Positions 1-24,669 of a stretch of 24,669 nucleotides of DNA are shown here, piece by piece. Both the position numbers and the translations under genes were made by a program. Under the pieces are notes generated by a model that saw only the letters and a program-made list of their open reading frames with translations, was not told the DNA's origin and made no database searches. The stretch is taken from assembly GCA_021106765.1 (NCBI GenBank), contig JAIOTO010000108.1:1-24669 (forward strand). Direction: 5' to 3'. Within the stretch, counting starts at the first letter, position 1; every line of letters begins with the position of its first letter. Source of the stretch: Methanosarcinaceae archaeon. GTDB taxonomy: Archaea > Halobacteriota > Methanosarcinia > Methanosarcinales > Methanosarcinaceae.

Positions 1-555
1 ACTCTTCAAAAGAGTCTTTGCACATTTAGTTGGTTAATTCTTTGTAGTTATACACTACCGATCAGAATTAACCGAACTGCCAAATCCAACGTCAGACCGA
101 AAAAGCTCCGGTCTCCATTAAAGGTATGATCAACAAATGATCAATTATTTTCCCGTGCAAATCACGGGAATACTACAACATACTCATTGCATATATACCT
201 ATTGAAAGGCACATACATGAATGAACATATTCTCTTCAGACGGGAGACACTGCACAATAAACATATTGTCCCATTCGTCTTGCGAGGACTCTACATACTC
301 ACACTTACATATATAGATTTCGTATTGAAATTCATTTCGATGACCATTGGTCCAGCACCATCACACCAAAAGTTCCAAACAAGTATACACATATTACAGC
401 ACTGAAGACTGATCAGACAATAGAGATACGCAATCTTTAACAATACATATCACCTTAGGGAACATACTCCATAATTCATGGTCACCTTAACACTTGACCT
501 CTCCGAAATGGGGCAAATCGAATTTTGCCAGAATGACCACATGAAAGGGTAAAAT

Positions 556-1344
556 ATGACGAGGACTATTGATAAGAGTTTGAAGCACATCGACAACAAA
601 ATTAATCAAATGCGTACCAAGAACAAAGATTCAGACCATTTTAAAGTAAAAGATAACGTATTCGATGAAGCAACACTTAATGCACTCCACAAGCTTTTTA
701 GAAAAAGATATATCGAAGCACTTGGCGGTCCCATCAGCACTGGTAAAGAGGCCAATGTCTTCCTCGCCGAAGGAGAGGACAAAGAGCTTGCGATCAAGAT
801 ATACCGTATATCATCAAGTACCTTCAGAGCAATGGAAGACTACATACTGGGTGATCCACGTTTCTCGAACATTCGAAATGCAAAAAAAGACATAATCTTT
901 GCATGGACGAAAAAGGAATACAGAAATCTGATACGCGCAAAAGAAGCAGGAATACGCGTACCAGAACCAATGATCACCGAGCGGAACATACTGGTAATGG
1001 AATTCATGGGAGATGACGGGAAAGCATATCCATTACTCAAATACGTATCCTTCGACATAGAAGATGGACAACGGATATATCATACAGTAACGAAATACAT
1101 GCGGATGTTATATCAAAAAGCAAAGCTTGTTCACGGAGATCTGAGCGAGTACAACATCATGATAGACACCCACGATCTGAGTCCGATCATCATCGATGTA
1201 GGCCAGGCCGTAACTCTCGAACACCCGCGAGCAGACTACTTTTTGAGGCGAGATGTTGAGAACATTATACGATACTTTAAACGATATAAGATCAATACAT
1301 CGCCAGAAGAGTTATACACATACATAATAAACAGTTCAGAATGA
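556..1344 (+). CDS. rio1: RIO-type serine/threonine protein kinase, Rio1-like (262 aa)
   Basis: The ORF carries the ISTGKEANVF nucleotide-binding motif and the HGDLSEYNI catalytic-loop motif typical of RIO kinases. Its length fits Rio1 and it lacks the N-terminal winged-helix domain of Rio2. A KH/Dim2-like gene follows it, which is the conserved archaeal pairing. Confidence 0.88.
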   Translation: MTRTIDKSLKHIDNKINQMRTKNKDSDHFKVKDNVFDEATLNALHKLFRKRYIEALGGPISTGKEANVFLAEGEDKELAIKIYRISSSTFRAMEDYILGDPRFSNIRNAKKDIIFAWTKKEYRNLIRAKEAGIRVPEPMITERNILVMEFMGDDGKAYPLLKYVSFDIEDGQRIYHTVTKYMRMLYQKAKLVHGDLSEYNIMIDTHDLSPIIIDVGQAVTLEHPRADYFLRRDVENIIRYFKRYKINTSPEELYTYIINSSE

Positions 1345-1409
1345 ATTGGATCTGACTGACAGACTAAAATAACGAATAATTAATACCAGGATCTCAAGGT
1401 GAATAAAAC

Positions 1410-1946
1410 ATGACCTACATAAAAGTACCACAGGACAGAATAGGTGCAATAATCGGACCCAAAGGCCGTATCAAACAGATCATTGAAGAAAAGACAGCAT
1501 CCACACTCCAGATCGATGGCGAAACCGGCGTGGTGGAGGTAATCCCCGGCGATAAACCCGTCGAAGCAATGCGAGCACTTGACGTAGTCAAGGCCATTGC
1601 CCGCGGATTTAACCCTGACAAGACACTCAGTCTGTTAGACGATGATATGCTCATGCTCGATGTGATAGATCTCTCAAAATATGCGACTACCCAAAAAGAA
1701 ATGATACGTCTGAAAGGAAGGATCATAGGGAAAAAAGGAAAGACCAGAGAGATCGCTGAACGTCTGATAGGGGTTAAGATCTCCATCTACGGCAAGACTA
1801 TCAGCATCATTGGCCATCCCGAGCAAAACCAGATAATGCGGACTGCATTTGAGATGCTGATCAGCGGAGCCAACCACGGCTCAGTCTACAGTTTCCTGGA
1901 AAAGAAACACCAGGACCTCATACGATCTCAACTAGACTCATATTGA
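1410..1946 (+). CDS. KH-domain RNA-binding protein, archaeal Dim2/Pno1-like, with two KH GxxG motifs (178 aa)
   Basis: The two motifs are IIGPKGRIKQII and RIIGKKGKTREIAE. A strong SD (AGGTGA) lies 8 nt upstream of the ATG. The gene sits immediately downstream of rio1, the known conserved archaeal synteny. Confidence 0.82.
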   Translation: MTYIKVPQDRIGAIIGPKGRIKQIIEEKTASTLQIDGETGVVEVIPGDKPVEAMRALDVVKAIARGFNPDKTLSLLDDDMLMLDVIDLSKYATTQKEMIRLKGRIIGKKGKTREIAERLIGVKISIYGKTISIIGHPEQNQIMRTAFEMLISGANHGSVYSFLEKKHQDLIRSQLDSY

Positions 1947-2155
1947 AAATTGTGTATCGTTCTACAGAAGATAAATGAATATTTCGGTGACTATTTCAAA
2001 TGGAAGATCGGATGAACATTGTAGAAGGATGCATAATATGAACGACATACATACTACAATAATATACAGTTTTTCGGTATTCAAATGACCGAACACATTA
2101 AAATGATATCTATCTATCTGCCCCTTGTTCAATAAAGAAATAAGGAGAACACGAT

Positions 2156-2971
2156 ATGGCCCAAGCATCTATCTTATCCTATAACATACCCCTTACAGAC
2201 ATTGGCATCACCGACCTCATAGCTGCACTGCTGGTCGTGGTGATCGGCTATCTCATATCTGGCGTACTTTCCCGGATGTTCAGGGAGGGATTGAGCAAAA
2301 CCGAGCTACCAGTACTGGTAGCCGAATTCCTTACACGTTTCTTCTCTGCAATGCTGTACGTAGCCATCTTTCTCATAGCAGTATCCACACTGGACTTCGA
2401 CATCAGTTCAGTGGTCGTCGGCCTCTCCGCAGTCATTGGCCTGATACTGGGTTTCGGAATGCAGGATACATTAACAAACCTTGCTTCAGGCGTATGGATC
2501 GCAACCCTACGCCCTATTGATAAGGACGAGTACGTAAAGATCAATGACATATCCGGTACAGTATCGTCCGTCGGGATCATGGCAACCGAGCTGCTAACAC
2601 CGGACAACCAGCTGGTCACCATCCCGAACAAGCTTATCTGGAATGAACCCATCATCAATGCCACACGGATGCCCACACGACGAGTCAGTGTTGACGTTGG
2701 CATCAGCTATAGTGCAGATTTGGAGACTGCCATCAAGATTGCCCTTGACCTCATGAACAAACATCCACTAATACTGAATGACCCCGCTCCAGCAGTAGTG
2801 ACCACGGAACTTGCCACCTCATCCGTGAACCTGCAATTAAGGGCCTGGACAGATACCGAGGACTTCTGGACTGTTAAATTCAACATGACCAACGGCATTC
2901 TCAATATATACAAAGATAATGGAATAGAGATACCATTCCCACAGATGGATGTCCACATGGACAGATCGTGA
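2156..2971 (+). CDS. MscS-family small-conductance mechanosensitive channel (271 aa)
   Basis: Three N-terminal transmembrane helices are followed by a beta-rich cytoplasmic domain with MscS-like motifs such as LASGVWIATLRPIDKDEYVKI and GTVSSVGIMATELLT. An SD (GGAG) precedes the start. Confidence 0.78.
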   Translation: MAQASILSYNIPLTDIGITDLIAALLVVVIGYLISGVLSRMFREGLSKTELPVLVAEFLTRFFSAMLYVAIFLIAVSTLDFDISSVVVGLSAVIGLILGFGMQDTLTNLASGVWIATLRPIDKDEYVKINDISGTVSSVGIMATELLTPDNQLVTIPNKLIWNEPIINATRMPTRRVSVDVGISYSADLETAIKIALDLMNKHPLILNDPAPAVVTTELATSSVNLQLRAWTDTEDFWTVKFNMTNGILNIYKDNGIEIPFPQMDVHMDRS

Positions 2972-3013
2972 TCGGAGTAAGAGCAAAATAGAGGCATCAG
3001 ATCGATTGTAAAG

Positions 3014-3085
3014 AGCCGCCGGAGAGATTCGAACTCTCGACCTACTGATTACGAATCAGTCGCTATACCACTAAGCCACGGCGGC
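3014..3085 (-). tRNA. tRNA-Thr, anticodon CGU (72 nt, CCA not encoded)
   Basis: The reverse complement folds by hand into a cloverleaf. The acceptor stem is GCCGCCG/CGGCGGC, with U8 and a GCUU D-stem. The anticodon stem is ACUGA/UCAGU with loop UUCGUAA, giving U33, anticodon CGU and A37. The T-arm is GAGAG-UUCGAAU-CUCUC and the discriminator is U. Confidence 0.8.
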
Positions 3086-3134
3086 ACCGGATGTATTCTA
3101 ATACAGATATTATGATTTAACCGTTTCGCTCCGA

Positions 3135-4148
3135 TCAATCGATTTTTACATCGATGCACACATTATACTGATGAGGTGCATATGACCGGACCGTGCGAGT
3201 ATTGAGCACCTTGATAGTGCGCCCGACCCTGTGAGCAGCCTCATGTATCAATTTGATGGAACTCTCGAACAGATCGTCCTCAGGCGTCATTGCATAATAA
3301 TGAATGACACCATCATGTCTGACCATCGTGATTGCAGCATCCAGGAACTCATAGGCACTGTGAGGCAGGTTCATGATCACATGATCTGCCACGCCTTCCT
3401 TGTCACGAGCCACATCGTTCGCGTCACCCTCGATCACCTCTACATTTTCCACCGAGTTCATATCGACATTCTTTCTCAAAAAACGAACCGCATCCGGATT
3501 TTTATCAATAGCAATAAGATTATGACATTTGCGGGCAGCCGGGATAGTGTAGGGACCCACACCCGCAAACATATCCACCACCACTGATCCGGGTTCCAAT
3601 TGCGCCACGATGCGCTGCCTTTCCGTTGAGAGACGGGGAGTGAAATATGCACGAGCAAGGTCCACCATATATCGGCAACCATGGTCCTTGTGAATGGTCT
3701 CGGTCCGATCCTCCCCCGCAAGCACACGGAACTGACGCGTGCGGAATTCGCCTTCGACGGCAGATGTGGCACCCAGTACCGTCTTTATGTGAGGATGAAA
3801 ATCGATCAGTGTCTGGGCGATCCTTTCTGCATGTGGCTCATCGGCTTCGATGATGGCGATAGCACCCACCACCTCATAATGTGGTGTGAATCCAAGAACA
3901 TCATCCAGTTTGAGCTGCTGCTCCTGCTGGCAGAACTCGTGCCCTATCACTCTGGCATTGCCAGGCAGAACAGCCAGATAGTCAGCAGGCAGTTCCCCCA
4001 ATAGCGGAAAATAAAGAAAATCATTATCTGAGGCGATCCTGGCAGAATGATCAATAAGTCCCAGCTCCATAAGAGCCCTGCGGGCCGGTTCTCCACTCTT
4101 TTTTGCAACCCTCACGCATAACTGTTCCATAGGCACATCACCACACAA
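3135..4148 (-). CDS. trm5: Class I SAM-dependent tRNA methyltransferase of the Trm5/Taw2 family (tRNA m1G37 methyltransferase-like, 337 aa)
   Basis: The VVDMFAGVGPYTIPAA SAM-binding motif and the IMNLP motif are hallmarks of the Trm5/TYW2 family. The start is uncertain: MEQ at 4130 is an alternative. The ORF overlaps the upstream gene end by 11 nt. Confidence 0.72.
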   Translation of the reverse strand: MCGDVPMEQLCVRVAKKSGEPARRALMELGLIDHSARIASDNDFLYFPLLGELPADYLAVLPGNARVIGHEFCQQEQQLKLDDVLGFTPHYEVVGAIAIIEADEPHAERIAQTLIDFHPHIKTVLGATSAVEGEFRTRQFRVLAGEDRTETIHKDHGCRYMVDLARAYFTPRLSTERQRIVAQLEPGSVVVDMFAGVGPYTIPAARKCHNLIAIDKNPDAVRFLRKNVDMNSVENVEVIEGDANDVARDKEGVADHVIMNLPHSAYEFLDAAITMVRHDGVIHYYAMTPEDDLFESSIKLIHEAAHRVGRTIKVLNTRTVRSYAPHQYNVCIDVKID

Positions 4149-4749
4149 TGAACCAGGCGCCGAAACCGATCAGGAAGACACCACATGAAAACAAGACCTT
4201 TTGGTACATGCCTGCAGACATCAACCCTCTGCCACGGCTAAAAGAAGCAGATACTGCAGTGAACCAACCAATGTCCGCCAACCAGTGCCCTATCATGAAG
4301 AACACTACTGTCAGTATTCCTGCTTCAAGTCCCTTTAGCACAAGGGCGCTGCCTGCAGCCATCCACCATACCCAGAAATAAGGGTTGGACGCCGAAGATA
4401 AAAAACCTGCATACACCGGATTAGTGATCACTTCATTATGAGTATGCAGCTCATCGCATGCACCCCTTGCCTGTTTGACCGTCAGGACACCGAACACTAT
4501 GAGAACAGAGCCGCCCACAATAGAGATCACAGACATCTCCCGTTCGCCTATGAACGATGTCATACCATAAATGATCAACAAGCATACCAGAAATTCGATC
4601 ATGGCATGTCCGAGGAATACCTGCGGACCAGCGATCCATCCCCTCTTCAGGGAACTATCTATGGTCACAAAGAGCATTGGGCCTGGCACCAGTGCACCGG
4701 TCAGGCCCACTACAAAGCCTATTAACAGCATATCCAGGATTTCGAACAT
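4138..4749 (-). CDS. LysE/RhtB-type amino-acid exporter family membrane protein (203 aa)
   Basis: Six predicted TM helices and an N-terminal GxxxGxxxxPGP motif (VGLTGALVPGPML) characteristic of the LysE translocator family. An NPY motif is also present. Confidence 0.68.
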   Translation of the reverse strand: MFEILDMLLIGFVVGLTGALVPGPMLFVTIDSSLKRGWIAGPQVFLGHAMIEFLVCLLIIYGMTSFIGEREMSVISIVGGSVLIVFGVLTVKQARGACDELHTHNEVITNPVYAGFLSSASNPYFWVWWMAAGSALVLKGLEAGILTVVFFMIGHWLADIGWFTAVSASFSRGRGLMSAGMYQKVLFSCGVFLIGFGAWFIVW

Positions 4750-4760
4750 GGATCAGAAAA

Positions 4761-4778
4761 TGATATAATTAAAAAAAA
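4761..4778 (-). promoter_or_regulatory. AT-rich element: a T8 run on the minus strand (likely tfb terminator) overlapping a TATA-like box (TTTTTTAATTATAT) about 25 nt upstream of the LysE-type gene start
   Basis: An A8 run sits at 4771-4778 on the plus strand, 65 nt downstream of the tfb stop on the minus strand. The TATA-like box is too close to the ATG at 4749 to leave a leader, which suggests a leaderless transcript. Confidence 0.4.
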
Positions 4779-4842
4779 TGAAAGAGAGCAGAACATGTCC
4801 ATCATGATCGTTCTGCGGTCCTCCGAACACATTAATACCAGA

Positions 4843-5865
4843 TCAAAGTATGATCTCGATATCCAGTTCCTCTGCCAATTCCTTATAGCGGTTCCGGATG
4901 GTAACCTCGGTCACGCCGGCAACATCCGCCACCTCACGCTGGGTCCTGCGCTCACCGCACAGGATAGACGCGATATAGATCGCAGCGGCGGCCACACCGG
5001 TTGGACCTCGACCACTGGTCAGCTCCTTCTCGGATGCCTGACGCAGGATCTCTACGCCTCTGGACTGCACCTCTCCTTTAAGGTTCAGACCCGAACAGAA
5101 CCTTGGAACATAATCGATAGGGGATGTTGGCATCAGTTTCAGCGACAGCTCACGGGAAATGAAACGATAGGTACGTCCGATCTCCTTTCGACTGACCCTT
5201 GAAACCTCACCGACCTCATCCAGTGTTCTGGGTACACTGCACTGGCGACATGCTGCATACAACGCTGCGGCAGCCACACCTTCAATACTCCTTCCACGTA
5301 TCAGGTTCTTGTCAACGGCCTTTCGATAGACCACAGCAGCAGTCTCACGTACAGTACGCGGCAGACCAAGAGCTGAGGCCATCCTGTCCAGTTCGGACAG
5401 TGCGAACGCCAGGTTCCTCTCCGTAGCATTGCTTACACGGATACGACGCTGCCATTTTCTCAATCGGTATAATTGTGCACGATTCTTGGAGGATATGGAC
5501 TTCCCATAGGAATCCCTGTTCCTCCAGTCGATCATTGTGGAAAGACCTTTGTCGTGGATGGTATAGGTCATCGGAGCACCGACACGAGAACGCTTCATGC
5601 GCTGATCGTGATCGAATGCACGCCACTCAGGCCCCTCGTCGACAAAGTCCGCATCAACAACAAGTCCACAGTTACTGCACACAAGCTCAGCTCGTTCATA
5701 ATCCCGGTCCAGATTACGACTTCCGCACTCCGGACATTCCATTACTGTCTCCACTACTTCAGCACTCTTTTCCTTCTGATTACGCGCCTTGATCATAGCA
5801 CGCATTTTGTCTCGCTCTGAAGTATCAGAATAGCGTACTCTTTCAACTTCTACCATTTTTATCAA
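4843..5865 (-). CDS. tfb: Transcription initiation factor IIB (TFB) (340 aa)
   Basis: An N-terminal zinc ribbon (CPECGSRNL...CSNCGLV) is followed by two cyclin-fold repeats with typical TFB motifs ([18 protein letters not shown] and [16 protein letters not shown]). The adjacent gar1 matches the conserved gar1-tfb archaeal arrangement. Confidence 0.95.
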
Positions 5866-5960
5866 TACCTCTGTTTTATTAGATGAAGATTATAAATATT
5901 TCACAAAAAGCAACAATATATTGCAACTACGCCATTAATATCGATAAGCAACACACTCAA

Positions 5961-6218
5961 TTATCGAATGTAAACTTTTTCTTTGACATAGGACCTTAGC
6001 TCATGAGCAGACATATCATTAAATGCTCTGACCGCAATATATGGACGGTCGACAGGTCCCATAATAGCAGCGACTTTACCAATTGTCGTTACCGTTTTGC
6101 TTACAACGGCCGAATTGAGGGATGGCATGTCTCCAATGGATCTGATTGACGTAGCGTCCCCCCTGACAATTAGTTTCTTGCTTCCTGACACCGTTAATAC
6201 TGTCCCGAGCCTTTTCAT
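5961..6218 (-). CDS. gar1: H/ACA ribonucleoprotein complex subunit Gar1 (85 aa)
   Basis: A small beta-barrel protein (MKRLGTVLTVSGSKKLIVRG...GKVAAIMGPVDRPYIAVRAF) with the typical archaeal Gar1 sequence pattern. It lies directly upstream of tfb on the same strand. Confidence 0.8.
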   Translation of the reverse strand: MKRLGTVLTVSGSKKLIVRGDATSIRSIGDMPSLNSAVVSKTVTTIGKVAAIMGPVDRPYIAVRAFNDMSAHELRSYVKEKVYIR

Positions 6219-6456
6219 AGATCATCCCATTTGCAACATATAAGTCGTTTTGAAACTATTTATAGATATAATCAGTACTATATAAGTATATCGCAATCTC
6301 TTTAATAGTCAGCTCATAATATATACATTTATAAAATATATTAAAACGTATATACTAAAATAGAGTTCATACCCGGTACCAAAATATCCATTAAGTCGGC
6401 AAACTTAAAATAAAATAAACTCTTTGAAGCACCGAGTACTAATATGAACCTGTTCC

Positions 6457-9129
6457 ATGGGAGGATATTTCGTGGTTGATAAACAATTCGTCTACCATTT
6501 TGGAAATAATGAAACTGAAGGGAAAAGCAGTATGAAAAATCTGCTTGGGAGTAAAGGTGCAAACCTGGCAGAGATGGCAAATATTGGAATTCCTGTGCCA
6601 TCAGGATTTACAATAACTACTGAGGTCTGTGTTCTATACCTGGAAAACAATCAATATCCTTCGGGGTTAATGGAACAGATCGATAGGTCAATCCAAAAAC
6701 TCGAGAAAGAGGATAGCAAGATATTCGGGGATCCTGAGAATCCACTCCTATTATCAGTGAGATCAGGTGCCCGGATATCCATGCCAGGAATGATGGATAC
6801 CGTTCTAAACCTCGGCCTTAACGATGAATCCGTGGCTGGACTTGCCACTCGGACAGGGAACGAACGTTTTGCATATGACAGTTACAGACGCTTCCTCACA
6901 ATGTTCGCTGACGTTGTGCTTGGTATAGAGTATAATGAGTTCGAATCTCTTATTGATGAGAAGAAAAAGGAACTTGGTATCACGCTGGACACTGAGCTTG
7001 ATATTGATGCACTGAAAGATCTGACCGAGAAATTCAAGAAATTGATCGAGAAGCACACTGGTGAACCATTCCCCCAGGACGCAAGGAAACAACTCCAGAT
7101 GTCCATCAATGCCGTGTTCAGTTCCTGGAACAACCAGCGTGCCATCAAATATCGCAAGATCAACAAGATCCCGGGCGAGTGGGGTACCGGTGTAAATATC
7201 CAGAGCATGGTCTATGGTAACATGGGCAACAATTCCGGGACAGGTGTGGCGTTCACACGCGACCCTGCCACCGGAGAGAAAAGATTCTTCGGGGAATACC
7301 TGATCAATGCACAGGGAGAGGATGTTGTAGCAGGTATCAGGACACCTAAACCGATTGATGATCTGAAGAATAACATGCCCGAAATATATGGTCAACTTGA
7401 AGACATCCAACATAAACTAGAAGAACATTACAGGGACATGCAGGATATCGAGTTCACTATCCAGGAAGGCAAATTGTACATGCTTCAGACCAGGACAGGT
7501 AAACGAACAGCCATATCAGCCATCCGTATCGCCACAGAAATGGTAGAAGAGGGCCTTATCGACAAAAAGACCGCCCTGATGCGTGTGGACCCTGATCAGA
7601 TCGATAAACTCCTGCACCCAATGATCGATCCCGATATCTCACTTGATGTGGTAGCAACTGGTCTGCCCGCCTCACCGGGAGCCGCAGTGGGTAAGATCGT
7701 ATTCACGGCAGAGGATGCTGAAGAGAAGGTAAAGGACGGCATCAAGACAATCCTAGTGCGGACGGAAACGTCCCCCGAGGACATCGGTGGCATGAACGCA
7801 GCCGAAGGTGTGCTCACGGTCCGTGGTGGAATGACCTCGCATGCAGCCGTCGTTGCGCGTGGTATGGGAAAACCCTGTGTTGCAGGCTGCGGTGACATAA
7901 CAATCGACATGAACCAGGGAATCCTCACCGTCAAGGATATCAAAATAAAAGAAGGAGACTTCATTACCATCGACGGCAGTACCGGTAATGTCATCATAGG
8001 AAAAGTAGAACTCGTCGAGCCTGGTGTGACAGATGATATGGATGACATACTAAAATGGGCCGATGAGGTGCGCACCCTGAAGATCCGGGCCAATGCCGAT
8101 ACGCCACACGATGCAACGGCTGCCAGAGACTTCGGTGCCGAAGGGATCGGATTGTGCCGGACGGAGCACATGTTCTTTGGAGAGGACCGTATTCCTGCTG
8201 TGCGAGAGATGATAATGGCAAAGGATACCGCAGCACGTAAGGCGGCTCTGGATAAACTCCTGCCCATGCAAAGAGAGGATTTCATTGGCATATTCCGTGC
8301 CATGGAAGGCCATCCAGTGACAATCAGACTCCTTGACCCACCACTGCACGAATTCCTGCCAAAACACATGGAACTCACCAAAACGATCAGGGAACTAAAA
8401 GCGAACAATGCATCCCAGGATGATATCGATGAGGTCAGGAAAGTGATCGATCGGGTGGAATCCCTTAGCGAAATAAACCCAATGCTCGGGCACAGAGGCT
8501 GTCGTCTTGGCATAACCTATCCTGAGATCTACGAGATGCAGGTACGTGCCATTATCGAAGCTGCCTGTGAGCTCAATCTCGAGGGTATGAACATCGAACC
8601 CGAGATCATGATCCCCCTGGTAAGTCATACCAACGAATTCGAGGTAGTCAAAAATGACCTGATACCTGTTGCGAAAACAGTCATGAAGGAAAAGAATGTG
8701 GAACTGGAATATCATGTAGGTACAATGATAGAACTACCACGTGCCGCACTTACAGCTGACCAGATAGCAATCGAGGCAGAGTTCTTCTCATTTGGCACCA
8801 ATGATCTGACACAGACAACCTTTGGATTCAGTCGGGATGATGCTGGCACATTCCTGCCATATTATAACGAGGAGGATATCCTTGAGAACGATCCGTTCGC
8901 AGTCCTTGACCAGGAAGGTGTAGGGCAACTGATAAAGATCGGTATAGAAAAAGGAAGATCCACAAGACCCGATCTTAAGATCGGACTCTGTGGTGAACAC
9001 GGTGGAGAACCAAGATCGATCAAGTTCGGCCATAATATTGGACTGGACTATGTCAGTTGTTCACCATTCCGTGTACCGATCGCACGACTGGCTGCAGCAC
9101 ATGCTGTCCTGGAAAATGAAGAAAAATAA
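6457..9129 (+). CDS. ppdK: Pyruvate, phosphate dikinase (890 aa)
   Basis: Full-length PPDK. The N-terminal ATP-grasp region carries [11 protein letters not shown] and [10 protein letters not shown]. The central phosphohistidine domain carries [19 protein letters not shown]. The C-terminal PEP-utilising TIM barrel carries CRTEHMFF and NDLTQ. The exact start is uncertain within the first ~25 codons. Confidence 0.95.
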
Positions 9130-9158
9130 GTTGCGACGAAAGGTAATAAATATAGAAC

Positions 9159-9209
9159 AATGTCTGTGATCGTCCTTATGGACAATCACACGACATTCTG
9201 ATTTTTTTT
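9159..9209 (+). terminator. Hairpin plus U8 tract terminating ppdK
   Basis: An imperfect inverted repeat (AATGTCTGTGAT ... ATCACACGACATT, 9159-9197) is followed by CTGA and TTTTTTTT at 9202-9209, about 70 nt after the ppdK stop. Confidence 0.55.
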
Positions 9210-9290
9210 ATACTGCTATATTTGATCAATCCCGGATTTGACAGTCTGATCTTGATGGAACATGAGCATCTTCATGTAAAAAAACACCCT

Positions 9291-10199
9291 TCACTCAGGG
9301 ATCTGCAGTTTTCCGAAATTCTCTTCGAATCGTGACTCCATTATTTCCCATGTTGGCAGATCGGTCTGGCAACCGATGGTCTCCACTGCAAAAGAGGCGA
9401 CAGTAGAACCAATATTACCGCAGACATCCAGAGAATAACCCTTTGTGTAAGCCAGCAGGAAACCTGCCCGATAGGCATCGCCTGCACCGGTTGGGTCCAG
9501 GGCATCAACAACGATCGCAGGAATGAAATATTCATTGTCAGCCGTATGTATCCTGCTCCCTTCTGCATCATAGGTAACCACAATAACATCGATATCATCT
9601 TTAAGATCCGAAAACGATCTGCCTGTCATCTTACATACACGCTTGATCTCATGTCGGTTTGTGAAGAGGATGTCAGTATTATCCAGTATCGTCTCAAGAT
9701 CTTCAAGCGGGTATGTCACCAGATCCTGCCCGGGATCAAAAGAGACGAAACCTGCTTTCTTCGCAATCCGCGCATTGAAACTGGATTCCGAGGTTGCCAG
9801 ATGCACAAAATCCACTGTGGGAGGTTCAAGCTCCTGCAGGTGTGCAGAAGATCCCCAGTAAAAATATGTCGCTTGATTGTGTTGTCCATCAGTGTACACA
9901 AAAGCTTTGGTACTCTTTTCGCCCTCAAGTCGGTACAGCAAGGACAGGTCCACACCCATTGAGATCAGATGATCTTCATAGCCGGAAGTGGAAAGATCAT
10001 CCCCAACTGCAGATATGAGCTGTGCATCCCCGCCAAGTACCGCTATCGCAACTGCGATGTTCGCAGCTCCTCCACCAAAATGTACCTCATAATCGACAAT
10101 GGGATATGACTCATGTGGCCCGGCCACCCCCTCTACATCAAAGAGATAGTCCAGTGCCGCATGCCCTACAACAGAGATTACGCTGTTCATACCGATCAA
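9291..10199 (-). CDS. PfkB-family carbohydrate/nucleoside kinase (ribokinase-like fold, 302 aa)
   Basis: An N-terminal GG motif ([14 protein letters not shown]) and the C-terminal PfkB signature ([14 protein letters not shown]) are both present. Substrate specificity cannot be read from the sequence. Confidence 0.85.
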
Positions 10200-10552
10200 C
10201 CTGATCGATCCTTATCGAACTCCTCGACCTCAATGACCTTCAGTGGAACATCACGCATTGCCTTGCCCACAACGGACTTTCCGATCCGTGATGCATGTTC
10301 TTCACTCTCCGCATCGAATACCTTCATATCAAGTACAAGTCCAACAATCGCAGTATTGGCTGCCAGGAACACACTGCTGAATGGTTCTTTGCAAGCAGGA
10401 CATAACGTCATTCCCACTTCCACTTCCACAAAATCAAGTTTAGGGTTCAGACGCTTACCCGCTTCCGAGATCGCAACGCCTATAGCATCATCTGCAGTTT
10501 GTATATCCCTAACCAACCAAGCCGCTTCAAGGGTAACATTGTAATTCGACAT
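10196..10552 (-). CDS. Conserved archaeal protein of the UPF0212/DUF555 type (118 aa) with a CPAC...C metal-binding motif
   Basis: The sequence ([40 protein letters not shown]...CPACKEP) matches my memory of the UPF0212 family of methanogens. A 4-bp ATGA overlap with the PfkB gene implies co-transcription. Confidence 0.65.
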
Positions 10553-10641
10553 ATCTCTTTCTCCGTGTTTATCTCTTCACTGATTCATTATTTATCTTTA
10601 CGATCATGTAATACTATCAAATTGCTAAATTATTAAATTGC

Positions 10642-10923
10642 TTATATCGTGAACAGTATTTCATCGTCAACATCAAAAACACCAAGTTTTGCCCCTGCAT
10701 CAAGCCAGGCATGACCATAACTGAAACATACCAGTGCATTTACAGGGTCCCCGGACTCAACAAAATACGTACCATCCTCATAGTATGACCGGGCCATATT
10801 CTCGAAATCCTCTGCCACAGAACGCATATGTGAACCCTGGATAGGGCCTATGTCAGCTTTTTCGAGGGCTTCTTTCAGCAACCTCTCATACCTCTCAACC
10901 TTTTCATTTATATCTGCTGCCAA
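10642..10923 (-). CDS. Small conserved archaeal protein, DUF357-like (93 aa)
   Basis: The family-typical YGHAWLDAG motif is present. A 36-nt gap to the upstream HerA-like gene suggests co-transcription. Confidence 0.6.
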   Translation of the reverse strand: MAADINEKVERYERLLKEALEKADIGPIQGSHMRSVAEDFENMARSYYEDGTYFVESGDPVNALVCFSYGHAWLDAGAKLGVFDVDDEILFTI

Positions 10924-10959
10924 TTCTCAACACCATATATATGTTACTACTTAAGAACG

Positions 10960-12600
10960 TTACCGTTTCGAACCAAATATCTTACTGAAAAGTTTTCCTT
11001 TTTCCCCATCCTGCTGTCGACGGGGTTCCCTTTTAGGAGGAGGTGTGAGCTGCTCCTCATCGGACCTATTCTCGACAGTAACCGGGGATGGAGGTTTCGT
11101 TGTGGAAGCTTTTGCAACAGGACCTTTTGCAACAGACCATGAACCTTTGAGAACATTCACAGATTCACCACCATGTTTTGATTTCCTTACACGCACATCC
11201 ACAAGAATAGGCCGTTCGATATCATTGCTCACAAGCATAGCCACACCTGGCGGCAGACGAATAAGCTCGTCCTCAACATACGAATTCACGCCTTCGAGCC
11301 CTTTGCTGATCGACTTGAGATCATTGGGATTTGTCACCTTCATTATTATCTGGGTACCGCACTGTGATAGGACATTCTTATCAACCCTGGCCGGACGTTG
11401 GGATATGATCATCATTCCCAGACCGAATTTACGTCCCTCGGACGCAATGGTTCTCAACACCTCGGTACTTGCCGTTTTACGGAATCCTTTTTCAGGAGCA
11501 AAGTTGTGTGCCTCCTCTACTACCAGCATGCCAGGGGGGATGCGTCCCATCTTTCGTGCTTCGAACAGTGATTCACATAACCGGGCCACGATCATGCTCT
11601 GGATATCAGGTGGCACTCCCTTAAAATCGACCACAGACACCCGTCCCCTCTGCATTAGTTCCTCCACCGACGTAGGACTTGTGGAAAGGATGTCCATCTC
11701 ACGTATGTCCTCCAGCAGACTTATCACATTCCATCTGGCCTTACTCTCGTTATTACCAACCTCGATGATGATATCATCAAGGGAATACGTCTCCATCTCT
11801 GCCCGGAGCTTCTGTACCGACTCATACAGGATACCCATATGTGTACTAGTATAGTTGTCCGGGAAAATCGCCGTCAGCTCCTTCACCTTCGGGCTTATGC
11901 CATTTAACCGGAATACCTTATCAGCTGATGGATTGATCGCCTTGTTCGCAGGAGTATATACTGTCACTTTCGAACCATACCCCTTTGCAGAAACACCATA
12001 TTTCTTGAAATCTGCATTCTTGGAAGCTTTCTCCTTCAATGAAGAATACTCACCATGAGGGTCAATGATCAACAGAGGAATATCCCGATCGATCAATTCT
12101 TCAAGCAGGACGGCAGCAGTATATGATTTTCCACTTCCGGTCTTCGCAAGGATGCTGCAATGTTTCTGGACAAGACTGTTCACATTCAGGTGGATGGGAA
12201 TATCCGTACCATTCAGAAGTCCAATGTACATCTCGTTCCCGGACAGACCGAGCACAGTGCGAATGAGATCATCATCTGCCTTATATATAGGATCTCCCGG
12301 ACTGAATGGCGTCAGCGGTGCCTTCAGGAGACCAGAACGATCCCTGGTACCTATAACCGTTGCCTCTGCCAGGATACGGTCTCCGCTCTTGTCCTTTCGG
12401 CTACCCCCTTTTGCATCCTCGAACGAGTATGAGTCACTGGAACGAGTAATGGAAAGAACATGTGCAAGGACCCAGCCATCAGTCTCATGCCAAGCCTTAA
12501 CGTATTCTCCCCTCATAACTGCAGTACTATCTGATATTAGGAACTTTAAATCTAGTGTTCCAGTCTCTCCAAATATAACGCCTACTGAACCGCTTACCAT
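10960..12600 (-). CDS. HerA-like ATPase of the FtsK-HerA superfamily (HAS-barrel plus DUF87 ATPase, 546 aa) with a disordered basic C-terminal tail
   Basis: Walker A is ILAKTGSGKSYTAAV and Walker B is MLVVEEAHNFAP. An N-terminal HAS-barrel-like segment is present. The C-terminal ~60 aa are Pro/Lys/Arg rich. No NurA partner lies adjacent. Confidence 0.78.
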   Translation of the reverse strand: MVSGSVGVIFGETGTLDLKFLISDSTAVMRGEYVKAWHETDGWVLAHVLSITRSSDSYSFEDAKGGSRKDKSGDRILAEATVIGTRDRSGLLKAPLTPFSPGDPIYKADDDLIRTVLGLSGNEMYIGLLNGTDIPIHLNVNSLVQKHCSILAKTGSGKSYTAAVLLEELIDRDIPLLIIDPHGEYSSLKEKASKNADFKKYGVSAKGYGSKVTVYTPANKAINPSADKVFRLNGISPKVKELTAIFPDNYTSTHMGILYESVQKLRAEMETYSLDDIIIEVGNNESKARWNVISLLEDIREMDILSTSPTSVEELMQRGRVSVVDFKGVPPDIQSMIVARLCESLFEARKMGRIPPGMLVVEEAHNFAPEKGFRKTASTEVLRTIASEGRKFGLGMMIISQRPARVDKNVLSQCGTQIIMKVTNPNDLKSISKGLEGVNSYVEDELIRLPPGVAMLVSNDIERPILVDVRVRKSKHGGESVNVLKGSWSVAKGPVAKASTTKPPSPVTVENRSDEEQLTPPPKREPRRQQDGEKGKLFSKIFGSKR

Positions 12601-12664
12601 TATAGCCTCTCGCCAACGATCATTTCAGGTACCCAATATGCCTTATACTAATTATGTTTTATTA

Positions 12665-13468
12665 TCAGGCCTCTGTCAGATGCAAGATCTCTTTGGGCGC
12701 ATCTGCCAGTTTTACGAGAGCTTCGGCCTCGATGAAATGCAACGATGCCGGTATCACAAGTATATGCAGCGGCGCTCCGAGGTCCACATCTATCAGGGAC
12801 AGTGCGAAATCCGCCCGAACAGTGGGATTCTCAGAACCTGCGCGTGCAATTCCAACAGCAAGACAGTTCTCCATCACACCCTCTGAGCGCCGGGATTCCA
12901 TTTCAAGTAGTAGCTCAAGTGCCCTGTTGACCGTCATGAAACCCCTATCCTTGTCGATATCCAGAAAAACAGCGGTGTGAAGTCCATTTTCCATATTCAT
13001 TTTTATCGTGTCATAAGGGGTCTCTGAGATAATGGTCTTGCCACGGCTGCTGGTGTACGGATGAGGGACAGTAGCTGACTTGCCAAATCGGTAGTTCTGC
13101 AATCCAGACAGACCACAGATGGCCGATGCGATGGATGCACCATGGATCAATGCGGTATTGATACCCAGATCAATTGCACGCAGCCGAAGGTCCACATGGG
13201 TAGTGGAGACCATTGTGTCTCCGCCGGTCAGGAAAACTACGTCCTTATCCTTTGCCTCATGCAACCAGTCAGGATGTTGTTCCACATCCTCACGAGTGAG
13301 CACATGGATCTTCTTCTGGTAGAGTTCCTCCATCTTCTCGATATCCGTGCCCAACAGATTGGATGTATAGAACTCCACATAGACCTTATCAGCATTCTGG
13401 ATCGTTCGTAAACCTTTCAGGGAAATATCAGTCTCATCAAAAAGACCAAGTCCTACAAAATATAGCAT
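12665..13468 (-). CDS. dph5: Diphthine synthase (267 aa)
   Basis: The N-terminus MLYFVGLGLFDETDISLKGL and the tetrapyrrole-methylase fold motifs (VVFLTGGD, IHGASIASAI) are typical of archaeal and eukaryotic Dph5. Confidence 0.9.
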   Translation of the reverse strand: MLYFVGLGLFDETDISLKGLRTIQNADKVYVEFYTSNLLGTDIEKMEELYQKKIHVLTREDVEQHPDWLHEAKDKDVVFLTGGDTMVSTTHVDLRLRAIDLGINTALIHGASIASAICGLSGLQNYRFGKSATVPHPYTSSRGKTIISETPYDTIKMNMENGLHTAVFLDIDKDRGFMTVNRALELLLEMESRRSEGVMENCLAVGIARAGSENPTVRADFALSLIDVDLGAPLHILVIPASLHFIEAEALVKLADAPKEILHLTEA

Positions 13469-13615
13469 AGACCCGAATTGGAGGGGTTATATGTTAAAGG
13501 TTTTGAATGGGAAATATAGGGGATGATTTAATATGAGCTACAGTACTTCCAATAAAAGTTACAAACAAAATTTCATTTATATATTATTGTTGAAACTGGC
13601 CCCTTTTCCTGAAAT

Positions 13616-15160
13616 TCACTCAAGCTTTGCACCACATTCCATACAGAATTTCTCATCATCCATTGCTTCCCTGCCACACTGTGGACAAAGGCGTTTTTGT
13701 GCACCTATTTTCGAACGCTGTATGACACTGTCCTGGATCGTTGTTCTATTGATGTTGTACTGTGTGAGACCCTCATCCACAAATATCCTGATATCGATCC
13801 TCCTTTCGATCTCTTCAAGCATCTTGTGATAGAAACCGGTAAGTGCATCTTCCTTCTCAGCCCACGTTTTCAGGATCAGACGGGATCTTCGTTTGCCCAC
13901 CACTTCAACGTAGGCTGCATACCGCATGTCTGCAATACCCTCCGCATAGAACCTTGCAACACCTGTGAACAACTGCGGAGTGGAAGTTATTTCGGGTTTG
14001 ACCATATACATGTTCATATCCCTGAGGACCCTTGTAACGATGTCGAACAGGTTCTCGGAAGGTATTCCGAGATCTTTTGAATCCTCCTCGGCCATAAGCA
14101 TATCACTGACAGCCTGTCTCCATGAACCTTCATCAACCTCTTTGATCTTGAAGACCGGACATATGATAGATATCATCCTGCTGTTCATATCACATCTCTT
14201 ATGTTTTTTGGTGTTATAGTCATAATAACTGATATCACCAGAGACATTACATTCGCCACATTCCCCTGTGGGTCTTATCTTGAACGTAACAGTCTTGCCT
14301 TCATCCGGTTCAAGCATGGAAATGGATAATTCCTTAGTTCTTAGCATGAATACATCAGGAACTAAAAGGTTGATCCTGATGTCACCTATCGGTTCTGTGG
14401 TGTGGTTCTCTACCTTGACCTTATAGAATATCATGGCACCTTTATAATAAAAGGCAGATTTTACTTTAACAAAGCCTGACTCGACCTTTGAGGATGCGGG
14501 TCCTTGTGTTCTTTGTTTGACGGGTGCAGGAACTGTTTTTCCTGACATGGGATTTAGTGATGGAGACGGAACCCCTTTTTTAGATGAAGACTTACTCTCC
14601 CTTCTACGTTTTATCCGTCTTCCCACTTTTCTTGCCACTATAAAAACAAGTATCCAGAACACCACTACCATGACAATACCAACGGCATCCTCCACATTTT
14701 GATCCGTTGAAGAAACATCGGAAACCGGATCGTAAACATAAGTCGGACGGTAGTCAACATCGGCCTTTTCAGATACTGCCGGTATGACAGTAGAACCTGA
14801 ATTACCCATCTTGGAATAATGGTAGATATTTGATATCACAACATAATCAGCATATGAATCTGATCTTGTCTTTACAATATCAAAACTCAGGGTCAGGTAA
14901 TCGTCATCATAATAAAAGCTATCGTCCTTATAATAAATCCAATCGATCAGGACTATCCGGTCTCGTGTTATTGATAACTGCACATAATCATAATATGTAT
15001 CCACAGAAATAACGTTCAGGTAATACCTATCGCTGAGCTCAATTGTTTCCCCTTCCGTCAGTATATACTCATCCACCGCCGGGGCTATTGTAGCATTGAC
15101 AAATATCAGGTTGATCAACACAAACACTTTCAAAATGGTCCCTAGGTCTTTGATCCTCAA
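13616..15160 (-). CDS. Type-I membrane protein: signal peptide, Tyr/Asp-rich extracellular domain, one TM helix, basic juxtamembrane stretch, cytoplasmic domain, and a C-terminal double zinc ribbon (514 aa, TTG start)
   Basis: The N-terminal hydrophobic segment is ILKVFVLINLIFVNATIAPA. The TM helix is VGIVMVVVFWILVFIVA, followed by RRIKRRRESK. The C-terminus is CPQCGREAMDDEKFCMECGAKLE. An SD (AGGTG) lies 9 nt upstream of TTG at 15160. The first in-frame ATG is about 118 codons in, so the exact start is uncertain. Confidence 0.65.
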   Translation of the reverse strand: MRIKDLGTILKVFVLINLIFVNATIAPAVDEYILTEGETIELSDRYYLNVISVDTYYDYVQLSITRDRIVLIDWIYYKDDSFYYDDDYLTLSFDIVKTRSDSYADYVVISNIYHYSKMGNSGSTVIPAVSEKADVDYRPTYVYDPVSDVSSTDQNVEDAVGIVMVVVFWILVFIVARKVGRRIKRRRESKSSSKKGVPSPSLNPMSGKTVPAPVKQRTQGPASSKVESGFVKVKSAFYYKGAMIFYKVKVENHTTEPIGDIRINLLVPDVFMLRTKELSISMLEPDEGKTVTFKIRPTGECGECNVSGDISYYDYNTKKHKRCDMNSRMISIICPVFKIKEVDEGSWRQAVSDMLMAEEDSKDLGIPSENLFDIVTRVLRDMNMYMVKPEITSTPQLFTGVARFYAEGIADMRYAAYVEVVGKRRSRLILKTWAEKEDALTGFYHKMLEEIERRIDIRIFVDEGLTQYNINRTTIQDSVIQRSKIGAQKRLCPQCGREAMDDEKFCMECGAKLE

Positions 15161-15476
15161 TTTGTGACACCTGTTATCGTTGTTTTATCCTGCTTCTATT
15201 TGTCTCAATTATAATTAAGACCTTCTAATATTCAAAACTTACATTGACCTGCTTCTTCAAATAAACACATTGGAATTGTTACTCAAATATGATCTCACAG
15301 TCCGCACAGAAATTCCTGCCTGATCCCAATTCATGTGTATAATTTAAAACTGACCCTATTGATACCCGTATTGCAGTATTTGTATTTACTATATATATCA
15401 CCAGCTATCTCAGCATCTTTACATAACCAAAACAATACTTTCGACCCGGCTACATAGATAGATATTGCTCATATAT

Positions 15477-16769
15477 TCACATCTTAGTTCCACATTGCCC
15501 ACAGAAGTTAGCTTCAGCCGGTATTGTCGTGCCGCAGGCTGGACATTTGCGAACGCTGGGAGACATTTTTGCCTGTGCAGCACCCATCATCTTCGAGTCC
15601 AGATCCTGTCTTCGATAGGAATCTTCACGTTCACGGTCTTCCACTTTCATCATAAGATCGAGTTTGTCATCCTTTGCTCTTGCCTCGCTTTCCTTGACCT
15701 TGGCCAGTGCTGCGATCTGTTCCGGTGATAGACTGCCAAACTCGCGCCCTTCGCTGATGGTCTTTGCCGTATCAGCACCACCCGCCTCAGTAACAGTTCT
15801 GACATATTCCATATCACGTGCGTGTTCCCGATCCTGCATATCCTGTTCCACTTCAAGCTCGGCGCGCACACCTCTGGCTTTGGAAAGATGCATGTCTTCT
15901 TTTAACTTAAGGGCTTCACGGGCTGCCCTGATGTCCGATTCATCCTCCAGACGTTCGATCTCAAGCTGTGATTTCACACCTTTTAACTGCTGATCCCTCT
16001 CAAAATCCACCCCGGCAGAAACTGTTGCCTGCTCTGCACGAACTCCTGCTACATCCACTCTCCCCGCACGTTCATGATCACCTTCAATGGAAAGTGTATC
16101 CATCTCTTTGAGCTCTTCATGGGTCTGGTATTCGTTCCTCTTCGCCATGACCTCTGCATAGCTTCCAAGATCCCATTGCACCGTGTACTTCATCAATTCA
16201 AGTCCCCACATGGTAAGGGTGGACTTGAGTTGCATCTCCAGTTCGTTCTCCATTGTAAGTTGAAGATCCCGGTTACCGTAGATGTTCTCGATACTCACCT
16301 GTCTTATCTCAGGTTCCAGTACTCTGGTGATAGTCTCGCTCTTAAGATGCTGGTAGATATCCTGAATGGAAAGTGTCCTCTCACCGTTCTTAGCAGGAGT
16401 TGTATAAGAAAAGAACATCTGGAAAAAATGCTTTGGGTCCTGGATCCTGAACCGCAAGAGACCTTTGCACCCCACGTTCTGATCGTCAGAGGTCCACATA
16501 TCAGCGTATTCCCATTCAAGATCCTTTACGGACGTATCCATGAGTGCAACATCGACATCTGCCCTTATGTTACCTGGTTTGAACAAACCACCTACACGCA
16601 GTTTGCCACTATCGATTATTTCTTCGACCACTCCATTCTTGATCATAACGGCCTTTTCGTTGGGGGAAAGTATGATCGATTTGGAGAACACACCGCTTAC
16701 ATCTCTTTTTGATATCACACGGGCAATGTCATCGGACTGCTTTTTCCATTTGAATACCATATTTAGCAC
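15477..16769 (-). CDS. SPFH/band-7-like domain protein with a long charged coiled-coil region and a C-terminal double zinc ribbon (430 aa)
   Basis: The N-terminal ~210 aa have SPFH-like motifs (SPNEKAVMIKNGVVEEII, TSDDQNVGCKGLLRFRIQDPKHF, WGLELMKYTVQWDL). The central ~170 aa are E/R/D/K-rich and predicted coiled coil. The C-terminus is CPACGTTIPAEANFCGQCGTKM. An SD (AGGTG) lies 9 nt upstream of the ATG. Confidence 0.7.
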   Translation of the reverse strand: MLNMVFKWKKQSDDIARVISKRDVSGVFSKSIILSPNEKAVMIKNGVVEEIIDSGKLRVGGLFKPGNIRADVDVALMDTSVKDLEWEYADMWTSDDQNVGCKGLLRFRIQDPKHFFQMFFSYTTPAKNGERTLSIQDIYQHLKSETITRVLEPEIRQVSIENIYGNRDLQLTMENELEMQLKSTLTMWGLELMKYTVQWDLGSYAEVMAKRNEYQTHEELKEMDTLSIEGDHERAGRVDVAGVRAEQATVSAGVDFERDQQLKGVKSQLEIERLEDESDIRAAREALKLKEDMHLSKARGVRAELEVEQDMQDREHARDMEYVRTVTEAGGADTAKTISEGREFGSLSPEQIAALAKVKESEARAKDDKLDLMMKVEDREREDSYRRQDLDSKMMGAAQAKMSPSVRKCPACGTTIPAEANFCGQCGTKM

Positions 16770-16856
16770 ACCTATTATGTTCCTTGATCTTCTGCACCTG
16801 TAGAAAATGAGTTTCCTTATTTACATGTATATAGCAAGTATTATATATAGTGTTTT

Positions 16857-16872
16857 CCATTGTATACAATGG
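16857..16872. promoter_or_regulatory. Perfect 16-bp palindrome CCATTGTATACAATGG in the divergent promoter region, a candidate operator
   Basis: The element is exactly self-complementary. It lies just downstream of the TATA-like box TTATATATAG (16841-16850) and about 32 nt upstream of the start of the small RHH-like gene that heads the ESCRT-like operon. Confidence 0.5.
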
Positions 16873-16903
16873 TATATGTTATAGTATATCAAGCGGAGAT
16901 ATT

Positions 16904-17059
16904 ATGAAAAGATCCTACCCAGTGAGCGCAAGAGTCTCAGAGGATATTAAGCAATATTTAAGTGGACTTGTGGAAATGGGAATGGCAATTAATACATCTG
17001 AAGCATTGAAATTATGCATAAGATATGCCAAACAAAAGAAAATGGAGGAGGAACTCTAA
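16904..17059 (+). CDS. Small ribbon-helix-helix (CopG/Arc-like) putative transcriptional regulator (51 aa)
   Basis: The predicted beta-strand (SYPVSARVSEDI) followed by two helices (KQYLSGLVEMG and TSEALKLCIRYAKQ) fits the RHH pattern. An SD (GGAGAT) lies 5 nt upstream of ATG at 16904; the longer ORF starting at 16850 lacks an SD. Its stop TAA abuts the next ATG, which implies translational coupling. Confidence 0.55.
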   Translation: MKRSYPVSARVSEDIKQYLSGLVEMGMAINTSEALKLCIRYAKQKKMEEEL

Positions 17060-17629
17060 ATGGGACTTACGAATCCGTTCAAGAAAGTGTCACCTGAAGA
17101 GCTGAAAACAAAACTTGCAATATCAGAGCAGAGATTGAGCGCCCGCGAGAACGAACTGATCAAAAAGCGCCAGAAGGCACGTGAACAGGCAAAGGATGCA
17201 CTCAACAGCGGCAATGACCGCGAATTCAGAGTAGCATCGCGTCGTCACTCCATGGTAGATGGACAGGTCAACACCATCAGCAGTATGGTGGAGATGGCAC
17301 AATCCATGGAAGATGTCATAGAGATGGAAACCGGTCTGAAAGAGGTCGTTGAGATCGGAGATAATCTTGGAAAATGGCAAAAACAGCTTGGATTTGATAC
17401 TGCCAAATTGGAGGGTGCAGTCACCAACATCCGCACATCAATGGAAAAGGTGAACAGTGCAACAAATATGATGACCTCGTCCATGGATGCTGCTATGTCT
17501 GGTGGAAATGAACTTTCTGATATGCAGGATTCCCTCAGGGCTGAGCTGCTGGCAGAACTCAGCAGTGATACCGTGTCTGAGGACAATTTATCAAAGAAGA
17601 TCGAATCTGAGATGAAAGAGAGTGAGTGA
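17060..17629 (+). CDS. ESCRT-III/Snf7-family protein (CHMP/Vps2-like helical hairpin core, 189 aa) with a C-terminal MIM-like amphipathic helix
   Basis: The N-terminus MGLTNPFKK, the basic helix-1 (ELIKKRQKAREQAKDALNSGNDREFRVASRRHSMVDGQV) and the following helices track CHMP2/Vps2 motif by motif. The C-terminal acidic region holds DMQDSLRAELLAEL, which resembles MIM1. A GGAGGAGG SD lies 8 nt upstream. Confidence 0.72.
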   Translation: MGLTNPFKKVSPEELKTKLAISEQRLSARENELIKKRQKAREQAKDALNSGNDREFRVASRRHSMVDGQVNTISSMVEMAQSMEDVIEMETGLKEVVEIGDNLGKWQKQLGFDTAKLEGAVTNIRTSMEKVNSATNMMTSSMDAAMSGGNELSDMQDSLRAELLAELSSDTVSEDNLSKKIESEMKESE

Positions 17630-17700
17630 GCTGACGTTGTTGTGGTAAAGTTCTGAATAATGAAACACCACACAACGTATCAATAAGTGGAGGGATTACA

Positions 17701-18852
17701 TTGGAGTCTGCAAGTTCACTGGCGGCACAAGCCCGCGGGTATGCAAAAGCTGCAAGAACCTTAGAAGATGATAACGAGAAGGCGCGGGCAAGGGAGCTCT
17801 ACCTGAAGGCAGCTAAGTTCTACAACGAAGCATCCCTGGTAACAACTGACAAGACCGACAGGAACACACAGCGCGACCTTGCAGAACATCTTCTCGATAA
17901 GGCACAGTCCCTCAAACGCTCCGGTACCCGGTATTCGGGTTCAGGAGTGAAGGAAGAAAGCGGGGATACTGACGAATCCGCATTATCTGAGGATGACCTT
18001 ATTATGAAACATACCCCAAATATCGGTTTCTCCGATATTGGTGGTCTCGAAACTGTTAAAGACGATATCAGGAAGGCTATTATCTATCCTTTTACCCATA
18101 CAGAACTCTACAAGTTATACGGACAGAAAGCAGGCGAGGGCATCCTGCTCCACGGTCCACCGGGCTGCGGTAAGACCATGATGGCAAAGGCGGCTGCAAA
18201 GGAATGCGGTGCGGATTTCATCAGTGTGAAGACCAGCAGCATTGTGAGCAAGTGGGTGGGTGCATCTGAAAAGAACATAAAGAAGGTCTTTGAAACTGCA
18301 CGTCGTTGCGAGAAGGCGATCATATTCTTCGATGAAATAGATTCCATTGCAGGGCGCCGCAGCGAGGCTGAGGATTACGCCAAACGTGTGGTGAACGAGC
18401 TCCTTGCCCAGATGGATGGTGTCGATACCGCTGATGATAAACTTCTGATACTTGCTGCAACCAACGAGCCCTGGGCCATCGATCCAGCCCTTCGCCGGCC
18501 CGGACGTTTCAGCAAACTCGTGTACATACCTGAGCCTGATCGCGATGCCCGTGATACGATCTTCAAGATCAACCTTAAGAAAAGACCCATTGCCAATGAT
18601 GTGGATGCTGGTCGACTGGCCAAGATAACAGAATCATATTCCGGCGCCGACATTGCTGCCATCTGTAAGGAGGCGGCAGACATACCATTGGGCGAAGCGT
18701 TGCGCGGAGGAGAGCCGCGCAAGATCGAAATGAGAGATTTTGTGACTGTGCTGGAGAGCCGAAAACCTTCTATACGCAGCTGGTATGCGGAAGCAAAAAA
18801 AGAGATCAGGAAAAGCGGGGAAGAGGATGTTTTCGGAGAGGTCTTCAAGTAA
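17701..18852 (+). CDS. Vps4/CdvC-like AAA+ ATPase with an N-terminal MIT domain (meiotic-clade AAA, 383 aa, TTG start)
   Basis: The N-terminal ~75 aa form a three-helix pattern that aligns by eye with the Vps4 MIT domain (AAQARGYAKAARTLEDDNEKARARELYLKAAKFYNEA...RDLAEHLLDKAQSLKR). Walker A is GPPGCGKT, Walker B is IIFFDEID, and SKWVGASEK is the meiotic-clade signature. An SD (GGAGGG) lies 6 nt upstream of TTG. Confidence 0.85.
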   Translation: MESASSLAAQARGYAKAARTLEDDNEKARARELYLKAAKFYNEASLVTTDKTDRNTQRDLAEHLLDKAQSLKRSGTRYSGSGVKEESGDTDESALSEDDLIMKHTPNIGFSDIGGLETVKDDIRKAIIYPFTHTELYKLYGQKAGEGILLHGPPGCGKTMMAKAAAKECGADFISVKTSSIVSKWVGASEKNIKKVFETARRCEKAIIFFDEIDSIAGRRSEAEDYAKRVVNELLAQMDGVDTADDKLLILAATNEPWAIDPALRRPGRFSKLVYIPEPDRDARDTIFKINLKKRPIANDVDAGRLAKITESYSGADIAAICKEAADIPLGEALRGGEPRKIEMRDFVTVLESRKPSIRSWYAEAKKEIRKSGEEDVFGEVFK

Positions 18853-18889
18853 GATCGTTATGTGAGTTCCCGCATTAAGAGAAATTATT

Positions 18890-19738
18890 ATGACCATTCA
18901 CGAAACCATCCCAGAAGACCTCCAGAGAACCAACCGGAAGACCGTGGTCAGCAATCTGAAAGAGGTCCATACGATAGTTGAACGACTTATCCATCAGACC
19001 TATCGGCAAAAGGATGCAGCTGCAAGTTCCGAACTTCGGGAGATCAGGAACAAGGTGACTTCAATGATTTCGGAGATAGAGAATACAGATCTCGATACCT
19101 TCGGTGGCAGGAAAGGTTCCCTGGATGATTTCTATGATGCCGAAAAGCAGTTCATCGAAAACTCTACCATACTGAAAAAAGAAATGGAAGATGCACTTGC
19201 CTCCGGGAAGGGGGGAGATACATTCTCACTGGACAATATGGTGGATGAACTGGGAAAAAGTTTTAACGAACGGGTGATCCTCACAGGGGAACATCTGCAG
19301 GAATACAGGGCACAGCAAGTGGAATCCAAAAGGGCAAGGGATGAAGCACAAGCCATCAAGACTGAGACAGTAACCGAAACTGAGACCAAAACCGAAACCA
19401 TTGAACAGCCTGAGCCAACTCCTGATCCTGTAGAACCTATCGGGAATATGACCATGGAAATGGATACGGAAACCCTCTCAAACTCTATAACTACATCAAC
19501 ACACTCGAACAGAAATACTCGAAATGTCAGCCGGATATCTCAAATAATGGGAATTACATATCAAACAAAACATGGAAGGTCGACCACACGAACAGGAGGA
19601 TTCGTGGTGTGGTCAAGGACGGCATGTTCAAGACCCCGCTTGTGCTTGAGACGTTCTGGCATCCCAGAGATGACGTACGGGATATCATCCAGTTCGTTCA
19701 GTCAAAAGCAAATGCGATTGGCAGAAACCAGTACATGA
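18890..19738 (+). CDS. Coiled-coil protein with an acidic Thr/Glu/Pro-rich linker; the 3' end is uncertain and a frameshift into the next ORF is probable
   Basis: The first ~185 aa look like genuine coding sequence (helical, charged), ending in TETVTETETKTETIEQPEPTPDPVEP. Beyond about nt 19470 this frame becomes S/R/T-rich and out-of-frame-looking, while frame +1 is open from 19426 and reads as bona fide protein sequence. Confidence 0.5.
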   Translation: MTIHETIPEDLQRTNRKTVVSNLKEVHTIVERLIHQTYRQKDAAASSELREIRNKVTSMISEIENTDLDTFGGRKGSLDDFYDAEKQFIENSTILKKEMEDALASGKGGDTFSLDNMVDELGKSFNERVILTGEHLQEYRAQQVESKRARDEAQAIKTETVTETETKTETIEQPEPTPDPVEPIGNMTMEMDTETLSNSITTSTHSNRNTRNVSRISQIMGITYQTKHGRSTTRTGGFVVWSRTACSRPRLCLRRSGIPEMTYGISSSSFSQKQMRLAETST

Positions 19739-20106
19739 GCCTGTGTCTTGTCAATGATGTCTGGGAAGAAGATATCATTGAGTGGGCAAAGGATTTTACA
19801 CATCAGCGTCTCATCCTGTACCTGTACGATTTGAAAAACGACATTCTCATCGTTAATGAAACACTTGCTGCTGCAGATCACTTCAGGTTCTGGCACACCA
19901 GGGAACTACAGAGAACAACTCTTGATGAGAAAATAGAGGATTACATTAATGAGATAGAGTATTTTACTGTGAAGGATGTTGCCGACAGGTTCGGACTCAA
20001 CCGGTCCGGTTCAGAGGATCTGCTTAAGGGACTGGTGAAGAAGGGGATAATCGTTGATGTGGGCTTTGGCGGAGATGCGAATTATACAAAAACGAAGCAG
20101 CAGTGA
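19609..20106 (+). CDS. Winged-helix protein (C-terminal wH motif FTVKDVADRFGLNRSGSEDLLKGLVKKGIIV); possibly the C-terminal portion of the preceding gene
   Basis: An AGGAGGA SD lies 8 nt upstream of the GTG at 19609. However, the reading frame is open and protein-like for another ~60 codons upstream, to 19426. The C-terminal ~45 aa form a classic helix-turn-helix-wing pattern. Confidence 0.55.
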   Translation: MVKDGMFKTPLVLETFWHPRDDVRDIIQFVQSKANAIGRNQYMSLCLVNDVWEEDIIEWAKDFTHQRLILYLYDLKNDILIVNETLAAADHFRFWHTRELQRTTLDEKIEDYINEIEYFTVKDVADRFGLNRSGSEDLLKGLVKKGIIVDVGFGGDANYTKTKQQ

Positions 20107-20109
20107 TTG

Positions 20110-20116
20110 CTTTTTT
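20110..20116 (+). terminator. T-run (CTTTTTTG) immediately after the stop of the last gene of the ESCRT-like operon
   Basis: Archaeal termination at oligo-T tracts. The run lies 4 nt after the TGA at 20104-20106. Confidence 0.45.
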
Positions 20117-20383
20117 GATGTGGACTGATCTTTAAATTCGTTCGTCGTGTAGAATCATATCAGGGTTCTCCATCACCGGGTGATGTCTTCTTTCGTCAGC
20201 GCCGTAGTCGCGGGAGCACAACGACAGAACATAGCATAGTCGTTCCAGCCACAACCATGATGGAACCTGTAGGAGATACGGAACTATGCGTAATGTATTT
20301 ATAGAACTATAAACAGTTAGATTCATTCATATACGAAAGTATCACTCATTGCACTAATTATATTATCAGGAGGTTTAAGATCA

Positions 20384-22006
20384 ATGGCAGGACAATATGG
20401 CGGTCAGCCGATCATTATAGATCCGCGTAAACAGAGCACGAAGGGCAAAGATGCACTTGCTATGAACATCAAGGCAGCGAAAATAGTTGCCGACATCGTC
20501 AAAACAACACTTGGTCCAAAAGGAATGGACAAGATGCTGGTAAACGCAGTTGGGGACATCGTTATAACGAACGACGGTGCCATGATCCTTAAGGGAATGG
20601 ACATCGAGCACCCCACCGCAAAGATGATCGTTGAAGTAGCACGCACCCAGGAAGACATTGCCGGCGATGGTACCACCAGTGCGGTGGTCCTTGCAGGTGC
20701 ACTCCTTGAACAGGCAGAGAAACTGATCGACGAGGGAGTACACCCCAGCGTGATCATCAATGGATTCTGGGATGCTACCGAAAGAACTCTCGAGGTACTT
20801 GAGGACTTCGCGATAGATGTTACGCAAAATGACCATGATATTCTGGATAATATCGCAAAGACGGCCATTGCGGGAAAATCCTCTGAAGCATTCAGTGAAC
20901 TGCTTGCCGGATTATGCATCGATGCTATTTTGAAAGTGCAGAAAGACGGAAAGGTGAACGTTAGTGATGATATCCTCATAAAACAGGACCCAGGCAAGAC
21001 CATCTCCGAGACCGAACTCGTGGAAGGAATTATGATCGCGAAATCAGCGGTCCATTCTGCAATGCCAAGAAAGATAACGAATGCTAAGATCGCACTGCTG
21101 GACGCACCTCTTGAGATCAGGAAGACATCTAACAAATCAAAGTTGCAGATCCATTCCGCTGAACAATTGGAAGCATTCCTTCAGCAGGAAAAAGACGATC
21201 TCAGGAAAACCGTTGAAACTGTTATTGCAACCGGTGCAAATGTAGTGTTCGTTTCAAAGAACATTGATGATAAAGCAGCTGATATACTGCAAAAGAAAGG
21301 TATTCTTGCCATCAAACGGACCAATGATGATGATATGAAGCATATTTCATACACAACAGGTGCACGTTTGGTCAGAAAGATCAATGAGATGACTGAAAAG
21401 GAACTTGGAAGTGCTGGTTCTGTGGAACAACAAGGAGAGTTCTCACTTGCAAAGACCTATATCAAGGACTGTGCCAGTGCCAAGACCGTTACAATGATAC
21501 TCCGAGGGGGAACCGAACACGTGACAGACAATCTGGAACGTACCATCGATGATGTACTACACGTGATCAAAGCCGTCTTTGAGGATGGGAAGATCATAGC
21601 TGGCGGCGGAGCTGCCGAGATCGAAATAGCACAGGACCTGCGGTCCTATGCATCATCCGCACAAGGACGTGAACAACTGGCAATATCCGCCTTTGCAGAT
21701 GCCATCGAGAGCATTCCCCGAGCGATAGCAGATAACGCTGGTATGGATAGTACAGATATTCTCATCCAGCTGAGAGCCGAACACAGTAAGAACAAGAACA
21801 TTGGACTGGACGTGTACGCCGGAGAGACCGTTGACATGATCGCAAAGGGCATAGTCGACCCATTGCGAGTGAAAACACAGGCCATTAAGTCTGCGTCAGA
21901 GGTCACGAACATGATCCTACGTGTGGACAACATGCTCAGGGCCGAGAGAAAAGAAATGATGGATGTAAGACCAGAACACAACATCCACAACTATAACGGA
22001 ATTTGA
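20384..22006 (+). CDS. ths: Thermosome subunit (group II chaperonin, 540 aa)
   Basis: Conserved chaperonin motifs are present (TTLGPKGMDKMLV, ITNDGAMIL, GDGTTSAVVLAGALL, the ATP-binding GGGAAEIE, and VDPLRVKTQAIKSASE). An SD (GGAGGT) lies 11 nt upstream. Confidence 0.95.
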   Translation: MAGQYGGQPIIIDPRKQSTKGKDALAMNIKAAKIVADIVKTTLGPKGMDKMLVNAVGDIVITNDGAMILKGMDIEHPTAKMIVEVARTQEDIAGDGTTSAVVLAGALLEQAEKLIDEGVHPSVIINGFWDATERTLEVLEDFAIDVTQNDHDILDNIAKTAIAGKSSEAFSELLAGLCIDAILKVQKDGKVNVSDDILIKQDPGKTISETELVEGIMIAKSAVHSAMPRKITNAKIALLDAPLEIRKTSNKSKLQIHSAEQLEAFLQQEKDDLRKTVETVIATGANVVFVSKNIDDKAADILQKKGILAIKRTNDDDMKHISYTTGARLVRKINEMTEKELGSAGSVEQQGEFSLAKTYIKDCASAKTVTMILRGGTEHVTDNLERTIDDVLHVIKAVFEDGKIIAGGGAAEIEIAQDLRSYASSAQGREQLAISAFADAIESIPRAIADNAGMDSTDILIQLRAEHSKNKNIGLDVYAGETVDMIAKGIVDPLRVKTQAIKSASEVTNMILRVDNMLRAERKEMMDVRPEHNIHNYNGI

Positions 22007-22033
22007 TAGGATCGAGATATATCCTTAAACCAT

Positions 22034-22072
22034 AGGCCTGTTGAAAATATATCACAGGCCTGGTACTTTTTT
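22034..22072. terminator. Bidirectional terminator hairpin between convergent genes (AGGCCTG, 14-nt loop, CAGGCCT) followed by T6
   Basis: A 7-bp perfect inverted repeat at 22034-22040 and 22055-22061 is followed by TTTTTT at 22067-22072. It lies between the thermosome stop and the stop of the minus-strand gene. Confidence 0.5.
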
Positions 22073-22655
22073 ACAGACTATTTTGAAATGCACGATAATC
22101 CTCTATAGCCTTTTTTGCTTGCACAGGATAATGTTCCAGCACATAGTTGAGAAAATCCTCTTTTGAACCACATTCCTTGACCACATCAAGCATCCTGATC
22201 GCAAATGTCCTGGAACGTTCGTTCGAGCGTTGTATCTCAAAGGACAGGCACAGTGTGTCGGATGACAAATGATCCCGCTGTATGTGAGGCGATACCGAAC
22301 CGAGCAACACACCATCCTCCAAGGCACAGAACCCCGGCACACCAACCCGGTCAACACGCCCTCTGTCTGTCAATTTTGCAAGATTGCCTGCAGAATATGA
22401 ATGCAATTCAACATACACATCCGGACCTATCTGCTCGATCGCCTCAGGGATCAATGCTCCCCTATCATGGTAGTATTCAGGATCAAGAGTCGATAGGTAA
22501 TCGCCCTTATCGATCACTGGTAACACGGCAACCATCCCTGTAGCAGGTGGGGTCATCCTGAGCAGTATGTCGGAAGTATCCTTCCATTCAGCACCATGCA
22601 GACCTGCCACAAATAGACGATGGGGTCTCCCTTTGCCAGATATCTTCATCAACAT
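22071..22655 (-). CDS. Conserved hypothetical protein (194 aa); the VAGLHGAEW motif weakly resembles the metal-binding motif of the succinylglutamate desuccinylase/aspartoacylase (M14-like) fold
   Basis: A clean ORF with reasonable composition. The weak motif resemblance is its only functional clue. Confidence 0.55.
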   Translation of the reverse strand: MLMKISGKGRPHRLFVAGLHGAEWKDTSDILLRMTPPATGMVAVLPVIDKGDYLSTLDPEYYHDRGALIPEAIEQIGPDVYVELHSYSAGNLAKLTDRGRVDRVGVPGFCALEDGVLLGSVSPHIQRDHLSSDTLCLSFEIQRSNERSRTFAIRMLDVVKECGSKEDFLNYVLEHYPVQAKKAIEDYRAFQNSL

Positions 22656-22690
22656 TAAACCACTTCAGCAACATCAAAGATCATCATTGA

Positions 22691-23374
22691 TCATTCTGCG
22701 TGCGACCCACTTCTGGCAATGACATATATCTCCTGCTTCCTGGATTCGATAACATCCAATATCGATAGGCCCATGCCTTCCATACGATCCAGTAACGGCC
22801 GCCTGTCATCATATCCGTTATCGCGTCTGTCACCAATCTTTATGACCTGCAGGACCTTGCCATTTTCCTTTAATAGAGGAAGGACCCTTTCAAGTGCATC
22901 CAGTGCCGCTTTTGGCTCCAGGGTCATATCACAAAGGATCACATCCACCTGTTGTTGTGACATAGAACTAAGTGGCAGGATGAACACGTCCCCGAACATC
23001 ACAGATACATTGTCCATCTTATGAGTAATATTGTCAAGGTCAGATCGGAACTCGTGACTGAACTCCACTCCCTTCACATTCGCTGCGATCTCAGATGCGA
23101 ACATGATAAAACCTCCTGCACTCGAACCAAGGTCCAGAACGTGATCATTCTCACCGATCAGATCACTCACCTCCTGGATCTTCCTGAGCTTGAAGTAACC
23201 CTGGGGCTTGTCAAGTCCCTCCTCGACATCGACATCGCTCTCATTTGAAATGTCTTTTGAAGGCTTGCTCACAACCACACCATTGACCTTCACTTTGCCG
23301 CTAAGGATCGCCTTTTTGGAACGTCCCCTGGAACGGAATATCCCTATTTCCACAAGATATGCATCCAGTCTCAT
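22691..23374 (-). CDS. tlyA: TlyA-family rRNA 2'-O-methyltransferase (S4 RNA-binding domain plus FtsJ-like SAM methyltransferase, 227 aa)
   Basis: An N-terminal S4-like motif (MRLDAYLVEIGIFRSRGRSKKAILSGKVKVNG) is followed by FtsJ-type SAM motifs (VLDLGSSAGGF ... ILCDM). Confidence 0.72.
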   Translation of the reverse strand: MRLDAYLVEIGIFRSRGRSKKAILSGKVKVNGVVVSKPSKDISNESDVDVEEGLDKPQGYFKLRKIQEVSDLIGENDHVLDLGSSAGGFIMFASEIAANVKGVEFSHEFRSDLDNITHKMDNVSVMFGDVFILPLSSMSQQQVDVILCDMTLEPKAALDALERVLPLLKENGKVLQVIKIGDRRDNGYDDRRPLLDRMEGMGLSILDVIESRKQEIYVIARSGSHAE

Positions 23375-23413
23375 ACAATCAAAGATATTGGATCGATCAT
23401 ATATAACTACATA

Positions 23414-24517
23414 TCAGGGCATTCCATCTCCAAAATCGAAGTTGCAACGGATCCCTTCCGGATCAAAACATTGGTTACATGAAACACATCTGGCACTTTC
23501 CGCCCCGTTCTTCAGTTTGATCACCAGGTCCGGCTCACTGATGAACGGACGGCTCATGGAGATCATATCAGCATAGCCTTTGAACATCAAATCCATCACA
23601 AACCTCGATCGAATACCACCCACCAGGATCACAGGAATGTTCACGGTACCCCGGATCATTTTTGCATATCGTTTAAAGTACGCTTCCTTATCCAGGGAAT
23701 CGATATCTGGCTGTGCCATGACCTCACCAGTCTCAAATATTCCACCACTTACCTCAATGGCACAGACACCGCCCTTCTCCAGCAGACTGGCGATCTCCAC
23801 GCATTCGGGGGCATCCAGACCCACCTTTCCGGAGAATACATCGAAACCATCTGTAGCGTTCATTTTCACCATTACCGGGAAGTCTTCACCCACGGTCTTT
23901 CGTATGCCAGACATGATCTCTGTGATAATACGTGTGCGGTTCTCCACCGATCCGCCCCATTGATCTTCACGTTTATTTGTGTAAGGAGAGATGAAACTAC
24001 TGAGTAAGAAGCCGTGGGCACAGTGCAGCTGCACACCATCGAAGCCCGCATCCTTTGCACGTCGTGTCGCTGCTACAAAATCCCGGATCGTCTGCTGTAT
24101 ATCCTCCTGGGACATCGCCACCGGGGTCTTTCCCGAGGATGTGTCCTTGACTGCCGAAGGTGCAAGGATAGAATCACTATCCGTTACCAGGGACTGCCGT
24201 CCTCCATGGACGATCTGCAGGAATATCCGGCTATCGTATTTATGGACCCGCGTGGTGATGGCACGGTATGGTGCTATAGAACGATCATCATAGATCCCCT
24301 GCTGTCGATCATTACTCTTACCCTTAAGATCTACATAGGAATATCCGGTTATGATCAGACCCACCTCATTTTTGGCCAGTTCCTCATATATATCACCGAT
24401 GGCCTCTGTTGGCGTGCCATCGTCCTCCGCAAGCCATTCATTGGTGGCCGAACGTACCAGCCGGTTGCTGACTGTCATATCCGCGATGTTGATAGGTTCA
24501 AAGAGCATGATATCCAA
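23414..24517 (-). CDS. NADH:flavin oxidoreductase of the Old Yellow Enzyme family (FMN-binding TIM barrel, 367 aa)
   Basis: OYE signature regions are present (NRLVRSATNEW, HGGRQS, QLHCAHGFLLSSFISPYTNKREDQWGGSVENRTR, ILVGGIR). A Cys-rich tail is CVSCNQC...C. Confidence 0.82.
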   Translation of the reverse strand: MDIMLFEPINIADMTVSNRLVRSATNEWLAEDDGTPTEAIGDIYEELAKNEVGLIITGYSYVDLKGKSNDRQQGIYDDRSIAPYRAITTRVHKYDSRIFLQIVHGGRQSLVTDSDSILAPSAVKDTSSGKTPVAMSQEDIQQTIRDFVAATRRAKDAGFDGVQLHCAHGFLLSSFISPYTNKREDQWGGSVENRTRIITEIMSGIRKTVGEDFPVMVKMNATDGFDVFSGKVGLDAPECVEIASLLEKGGVCAIEVSGGIFETGEVMAQPDIDSLDKEAYFKRYAKMIRGTVNIPVILVGGIRSRFVMDLMFKGYADMISMSRPFISEPDLVIKLKNGAESARCVSCNQCFDPEGIRCNFDFGDGMP

Positions 24518-24669
24518 TCAGGCATTCTGTATATAAATAGATTTTCAGACCTGGAAATACATCATGATTTTTCAGCAAATTCCTTCAGTCTGCTAACTTC
24601 CCTCCTTTCGATGCTATTTATGTAGAACACATTTATCACCATGAGATTTCCGGTCATTCTGTCCCTTAC

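Follow-up and report, generated by a model that had tools for sequence, protein, structure and literature searches.

An SPFH protein and an adaptin-appendage-like membrane protein encoded beside ESCRT-III and Vps4 genes in a Methanosarcinaceae genome are very probably components of the Meth_adaptin ESCRT system

The window, that is the whole stretch of 24,669 nucleotides analysed here, belongs to a metagenome-assembled genome of the Methanosarcinaceae. Two minus-strand genes, here called A and B, are located next to a plus-strand ESCRT operon, and the features of the locus are collected in Table 1. Both open reading frames had been noted in a preliminary description of this DNA and were found within the span given there (13616-16769), at 13616-15160 and 15477-16760. 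Since they belong to conserved families, with 229 homologs for A and 80 for B at E<=1e-3, they are not chance open reading frames. The start of gene B is the ATG used by all orthologs; the GTG at 16769 is merely the first possible start. The initiation contexts of the two genes had been described as almost identical. The actual sequences are AGGTGTCACAAA-TTG for A and AGGTGTGCTAAAT-ATG for B (the first had been quoted with one T too many), and what they share, AGGTG, is an ordinary Shine-Dalgarno site. It is present in the orthologs too, and the window contains 14 copies of AGGTGT, 11 being expected by chance. A gap of 316 bp separates the genes, and A and B may form separate transcripts.

Table 1. 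Positions of the genes, protein regions and promoter core at the locus
Feature	Position	Strand	Description
Gene A	13616..15160	-	514 aa, TTG start, AGGTG before start; arCOG15284 type-I single-pass membrane protein
Gene A, C-terminal single C4 zinc ribbon	13619..13693	-	CPQCG-x8-FCMECG; PF13240 27.0 bits, cut-off 25
Gene A, cytoplasmic adaptin-appendage-like module	13799..14470	-	Ig-like beta-sandwich (231-339) and alpha/beta TBP-like platform (344-454)
Gene A, TM helix	14618..14695	-	residues ~156-181; acidic flank before, strongly basic flank after
Gene A, ectodomain	14813..15070	-	compact Tyr/Asp-rich beta-sandwich, residues 31-116; disordered stalk 117-155 after it
Gene B	15477..16760	-	427 aa; SPFH, long coiled coil and zinc ribbon; arCOG15283; without membrane anchor
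Gene B, C-terminal single C4 zinc ribbon	15480..15554	-	CPACG-x8-FCGQCG; PF13240 29.1 bits, cut-off 25
Gene B, charged helical region	15579..16163	-	residues 200-394 (~195); 128-residue helix and two shorter helices
Gene B, SPFH domain	16170..16760	-	residues 1-197; Pfam Band_7 and Foldseek
Divergent-promoter core	16841..16872	+	TATA-like TTATATATA (16841-16849), GTGTTTT, palindrome CCATTGTATACAATGG (16857-16872)
Small 51-aa gene	16904..17059	+	first gene of the ESCRT operon; present in 36/36 loci
Probable ESCRT-III (Snf7/CdvB-like)	17060..17629	+	189 aa
Vps4/CdvC-like AAA+ ATPase	17701..18852	+	383 aa; TTG start conserved in orthologs
Coiled-coil and C-terminal winged-helix (ESCRT-II-like) gene	18890..20106	+	split by a one-base deletion after 19481

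A deposited Methanosarcinaceae MAG protein matches the product of gene A with 100% identity. A signal-like hydrophobic segment is present at the N-terminus of A, and the single TM helix has a Kyte-Doolittle peak of 2.79 and is predicted as a helix of residues 156-189 in the AlphaFold model; this layout is shared across the family. The sequence RKVGRRIKRRR directly after the TM helix places the N-terminus outside, according to the positive-inside rule. The earlier assignment as a type-I membrane protein with a Tyr/Asp-rich ectodomain was thus confirmed, Asp making up 15.1% and Tyr 14.3% of residues 30-155. The ectodomain was modelled with pLDDT values of 93-97 across residues 31-110. It is the freely exchanged part of the protein, and in homologs PEGA, S-layer, CARDB-like, beta-propeller or TPR domains are found in its place.

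The most informative feature of gene A, unrecognised in the first reading, is its cytoplasmic adaptin-appendage-like module. The combination of an Ig-like and a TBP-like fold by which arCOG15284 is recognised was found in gene A. Sequence identity of the module to the appendages of AP-2 alpha/beta, AP-4 beta and COPI gamma/beta is 6-9%, and Pfam Alpha_adaptinC2 (PF02883) gave 17.5 bits (cut-off 27.6) over residues 238-293 only. Unlike AP and COPI subunits, A has no adaptin trunk and no heterotetramer; its module is tethered directly to the membrane by the TM helix, and a zinc ribbon comes after it. Membership of the eukaryotic adaptin/COPI appendages was rejected because of the sub-threshold PF02883 score and the TM helix in place of a HEAT/trunk region, and the likeness is structural. 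Gene A and WP_048205009 of M. methylutens MM1 (825284-827095) are orthologs with 47% identity over the full length (E 1e-178), and the latter is listed under arCOG15284 by Makarova et al. 2024 (mBio 15:e00335-24, PMC10936438). Homology to arCOG15284 was also observed as remote matches to both M. zhilinae members, with E-values of 3e-3 and 6e-6.

Both proteins had been described as ending in a double zinc ribbon. Four cysteines are present at each C-terminus, corresponding to a single ribbon, and PF13240 was matched by both. The double ribbon DZR (PF12773), which has eight ligands, was rejected, since in each protein only half of its 45-position profile was aligned (1-22 or 24-45), with scores below the cut-off of 27.3 bits. 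The ribbon was matched in 55 of 58 members of the gene A family, and its cysteines are kept in the gene B family alignment.

The SPFH fold proposed for B passed both the profile and the structure check. Pfam Band_7 (PF01145) matched residues 30-194 with 34.7 bits against a cut-off of 23.6, and most of the B homologs carry a precomputed PF01145 annotation. In the AlphaFold model an SPFH alpha/beta fold is followed by a coiled-coil helix, and in a Foldseek search of the PDB the top 31 matches to this model were all SPFH cage proteins, with E-values from 3e-9 to 7e-6. The best were HflK/C (3e-9) and flotillin (4e-9), followed by stomatin, erlin, prohibitin and QmcA; major vault protein was also among the matches of the SPFH domain. 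Flotillin-1/2 chains were aligned over 376-387 columns. The charged coiled coil, previously given as about 170 residues, was found as helices spanning residues 200-394 with ~41% charged residues. Directly ahead of the ribbon lies a motif highly conserved in the family, MM.VEDRER.DSYRRQELD.

B thus resembles flotillin, HflK-HflC, stomatin, prohibitin and erlin in having an SPFH fold followed by a long helix, which forms the wall in those cages; the terminal zinc ribbon is found in B and not in these proteins. A further difference is that these proteins anchor themselves by a TM helix, a hairpin or acylation, whereas B has no such anchor. Both A and B had been called membrane-associated. This holds for A with its TM helix. 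In B and in 20 other family members no 19-residue window exceeded 1.6 on the Kyte-Doolittle scale, so an anchor of its own was not found and membrane association of B is something we infer. The closest named relatives of B are a member from M. methylutens MM1 (61% identity) and Mzhil_1285 of M. zhilinae (51% identity, E 1.9e-141, 99% coverage). The position of Mzhil_1285 equals the coordinates published for WP_013898576, the SPFH component of the M. zhilinae system (PMC10936438).

The palindrome CCATTGTATACAATGG noted earlier in the divergent promoter is real. The motif TTATATATA-N-TGTTTTCCATTGTATAC was found in 33 of 36 related loci, in which the flanking proteins are only ~50-70% identical, and the promoter core probably serves as an operator, placed across the site where transcription of the ESCRT operon begins. 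For the first gene of the operon, the mechanical call from a GTG at 16850 overestimates the length. Orthologs share the start MKRSYPVSARV, with GGAG 5 nt upstream, and the gene was called at 51-52 aa in M. methylutens and in a Methanoperedens-type contig. Its similarities to RelB, AbmR-C and Mb1296_C are all weak; its product is probably a ribbon-helix-helix (RHH) DNA-binding protein.

Pfam Snf7 (PF03357) aligned to positions 4-157 of 171 of the following protein with 15.9 bits, the cut-off being 27.3. Snf7 was matched by 13 of its 14 orthologs (best E 5.6e-5), and a PDB sequence-profile search did not return an ESCRT-III match. The window protein is 73% identical to its M. zhilinae counterpart, and the genes at the same position in M. 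zhilinae (WP_013898574) and M. methylutens (WP_048205007) are assigned to arCOG00454 (PMC10936438). The next gene encodes an ATPase with Pfam AAA (4.5e-44) and AAA_lid_3. NCBIfam CdvC gave 243.9 bits over positions 1-360 of 370, below the equivalog cut-off of 650 bits, and the corresponding ATPases of M. zhilinae and M. methylutens are assigned to arCOG01307 Vps4 (PMC10936438). The C-terminal part of the coiled-coil and winged-helix gene gave a weak EAP30/Vps36 match; in M. zhilinae the gene is unbroken and encodes 399 aa.

To assess conservation, 36 loci were compared, which belong to Methanolobus, Methanococcoides, Methanomethylovorans, Methanosalsum, other Methanosarcinaceae/Methanosarcinales and Methanoperedens-type genomes. 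All of them have the small gene just upstream of B in divergent orientation, and 35 have the Snf7 gene there. Vps4 is adjacent in 27 of 32 loci; it is not adjacent in the Methanoperedens-type loci and in one further locus (L025). An A-type gene lies downstream of B in 32 of the 36 loci. The copy number of A ranges from 0 to 3-4, and where A-type genes occur in tandem directly after B they carry different ectodomains (PEGA, NHL propeller and others). The flanking housekeeping genes vary, and insertions between Vps4 and the winged-helix gene, as well as a shift of the winged-helix gene to the B side, were observed. Linkage of B with the ESCRT genes survives these rearrangements, insertions and copy-number changes. 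The proposed linkage with the Snf7/Vps4 genes was therefore borne out, and the linkage and the SPFH fold, as comparative evidence, support the earlier suggestion of one island for membrane remodelling, repair or vesicle formation.

The loci all belong to a single order-level group, so common descent rather than selection could account for some of the conserved gene order. In one alternative reading, A and B are uncoupled from the ESCRT genes: B would organise SPFH microdomains in general or regulate a protease, like HflK/C or stomatin, A would be an independent surface receptor, and their adjacency would be gene order inherited within Methanosarcinales. Some databases do label B homologs 'regulator of protease activity HflC', and a word-indexed profile search found no relatives beyond the order-level group. 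However, the divergent junction of B and ESCRT-III is kept in 35-36 of 36 loci while the remaining neighbourhood rearranges, the shared promoter region is better conserved than the proteins, and in the loci inspected none of the neighbours of B was recognised as a protease gene (FtsH or NfeD type). Furthermore, arCOG15283 is listed also in other lineages and treated as an ESCRT component (Makarova et al. 2024, PMC10936438). An uncoupled A and B are consequently considered very improbable.

A coupled function fits the description by Makarova et al. 2024 (PMC10936438), who reached the same conclusion on SPFH/ESCRT linkage with Methanosalsum zhilinae as the model locus. The gene set of their 'Meth_adaptin' system is the one found here: ESCRT-III, Vps4, a coiled-coil and winged-helix protein, an SPFH, coiled-coil and zinc-ribbon protein, and an adaptin-appendage protein with a ribbon. 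In both loci the SPFH gene is divergent to ESCRT-III. The loci differ in what follows the SPFH gene. In M. zhilinae these are type-II proteins, appendage-TM-ProX and appendage-TM-GOLD, whereas the window has one type-I protein with the order ectodomain-TM-appendage-ribbon, and no GOLD or ProX protein was found within the 24.7 kb. The zinc-ribbon appendage protein of M. zhilinae, which by Pfam only appears to be without a TM helix, is located after the winged-helix gene. A and B are, with little doubt, membrane-proximal components of the euryarchaeal Meth_adaptin system. The finding is thus correct but not new, as the system had already been described. Experiments on any of its members were not found in the literature searched.

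[quoted passage not shown] 2021, PMC8581546). B is similar to YdjI, in architecture and gene context only, as an anchorless SPFH protein with a C-terminal zinc motif encoded beside ESCRT-III-superfamily and membrane-protein genes. Our proposal, to which we give somewhat less than even weight, is that A-type receptors anchor B as a flotillin/YdjI-like scaffold that positions ESCRT-III/Vps4 for outward budding or repair. On the cytoplasmic membrane face, B would oligomerise into a ring or dome resembling those of flotillin or HflK and, having no anchor of its own, would be held there by A-type receptors, compare YdjI. The B scaffold and the coiled-coil/winged-helix protein would then place the ESCRT-III polymer around a patch bearing the A-type receptors and their ectodomain ligands. 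Vps4 would remodel the polymer so that this patch is either pinched off as a vesicle on the side facing away from the cytoplasm or resealed. The operon is probably repressed by the small RHH-like protein, acting on the conserved site at the transcription start. Identity, membership and mechanism taken together are judged reasonably probable.

The likeness to YdjI could also mean that the locus is an envelope-stress and repair module of the Psp type instead of a machine for cargo sorting or vesicles. The ectodomains of A would sense damage to the envelope or S-layer, the lesion would be marked by B and sealed by ESCRT-III, and Vps4 would recycle the polymer. YdjI, the closest characterised analogue of B in architecture and gene context, belongs to the sigma-W stress operon pspA-ydjGHI, and PspA membrane foci depend on it (PMC8581546), and SPFH cup oligomers are discussed in the literature as PspA activators. 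Several homolog ectodomains are of the S-layer type (PEGA, PF07752), which would suit envelope sensing, and inducible control is suggested by the RHH-like gene together with the strong conservation of the operator where the operon begins. The B. subtilis PspA-YdjG-YdjH-YdjI module is bacterial, with PspA instead of a Snf7-type ESCRT-III and without Vps4, adaptin-appendage and winged-helix components. The archaeal system has Vps4, the ESCRT-II-like winged-helix protein and adaptin-appendage hubs, which in eukaryotes are part of sorting machinery and which bacterial Psp systems lack, and relatives carry cargo-type ectodomains such as GOLD and the ProX solute-binding domain. A Psp-like module is for these reasons regarded as rather unlikely.

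A role in cell division, with ESCRT-III/Vps4 acting in cytokinesis as in Sulfolobales and A and B as membrane anchors analogous to CdvA, can be given hardly any weight. The best specific full-length NCBIfam alignment of the ATPase is CdvC, and according to the literature ESCRT-III-based division arose more than once in archaea. Methanosarcinales, however, divide with FtsZ. In FtsZ-dividing archaea ESCRT likely makes vesicles, and adaptin-type systems have been given a cargo-binding role (PMC10936438). Variable and duplicated receptor ectodomains fit poorly with division, and a CdvA-like protein was absent in a Pfam search of the window.

The 51-aa RHH-like gene is absent from the tables of Makarova et al. 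2024 (PMC10936438). Together with the conserved TATA-plus-operator motif it is a minor addition to the published system, as is the fusion of the M. zhilinae "ProX" to an appendage module. A last addition is the frameshift in the coiled-coil/winged-helix gene. The gene is intact in the nearest relative (L003), and the 83%-identical DNA alignment with this relative contains exactly one gap. The frameshift may be a sequencing error, or the system may be decaying in this genome.

Genes A and B belong to the Meth_adaptin ESCRT clade, which was described by Makarova et al. (mBio 2024) with M. zhilinae as the model locus (PMC10936438). The published parts of this system are Vps4, ESCRT-III, a coiled-coil and winged-helix protein, an SPFH protein with coiled coil and zinc ribbon, a pair of adaptin-appendage proteins, of which one carries a zinc ribbon and the other is joined to a GOLD domain by a transmembrane linker, and also ProX (PMC10936438). 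The SPFH protein of the model locus was found to be 51% identical to gene B (arCOG15283). The gene located directly after the SPFH gene in M. methylutens MM1 is a clear ortholog of gene A (E 1e-178), and is listed in the table of the same paper as arCOG15284, "Adaptin appendage domain, ESCRT system component" (PMC10936438). Orthology of both genes to published components means that the finding is correct and has already been published as a computational prediction. No experimental work on the Meth_adaptin system was found in the literature; a search for later work gave only the 2024 paper, and a 2025 review added no data on the system. Few places outside the Asgard archaea encode ESCRT-III/Vps4 together with a hub resembling adaptin ears and an SPFH scaffold of flotillin type, three components from which eukaryotic membrane traffic is built, and the host methanogens have cultured representatives (Methanolobus, Methanococcoides, Methanosalsum), by which early cargo sorting could be opened to experiment. 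This argument was already put forward in 2024 by Makarova et al., so the window represents another member of the system and not a discovery. The small, testable additions made here are the anchorless gene B, the modular tandem ectodomains, and a 51-aa gene resembling ribbon-helix-helix (RHH) proteins together with a promoter/operator motif.

Five plus-strand genes or ORFs are divergent from gene B, as listed in the table. The region lies among housekeeping genes (pyruvate phosphate dikinase-like, sugar kinase, HerA, diphthine synthase and thermosome), which indicates that it is chromosomal and not a mobile element. The gene A product was 100% identical to a deposited protein from a Methanosarcinaceae metagenome-assembled genome. 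No known structured RNA was detected in the intergenic regions by Rfam at the gathering threshold, the tRNA gene being the sole match in the window. A known anti-phage defence system was not supported either: PADLOC gave no match for gene A or gene B, and Vps4 matched only as a generic AAA protein (IetA, TRIP13).

Positions of the features of the A/B locus and of the tRNA gene in the window
Feature	Position	Strand	Remarks
tRNA gene	3014-3085	-	Rfam RF00005, 73 bits
Gene A	13616-15160	-	514 aa
B-A spacer	15161-15476		316 bp
11-nt palindrome in B-A spacer	15202-15221		
Gene B	15477-16760	-	427 aa
TATA box and conserved palindrome motif	16841-16872		
Small gene	16904-17059	+	51 aa; divergent from B
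ESCRT-III-like gene	17060-17629	+	divergent from B
Vps4/CdvC-like AAA+ ATPase	17701-18852	+	divergent from B
Coiled-coil ORF	18890-19738	+	divergent from B
Overlapping ORF with weak ESCRT-II-type winged-helix match	19609-20106	+	divergent from B

Linkage with the ESCRT-like genes, proposed in the preliminary description, was kept across related loci. When one genome of each species was scanned with the profile of the B family, 41 loci were identified, all in Methanosarcinales, including Methanolobus, Methanococcoides, Methanomethylovorans, other Methanosarcinaceae and Methanosarcinales, and Methanoperedens-type genomes. Protein look-up supplied further loci from M. zhilinae, M. methylutens MM1 and one contig of Methanoperedens type. 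A second, word-indexed search with the same profile added almost nothing, and a gap in E values from 1e-94 to 1e-11 was observed. Window proteins were mapped onto the loci, and those with enough sequence served as denominators. The small gene was located divergently, just upstream of gene B, in 36/36 loci, and ESCRT-III (Snf7) in 35 of 36. An A-type gene, homologous to gene A, followed gene B on the same strand in 32 of the 36, and Vps4 was adjacent in 27/32. The loci where Vps4 was not adjacent were four of Methanoperedens type, which have no Vps4 near the Snf7 gene and carry the winged-helix gene on the side of gene B, and locus L025, which has Vps4 at a distance of about 6 kb. Some loci have additional genes between Vps4 and the winged-helix gene, the flanking genes differ too, and the A-type genes number from one to four, arranged in tandem and with differing ectodomains. 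That the core junction is kept despite this shuffling of the neighbourhood argues for functional coupling. For linkage beyond Methanosarcinales, the evidence was taken from the published tables, which include arCOG15283 members from Methanocorpusculum, Natronolimnobius and marine group II.

The almost identical initiation contexts of genes A and B, noted in the preliminary description, turned out to be an ordinary AGGTG Shine-Dalgarno site at normal spacing. A special translation signal was rejected, as the orthologs vary (AGGTG, GGAGG, GGGTG) and no enrichment of AGGTGT was seen in the window. Gene A starts with TTG, like the Vps4 gene, for which a TTG start after a GAGGTG or GGGGTG site is a conserved non-ATG start in most loci. 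The B-A spacer is about 185 bp in L003, a locus with 94% identity, and about 100-190 bp in most loci. Besides the palindrome it contains a TATA-like stretch, and gene A may have its own promoter.

Gene A was correctly described as a type-I membrane protein rich in Asp and Tyr on the outside. Its N-terminus resembles a signal sequence, and a single strongly hydrophobic stretch at about residues 156-181 leads into a cluster of Arg/Lys, a layout which places the N-terminal ~130 residues outside and the C-terminal ~325 residues in the cytoplasm. The outside part consists of 15% Asp and 14% Tyr. In the AlphaFold model, built on 58 homologs, the ectodomain (31-116) is a confident small beta-sandwich. 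It is followed by the transmembrane helix, a disordered Ser/Pro/Lys linker and a cytoplasmic half that had not been recognised from the sequence at first, comprising an Ig-like sandwich (231-339), an alpha/beta platform (344-454) and a zinc ribbon. Like His445, three cysteines of the Ig-like subdomain, C301, C304 and C334 (TGECGEC ... ICP; ~nt 14157-14260), are unchanged in all of 58 family members. These residues may form an extra metal site or a disulfide in the appendage module. As first described, the two proteins share the C-terminal motif CPxCG-x8-FCxxCG. The motif is a zinc ribbon in each case but not a double one, each C-terminus forming one four-cysteine ribbon: both ribbons score above the threshold of the single-ribbon model PF13240, and their matches to the double-ribbon model extend over only half of it and stay below threshold.

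The SPFH assignment of gene B was borne out by a Band_7 score of 34.7 bits, compared to the Pfam threshold of 23.6 bits, and by fold comparison. The latter was used because sequence-profile searches of the PDB, started from alignments of the B and of the Snf7 family, returned nothing beyond matches at chance level (DARPins, eL40 zinc ribbons, enoyl-CoA hydratase). The AlphaFold model begins with an SPFH domain (1-197), from which a very long helix leads through two shorter ones to the ribbon; the predicted helices span residues 200-394 and include a single helix of 128 residues as well as a helix with the conserved sequence VEDRER.DSYRRQELD. The top Foldseek matches in the PDB were all SPFH proteins that form cages (HflK/C, flotillin-1/2, stomatin, erlin, prohibitin, QmcA and major vault protein), and flotillin-1/2 aligned over 376-387 columns. 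In contrast to these proteins, gene B has no anchor. No hydrophobic segment was found in gene B or in 20 other family members examined. Of the membrane association claimed for both proteins, the part concerning gene B is something we infer. With the SPFH assignment and the conserved linkage both holding, the preliminary observation was confirmed with minor corrections, and its interpretation as one functional island for membrane remodelling, repair or vesicle formation was supported by comparative evidence. One homolog of gene B, P0205 (792 aa, 60% identity over 70% of gene B), is a fusion with a TIR domain (PF13676), which is of the signalling or NADase type; this pairing with SPFH was unexpected.

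The best precedent for a mechanism is found in B. subtilis. [quoted passage not shown] The parallel between the Meth_adaptin SPFH protein, YdjI and SPFH cages has already been drawn (PMC10936438). By the same analogy gene B, having no anchor of its own, probably depends on the A-type receptors. Going beyond the domain identities, topology and conserved linkage established here, a tentative scheme of four steps can be proposed from the B. subtilis system, to which we give somewhat less than an even chance. The A-type receptors would tether gene B, which would build a flotillin-like ring or dome. This platform and the coiled-coil/winged-helix protein would then position ESCRT-III, and scission away from the cytoplasm would be driven by Vps4. 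The outcome would be either vesicles containing the receptors and their ligands or the resealing of damaged membrane. Exchangeable and duplicated ectodomains, and the GOLD and ProX variants, tilt the balance towards sorting and budding over pure repair.

A-type ectodomains include PEGA, S-layer type, propellers and TPR, with type-II variants carrying GOLD or ProX. Conserved across the A-type proteins is one cytoplasmic module made up of appendage and zinc ribbon, and the genes often stand in tandem after the SPFH gene. Loci L033, L028, L042 and L045 (Methanoperedens-type and others) have 2-4 such genes, with for example an NHL propeller or PEGA. The M. zhilinae "ProX" (L001:11700-13586, CP002101), which the literature presents as a solute-binding protein on its own, is a continuous ORF of 628 aa in the GenBank call. 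The ~286 residues at its N-terminus form an adaptin-appendage region that shares 44% identity with that of the GOLD protein encoded next to it, and an OpuAC domain covers residues 379-619; RefSeq annotates the last 275 residues only. Being fused to an appendage region, ProX is therefore another ectodomain on the appendage-transmembrane chassis and not a free-standing binding protein. An explanation for this diversity could be that each A-type receptor selects a different extracellular or envelope ligand. The A-type proteins would then be swappable receptors feeding ligands to an anchorless flotillin-like cage and ESCRT-III under an RHH repressor/operator switch, a complete prokaryotic pathway of cargo receptor, adaptor, coat and scission. 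We consider this full reading unlikely. If true, it would let cultivable methanogens serve as a working model for how adaptin ears, flotillins and ESCRT were linked before eukaryotes. The general receptor/ESCRT idea is already known from Makarova et al. 2024 (PMC10936438); the regulatory switch, the logic of the receptor array and the anchoring of B by A would be its new elements.

The small gene heads the ESCRT operon, has an ATG at 16904 with GGAG five bases upstream, and is called as 51-52 aa in other assemblies. An ORF of 69 aa was rejected as too long, the upstream "conservation" belonging to the probable DNA operator and not to coding sequence. By weak profile scores the product looks like a ribbon-helix-helix protein, and it is absent from the tables of Makarova et al. 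2024 (PMC10936438). The palindrome noted upstream of the operon is real and forms part of the 30-nt motif TTATATATA-N-TGTTTTCCATTGTATAC, a TATA box and TGTTTTCCATTGTATAC; only the left arm and centre of the palindrome are conserved (TGTATACA core). Of 36 loci, 33 have the motif conserved in their nucleotide sequence, among them loci of Methanoperedens type with proteins only ~50% identical. Its location ~9 nt after the TATA box points to an operator that covers the site where transcription of the ESCRT operon begins, and the TGTTTTCCATTGTATAC site is probably an autoregulatory operator. The RHH-like gene and the near-invariant motif point to dedicated regulation.

The coiled-coil and winged-helix ORFs are one gene (18890-20106), interrupted by a single-base deletion after 19481 compared to the nearest relative, L003 (CTCTCAA-ACTCT in the window versus CTCTCAAGACTCT in L003). 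Either an error of assembly or a genuine pseudogene could explain this frameshift. The same gene is intact in M. zhilinae, where it encodes 399 aa.

Follow-up and report, generated by a model that had tools for sequence, protein, structure and literature searches.

An exceptionally conserved promoter as a likely candidate switch for SPFH and ESCRT-III/Vps4-like membrane-remodelling genes in Methanosarcinales

Genes and gene order around the divergent promoter

The stretch of Methanosarcinaceae DNA analysed here, 24,669 nucleotides at its full length and hereafter called the window, carries an operon of ESCRT-III/Vps4-like genes and, divergent from it, a gene encoding an SPFH protein. The first gene of the operon (16904..17059, plus strand) is preceded by a GGAGA Shine-Dalgarno sequence (16894-16898) and encodes a protein of 51 aa, probably a divergent member of the RHH family. 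Its TAA stop codon (17057-17059) directly abuts the ATG, at 17060, of a gene encoding a Snf7/ESCRT-III-like protein of 189 aa (17060..17629, plus strand), which has a weak match to Pfam Snf7 (E 0.01) and relatives in UniRef named 'Snf7 family protein'. The third gene (17701..18852, plus strand) encodes a Vps4/CdvC-like AAA ATPase of 383 aa with the Pfam domains AAA and AAA_lid_3; its alignment to NCBIfam CdvC is full-length and scores 244 bits, below the equivalog cut-off. The product of the fourth gene (18890..20106, plus strand) has a weakly EAP30/Vps36-like C-terminus. In the contig L001, which is otherwise near-identical, this last gene is intact and encodes 405 aa as a single ORF. The window lacks one T near 19480, and this 1-nt deletion divides the gene into overlapping ORFs of 282 aa and 165 aa; it reflects either a true frameshift or an error of sequencing or assembly. 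A thermosome gene is found 3' of the operon. On the minus strand, the divergent gene at 15477..16760 encodes an SPFH/Band-7 protein whose C-terminus carries a zinc ribbon (Pfam Band_7 and Zn_Ribbon_1), and the ATG at 16760 leads to a product of 427 aa, as called in related contigs. A second zinc-ribbon protein is also divergently transcribed, together with the SPFH gene.

The gene order, with the Zn-ribbon and SPFH genes on one side and the RHH, Snf7-like and Vps4-like genes diverging from them on the other, is kept in 37/37 reference-genome loci, as well as in four contigs carrying an identical 51-aa protein. The RHH gene lies immediately 5' of the Snf7-like gene in all 41 genome-derived loci, and the divergent arrangement of the SPFH gene is preserved in all loci extending far enough. 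Moreover, every locus with the RHH gene carries the promoter element described below, and the RHH gene always abuts the Snf7-like gene. Two distant Snf7-like loci, L162 and L163 (50-55% identity), are devoid of the RHH gene, of the SPFH gene and of the TGTATACA element. Regarding L162, a high-GC euryarchaeal contig, positions 3692-6768 encode a homologue of the window's 514-aa zinc-ribbon protein (its C-terminal two-thirds), which is co-oriented with the Snf7-like and Vps4-like genes and located directly 5' of them, with no RHH or SPFH gene. The link between the Zn-ribbon protein and the ESCRT-like genes hence predates the association with RHH and SPFH.

A palindrome embedded in a conserved promoter block

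Between the two divergent units, the window contains at 16857-16872 the sequence CCATTGTATACAATGG, a perfect self-complementary palindrome of 16 bp that can be read directly from the DNA and that is located, exactly as the original prediction stated, 3' of TTATATATA and 5' of the 51-aa ORF. Taken from this single sequence alone, the palindrome is suggestive, that is, modestly unusual and not compelling. Three perfect 16-bp palindromes were observed in the window vs 0.41 expected from first-order Markov simulations, with at least one in 33% of the simulations, and the chance of finding one within the 143-bp intergenic region (29% GC) is about 0.01. The other two, CTACCAGTACTGGTAG at 2306-2321 and CCGATCTTAAGATCGG at 8969-8984, are within long ORFs (2156-2971 and 6457-9129, respectively) and have no apparent function. 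The palindrome at 16857-16872 thus owes its significance to comparative conservation and not to single-sequence statistics. An RNA hairpin or a known RNA was rejected as an explanation, the palindrome being upstream of the predicted transcription start site (TSS) on both strands and the Rfam matches being noise (E of at least 0.3).

For comparison, upstream regions were anchored on the TATA box in 35, and later 40, non-redundant Methanosarcinales loci. The 40 unique loci span Methanolobus, Methanococcoides, Methanohalophilus-like, ANME-2 and Methanoperedens lineages, and synonymous sites are saturated among the several genera compared. Across about 40 unique loci, a 33-bp block (16836-16868) displays a mean pairwise identity of 92.5%, vs 86.5% for codon positions 1 and 2 of the RHH gene, 50% for its third codon positions and 46% for the flanks on either side of the block, which is therefore under tighter constraint than the adjacent protein-coding sequence. 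This nearly invariant block reads AA.TATTATATATA.TGTTTTC(C/T)ATTGTATACA, giving the conserved architecture BRE-TATA-GTTTTC-ATTGTATACA; on its 3' side, three variable positions are followed by G16872 (39/40 loci) and A16874 (100%). The original prediction had proposed looking for the same palindrome at orthologous operons, and the element proved to be conserved upstream of every such operon examined.

The symmetry of the palindrome is itself unevenly conserved. The conserved core ATTGTATACA (16859-16868) includes the dyad core TGTATACA (16861-16868), which makes up the inner four pairs of the 16-mer; its distance to the TATA box is constant, and it is present and symmetric in 38-40 of the 40 unique loci. 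Symmetry is also retained by the outermost C-G pair in 39/40 loci, vs just 17-23/40 for the middle three pairs. Positions 16869-16871 of the right arm are variable, this arm reading ...ACAAT(G/A)G or ...ACATA(G/A)G, and the left arm is invariant because it is part of a longer asymmetric block, GTTTTCYATTGTATACA. The operator had been proposed as a 16-bp symmetric unit: its TGTATACA core and outer C/G pair are indeed conserved, and the perfect 16-mer is found in only 4/35 unique genome loci (among them L016, with a compensated CT...AG version) and in L071, a Methanohalophilus-like metagenome contig. Judged from the aligned loci, function does not reside in a symmetric operator of 16 bp. The core is overlapped, in Methanolobus and Methanococcoides, by an alternative dyad, TTGTATACAT|AGGCATACAA, which is imperfect and extends over 20 bp, and Methanomethylovorans has a diverged version of the site, CCAAAGTATTAAATGG.

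Around the block, two further elements are semi-conserved. A second box on the plus strand (16872..16879), one helical turn 3' of GTATACA, reads G.A.ACAA in relatives and GGTATATG in the window, with 0.6-2.0 bits per column; in Methanolobus and Methanococcoides, it is this box that forms the imperfect 20-bp dyad. To the left, an element at 16825..16834, reported as pseudo-dyad I3 in a repeat search, has the consensus ATATATTGGG with about 1 bit per column and reads ATGTATATAG in the window. About the TATA box, it mirrors the right-hand site, and it may be either the region where SPFH transcription initiates or a second, weaker site. Additional GTATA boxes (16828, 16872 and 16884) were rejected as tandem sites, as they lack conservation even in the closest relative, L005. 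A scan of about 285 kb, comprising the window and the loci, for other copies of the motif gave no second promoter-proximal target besides copy A of L006, located beside the SPFH gene; it also returned TTGTATACAA within coding regions in three Methanococcoides loci. When metagenomes were scanned with GTTTTCYATTGTATACA, 112/120 matches were attributable to chance and seven were true orthologous promoters, the match in L157 being probably due to chance.

Regarding the promoter itself, the predicted TATA box is real: TTATATATA (16841..16849; TTATATATAG at 16841-16850), whose core TATATATA (16842-16849) is itself palindromic, is invariant in the 35 unique loci. TSS positions and BRE assignments are those that we infer from the sequence and from the promoter geometry of Methanolobus psychrophilus, in which, by dRNA-seq, TATA boxes lie at -23 to -30 and BREs at about -35, with a consensus promoter made of BRE and TATA only (PMC5378194). 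From this geometry and the position of TATATATA at 16842-16849, the +1 of the operon would be at about 16872 (plus strand), the conserved G located 23 nt 3' of the TATA box. The putative plus-strand BRE of the ESCRT-like operon (16836..16840) comprises AA at 16836-16837, 100% conserved in the 35 unique loci and at about -36/-35 from this start, in agreement with the BRE centred at -35 in M. psychrophilus. [quoted passage not shown] On the opposite side, GTTTTC at 16852..16857 (GAAAAC on the minus strand) is 100% conserved and would be the BRE of the divergent SPFH promoter, since this A-rich hexamer is centred at about -35 from a minus-strand TSS predicted near 16819 by the same geometry.

Several features of the loci bear on whether this TATA box serves both directions. 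It is near-equidistant from the two start codons, the SPFH ATG being 36-81 nt away (mode about 57) and the RHH ATG 51-68 nt (mode about 60 from the left edge of the TATA box; typically about 52 from its right edge). In ANME-2 loci, the Shine-Dalgarno sequence and ATG of the SPFH gene are just about 25-40 nt from the TATA box, and there is hence no space for a separate SPFH promoter. In L006, a gene encoding a 207-aa methyltransferase-like protein (3108-3731, minus strand) is inserted between the SPFH and RHH genes, and the element of about 50 bp with TGTATACA is present in two copies (2950-3003 and 3915-3975), one per side, with about 10% mutual divergence. The sequence left of the TATA box is semi-conserved only and, in most genera, is not TATA-like on the minus strand. 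The original prediction assigned the SPFH promoter to TATATAC (16826-16838); as a TATA box, this sequence lacks conservation, the ANME-2 loci and L006 leave no room for a separate promoter, and a separate SPFH TATA box at 16826-16838 is without support across clades, though possible in the window's lineage. A single TATA box with correctly oriented BRE-like flanks is found at a TSS-compatible distance to both genes, and the SPFH gene probably uses this same central TATA box on the opposite strand, with GAAAAC as its BRE. The earlier idea of co-regulation fares better, as both divergent units very probably share a control region.

The 51-aa protein and its relationship to RHH regulators

Homologues of the 51-aa protein, 76-98% identical, occur in Methanohalophilus, Methanolobus, Methanococcoides, Methanomethylovorans, ANME-2 and Methanoperedens. 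Several of them bear the precomputed Pfam accession PF27540, so the protein may already be covered by a curated family. In direct comparisons, the window protein scores 13.9 bits against Pfam RelB (cut-off 22.4), and sub-threshold matches were obtained among 33 family members to RHH_1 in 15 (best E 9e-4) and to RelB in 14. Sequence searches of the PDB and Foldseek searches returned no significant match. The AF2 monomer (pLDDT 86.8) consists of two helices, with residues 1-6 as coil, the first helix starting from residue 7 and no beta-strand.

An exhaustive search of the family profile against 1.8 billion representative proteins, which gave 14 hits, retrieved P0042 at E 1.4e-4. This protein is above the RHH_1 gathering score (23.8 vs 20.5), has a precomputed PF01402 annotation and aligns with the 51-aa family in hhalign at 97.3% probability, with 37% identity over 46 columns. 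Moreover, the family possesses a Gly-turn and an S-E-A helix cap with a spacing equal to that of PrpA/ParD. As far as profile comparisons can tell, the RHH link is decisive by the transitive route through P0042, the direct fold evidence being weak, and we consider it quite likely that the 51-aa protein belongs to the RHH superfamily. The proposal of an RHH-type regulator gene is thus supported on two counts, the conservation of the small ORF and this transitive evidence. A kinship with the histone fold (NF-YB, HMfB; E 0.08-1.1) was dismissed as spurious, as it involves the L1-alpha2 segment only and the RHH link is far stronger; the profile hits P0034, P0036-38 and P0040-41, which are large repeat proteins, were considered compositional artefacts.

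The start of the gene also deserves comment. A longer, 69-aa ORF starting from GTG 16850 (MFSIVYN...) was rejected: its frame and length vary, and an in-frame stop is present in L018, L033 and L035. The 'conservation' of MFSIVYN... in some database proteins arises because conserved promoter DNA is read in frame. In several ANME-2-like loci (L018, L030, L033 and L035) and Methanoperedens-like loci (L028 and L039), no ATG, GTG or TTG codon is available for the conserved RHH N-terminus; the in-frame stop of L018, L033 and L035 is a TGA upstream of the RHH coding region, and these ANME-2-like and Methanoperedens-like loci have a strong Shine-Dalgarno sequence (GGAGGT or GAGGTG) followed by ATC or ATA. 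This pattern suggests a non-canonical start codon in the ANME-2-like and Methanoperedens-like RHH genes. Database gene calls for these loci run on into the promoter (MFSIVYN...) in some cases and, in the others, are cut to 41-43 aa, without the beta-strand.

At the other end of the protein, the tail KQKKMEEEL (residues 43-51, past the predicted helix B) is almost invariant from genus to genus, with M47 and E48 invariant and E50 conserved in at least 90%. Such invariance, unusual for a minimal RHH repressor, suggests a protein-protein contact.

Candidate autoregulation, competing readings and known systems

The locus comprises an exceptionally conserved, probably bidirectional promoter that is a likely candidate switch for the SPFH and ESCRT-III/Vps4-like membrane-remodelling genes. 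On balance, we lean towards a compact bidirectional promoter in which a candidate TGTATACA operator is bound by the adjacent RHH protein, with repression of the ESCRT-III/Vps4-like operon and modulation of SPFH. This model builds on the conservation, geometry, synteny and transitive RHH relationship established by comparing the loci, and adds to them what binds the site and in which sense it regulates, two points that we infer, autorepression by the 51-aa RHH protein being the best model. The palindrome would then be the right-hand part of a compact bidirectional archaeal promoter of about 50 bp, organized around a single palindromic TATA box (16841-16849) with AA at 16836/7 as putative plus-strand BRE and GAAAAC at 16852-16857 as putative minus-strand BRE. 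From it, the RHH, Snf7-like and Vps4-like genes would be transcribed from near G16872, and the SPFH/Zn-ribbon gene from near 16819. ATTGTATACA, at -13 to -4 and with TGTATACA as its dyad core, would fall in the region of RNA polymerase recruitment and DNA opening for the operon and, at the same time, close to the SPFH promoter's BRE on its upstream side. As the most likely binder, a dimer of the 51-aa RHH protein, or a dimer of dimers, would dock at TGTATACA with its beta-ribbon in the major groove and prevent RNA polymerase from being recruited, leading to negative autoregulation of the ESCRT-III/Vps4-like genes, and from the same position it would modulate the SPFH promoter. Gating of this expression by stress or the cell cycle, as in the original prediction, would be conjecture.

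Several observations speak against an RHH protein acting at this operator, namely RHH matches below threshold, non-significant PDB and Foldseek searches, a strandless AF2 monomer, an unconserved right arm and no second genomic target in the roughly 285 kb scanned. In addition, the tight translational coupling to the Snf7-like gene and the invariant acidic tail would equally fit a role as protein partner. One may thus consider that TGTATACA is the operator of an unlinked factor (e.g., of the Lrp, TrmB or MarR type), with the RHH protein acting elsewhere or as a partner of the Snf7-like or Vps4-like protein, which we regard as unlikely while giving it real weight. Indeed, in Methanomethylovorans the beta-strand of the RHH protein is identical and the site CCAAAGTATTAAATGG has diverged, so that there is no covariation between protein and DNA; the whole 51-aa protein, KQKKMEEEL included, is near-invariant, beyond the needs of a simple repressor; and the RHH stop codon abutting the Snf7-like start suggests stoichiometric co-production. 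However, the element and the RHH gene strictly co-occur, both being missing in L162 and L163, and the 8-bp dyad has a size fitting one RHH dimer, as in the MetJ met-box. Autoregulation by an RHH protein encoded by the first gene of its operon is, furthermore, the norm in characterised systems, being usual for CopG, Arc, ParD and omega.

Alternatively, the block might need no dedicated regulator and simply be the core architecture of a strong bidirectional promoter in which symmetry is incidental. The TATA box and both its flanks are readable as BRE-TATA-BRE, the perfect 16-mer is lineage-specific, and with three perfect 16-bp palindromes in the window, some evidently arise without obvious function. 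Yet the ten invariant bases ATTGTATACA lie between the minus-strand BRE and +1, outside the known general archaeal promoter elements, this stretch is better conserved than the non-synonymous codon positions of the neighbouring gene, and copy A of L006 keeps ATTGTATACA with no plus-strand gene downstream, which together make a core promoter without regulator quite improbable. As for the palindrome being a chance product of AT-rich intergenic DNA, about 0.4 perfect 16-bp palindromes are expected per such window and the two others are apparently meaningless; the invariance of the core in about 40 non-redundant loci from several genera with saturated synonymous sites nevertheless effectively refutes chance, leaving it a negligible probability.

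A further, very doubtful possibility is a feedback of the PspA-PspF kind, in which the tail of the RHH protein would bind the Snf7-like protein or the MIT domain of Vps4, and free RHH protein would report polymer assembly. Here, KQKKMEEEL would contact either the Snf7-like protein, translated alongside it, or the MIT domain of the Vps4-like protein, and the amount of RHH protein free to occupy the shared TGTATACA would reflect the assembly state of the ESCRT-III-like polymer. Control could be reciprocal, the ESCRT-like operon being repressed (site at -13 to -4) and SPFH activated (site upstream of its BRE). Like PspF-PspA (PMC7619361), the locus encodes an ESCRT-III-superfamily protein together with its own candidate regulator, and PspA systems associate with Band-7/SPFH proteins; however, PspF is an AAA+ sigma-54 activator and not an RHH protein, and partner-switching is here only conjectured.

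Autorepression by the RHH protein, the reading that we prefer, has parallels among characterised regulators. [quoted passage not shown] As in the aCcr1/cdvA system (PMC9976878, PMC9976892), the protein considered here is a small RHH protein, the candidate operator overlaps the TATA-TSS region and the position of the motif is conserved in orthologous promoters; the mechanism proposed for aCcr1, blocking of pre-initiation complex formation, is also similar to the one proposed here. In contrast to the 51-aa protein, aCcr1 is encoded elsewhere in the genome and controls a multi-gene regulon, its target cdvA is absent here, its 9-bp box often occurs in two copies, and it belongs to the phylum Thermoproteota; binding is experimental for aCcr1 and predicted from sequence for the 51-aa protein. 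No sequence relationship was detected between aCcr1 and the 51-aa family.

CdrS offers a second parallel, as cdrS is located 3 nt upstream of ftsZ2 (PMC8406309). As in CdrS-ftsZ2 (PMC8406309, PMC7439475), an RHH gene lies 0-3 nt 5' of a cytoskeletal or membrane-remodelling gene with which it is presumably co-transcribed, a co-oriented arrangement seen here in 41/41 genome-derived loci, and both systems share a small RHH protein (at most 70 aa), synteny conserved within Euryarchaeota and a symmetric DNA motif. Unlike here, the partner of CdrS is ftsZ2 and not an ESCRT-III-like gene, and CdrS sites are mostly about 40-110 nt upstream of their targets and mainly associated with activation. No CdrS-family protein was among the 14 hits of the family profile, nor did any hit come from a large euryarchaeal family, which suggests, judged from profile-search hits alone, that the 51-aa family is separate from the CdrS family.

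The locus also resembles the classical RHH autorepressors CopG, Arc/Mnt, ParD, omega and NikR, in which the RHH gene is the first of its operon and the operator, a (pseudo)palindrome or short repeats, overlaps the core promoter; where helix B begins, the G...S-E-A motif likewise has the spacing of PrpA/ParD. It differs from them by an archaeal promoter (TBP/TFB) instead of a sigma-70 one, by having no toxin or plasmid context and by a 51-aa protein that is directly below the Pfam RHH_1 threshold.

The functionally uncharacterised ESCRT-III/Vps4 system of Euryarchaeota has been noted before (PMC8281802, PMC7619361), and the Euryarchaeota with these ESCRT-III/Vps4-like genes divide with FtsZ. 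We found no description in the literature of a regulator of euryarchaeal ESCRT-III/Vps4-like genes; if the autorepression model is true, this system would gain its first candidate regulator and operator in the 51-aa protein and its site, which would also extend a pattern seen with aCcr1/cdvA and CdrS/ftsZ2, the control of archaeal division or membrane-remodelling genes by small RHH proteins. Should the PspA-PspF-like feedback prove true, it would give euryarchaeal ESCRT-III systems their first described regulatory logic. The locus is, moreover, a clean candidate for a bidirectional archaeal promoter built on a single TATA box. With a strictly linked RHH protein and a sharply defined, conserved candidate operator, it provides an experimental handle on the co-regulation of ESCRT-like and SPFH genes and on the timing of their switch-on.

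What the first reader, a model, noticed from the sequence alone, without database searches (positions are those of the whole stretch)
17060..17629. The ESCRT-III-like protein aligns with the eukaryotic CHMP2/Vps2 helix-1 signature rather than looking PspA-like
Read by eye, REQAKDALNSGNDREFRVASRRHSMVDGQVNTISSMVEMAQSME tracks the CHMP2 helix-1/2 region (KRSVKDAAKKGQKDVCIVLAKEMIRSRKAVSKLYASKAHMNSVLMGMKNQ) motif for motif. The protein also has an MGxxxPF N-terminus and an acidic C-terminal third, as in autoinhibited ESCRT-III. It is short at 189 aa and lacks the long N-terminal hairpin extension typical of PspA/Vipp1. If confirmed, this is a bona fide Snf7-family protein in a lineage where ESCRT-III is not expected to be the division machinery.
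Basis: inference. Interest (0 to 1): 0.55.

Follow-up and report, generated by a model that had tools for sequence, protein, structure and literature searches.

The report
Known ESCRT-III protein of a methanogen
The 189-residue protein is a genuine ESCRT-III (Snf7-type) membrane-remodelling subunit, encoded next to its Vps4-like ATPase in a methanogen, but this gene family and locus type were already described in 2024, so the finding is correct yet ordinary.

Summary
The ORF at 17060-17629 (+) is real, conserved and under purifying selection. A profile of 48 family representatives matches five human CHMP proteins over 160 columns (hhalign probability 97%, E 1.2e-10). It matches PspA/Vipp1 only at the hairpin tip (16-22%, about 60 columns). 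Snf7 is the only Pfam family hit consistently.

The hairpin tip lies at residue 51, as in CHMPs (43-59) and unlike PspA/Vipp1 (82). The next gene encodes an AAA ATPase with a predicted MIT domain, as in Vps4.

The locus matches the "Meth_adaptin" ESCRT system of Makarova et al. 2024: adaptin-like Zn-ribbon protein, SPFH protein, ESCRT-III, Vps4, and a coiled-coil/winged-helix protein. An orthologue in the 90% cluster of a protein 83% identical to this one (WP_048205007.1) is listed there as ESCRT-III, arCOG00454.

The reasoning does not:
- The quoted "CHMP2" string is human CHMP3.
- The local match is weak (7 of 44 identities).
- B. subtilis PspA matches that segment better.
- No assignment to the CHMP2/Vps2 subfamily is possible.

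Novelty: already known. Side observations: a conserved 51-aa ribbon-helix-helix-like ORF abutting the ESCRT-III start codon, and a 1-nt deletion splitting the coiled-coil/winged-helix gene.

The parts
17060..17629 (+). ESCRT-III (Snf7/CdvB-superfamily) subunit, 189 aa, identical to NCBI MCD4704159.1. The AF2 model has four helices: residues 12-50, 53-110, 115-146 and 152-188.
   Evidence: ORF. Pfam Snf7 E 0.01 over residues 17-167, profile positions 4-157 of 171. hhalign against CHMPs 97%, E 1.2e-10. AF2 model pLDDT 75.7. Foldseek top hits are CdvB, CdvB2 and Asgard ESCRT-IIIB. Identity to MCD4704159.1.
17060..17104 (+). N-terminal motif MGLTNPFKKVSPEEL. Family consensus is M-x-L/I-F-K-K-x-S/T-P-E-E-L. 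It resembles CHMP3 MGLFGK..PPKEL and CHMP2A LLFGRRKTPEELL. Candidate membrane-insertion motif (inference).
   Evidence: Column conservation. Included in the hhalign alignment to CHMPs from column 6. Reference N-termini.
17180..17311 (+). It covers the alpha1-alpha2 hairpin tip, R..AK.AL..G(D/N)ER.F...RR(Y/F), and the start of alpha2.
   Evidence: Position. The best-conserved columns of the family are A44, K45, L48, G51 and D/N52. The segment aligns to both the CHMP and PspA tips.
17513..17626 (+). Acidic C-terminal helices. A conserved (E/D)xL(R/K)AEL(M/L)AE(I/L) motif resembles alpha5 of Snf7/CHMP4. A short terminal L-x-x-K-I helix is a candidate Vps4-MIT contact, unproven.
   Evidence: Conservation. 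Charge. Comparison with MIM1 and MIM2 consensus by inspection: no proline-rich MIM2, and only half of MIM1.
17701..18852 (+). Vps4/CdvC-like ATPase, 383 aa, TTG start. It has an N-terminal MIT three-helix bundle (residues 4-72), one AAA+ module and a lid.
   Evidence: Pfam AAA 4.5e-44 and AAA_lid_3. The NCBIfam CdvC model aligns residues 1-360 to positions 1-355 of 370, E 2.4e-72, below cutoff. N-terminal profile hits calpain-7 MIT (E 1.4e-3) and VPS4A/B MIT. The AF2 N-domain (pLDDT 88) matches MIT domains at rmsd 0.9-2 A, including S. solfataricus Vps4.
16904..17059 (+). Conserved 51-aa ribbon-helix-helix-like ORF. Its stop codon abuts the ESCRT-III ATG here and overlaps it in many relatives. 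The mechanical ORF call starts at GTG 16850.
   Evidence: tblastn finds it in 37 of 40 loci at 69-94% identity, with an ATG at the same position in most. Pfam RelB E 0.052. The fold assignment is inferred from the sequence pattern.
15477..16769 (-). SPFH/Band-7 protein with a coiled coil and a C-terminal zinc ribbon, divergently transcribed.
   Evidence: Pfam Band_7 2.4e-8 and Zn_Ribbon_1 8.3e-7. Syntenic in nearly all related loci. Matches arCOG15283 of the published locus.
13616..15160 (-). Protein with a hydrophobic (probable transmembrane) segment, an adaptin-appendage-like Ig domain and a C-terminal zinc ribbon.
   Evidence: Pfam Alpha_adaptinC2 E 0.004-0.005 (weak) and Zn_Ribbon_1 3.6e-6. 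Syntenic. Corresponds to arCOG15284 in PMC10936438.
18890..20106 (+). Coiled-coil plus C-terminal winged-helix protein. It is about 405 aa in relatives. Here a 1-nt deletion between 19481 and 19482 splits it into ORFs 18890-19738 and 19609-20106.
   Evidence: Single ORFs of 392-437 aa in L001, L002, L005, L009 and L014 among others. DNA alignment shows the missing G. EAP30/Vps36 winged-helix hit E 6.4e-4 on the L001 orthologue. Annotated 'coiled-coil and C-terminal wHTH' in the published table.

Best explanation
The gene encodes the ESCRT-III subunit of a euryarchaeal ESCRT module, the 'Meth_adaptin' type of Methanosarcinaceae. Four steps make up the likely mechanism.

1. Inferred from family knowledge. 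The protein cycles between a soluble closed form and an open form. In the closed form the acidic C-terminal helices fold back on the basic alpha1-alpha2 hairpin. The open form polymerises on the cytoplasmic face of the membrane, helped by the N-terminal hydrophobic/basic motif.

2. Shown only as gene adjacency and domain content. The ATPase encoded 72 bases downstream has an MIT domain and one AAA+ ring module. It would bind the exposed C-terminus of the polymerised subunit and extract or unfold subunits. That turnover drives constriction and recycling.

3. Inferred from conserved synteny and the published analysis. The SPFH-Zn-ribbon protein, the adaptin-appendage-like Zn-ribbon membrane protein and the coiled-coil/winged-helix protein define where the polymer assembles and what cargo is enclosed.

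4. Physiological role, inferred. The most likely output is membrane budding, vesicle formation or protein sorting, or local membrane repair. Cytokinesis is unlikely because Methanosarcinaceae divide with FtsZ (established knowledge; not visible in this window).

The protein cannot be assigned to any eukaryotic ESCRT-III subfamily.
For: - Profile-profile comparison. Forty-eight family representatives against five exact human CHMP sequences give 97.0%, E 1.2e-10, over 160 columns from the N-terminal LF-KK motif to the acidic tail.
- Single sequences. CHMP4B 89%, CHMP3 68% (161 columns), CHMP2A 56%. PspA gives 0.1-3.9%.
- Pfam. Snf7 is the only recurrent family, best E 6.9e-7. The window protein aligns to profile positions 4-157 of 171.
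- Hairpin tip at residue 51, as in CHMPs (43-59) and unlike PspA/Vipp1 at 82.
- Charge asymmetry of +7 / -6 / -9 by thirds.
- The AF2 model has four helices. Foldseek places CdvB, CdvB2, Asgard ESCRT-IIIB, IST1 and Snf7 on top, with Vipp1/PspA at ranks 36-39.
- The adjacent ATPase has a predicted MIT domain. The CdvC model aligns to it end to end.
- Synteny of adaptin-Zn, SPFH, RHH, ESCRT-III, Vps4-like and CC-wH genes across Methanosarcinaceae loci.
- The published locus of Methanosalsum zhilinae has the same genes.
- WP_048205007.1, listed there as arCOG00454 ESCRT-III, sits in the 90% cluster of P0011, which is 83% identical to this protein.
- ESCRT-III homologues in archaea occur alongside Vps4 as a defining feature (PMC7619361).
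Against: - The window protein alone is below Pfam's Snf7 gathering score (15.9 against 27.3 bits). NCBIfam finds nothing.
- A family HMM does not reach canonical Snf7 proteins. It finds only 77 representatives among 1.84 billion proteins. Against PDB sequences it gives only IST1 at E 0.24-1.
- No canonical MIM1 or MIM2 motif is present.
- The ATPase core is as similar to Cdc48 D2 and PAN as to CdvC.
- Methanoperedens relatives lack an adjacent ATPase.
- There is no experimental evidence for any member of this clade. None turned up in the searches run.
Confidence: 0.85

Rival explanations
1. It is a PspA/Vipp1-type (bacterial-type) member of the ESCRT-III superfamily. Methanosarcinales are known to have acquired such genes by horizontal transfer. 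It would act in membrane-stress repair without Vps4.
For: PspA homologues do occur in Methanosarcinales (PMC8281802; PMC7619361). The hairpin-tip segment scores 34 against B. subtilis PspA, higher than against CHMP3. hhalign finds a 60-64-column match at the tip, E about 1e-3. An SPFH protein is a known PspA partner in Bacillus (cited in PMC10936438).
Confidence: 0.03
2. It is an unrelated coiled-coil or helical protein (flagellin-like, LemA-like, BAR-like). Its similarity to Snf7 would be compositional.
Against: Flagellin_C drops to 3 of 48 in the wider family, while Snf7 stays on top. The hhalign match at E 1.2e-10 runs over 160 ordered columns and includes the N-terminal motif, the tip and alpha5. 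Linkage to a MIT-AAA ATPase is conserved.
Confidence: 0.03
3. It is an ESCRT-III protein whose job is cytokinesis, as for CdvB in Sulfolobus or the minimal systems proposed for some Thermoplasmata.
For: It is in the same arCOG (00454) as crenarchaeal CdvB. Foldseek's best hit is CdvB. A relative occurs in a Thermoplasmata MAG (L038).
Against: There is no CdvA or PRC-barrel gene among the locus ORFs scanned. This protein has no C-terminal winged helix. Methanosarcinaceae possess FtsZ (established knowledge). The published analysis argues that complex ESCRT systems in FtsZ-bearing archaea serve vesicle formation or sorting. The cargo-adaptor-like neighbours (adaptin-like, SPFH) fit sorting better than division.
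Confidence: 0.07
4. It is an ESCRT-III protein used mainly for membrane repair or maintenance together with the SPFH protein, a role analogous to PspA, rather than for vesicle budding.
For: The divergently transcribed SPFH gene is conserved. SPFH-PspA coupling in Bacillus is cited in PMC10936438. Eukaryotic ESCRT-III repairs membranes (established knowledge).
Against: Nothing here separates repair from budding. The adaptin-like and winged-helix partners suggest cargo selection.
Confidence: 0.2

Closest known systems
ESCRT-III of the 'Meth_adaptin' ESCRT systems (arCOG00454; e.g. WP_013898574.1 Methanosalsum zhilinae, WP_048205007.1 Methanococcoides methylutens MM1), Makarova et al. 2024, mBio (PMC10936438)
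   Same: It is the same protein family. WP_048205007.1 sits in the 90% cluster of a protein 83% identical to this one. The gene order is the same around ESCRT-III: Vps4 (arCOG01307), a coiled-coil/wHTH protein, an SPFH-Zn-ribbon protein (arCOG15283) and an adaptin-like Zn-ribbon protein (arCOG15284).
   Different: In this window the ProX gene and the second adaptin-GOLD gene of the M. zhilinae locus are not present next to the module. The coiled-coil/wH gene carries a 1-nt deletion. The small RHH-like ORF upstream of ESCRT-III is not in the published locus table. The paper's text calls the clade 'Methanobacteriales', but its representatives are Methanosarcinaceae.
Eukaryotic ESCRT-III (CHMP1-7 / Snf7, Vps2, Vps24, Vps20; Pfam PF03357)
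   Same: The helix order matches. The hairpin tip is at about residue 50 with the AK.AL..G motif. The N-terminal hydrophobic-basic motif is followed by (S/T)P.E. Alpha5 is acidic, of the type ExLxAELxxL. The protein is small, and it is partnered with a MIT-AAA ATPase.
   Different: Identity is only about 12% in the profile alignment. The protein is below Pfam's threshold on its own. It has no canonical MIM1 or MIM2. Only one ESCRT-III gene was found in each Methanosarcinaceae locus examined, rather than A-type and B-type paralogues. It cannot be assigned to the CHMP2/Vps2 group.
Crenarchaeal CdvB / CdvB1-3 with CdvC (Vps4) and CdvA
   Same: These give the best Foldseek matches (9s9j, 9s98). 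They share the arCOG. They have an adjacent Vps4-like ATPase with a MIT domain similar to S. solfataricus Vps4 (2v6y, 2w2u).
   Different: This protein has no C-terminal winged-helix domain; a winged helix sits on a separate protein. There is no CdvA, no proline-rich MIM2, and the host is expected to divide with FtsZ.
PspA / Vipp1 (IM30; Pfam PF04012)
   Same: It shares superfamily-level similarity at the hairpin tip, an MG(L/I)F start, and an SPFH partner in some bacterial loci.
   Different: The N-terminal arm is about 30 residues shorter and has no alpha0. The profile match is confined to about 60 columns at 8-22% probability. The partner is Vps4-like rather than PspF, PspBC or LiaI.

Membership tests
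ESCRT-III / Snf7 family (PF03357; arCOG00454) | Sequence-profile similarity across the alpha1-alpha5 core | tested here: met
   hhalign of the family profile against CHMPs gives 97%, E 1.2e-10, 160 columns. Snf7 is the only recurrent Pfam hit, best E 6.9e-7. Caveat: the window protein alone scores 15.9 bits, below the gathering score of 27.3.
ESCRT-III / Snf7 family (PF03357; arCOG00454) | Long alpha1-alpha2 hairpin followed by shorter helices in a protein of about 200 aa, with the tip near residue 50 | tested here: met
ESCRT-III / Snf7 family (PF03357; arCOG00454) | Basic N-terminal part and acidic C-terminal part (basis of autoinhibition) | tested here: met
   Net charge is +7 (residues 1-63), -6 (64-126) and -9 (127-189). 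Autoinhibition itself was not tested.
ESCRT-III / Snf7 family (PF03357; arCOG00454) | Occurs with a Vps4-type MIT-AAA ATPase | tested here: met
   The gene 72 bases downstream encodes a MIT domain and an AAA module. It is adjacent in most Methanosarcinaceae loci. It is not adjacent in Methanoperedens.
ESCRT-III / Snf7 family (PF03357; arCOG00454) | C-terminal MIT-interacting motif (MIM1 helix or MIM2 proline-rich) | tested here: inconclusive
   There is no proline after residue 12, so no MIM2. The conserved terminal L-x-x-K-I matches only the first half of MIM1, (D/E)xxLxxRLxxL(K/R). Binding could not be modelled.
ESCRT-III / Snf7 family (PF03357; arCOG00454) | Polymerises on membranes and is disassembled by Vps4 | not testable with these tools
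   This is a biochemical property. No experimental paper on this clade was found.
Eukaryotic CHMP2/Vps2 subgroup (A-type, Vps2/24/46) | Closer to Vps2/24/46 than to Vps20/32/60 | tested here: inconclusive
   A2 against CHMP1B/2A/3 gives 96.2%, E 2.5e-9. Against CHMP4B/6 it gives 95.2%, E 2.7e-8. The narrower profile A1 leans to A-type (85% against 16%), but the best single sequence is CHMP4B. The reference sets are tiny and no tree was built.
Eukaryotic CHMP2/Vps2 subgroup (A-type, Vps2/24/46) | Canonical C-terminal MIM1 | tested here: not met
The full consensus is absent.
PspA / Vipp1 (PF04012) | Profile match to PspA_IM30 over the hairpin and alpha3-5 | tested here: not met
   hhalign gives 8-22% over 59-64 columns only. 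PspA_IM30 is not in the Pfam lists.
PspA / Vipp1 (PF04012) | N-terminal amphipathic alpha0 and a long alpha1, with the tip near residue 82 | tested here: not met
   The tip is at residue 51. Only about 11 residues precede alpha1.
Crenarchaeal CdvB | C-terminal winged-helix domain and a CdvA partner | tested here: not met
   The protein ends after the acidic helices. No CdvA or PRC-barrel hit appears among the locus ORFs scanned. The winged helix is on the separate 18890-20106 gene.
'Meth_adaptin' ESCRT system (Makarova et al. 2024) | Locus with Vps4, ESCRT-III, an SPFH-coiled-coil-Zn-ribbon protein, an adaptin-appendage-like Zn-ribbon protein and a coiled-coil/wH protein | tested here: met
   All five are present in the window and syntenic in relatives. 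They match the published M. zhilinae table. ProX and the GOLD-fused adaptin are not in this window.

The most novel reading that the evidence does not exclude
The conserved 51-aa ribbon-helix-helix-like protein (16904-17059) is an unrecognised component of this ESCRT module. Its stop codon abuts or overlaps the ESCRT-III start codon in 37 of 40 loci, and it is missing from the published locus table. It could be a dedicated transcriptional regulator, or a small partner made in step with ESCRT-III. Each Methanosarcinaceae locus examined carries a single ESCRT-III gene. If there is no second paralogue elsewhere in these genomes, this would be a one-subunit ESCRT-III/Vps4 machine with its own regulator in an FtsZ-dividing methanogen.
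Probability: 0.3. Interest if true: 0.35.

Novelty: already known. Interest (0 to 1): 0.15.

Why it matters
ESCRT-III with Vps4 in FtsZ-dividing euryarchaea bears on two questions. One is what the ancestral archaeal ESCRT machinery did: sorting or vesicle budding, or division. The other is how few parts such a machine needs. That argument has already been made for exactly this locus type by Makarova et al. 2024.

This window adds one more member, from an uncultured Methanosarcinaceae MAG. It also supplies a clean negative answer to the PspA alternative, and two small leads: the coupled RHH-like ORF and the lack of a canonical MIM. The system remains experimentally untouched. Cultured relatives such as Methanococcoides, Methanolobus and Methanohalophilus carry it, which would make it approachable.

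Tried and rejected
- A family HMM against PDB sequences gave only IST1 at E 0.24-1 and nothing significant. A single-sequence search gave nothing relevant.
- The PspA database search returned only close relatives of E. coli and B. subtilis PspA among the 120 proteins listed. It did not deepen the PspA profile.
  - I therefore added Nostoc Vipp1 copied from a PDB alignment.
Results with three validated sequences and with five sequences agree.
- The N-terminal coiled-coil domain of the 18890-20106 protein was tested as a possible second, CdvB-like ESCRT-III domain. hhalign gave under 1% against the family, CHMPs and PspA, so this was rejected.
- An inverted repeat between the ESCRT-III and ATPase genes (about 17634-17678) folds no better than shuffles (z -1.07), so it was dropped.
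- The sigma-70 and terminator scans found about as many sites as in shuffled sequence, and the tool states it does not cover organisms with other promoter types.
A single-sequence run was used instead.
- The Flagellin_C hits were treated as compositional, because they fall to 3 of 48 in the wider family.
Full report
**What is there**

The window is a whole 24,669-nt contig of an uncultured Methanosarcinaceae archaeon. The protein of interest is identical to NCBI MCD4704159.1, "hypothetical protein K8R64_07710", recorded on a contig of that length. Other genes in the window are archaeal housekeeping genes: TFB, thermosome, RIO kinase, DUF2119 and DUF555.

It has an ATG start and 189 codons, and begins MGLTNPFKK. 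It is a real gene:
- Homologues 46-93% identical occur in 40 genomes of Methanosarcinaceae, Methanoperedens, a Thermoplasmata MAG and an unclassified archaeon.
- Nucleotide differences pile up at third codon positions, for example 40/14/99 against L002.

**Checking the observation**

The quoted segment is residues 41-84. The descriptive points hold:
- The C-terminal third is acidic (net -9, pI 4.15) and the first third is basic (net +7, pI 10.4).
- The N-terminal motif is real and conserved, M-x-L/I-F-K-K-x-S/T-P-E-E-L.

The comparison string is mislabelled.

The ungapped by-eye match has 7 identities in 44 and a BLOSUM62 score of +6. About 1% of shuffles reach that score. The same segment scores 37 against CHMP6 and 34 against B. 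subtilis PspA.

It also aligns that tip to PspA. The motif AK.AL..G(D/N)E belongs to the whole ESCRT-III/PspA superfamily. It cannot by itself decide between Snf7 and PspA.

**Snf7 or PspA**

The window protein alone gives a sub-threshold but nearly full-length Pfam Snf7 match: E 0.01, 15.9 bits against a gathering score of 27.3, residues 17-167 on profile positions 4-157 of 171.

Across the family, Snf7 is the only Pfam model hit repeatedly: 22 of 28 close members and 17 of 48 representatives, best E 6.9e-7. PspA_IM30 and LemA do not appear in the lists.

An exhaustive HMM search found only 77 representatives among 1.84 billion proteins. All full-length members are about 185-230 aa, so this is a narrow, divergent clade.

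Profile-profile comparison of 48 representatives:

| Reference set | Probability | E-value | Columns |
|---|---|---|---|
| Five validated human CHMPs | 97.0% | 1.2e-10 | 160 |
| PspA/Vipp1, 2 sequences | 8.4% | 4.1e-3 | 60 |
| PspA/Vipp1, 3 sequences | 15.7% | 1.7e-3 | 59 |
| PspA/Vipp1, 5 sequences | 21.7% | 1e-3 | 64 |

The PspA matches sit only at the tip. The CHMP-versus-PspA control gives 5-16%, so this family is as far from PspA as CHMPs are.

At equal depth of one sequence, CHMP4B, CHMP3 and CHMP2A give 89%, 68% and 56%. The two PspA sequences give 0.1% and 3.9%.

A simple architectural discriminator agrees. The hairpin tip is at residue 51 here, 43-59 in CHMPs and 82 in PspA/Vipp1.

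**Structure**

The AF2 model (pLDDT 75.7) has helices at 12-50, 53-110, 115-146 and 152-188. Foldseek ranks S. islandicus CdvB, CdvB2, Asgard ESCRT-IIIB, IST1/CHMP1B and Snf7 first, and Vipp1/PspA at 36-39. No hit is better than E 0.015.

**No CHMP2 assignment**

A-type references (CHMP1B/2A/3) give 96.2% and B-type references (CHMP4B/6) give 95.2%. The C-terminus has neither a full MIM1 nor a proline-rich MIM2.

It does carry a conserved (E/D)xL(R/K)AEL(M/L)AE(I/L) helix that resembles alpha5 of Snf7/CHMP4. After it comes a short L-x-x-K-I helix. The resemblance to alpha5 and the MIM comparison are by inspection.

**Context**

The next gene, 72 bases downstream (17701-18852), encodes a single-module AAA ATPase (Pfam AAA 4.5e-44). 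The NCBIfam CdvC model aligns to it end to end, below that model's cutoff.

Its N-terminal 75 residues behave as a MIT domain:
- As a family profile they hit calpain-7 MIT (E 1.4e-3) and then VPS4A/B MIT entries.
- A confident model (pLDDT 88, three helices) superposes on Vps4, MITD1 and S. solfataricus Vps4 MIT domains at 0.9-2 A.

The ATPase core itself is no closer to CdvC than to Cdc48 D2 or PAN.

Around these two genes lie:
- an adaptin-appendage-like Zn-ribbon protein with a hydrophobic, probably membrane-spanning, segment (13616-15160, -);
- an SPFH-coiled-coil-Zn-ribbon protein (15477-16769, -);
- a small RHH-like ORF (16904-17059, +);
- a coiled-coil/winged-helix gene (18890-20106, +).

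This order is conserved across Methanosarcinaceae loci.

**What is known**

Makarova et al. 2024 (mBio, PMC10936438) describe exactly this module as the "Meth_adaptin" ESCRT clade, with Methanosalsum zhilinae as the example. [quoted passage not shown]

WP_048205007.1 of Methanococcoides methylutens MM1 is in their ESCRT-III list. It belongs to the 90% cluster of P0011, which is 83% identical to the window protein. UniRef already names orthologues "Snf7 family protein".

Liu et al. 2021 (PMC8281802) noted two things: Snf7-type ESCRT-III in Euryarchaeota, crediting Makarova et al. 2010, and horizontally acquired PspA in Methanosarcinales.

The paper's text calls the clade "Methanobacteriales", whereas its representatives are Methanosarcinaceae.

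No experimental work on this clade turned up in the searches run.

**Mechanism**

Shown here: family membership by profile, the predicted helical architecture, charge asymmetry, adjacency to a MIT-AAA ATPase, and conserved synteny with SPFH, adaptin-like and winged-helix proteins.

Inferred from family knowledge: a closed-to-open switch, polymerisation on the membrane through the N-terminal motif and basic alpha1, and subunit extraction by the ATPase through a C-terminal contact.

Inferred from synteny and the published analysis: the accessory proteins handle site and cargo selection.

The output is probably vesicle budding, sorting or repair rather than division, because the lineage has FtsZ (established knowledge; not visible in the window).

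**Side observations**

1. The coiled-coil/wH gene is a single ORF of 392-437 aa in relatives. Here it is split by a missing G between 19481 and 19482. This is either an assembly error or a real inactivation.
2. The 51-aa RHH-like ORF is 69-94% identical in 37 loci. Its stop abuts or overlaps the ESCRT-III ATG. It is absent from the published locus table, and terms such as RHH, ribbon-helix-helix and CopG do not occur in the paper's main text.
3. One uncultured archaeon (L039) has four tandem ESCRT-III paralogues.
4. Methanoperedens loci lack an adjacent ATPase.

**Verdict**

The feature is already known, so interest is low.

Noticed in passing
window 19481/19482 (gene 18890-20106, +): A single-base deletion relative to the closest relative (L001: CTCTCAAGACTC; window: CTCTCAA-ACTC) splits the coiled-coil/winged-helix gene into two overlapping ORFs, 18890-19738 and 19609-20106. 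Relatives have one ORF of 392-437 aa. This is either an assembly error or real inactivation.
   Followed up: partly
window 16904-17059 (+): A conserved 51-aa ORF, M.RSYPVSARVSED.K.YL..LVE.GIAIN.SEALK.CIRYAKQKKMEEEL, with a ribbon-helix-helix-like pattern. Its stop abuts or overlaps the ESCRT-III ATG. It is present in 37 of 40 related loci at 69-94% identity. It is not listed in the published M. zhilinae locus table. Pfam gives only RelB at E 0.05.
   Followed up: partly
L039:3652-6019: An uncultured archaeon carries four tandem paralogues of this ESCRT-III family, 38-48% identical to the window protein. They sit between a winged-helix gene and the Vps4-like ATPase, with an SPFH gene upstream. 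Methanosarcinaceae loci have one copy.
   Followed up: no
L033-L037 (Methanoperedens and related); L033:6125-7972: These loci keep the adaptin-like, SPFH, RHH and ESCRT-III genes. In those that extend several kb past ESCRT-III (L033, L034), no AAA ATPase lies within about 5 kb downstream. In L033 the downstream ORFs look like OB-fold/RPA-type proteins (by eye, not tested). Whether Vps4 is elsewhere in these genomes is unknown.
   Followed up: partly
L032:1441-2476 and L030: A two-gene cassette (159 aa and 192 aa) lies between ESCRT-III and the Vps4-like gene in L032. In L030 a gap of similar size separates the two genes. The cassette was not identified.
   Followed up: no
window 17701-18852 (+): The Vps4-like ATPase starts at TTG, with a GGAGGG motif upstream. 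Its AAA core scores as high against Cdc48/p97 D2 and PAN as against CdvC. Only the MIT domain and the single-module architecture mark it as Vps4-like.
   Followed up: yes
window 17060-17629 (residues about 115-150): Fourteen of 28 close family members hit Pfam Flagellin_C (best E 9.3e-5). The hits fall to 3 of 48 in the wider family, so they are probably compositional, possibly reflecting the Ser/Thr/Asn/Met-rich helix near residues 115-150. The matched region was not checked.
   Followed up: partly
PMC10936438 text against its tables: The paper describes the Meth_adaptin clade as 'Methanobacteriales'. All listed representatives (Methanosalsum, Methanococcoides, Methanohalophilus, Methanolobus) are Methanosarcinaceae.
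   Followed up: yes
window 10960-12600 (-): A HerA-type ATPase (HAS barrel + DUF87) lies about 1 kb beyond the adaptin-like gene, with a TP_methylase-family gene between them. No link to the ESCRT module was examined.
   Followed up: no

Follow-up and report, generated by a model that had tools for sequence, protein, structure and literature searches.

A single missing base interrupts a candidate winged-helix adaptor gene at the end of a Meth_adaptin-type ESCRT operon in a Methanosarcinaceae archaeon

The contig analyzed here, 24,669 nucleotides from a Methanosarcinaceae archaeon (GCA_021106765.1, JAIOTO010000108.1; hereafter, the window), carries at positions 18890–20106 what, by comparison with orthologous sequences, is one gene of 405 residues split by one missing base. 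The gene is the last of an operon that also encodes divergent homologs of ESCRT-III and Vps4, and its context is that of the archaeal ESCRT system described as Meth_adaptin. Taken jointly, a 405-residue gene that has lost one T, that ends a Meth_adaptin operon and that would encode an adaptor is the best explanation of the data, and we hold it with high confidence. The broken gene is an ordinary sequence defect or a strain-level pseudogene and does not point to a new system; the gene family has been recorded before, in a published ESCRT system of archaea.

Results

Two reading frames cover the locus. Frame 2 holds an ORF at 18890–19738 (282 amino acids), whereas frame 1 stays open from position 19426 up to the stop codon at 20104–20106 and contains the listed ORF beginning with GTG at 19609. 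A first-pass annotation, made from the sequence alone, had proposed that the two ORFs belong to a single gene of about 405 residues in which an indel of one base shifts the frame by –1, and had described frame 1 as open from 19426 and continuous with the ORF at 19609, which is how the sequence reads. We joined both frames in silico and searched the resulting 405-residue construct against 5.8 billion proteins. The construct is 99% identical, over 100% of its length, to a protein of 405 residues (P0001) and 76% identical to a second one of the same size (P0002). Another 13 full-length relatives, of 389–411 residues, show 44–51% identity, and the sole truncated matches are a 291-residue fragment and the 282-residue product annotated in the window itself (P0014, MCD4704161.1).

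The 5' part of the gene occupies 18890–19479 of the plus strand in frame 2; it comprises codons 1–196 and the TC of the codon for Ser197, and its protein is identical to residues 1–197 of P0001. The 3' part, at 19480–20106 of the same strand in frame 1, encodes Lys198 to Gln405 and the stop codon, and equals residues 198–405 of P0001 except for an Ile/Val difference that results from nucleotide 19954. The family profile matches the 282-residue product only within residues 1–198. The remainder of that ORF (19481–19738, plus strand), rich in Ser, Arg and Thr, found no homolog in protein searches and is noncoding in reality, in agreement with the earlier description of the ORF as degenerating into out-of-frame sequence.

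Orthologs are organized in one way only. All 24 full-length orthologous proteins, of 376–433 residues, are products of a single ORF, as is the gene, in the same size range, at each of the nine species-level genome loci found in the GTDB set, which represent Methanosarcinaceae MAGs, Ca. Methanovorans (ANME-3), Methanococcoides vulcani, M. alaskense and a Methanolobus species. Two separately translated genes were not found among these 24 proteins and 9 loci, so that the comparison of orthologous loci, which had been suggested as a check on the fusion, returned a single fused ORF as the norm.

The position of the defect was determined by DNA alignment with three contigs assembled independently (L001, from JGI; L002, from ENA; L003, from Logan). 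These contigs are 99.4–99.7% identical to the window at the nucleotide level, and all three encode the intact 405-residue protein P0001. A T that is present in all of them is missing from the window between positions 19479 and 19480 of the plus strand. In the relatives, this T completes the TCT codon for Ser197 as its third base: the site reads CCCTCTC-AAACTC in the window and CCCTCTCTAAACTC in the three independent assemblies, the form with the T being CTCTCTAAAC and the form without it CTCTCAAAC, and P0001 runs across the break as ...MEMDTETLSKLYNYINTLEQ... The first-pass annotation was thus right to postulate a single-base indel but misplaced it by a short distance, assigning it to the GGAAACCC run at 19468–19475; the missing T lies 4 nt downstream of this run. 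Aligned over 10,750 nt with L001, its closest relative, the window is 99.75% identical and differs by 26 substitutions and one gap. The missing T is the only gap in these 10,750 aligned bases, and the sole other difference inside the gene is A/G at 19954 (Ile to Val). Because the fused construct corresponds to a 405-residue relative, the orthologs are all single ORFs and three near-identical assemblies carry the T, we read the two ORFs as parts of one gene.

Three other accounts of the interrupted frame were weighed against this reading. The possibility that there are two genes, one encoding a coiled-coil protein from 18890 and the other a separate winged-helix protein of 165 residues from GTG 19609, had been raised on account of an AGGAGGA motif at 19594–19600, which does lie 8 nt upstream of the GTG as described. 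However, the motif and the GTG (19594–19611, plus strand) incidentally encode the residues NRRIRGV, do not act as a translation start in our reading and lack conservation in the DNA of orthologs (L004, L007–L010 and L012). A product initiated at 19609 would start, according to the structural models, within strand β2 of the central domain, whereas frame 1 upstream of this codon already encodes the invariant residues Y200, N204, L206, E207, P215, G221 and W229. No protein of 165 or 160 residues that would correspond to such a separate gene is on record. With every ortholog a single ORF and the Shine-Dalgarno-like motif unconserved, we rejected the two-gene model, and it would be surprising in the extreme if the ORF at 19609 were an independent gene. 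The full protein would also result if ribosomes were programmed to shift by –1, from frame 2 into frame 1, near 19478–19482: a slip by –1 after TCA (19478–19480) would cause A19480 to be read again as the start of AAA, restoring the LSKLY of the orthologs. The site, C TCA AAC, nevertheless contains no X XXY YYZ slippery heptamer, and frameshifting is needed by no ortholog, including the three with 99.4–99.7% nucleotide identity that have the T. Since the orthologs are all in one frame and a slippery heptamer is absent, programmed recoding was rejected as well; we consider it very improbable.

The deletion itself could have arisen in assembly or consensus calling, or could be a true inactivating mutation, and here the odds appear roughly even, with an artefact slightly favored. 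Were the deletion real, the strain would carry a pseudogene, or a split gene from which just the N-terminal bundle of helices and the linker would be made, and the ESCRT adaptor would be lost in this population. The contig does come from a strain of its own: relative to L001, it has 26 SNPs in 10.75 kb, 10 of which are clustered at 18672–18735, at the 3' end of the Vps4 gene. Sequencing indels occur most often in homopolymers, and the site is not one; and, of all genes in the operon, this one evolves fastest, a pattern compatible with weaker constraint. Against a real deletion, the gene shows no sign of decay, with one conservative substitution (Ile to Val) besides the indel, the neighboring ESCRT genes are all intact, and three further assemblies of this species have the gene intact. 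Metagenome assembly is, moreover, known to produce erroneous single-base indels where strains vary. On balance, we give a genuine deletion a little less than an even chance.

The surroundings of the gene are those of an ESCRT locus. Upstream, on the minus strand, are genes for an adaptin-appendage-like protein with a C-terminal zinc ribbon (13616–15160; Pfam Zn_Ribbon_1 and a weak Alpha_adaptinC2 match; equivalent to arCOG15284) and an SPFH/Band-7 protein, also with a C-terminal zinc ribbon (15477–16769; identified by Pfam and synteny; equivalent to arCOG15283). Divergent from these, and separated from them by a 134-bp promoter region (16770–16903), an operon on the plus strand starts with a ribbon-helix-helix-like (RHH) ORF of 51 amino acids (16904–17059), the stop codon of which abuts the start codon of the next gene; the RHH protein is 80–94% identical in L004, L006, L012 and L013. 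The second gene (17060–17629) encodes a divergent, Snf7-like ESCRT-III protein of 189 amino acids without a fused winged helix. Snf7 is its top Pfam match, nearly full-length but below threshold (E 0.01), and a PDB sequence search with this protein returned nothing significant; the protein is 81–93% identical across the family loci. The third gene (17701–18852) encodes a Vps4/CdvC-like AAA ATPase of 383 amino acids, with Pfam AAA and AAA_lid_3 matches and conserved synteny, which matches the NCBIfam CdvC model over its full length with 244 bits, below the equivalog cutoff. The 405-residue winged-helix gene is the last in this order, and the oligo-T tract GCTTTTTTGAT just 3' of its stop codon (20110–20120, plus strand), as read from the sequence, probably marks the end of the operon as a terminator.

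The arrangement of adaptin-like and SPFH genes divergent from RHH, ESCRT-III, Vps4 and winged-helix genes recurs in L001, L004/L005, L012 (Methanococcoides alaskense) and L013. Linkage is not absolute: in L006 and L008, the winged-helix gene lies 2–3 kb downstream of the Vps4 gene. In L004, the winged-helix gene is 77% identical to that of the window, compared with 91–94% for its operon partners, and in L013 the corresponding values are 35% and 73–83%. Judged by such sequence identities, the winged-helix gene evolves several times faster than the genes for ESCRT-III and Vps4.

The architecture of the intact protein was modeled with AlphaFold2, at full length from a 23-sequence alignment (mean pLDDT 78.7) and for the C-terminal 215 residues (pLDDT 87.8, pTM 0.81). 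In these models, the protein is predicted to consist of a helical bundle, a disordered acidic linker, an α/β domain and one C-terminal winged helix. The N-terminal bundle comprises five helices in the full-length model (residues 8–157; 18911–19360, plus strand). The linker that follows, an acidic TE/PEP segment (residues 158–190; 19361–19459, plus strand), has block-mean pLDDT values of 27–34, with segment 157–190 below 50, and differs in length and composition among orthologs. The central globular domain (residues 193–336; 19466–19896, plus strand) has the order α0-β1β2β3-α1-β4-α2-β5β6-α3 and spans the deletion site; its conserved motifs are YxYxNxLEQKY, PxxSxxGxY, ETxW, SLCL and FWH. The winged helix (residues 345–401; 19921–20091, plus strand) has the order H1-H2-H3-β-β. 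The first-pass annotation had foreseen this C-terminal winged helix, but the tandem winged-helix architecture that it proposed does not hold: a single canonical winged helix follows an α-βββ-α-β-α-ββ-α domain, and comparison of the central domain with the winged helix by hhalign detected no internal repeat (probability 1.3% or less).

Searches with the 405-residue protein and its parts returned generic folds. There is no NCBIfam family for the protein, PDB sequence searches with full-length and C-terminal profiles gave nothing significant, and Foldseek against the PDB produced no match at E 1e-3 or better, with generic winged helices as the only matches. In structure, the N-terminal domain has no matches other than helical bundles of a generic kind, among them NLR coiled-coil domains and designed repeats. 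For the central domain, no PDB match ranked above those to the winged helix alone, which dominate the match lists. We also considered whether the central domain could be a restriction-endonuclease-like PD-(D/E)xK fold, the strand order being loosely similar, but rejected this candidate because no D...(D/E)xK motif is conserved across the family.

Resemblance to ESCRT-II was assessed at the levels of sequence and structure. The Pfam EAP30 model (PF04157) is the nominal top match but reaches 18.3 bits where the cutoff is 26.8; it is seen in 5 of the 23 family members, on par with Ribosomal_S25. The Pfam ESCRT-II model (PF05871) matches one of the 23 members (E 0.04), and neither model matches any of 13 distant relatives. 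For the winged helix, ArsR, MarR, Z-alpha and S25e score in structure searches equal to or above Vps22 and Vps36, and Vps25 and the CdvB winged helix are absent among the best 60 matches, so that the specific likeness to the second winged helix of Vps25 suggested earlier was not borne out. Given one winged helix, a sub-threshold EAP30 match, the lack of a Foldseek match and equal scores for generic winged helices, the likeness to ESCRT-II appears to be at the level of a generic fold. The ESCRT link drawn in the first-pass annotation holds for the locus, where ESCRT-III and Vps4 lie directly upstream, a context to which that annotation had no access, but does not extend to membership of an ESCRT-II family by sequence.

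To delineate the family more widely, an exhaustive profile search was run on 1.84 billion representative proteins and retrieved only 59 clusters; the family reaches beyond Methanosarcinaceae into distant lineages of archaea, represented by Thermoplasmatota-type MAGs. The distant relatives, of 212–555 amino acids, have only the central domain and the winged helix in common with the window protein (profile positions about 145–390). Their N-termini differ, with a conserved KSIIEQVAEERE start and one to four helical repeats of the form RGYxVxRLE. One of them, P0074 (locus L015), which is 22% identical, adjoins homologs of ESCRT-III (53% identical), Vps4 (48%) and the adaptin-like zinc-ribbon protein (30%); another, P0066 (locus L014), from a Thermoplasmatota MAG, is encoded three genes downstream of an SPFH homolog. 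These two neighborhoods indicate that the unit of central domain and winged helix travels with Meth_adaptin-type ESCRT outside methanogens. A homolog search that started from the distant relatives was dominated by coiled-coil words and gave only 3 proteins, and tblastn with a distant relative against plasmids gave no match.

Discussion

The Meth_adaptin ESCRT system was defined by Makarova et al. 2024 (mBio, PMC10936438), with Methanosalsum zhilinae as the example and with the following components: adaptin-appendage proteins of arCOG15284, the SPFH/coiled-coil/Zn-ribbon protein arCOG15283, ESCRT-III and Vps4. In Methanosalsum, the gene at the ESCRT-III position is assigned to arCOG00454 (PMC10936438). 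The same work lists in this organism an unnamed 'coiled-coil + C-terminal wHTH' gene of 399 amino acids, WP_013898572.1, which was given neither an arCOG nor a core-component mark (PMC10936438, Table S2). The window gene lies directly 3' of the Vps4 gene in an ESCRT-III–Vps4 operon, with SPFH and adaptin-appendage neighbors, and its product combines an N-terminal helical/coiled-coil region with a C-terminal winged helix-turn-helix. It resembles WP_013898572.1 in its position after Vps4, its size (405 versus 399 amino acids) and its gross architecture, and its homologs in Methanococcoides and Methanolobus belong to genera that PMC10936438 places in the Meth_adaptin clade. The two differ in the 1-nt deletion of the window copy and in the central α/β domain, which is omitted from the published description of the Methanosalsum protein. 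From position, size, architecture and genus distribution, the window gene is best taken as the winged-helix component of Meth_adaptin and as the probable ortholog of WP_013898572.1. Our literature search found no later work on the Meth_adaptin system.

Gene context and analogy make an ESCRT-II-like adaptor role plausible. Winged-helix proteins of archaeal ESCRT loci have been proposed to bind ESCRT-III and to be ancestral to ESCRT-II (PMC10936438). We propose that the 405-residue protein would act as the adaptor of the Meth_adaptin system, its winged helix docking in trans onto ESCRT-III, in the manner of the contacts between the Vps25 winged helix and Vps20 or between the CdvB winged helix and CdvA. 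The winged helix would be supplied in trans because the ESCRT-III protein of this system has no fused one. The helical bundle and the α/β domain, joined by the flexible acidic tether, might oligomerize or contact the SPFH and adaptin-like components near the membrane, which would place ESCRT-III polymerization, and later disassembly by Vps4, at defined membrane sites.

A role in DNA or RNA binding could also be accommodated by the structurally generic winged-helix fold of the models, and the protein might then be a conventional winged helix-turn-helix transcription factor of the ESCRT operon instead of an adaptor that binds ESCRT-III. However, the operon already contains a candidate regulator in the small, highly conserved RHH protein, and a multidomain form of 405 residues with a long disordered linker is unlike the compact winged helix-turn-helix regulators of archaea. 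In addition, winged helices that serve as protein-binding modules recur in all ESCRT systems that have been described (PMC10936438), and the linkage to Vps4 and ESCRT-III is kept in distant relatives. Because of the RHH candidate, the unusual architecture and the distant linkage, we rate a regulatory function as unlikely and favor the adaptor.

Comparison with the better-known ESCRT partners shows how far the analogy extends. Like eukaryotic and Asgard ESCRT-II (Vps22 and Vps36 of the EAP30 family, and Vps25), the window protein might plausibly recruit ESCRT-III, and its gene adjoins those for ESCRT-III and Vps4; however, ESCRT-II has two tandem winged helices where the window protein has one, and has no counterpart of its N-terminal bundle and central domain. 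In the CdvA/CdvB system of Sulfolobales, a partner that is not an ESCRT-III protein likewise stands beside ESCRT-III and Vps4, with a winged helix as the likely contact (PMC10936438), but there the winged helix is fused to ESCRT-III, whereas in the window system it resides on the partner protein. CdvA also has a PRC barrel and an E3B peptide. The window protein, the N-terminus of which is all-helical, has neither, and no CdvA or PRC Pfam match was obtained for the protein or its family.

In domain order, the window protein resembles the proteins of arCOG09748 of the 'Main' clade as described in PMC10936438, which consist of a helical domain, a coiled coil, a globular central domain of unknown fold and a winged helix; this comparison draws on the published description. 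The arCOG09748 proteins are longer, about 600 amino acids in Thermococcus, and co-occur with a Cas2-like protein and kinases, whereas the window gene is found with SPFH and adaptin-like proteins. We tentatively raise the possibility, which we would not call probable, that the central α/β domain and the winged helix belong together as a conserved module, the mark of a family of ESCRT adaptors not delineated before.

For the public record, the immediate consequence is one of annotation. The locus is represented by a truncated 'hypothetical protein' of 282 amino acids, MCD4704161.1 (locus tag K8R64_07720), with a nonsense tail of 85 residues, and the C-terminal half of the protein is unrecorded; the true product is a 405-residue protein of an ESCRT locus. 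The findings do not overturn current views. The Meth_adaptin system, put forward earlier as a model of the ESCRT ancestral in archaea, gains a little detail from the present case, namely, a single winged helix behind an α/β domain for which no structural match was found in the PDB, fast evolution, and distant relatives that are linked to the system. Should the module of central domain and winged helix prove to be what arCOG09748 proteins contain as 'globular central domain + wH', most ESCRT systems of euryarchaea would share it as their unit for recruiting ESCRT-III and, in the same reading, the co-conserved 51-residue RHH protein would be an additional, unlisted ESCRT component.

Rapid divergence of the winged-helix gene

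The winged-helix (wH) gene (window 18890–20106) is evolving much faster than its operon partners, as seen in comparisons with the orthologous loci L004, L012 and L013. It is 77% identical to the L004 copy, a locus at which ESCRT-III, Vps4 and SPFH retain 91–94% identity; relative to L013, identity is 35% for the wH gene, 83% for ESCRT-III and 73% for Vps4. Its linkage to Vps4 also varies: in two Methanosarcinaceae MAGs, the two genes are separated by 2.3–3.3 kb of extra DNA (L006, 2730–5000; L008, 1645–4973).

Substitutions between the window and its closest relative, contig L001 (99.75% identical and used as the reference for the count), are unevenly placed. Because 10 of the 26 fall within 64 nt at the 3' end of the Vps4 gene (18672–18735), near the frameshifted gene, they suggest that a short tract was exchanged by recombination or that the assembly is a chimera of strains.

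Among the distant relatives recovered by profile search, the module composed of the central domain and the wH is common to P0061, P0064, P0066, P0068, P0069, P0071 and P0074. These distant relatives (including those of loci L014 and L015) also conserve a short N-terminal motif, KSIIEQVAEERE, which might be a partner-binding peptide, and carry one to four helical repeats of ~100 aa each with the signature RGYxVxRLE. These repeats matched no family in a Pfam search of the distant relatives.

Other elements of the ESCRT locus

A 51-aa ribbon-helix-helix (RHH)-like ORF (16904–17059, + strand; beginning MKRSYPVSARVSEDIKQYLSGLVEMG) has a stop codon directly adjoining the start codon of ESCRT-III. 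Its identity among Methanosarcinaceae loci is 80–94%, a conservation about that of ESCRT-III, and the ORF is absent from the M. zhilinae gene table for Meth_adaptin (PMC10936438). The encoded protein may be an operon regulator or an additional component. An AT-rich, divergent intergenic stretch of 134 bp (16770–16903) separates the SPFH gene from the RHH/ESCRT-III genes. Its palindrome, TGTATACA, and its TATA-like repeats, GTATATGTTATAGTATAT, may be elements of a promoter or operator.

The C-terminal tail of ESCRT-III (17060–17629, + strand) reads …DSLRAELLAEL…. By eye, this tail looks like a MIM1-type amphipathic helix, and as such it could be a ligand of the MIT-like N-terminus of Vps4, the product of the next gene.

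A gene for a HerA-type ATPase with DUF87 and HAS-barrel (10960–12600, − strand) lies upstream of the ESCRT cluster, and a 267-aa ORF encodes a tetrapyrrole methylase (12665–13468, − strand). Whereas the Methanosalsum Meth_adaptin locus includes ProX and a GOLD-adaptin gene, the window has unrelated genes at that place. Thus, the ESCRT system of the window is a reduced version.
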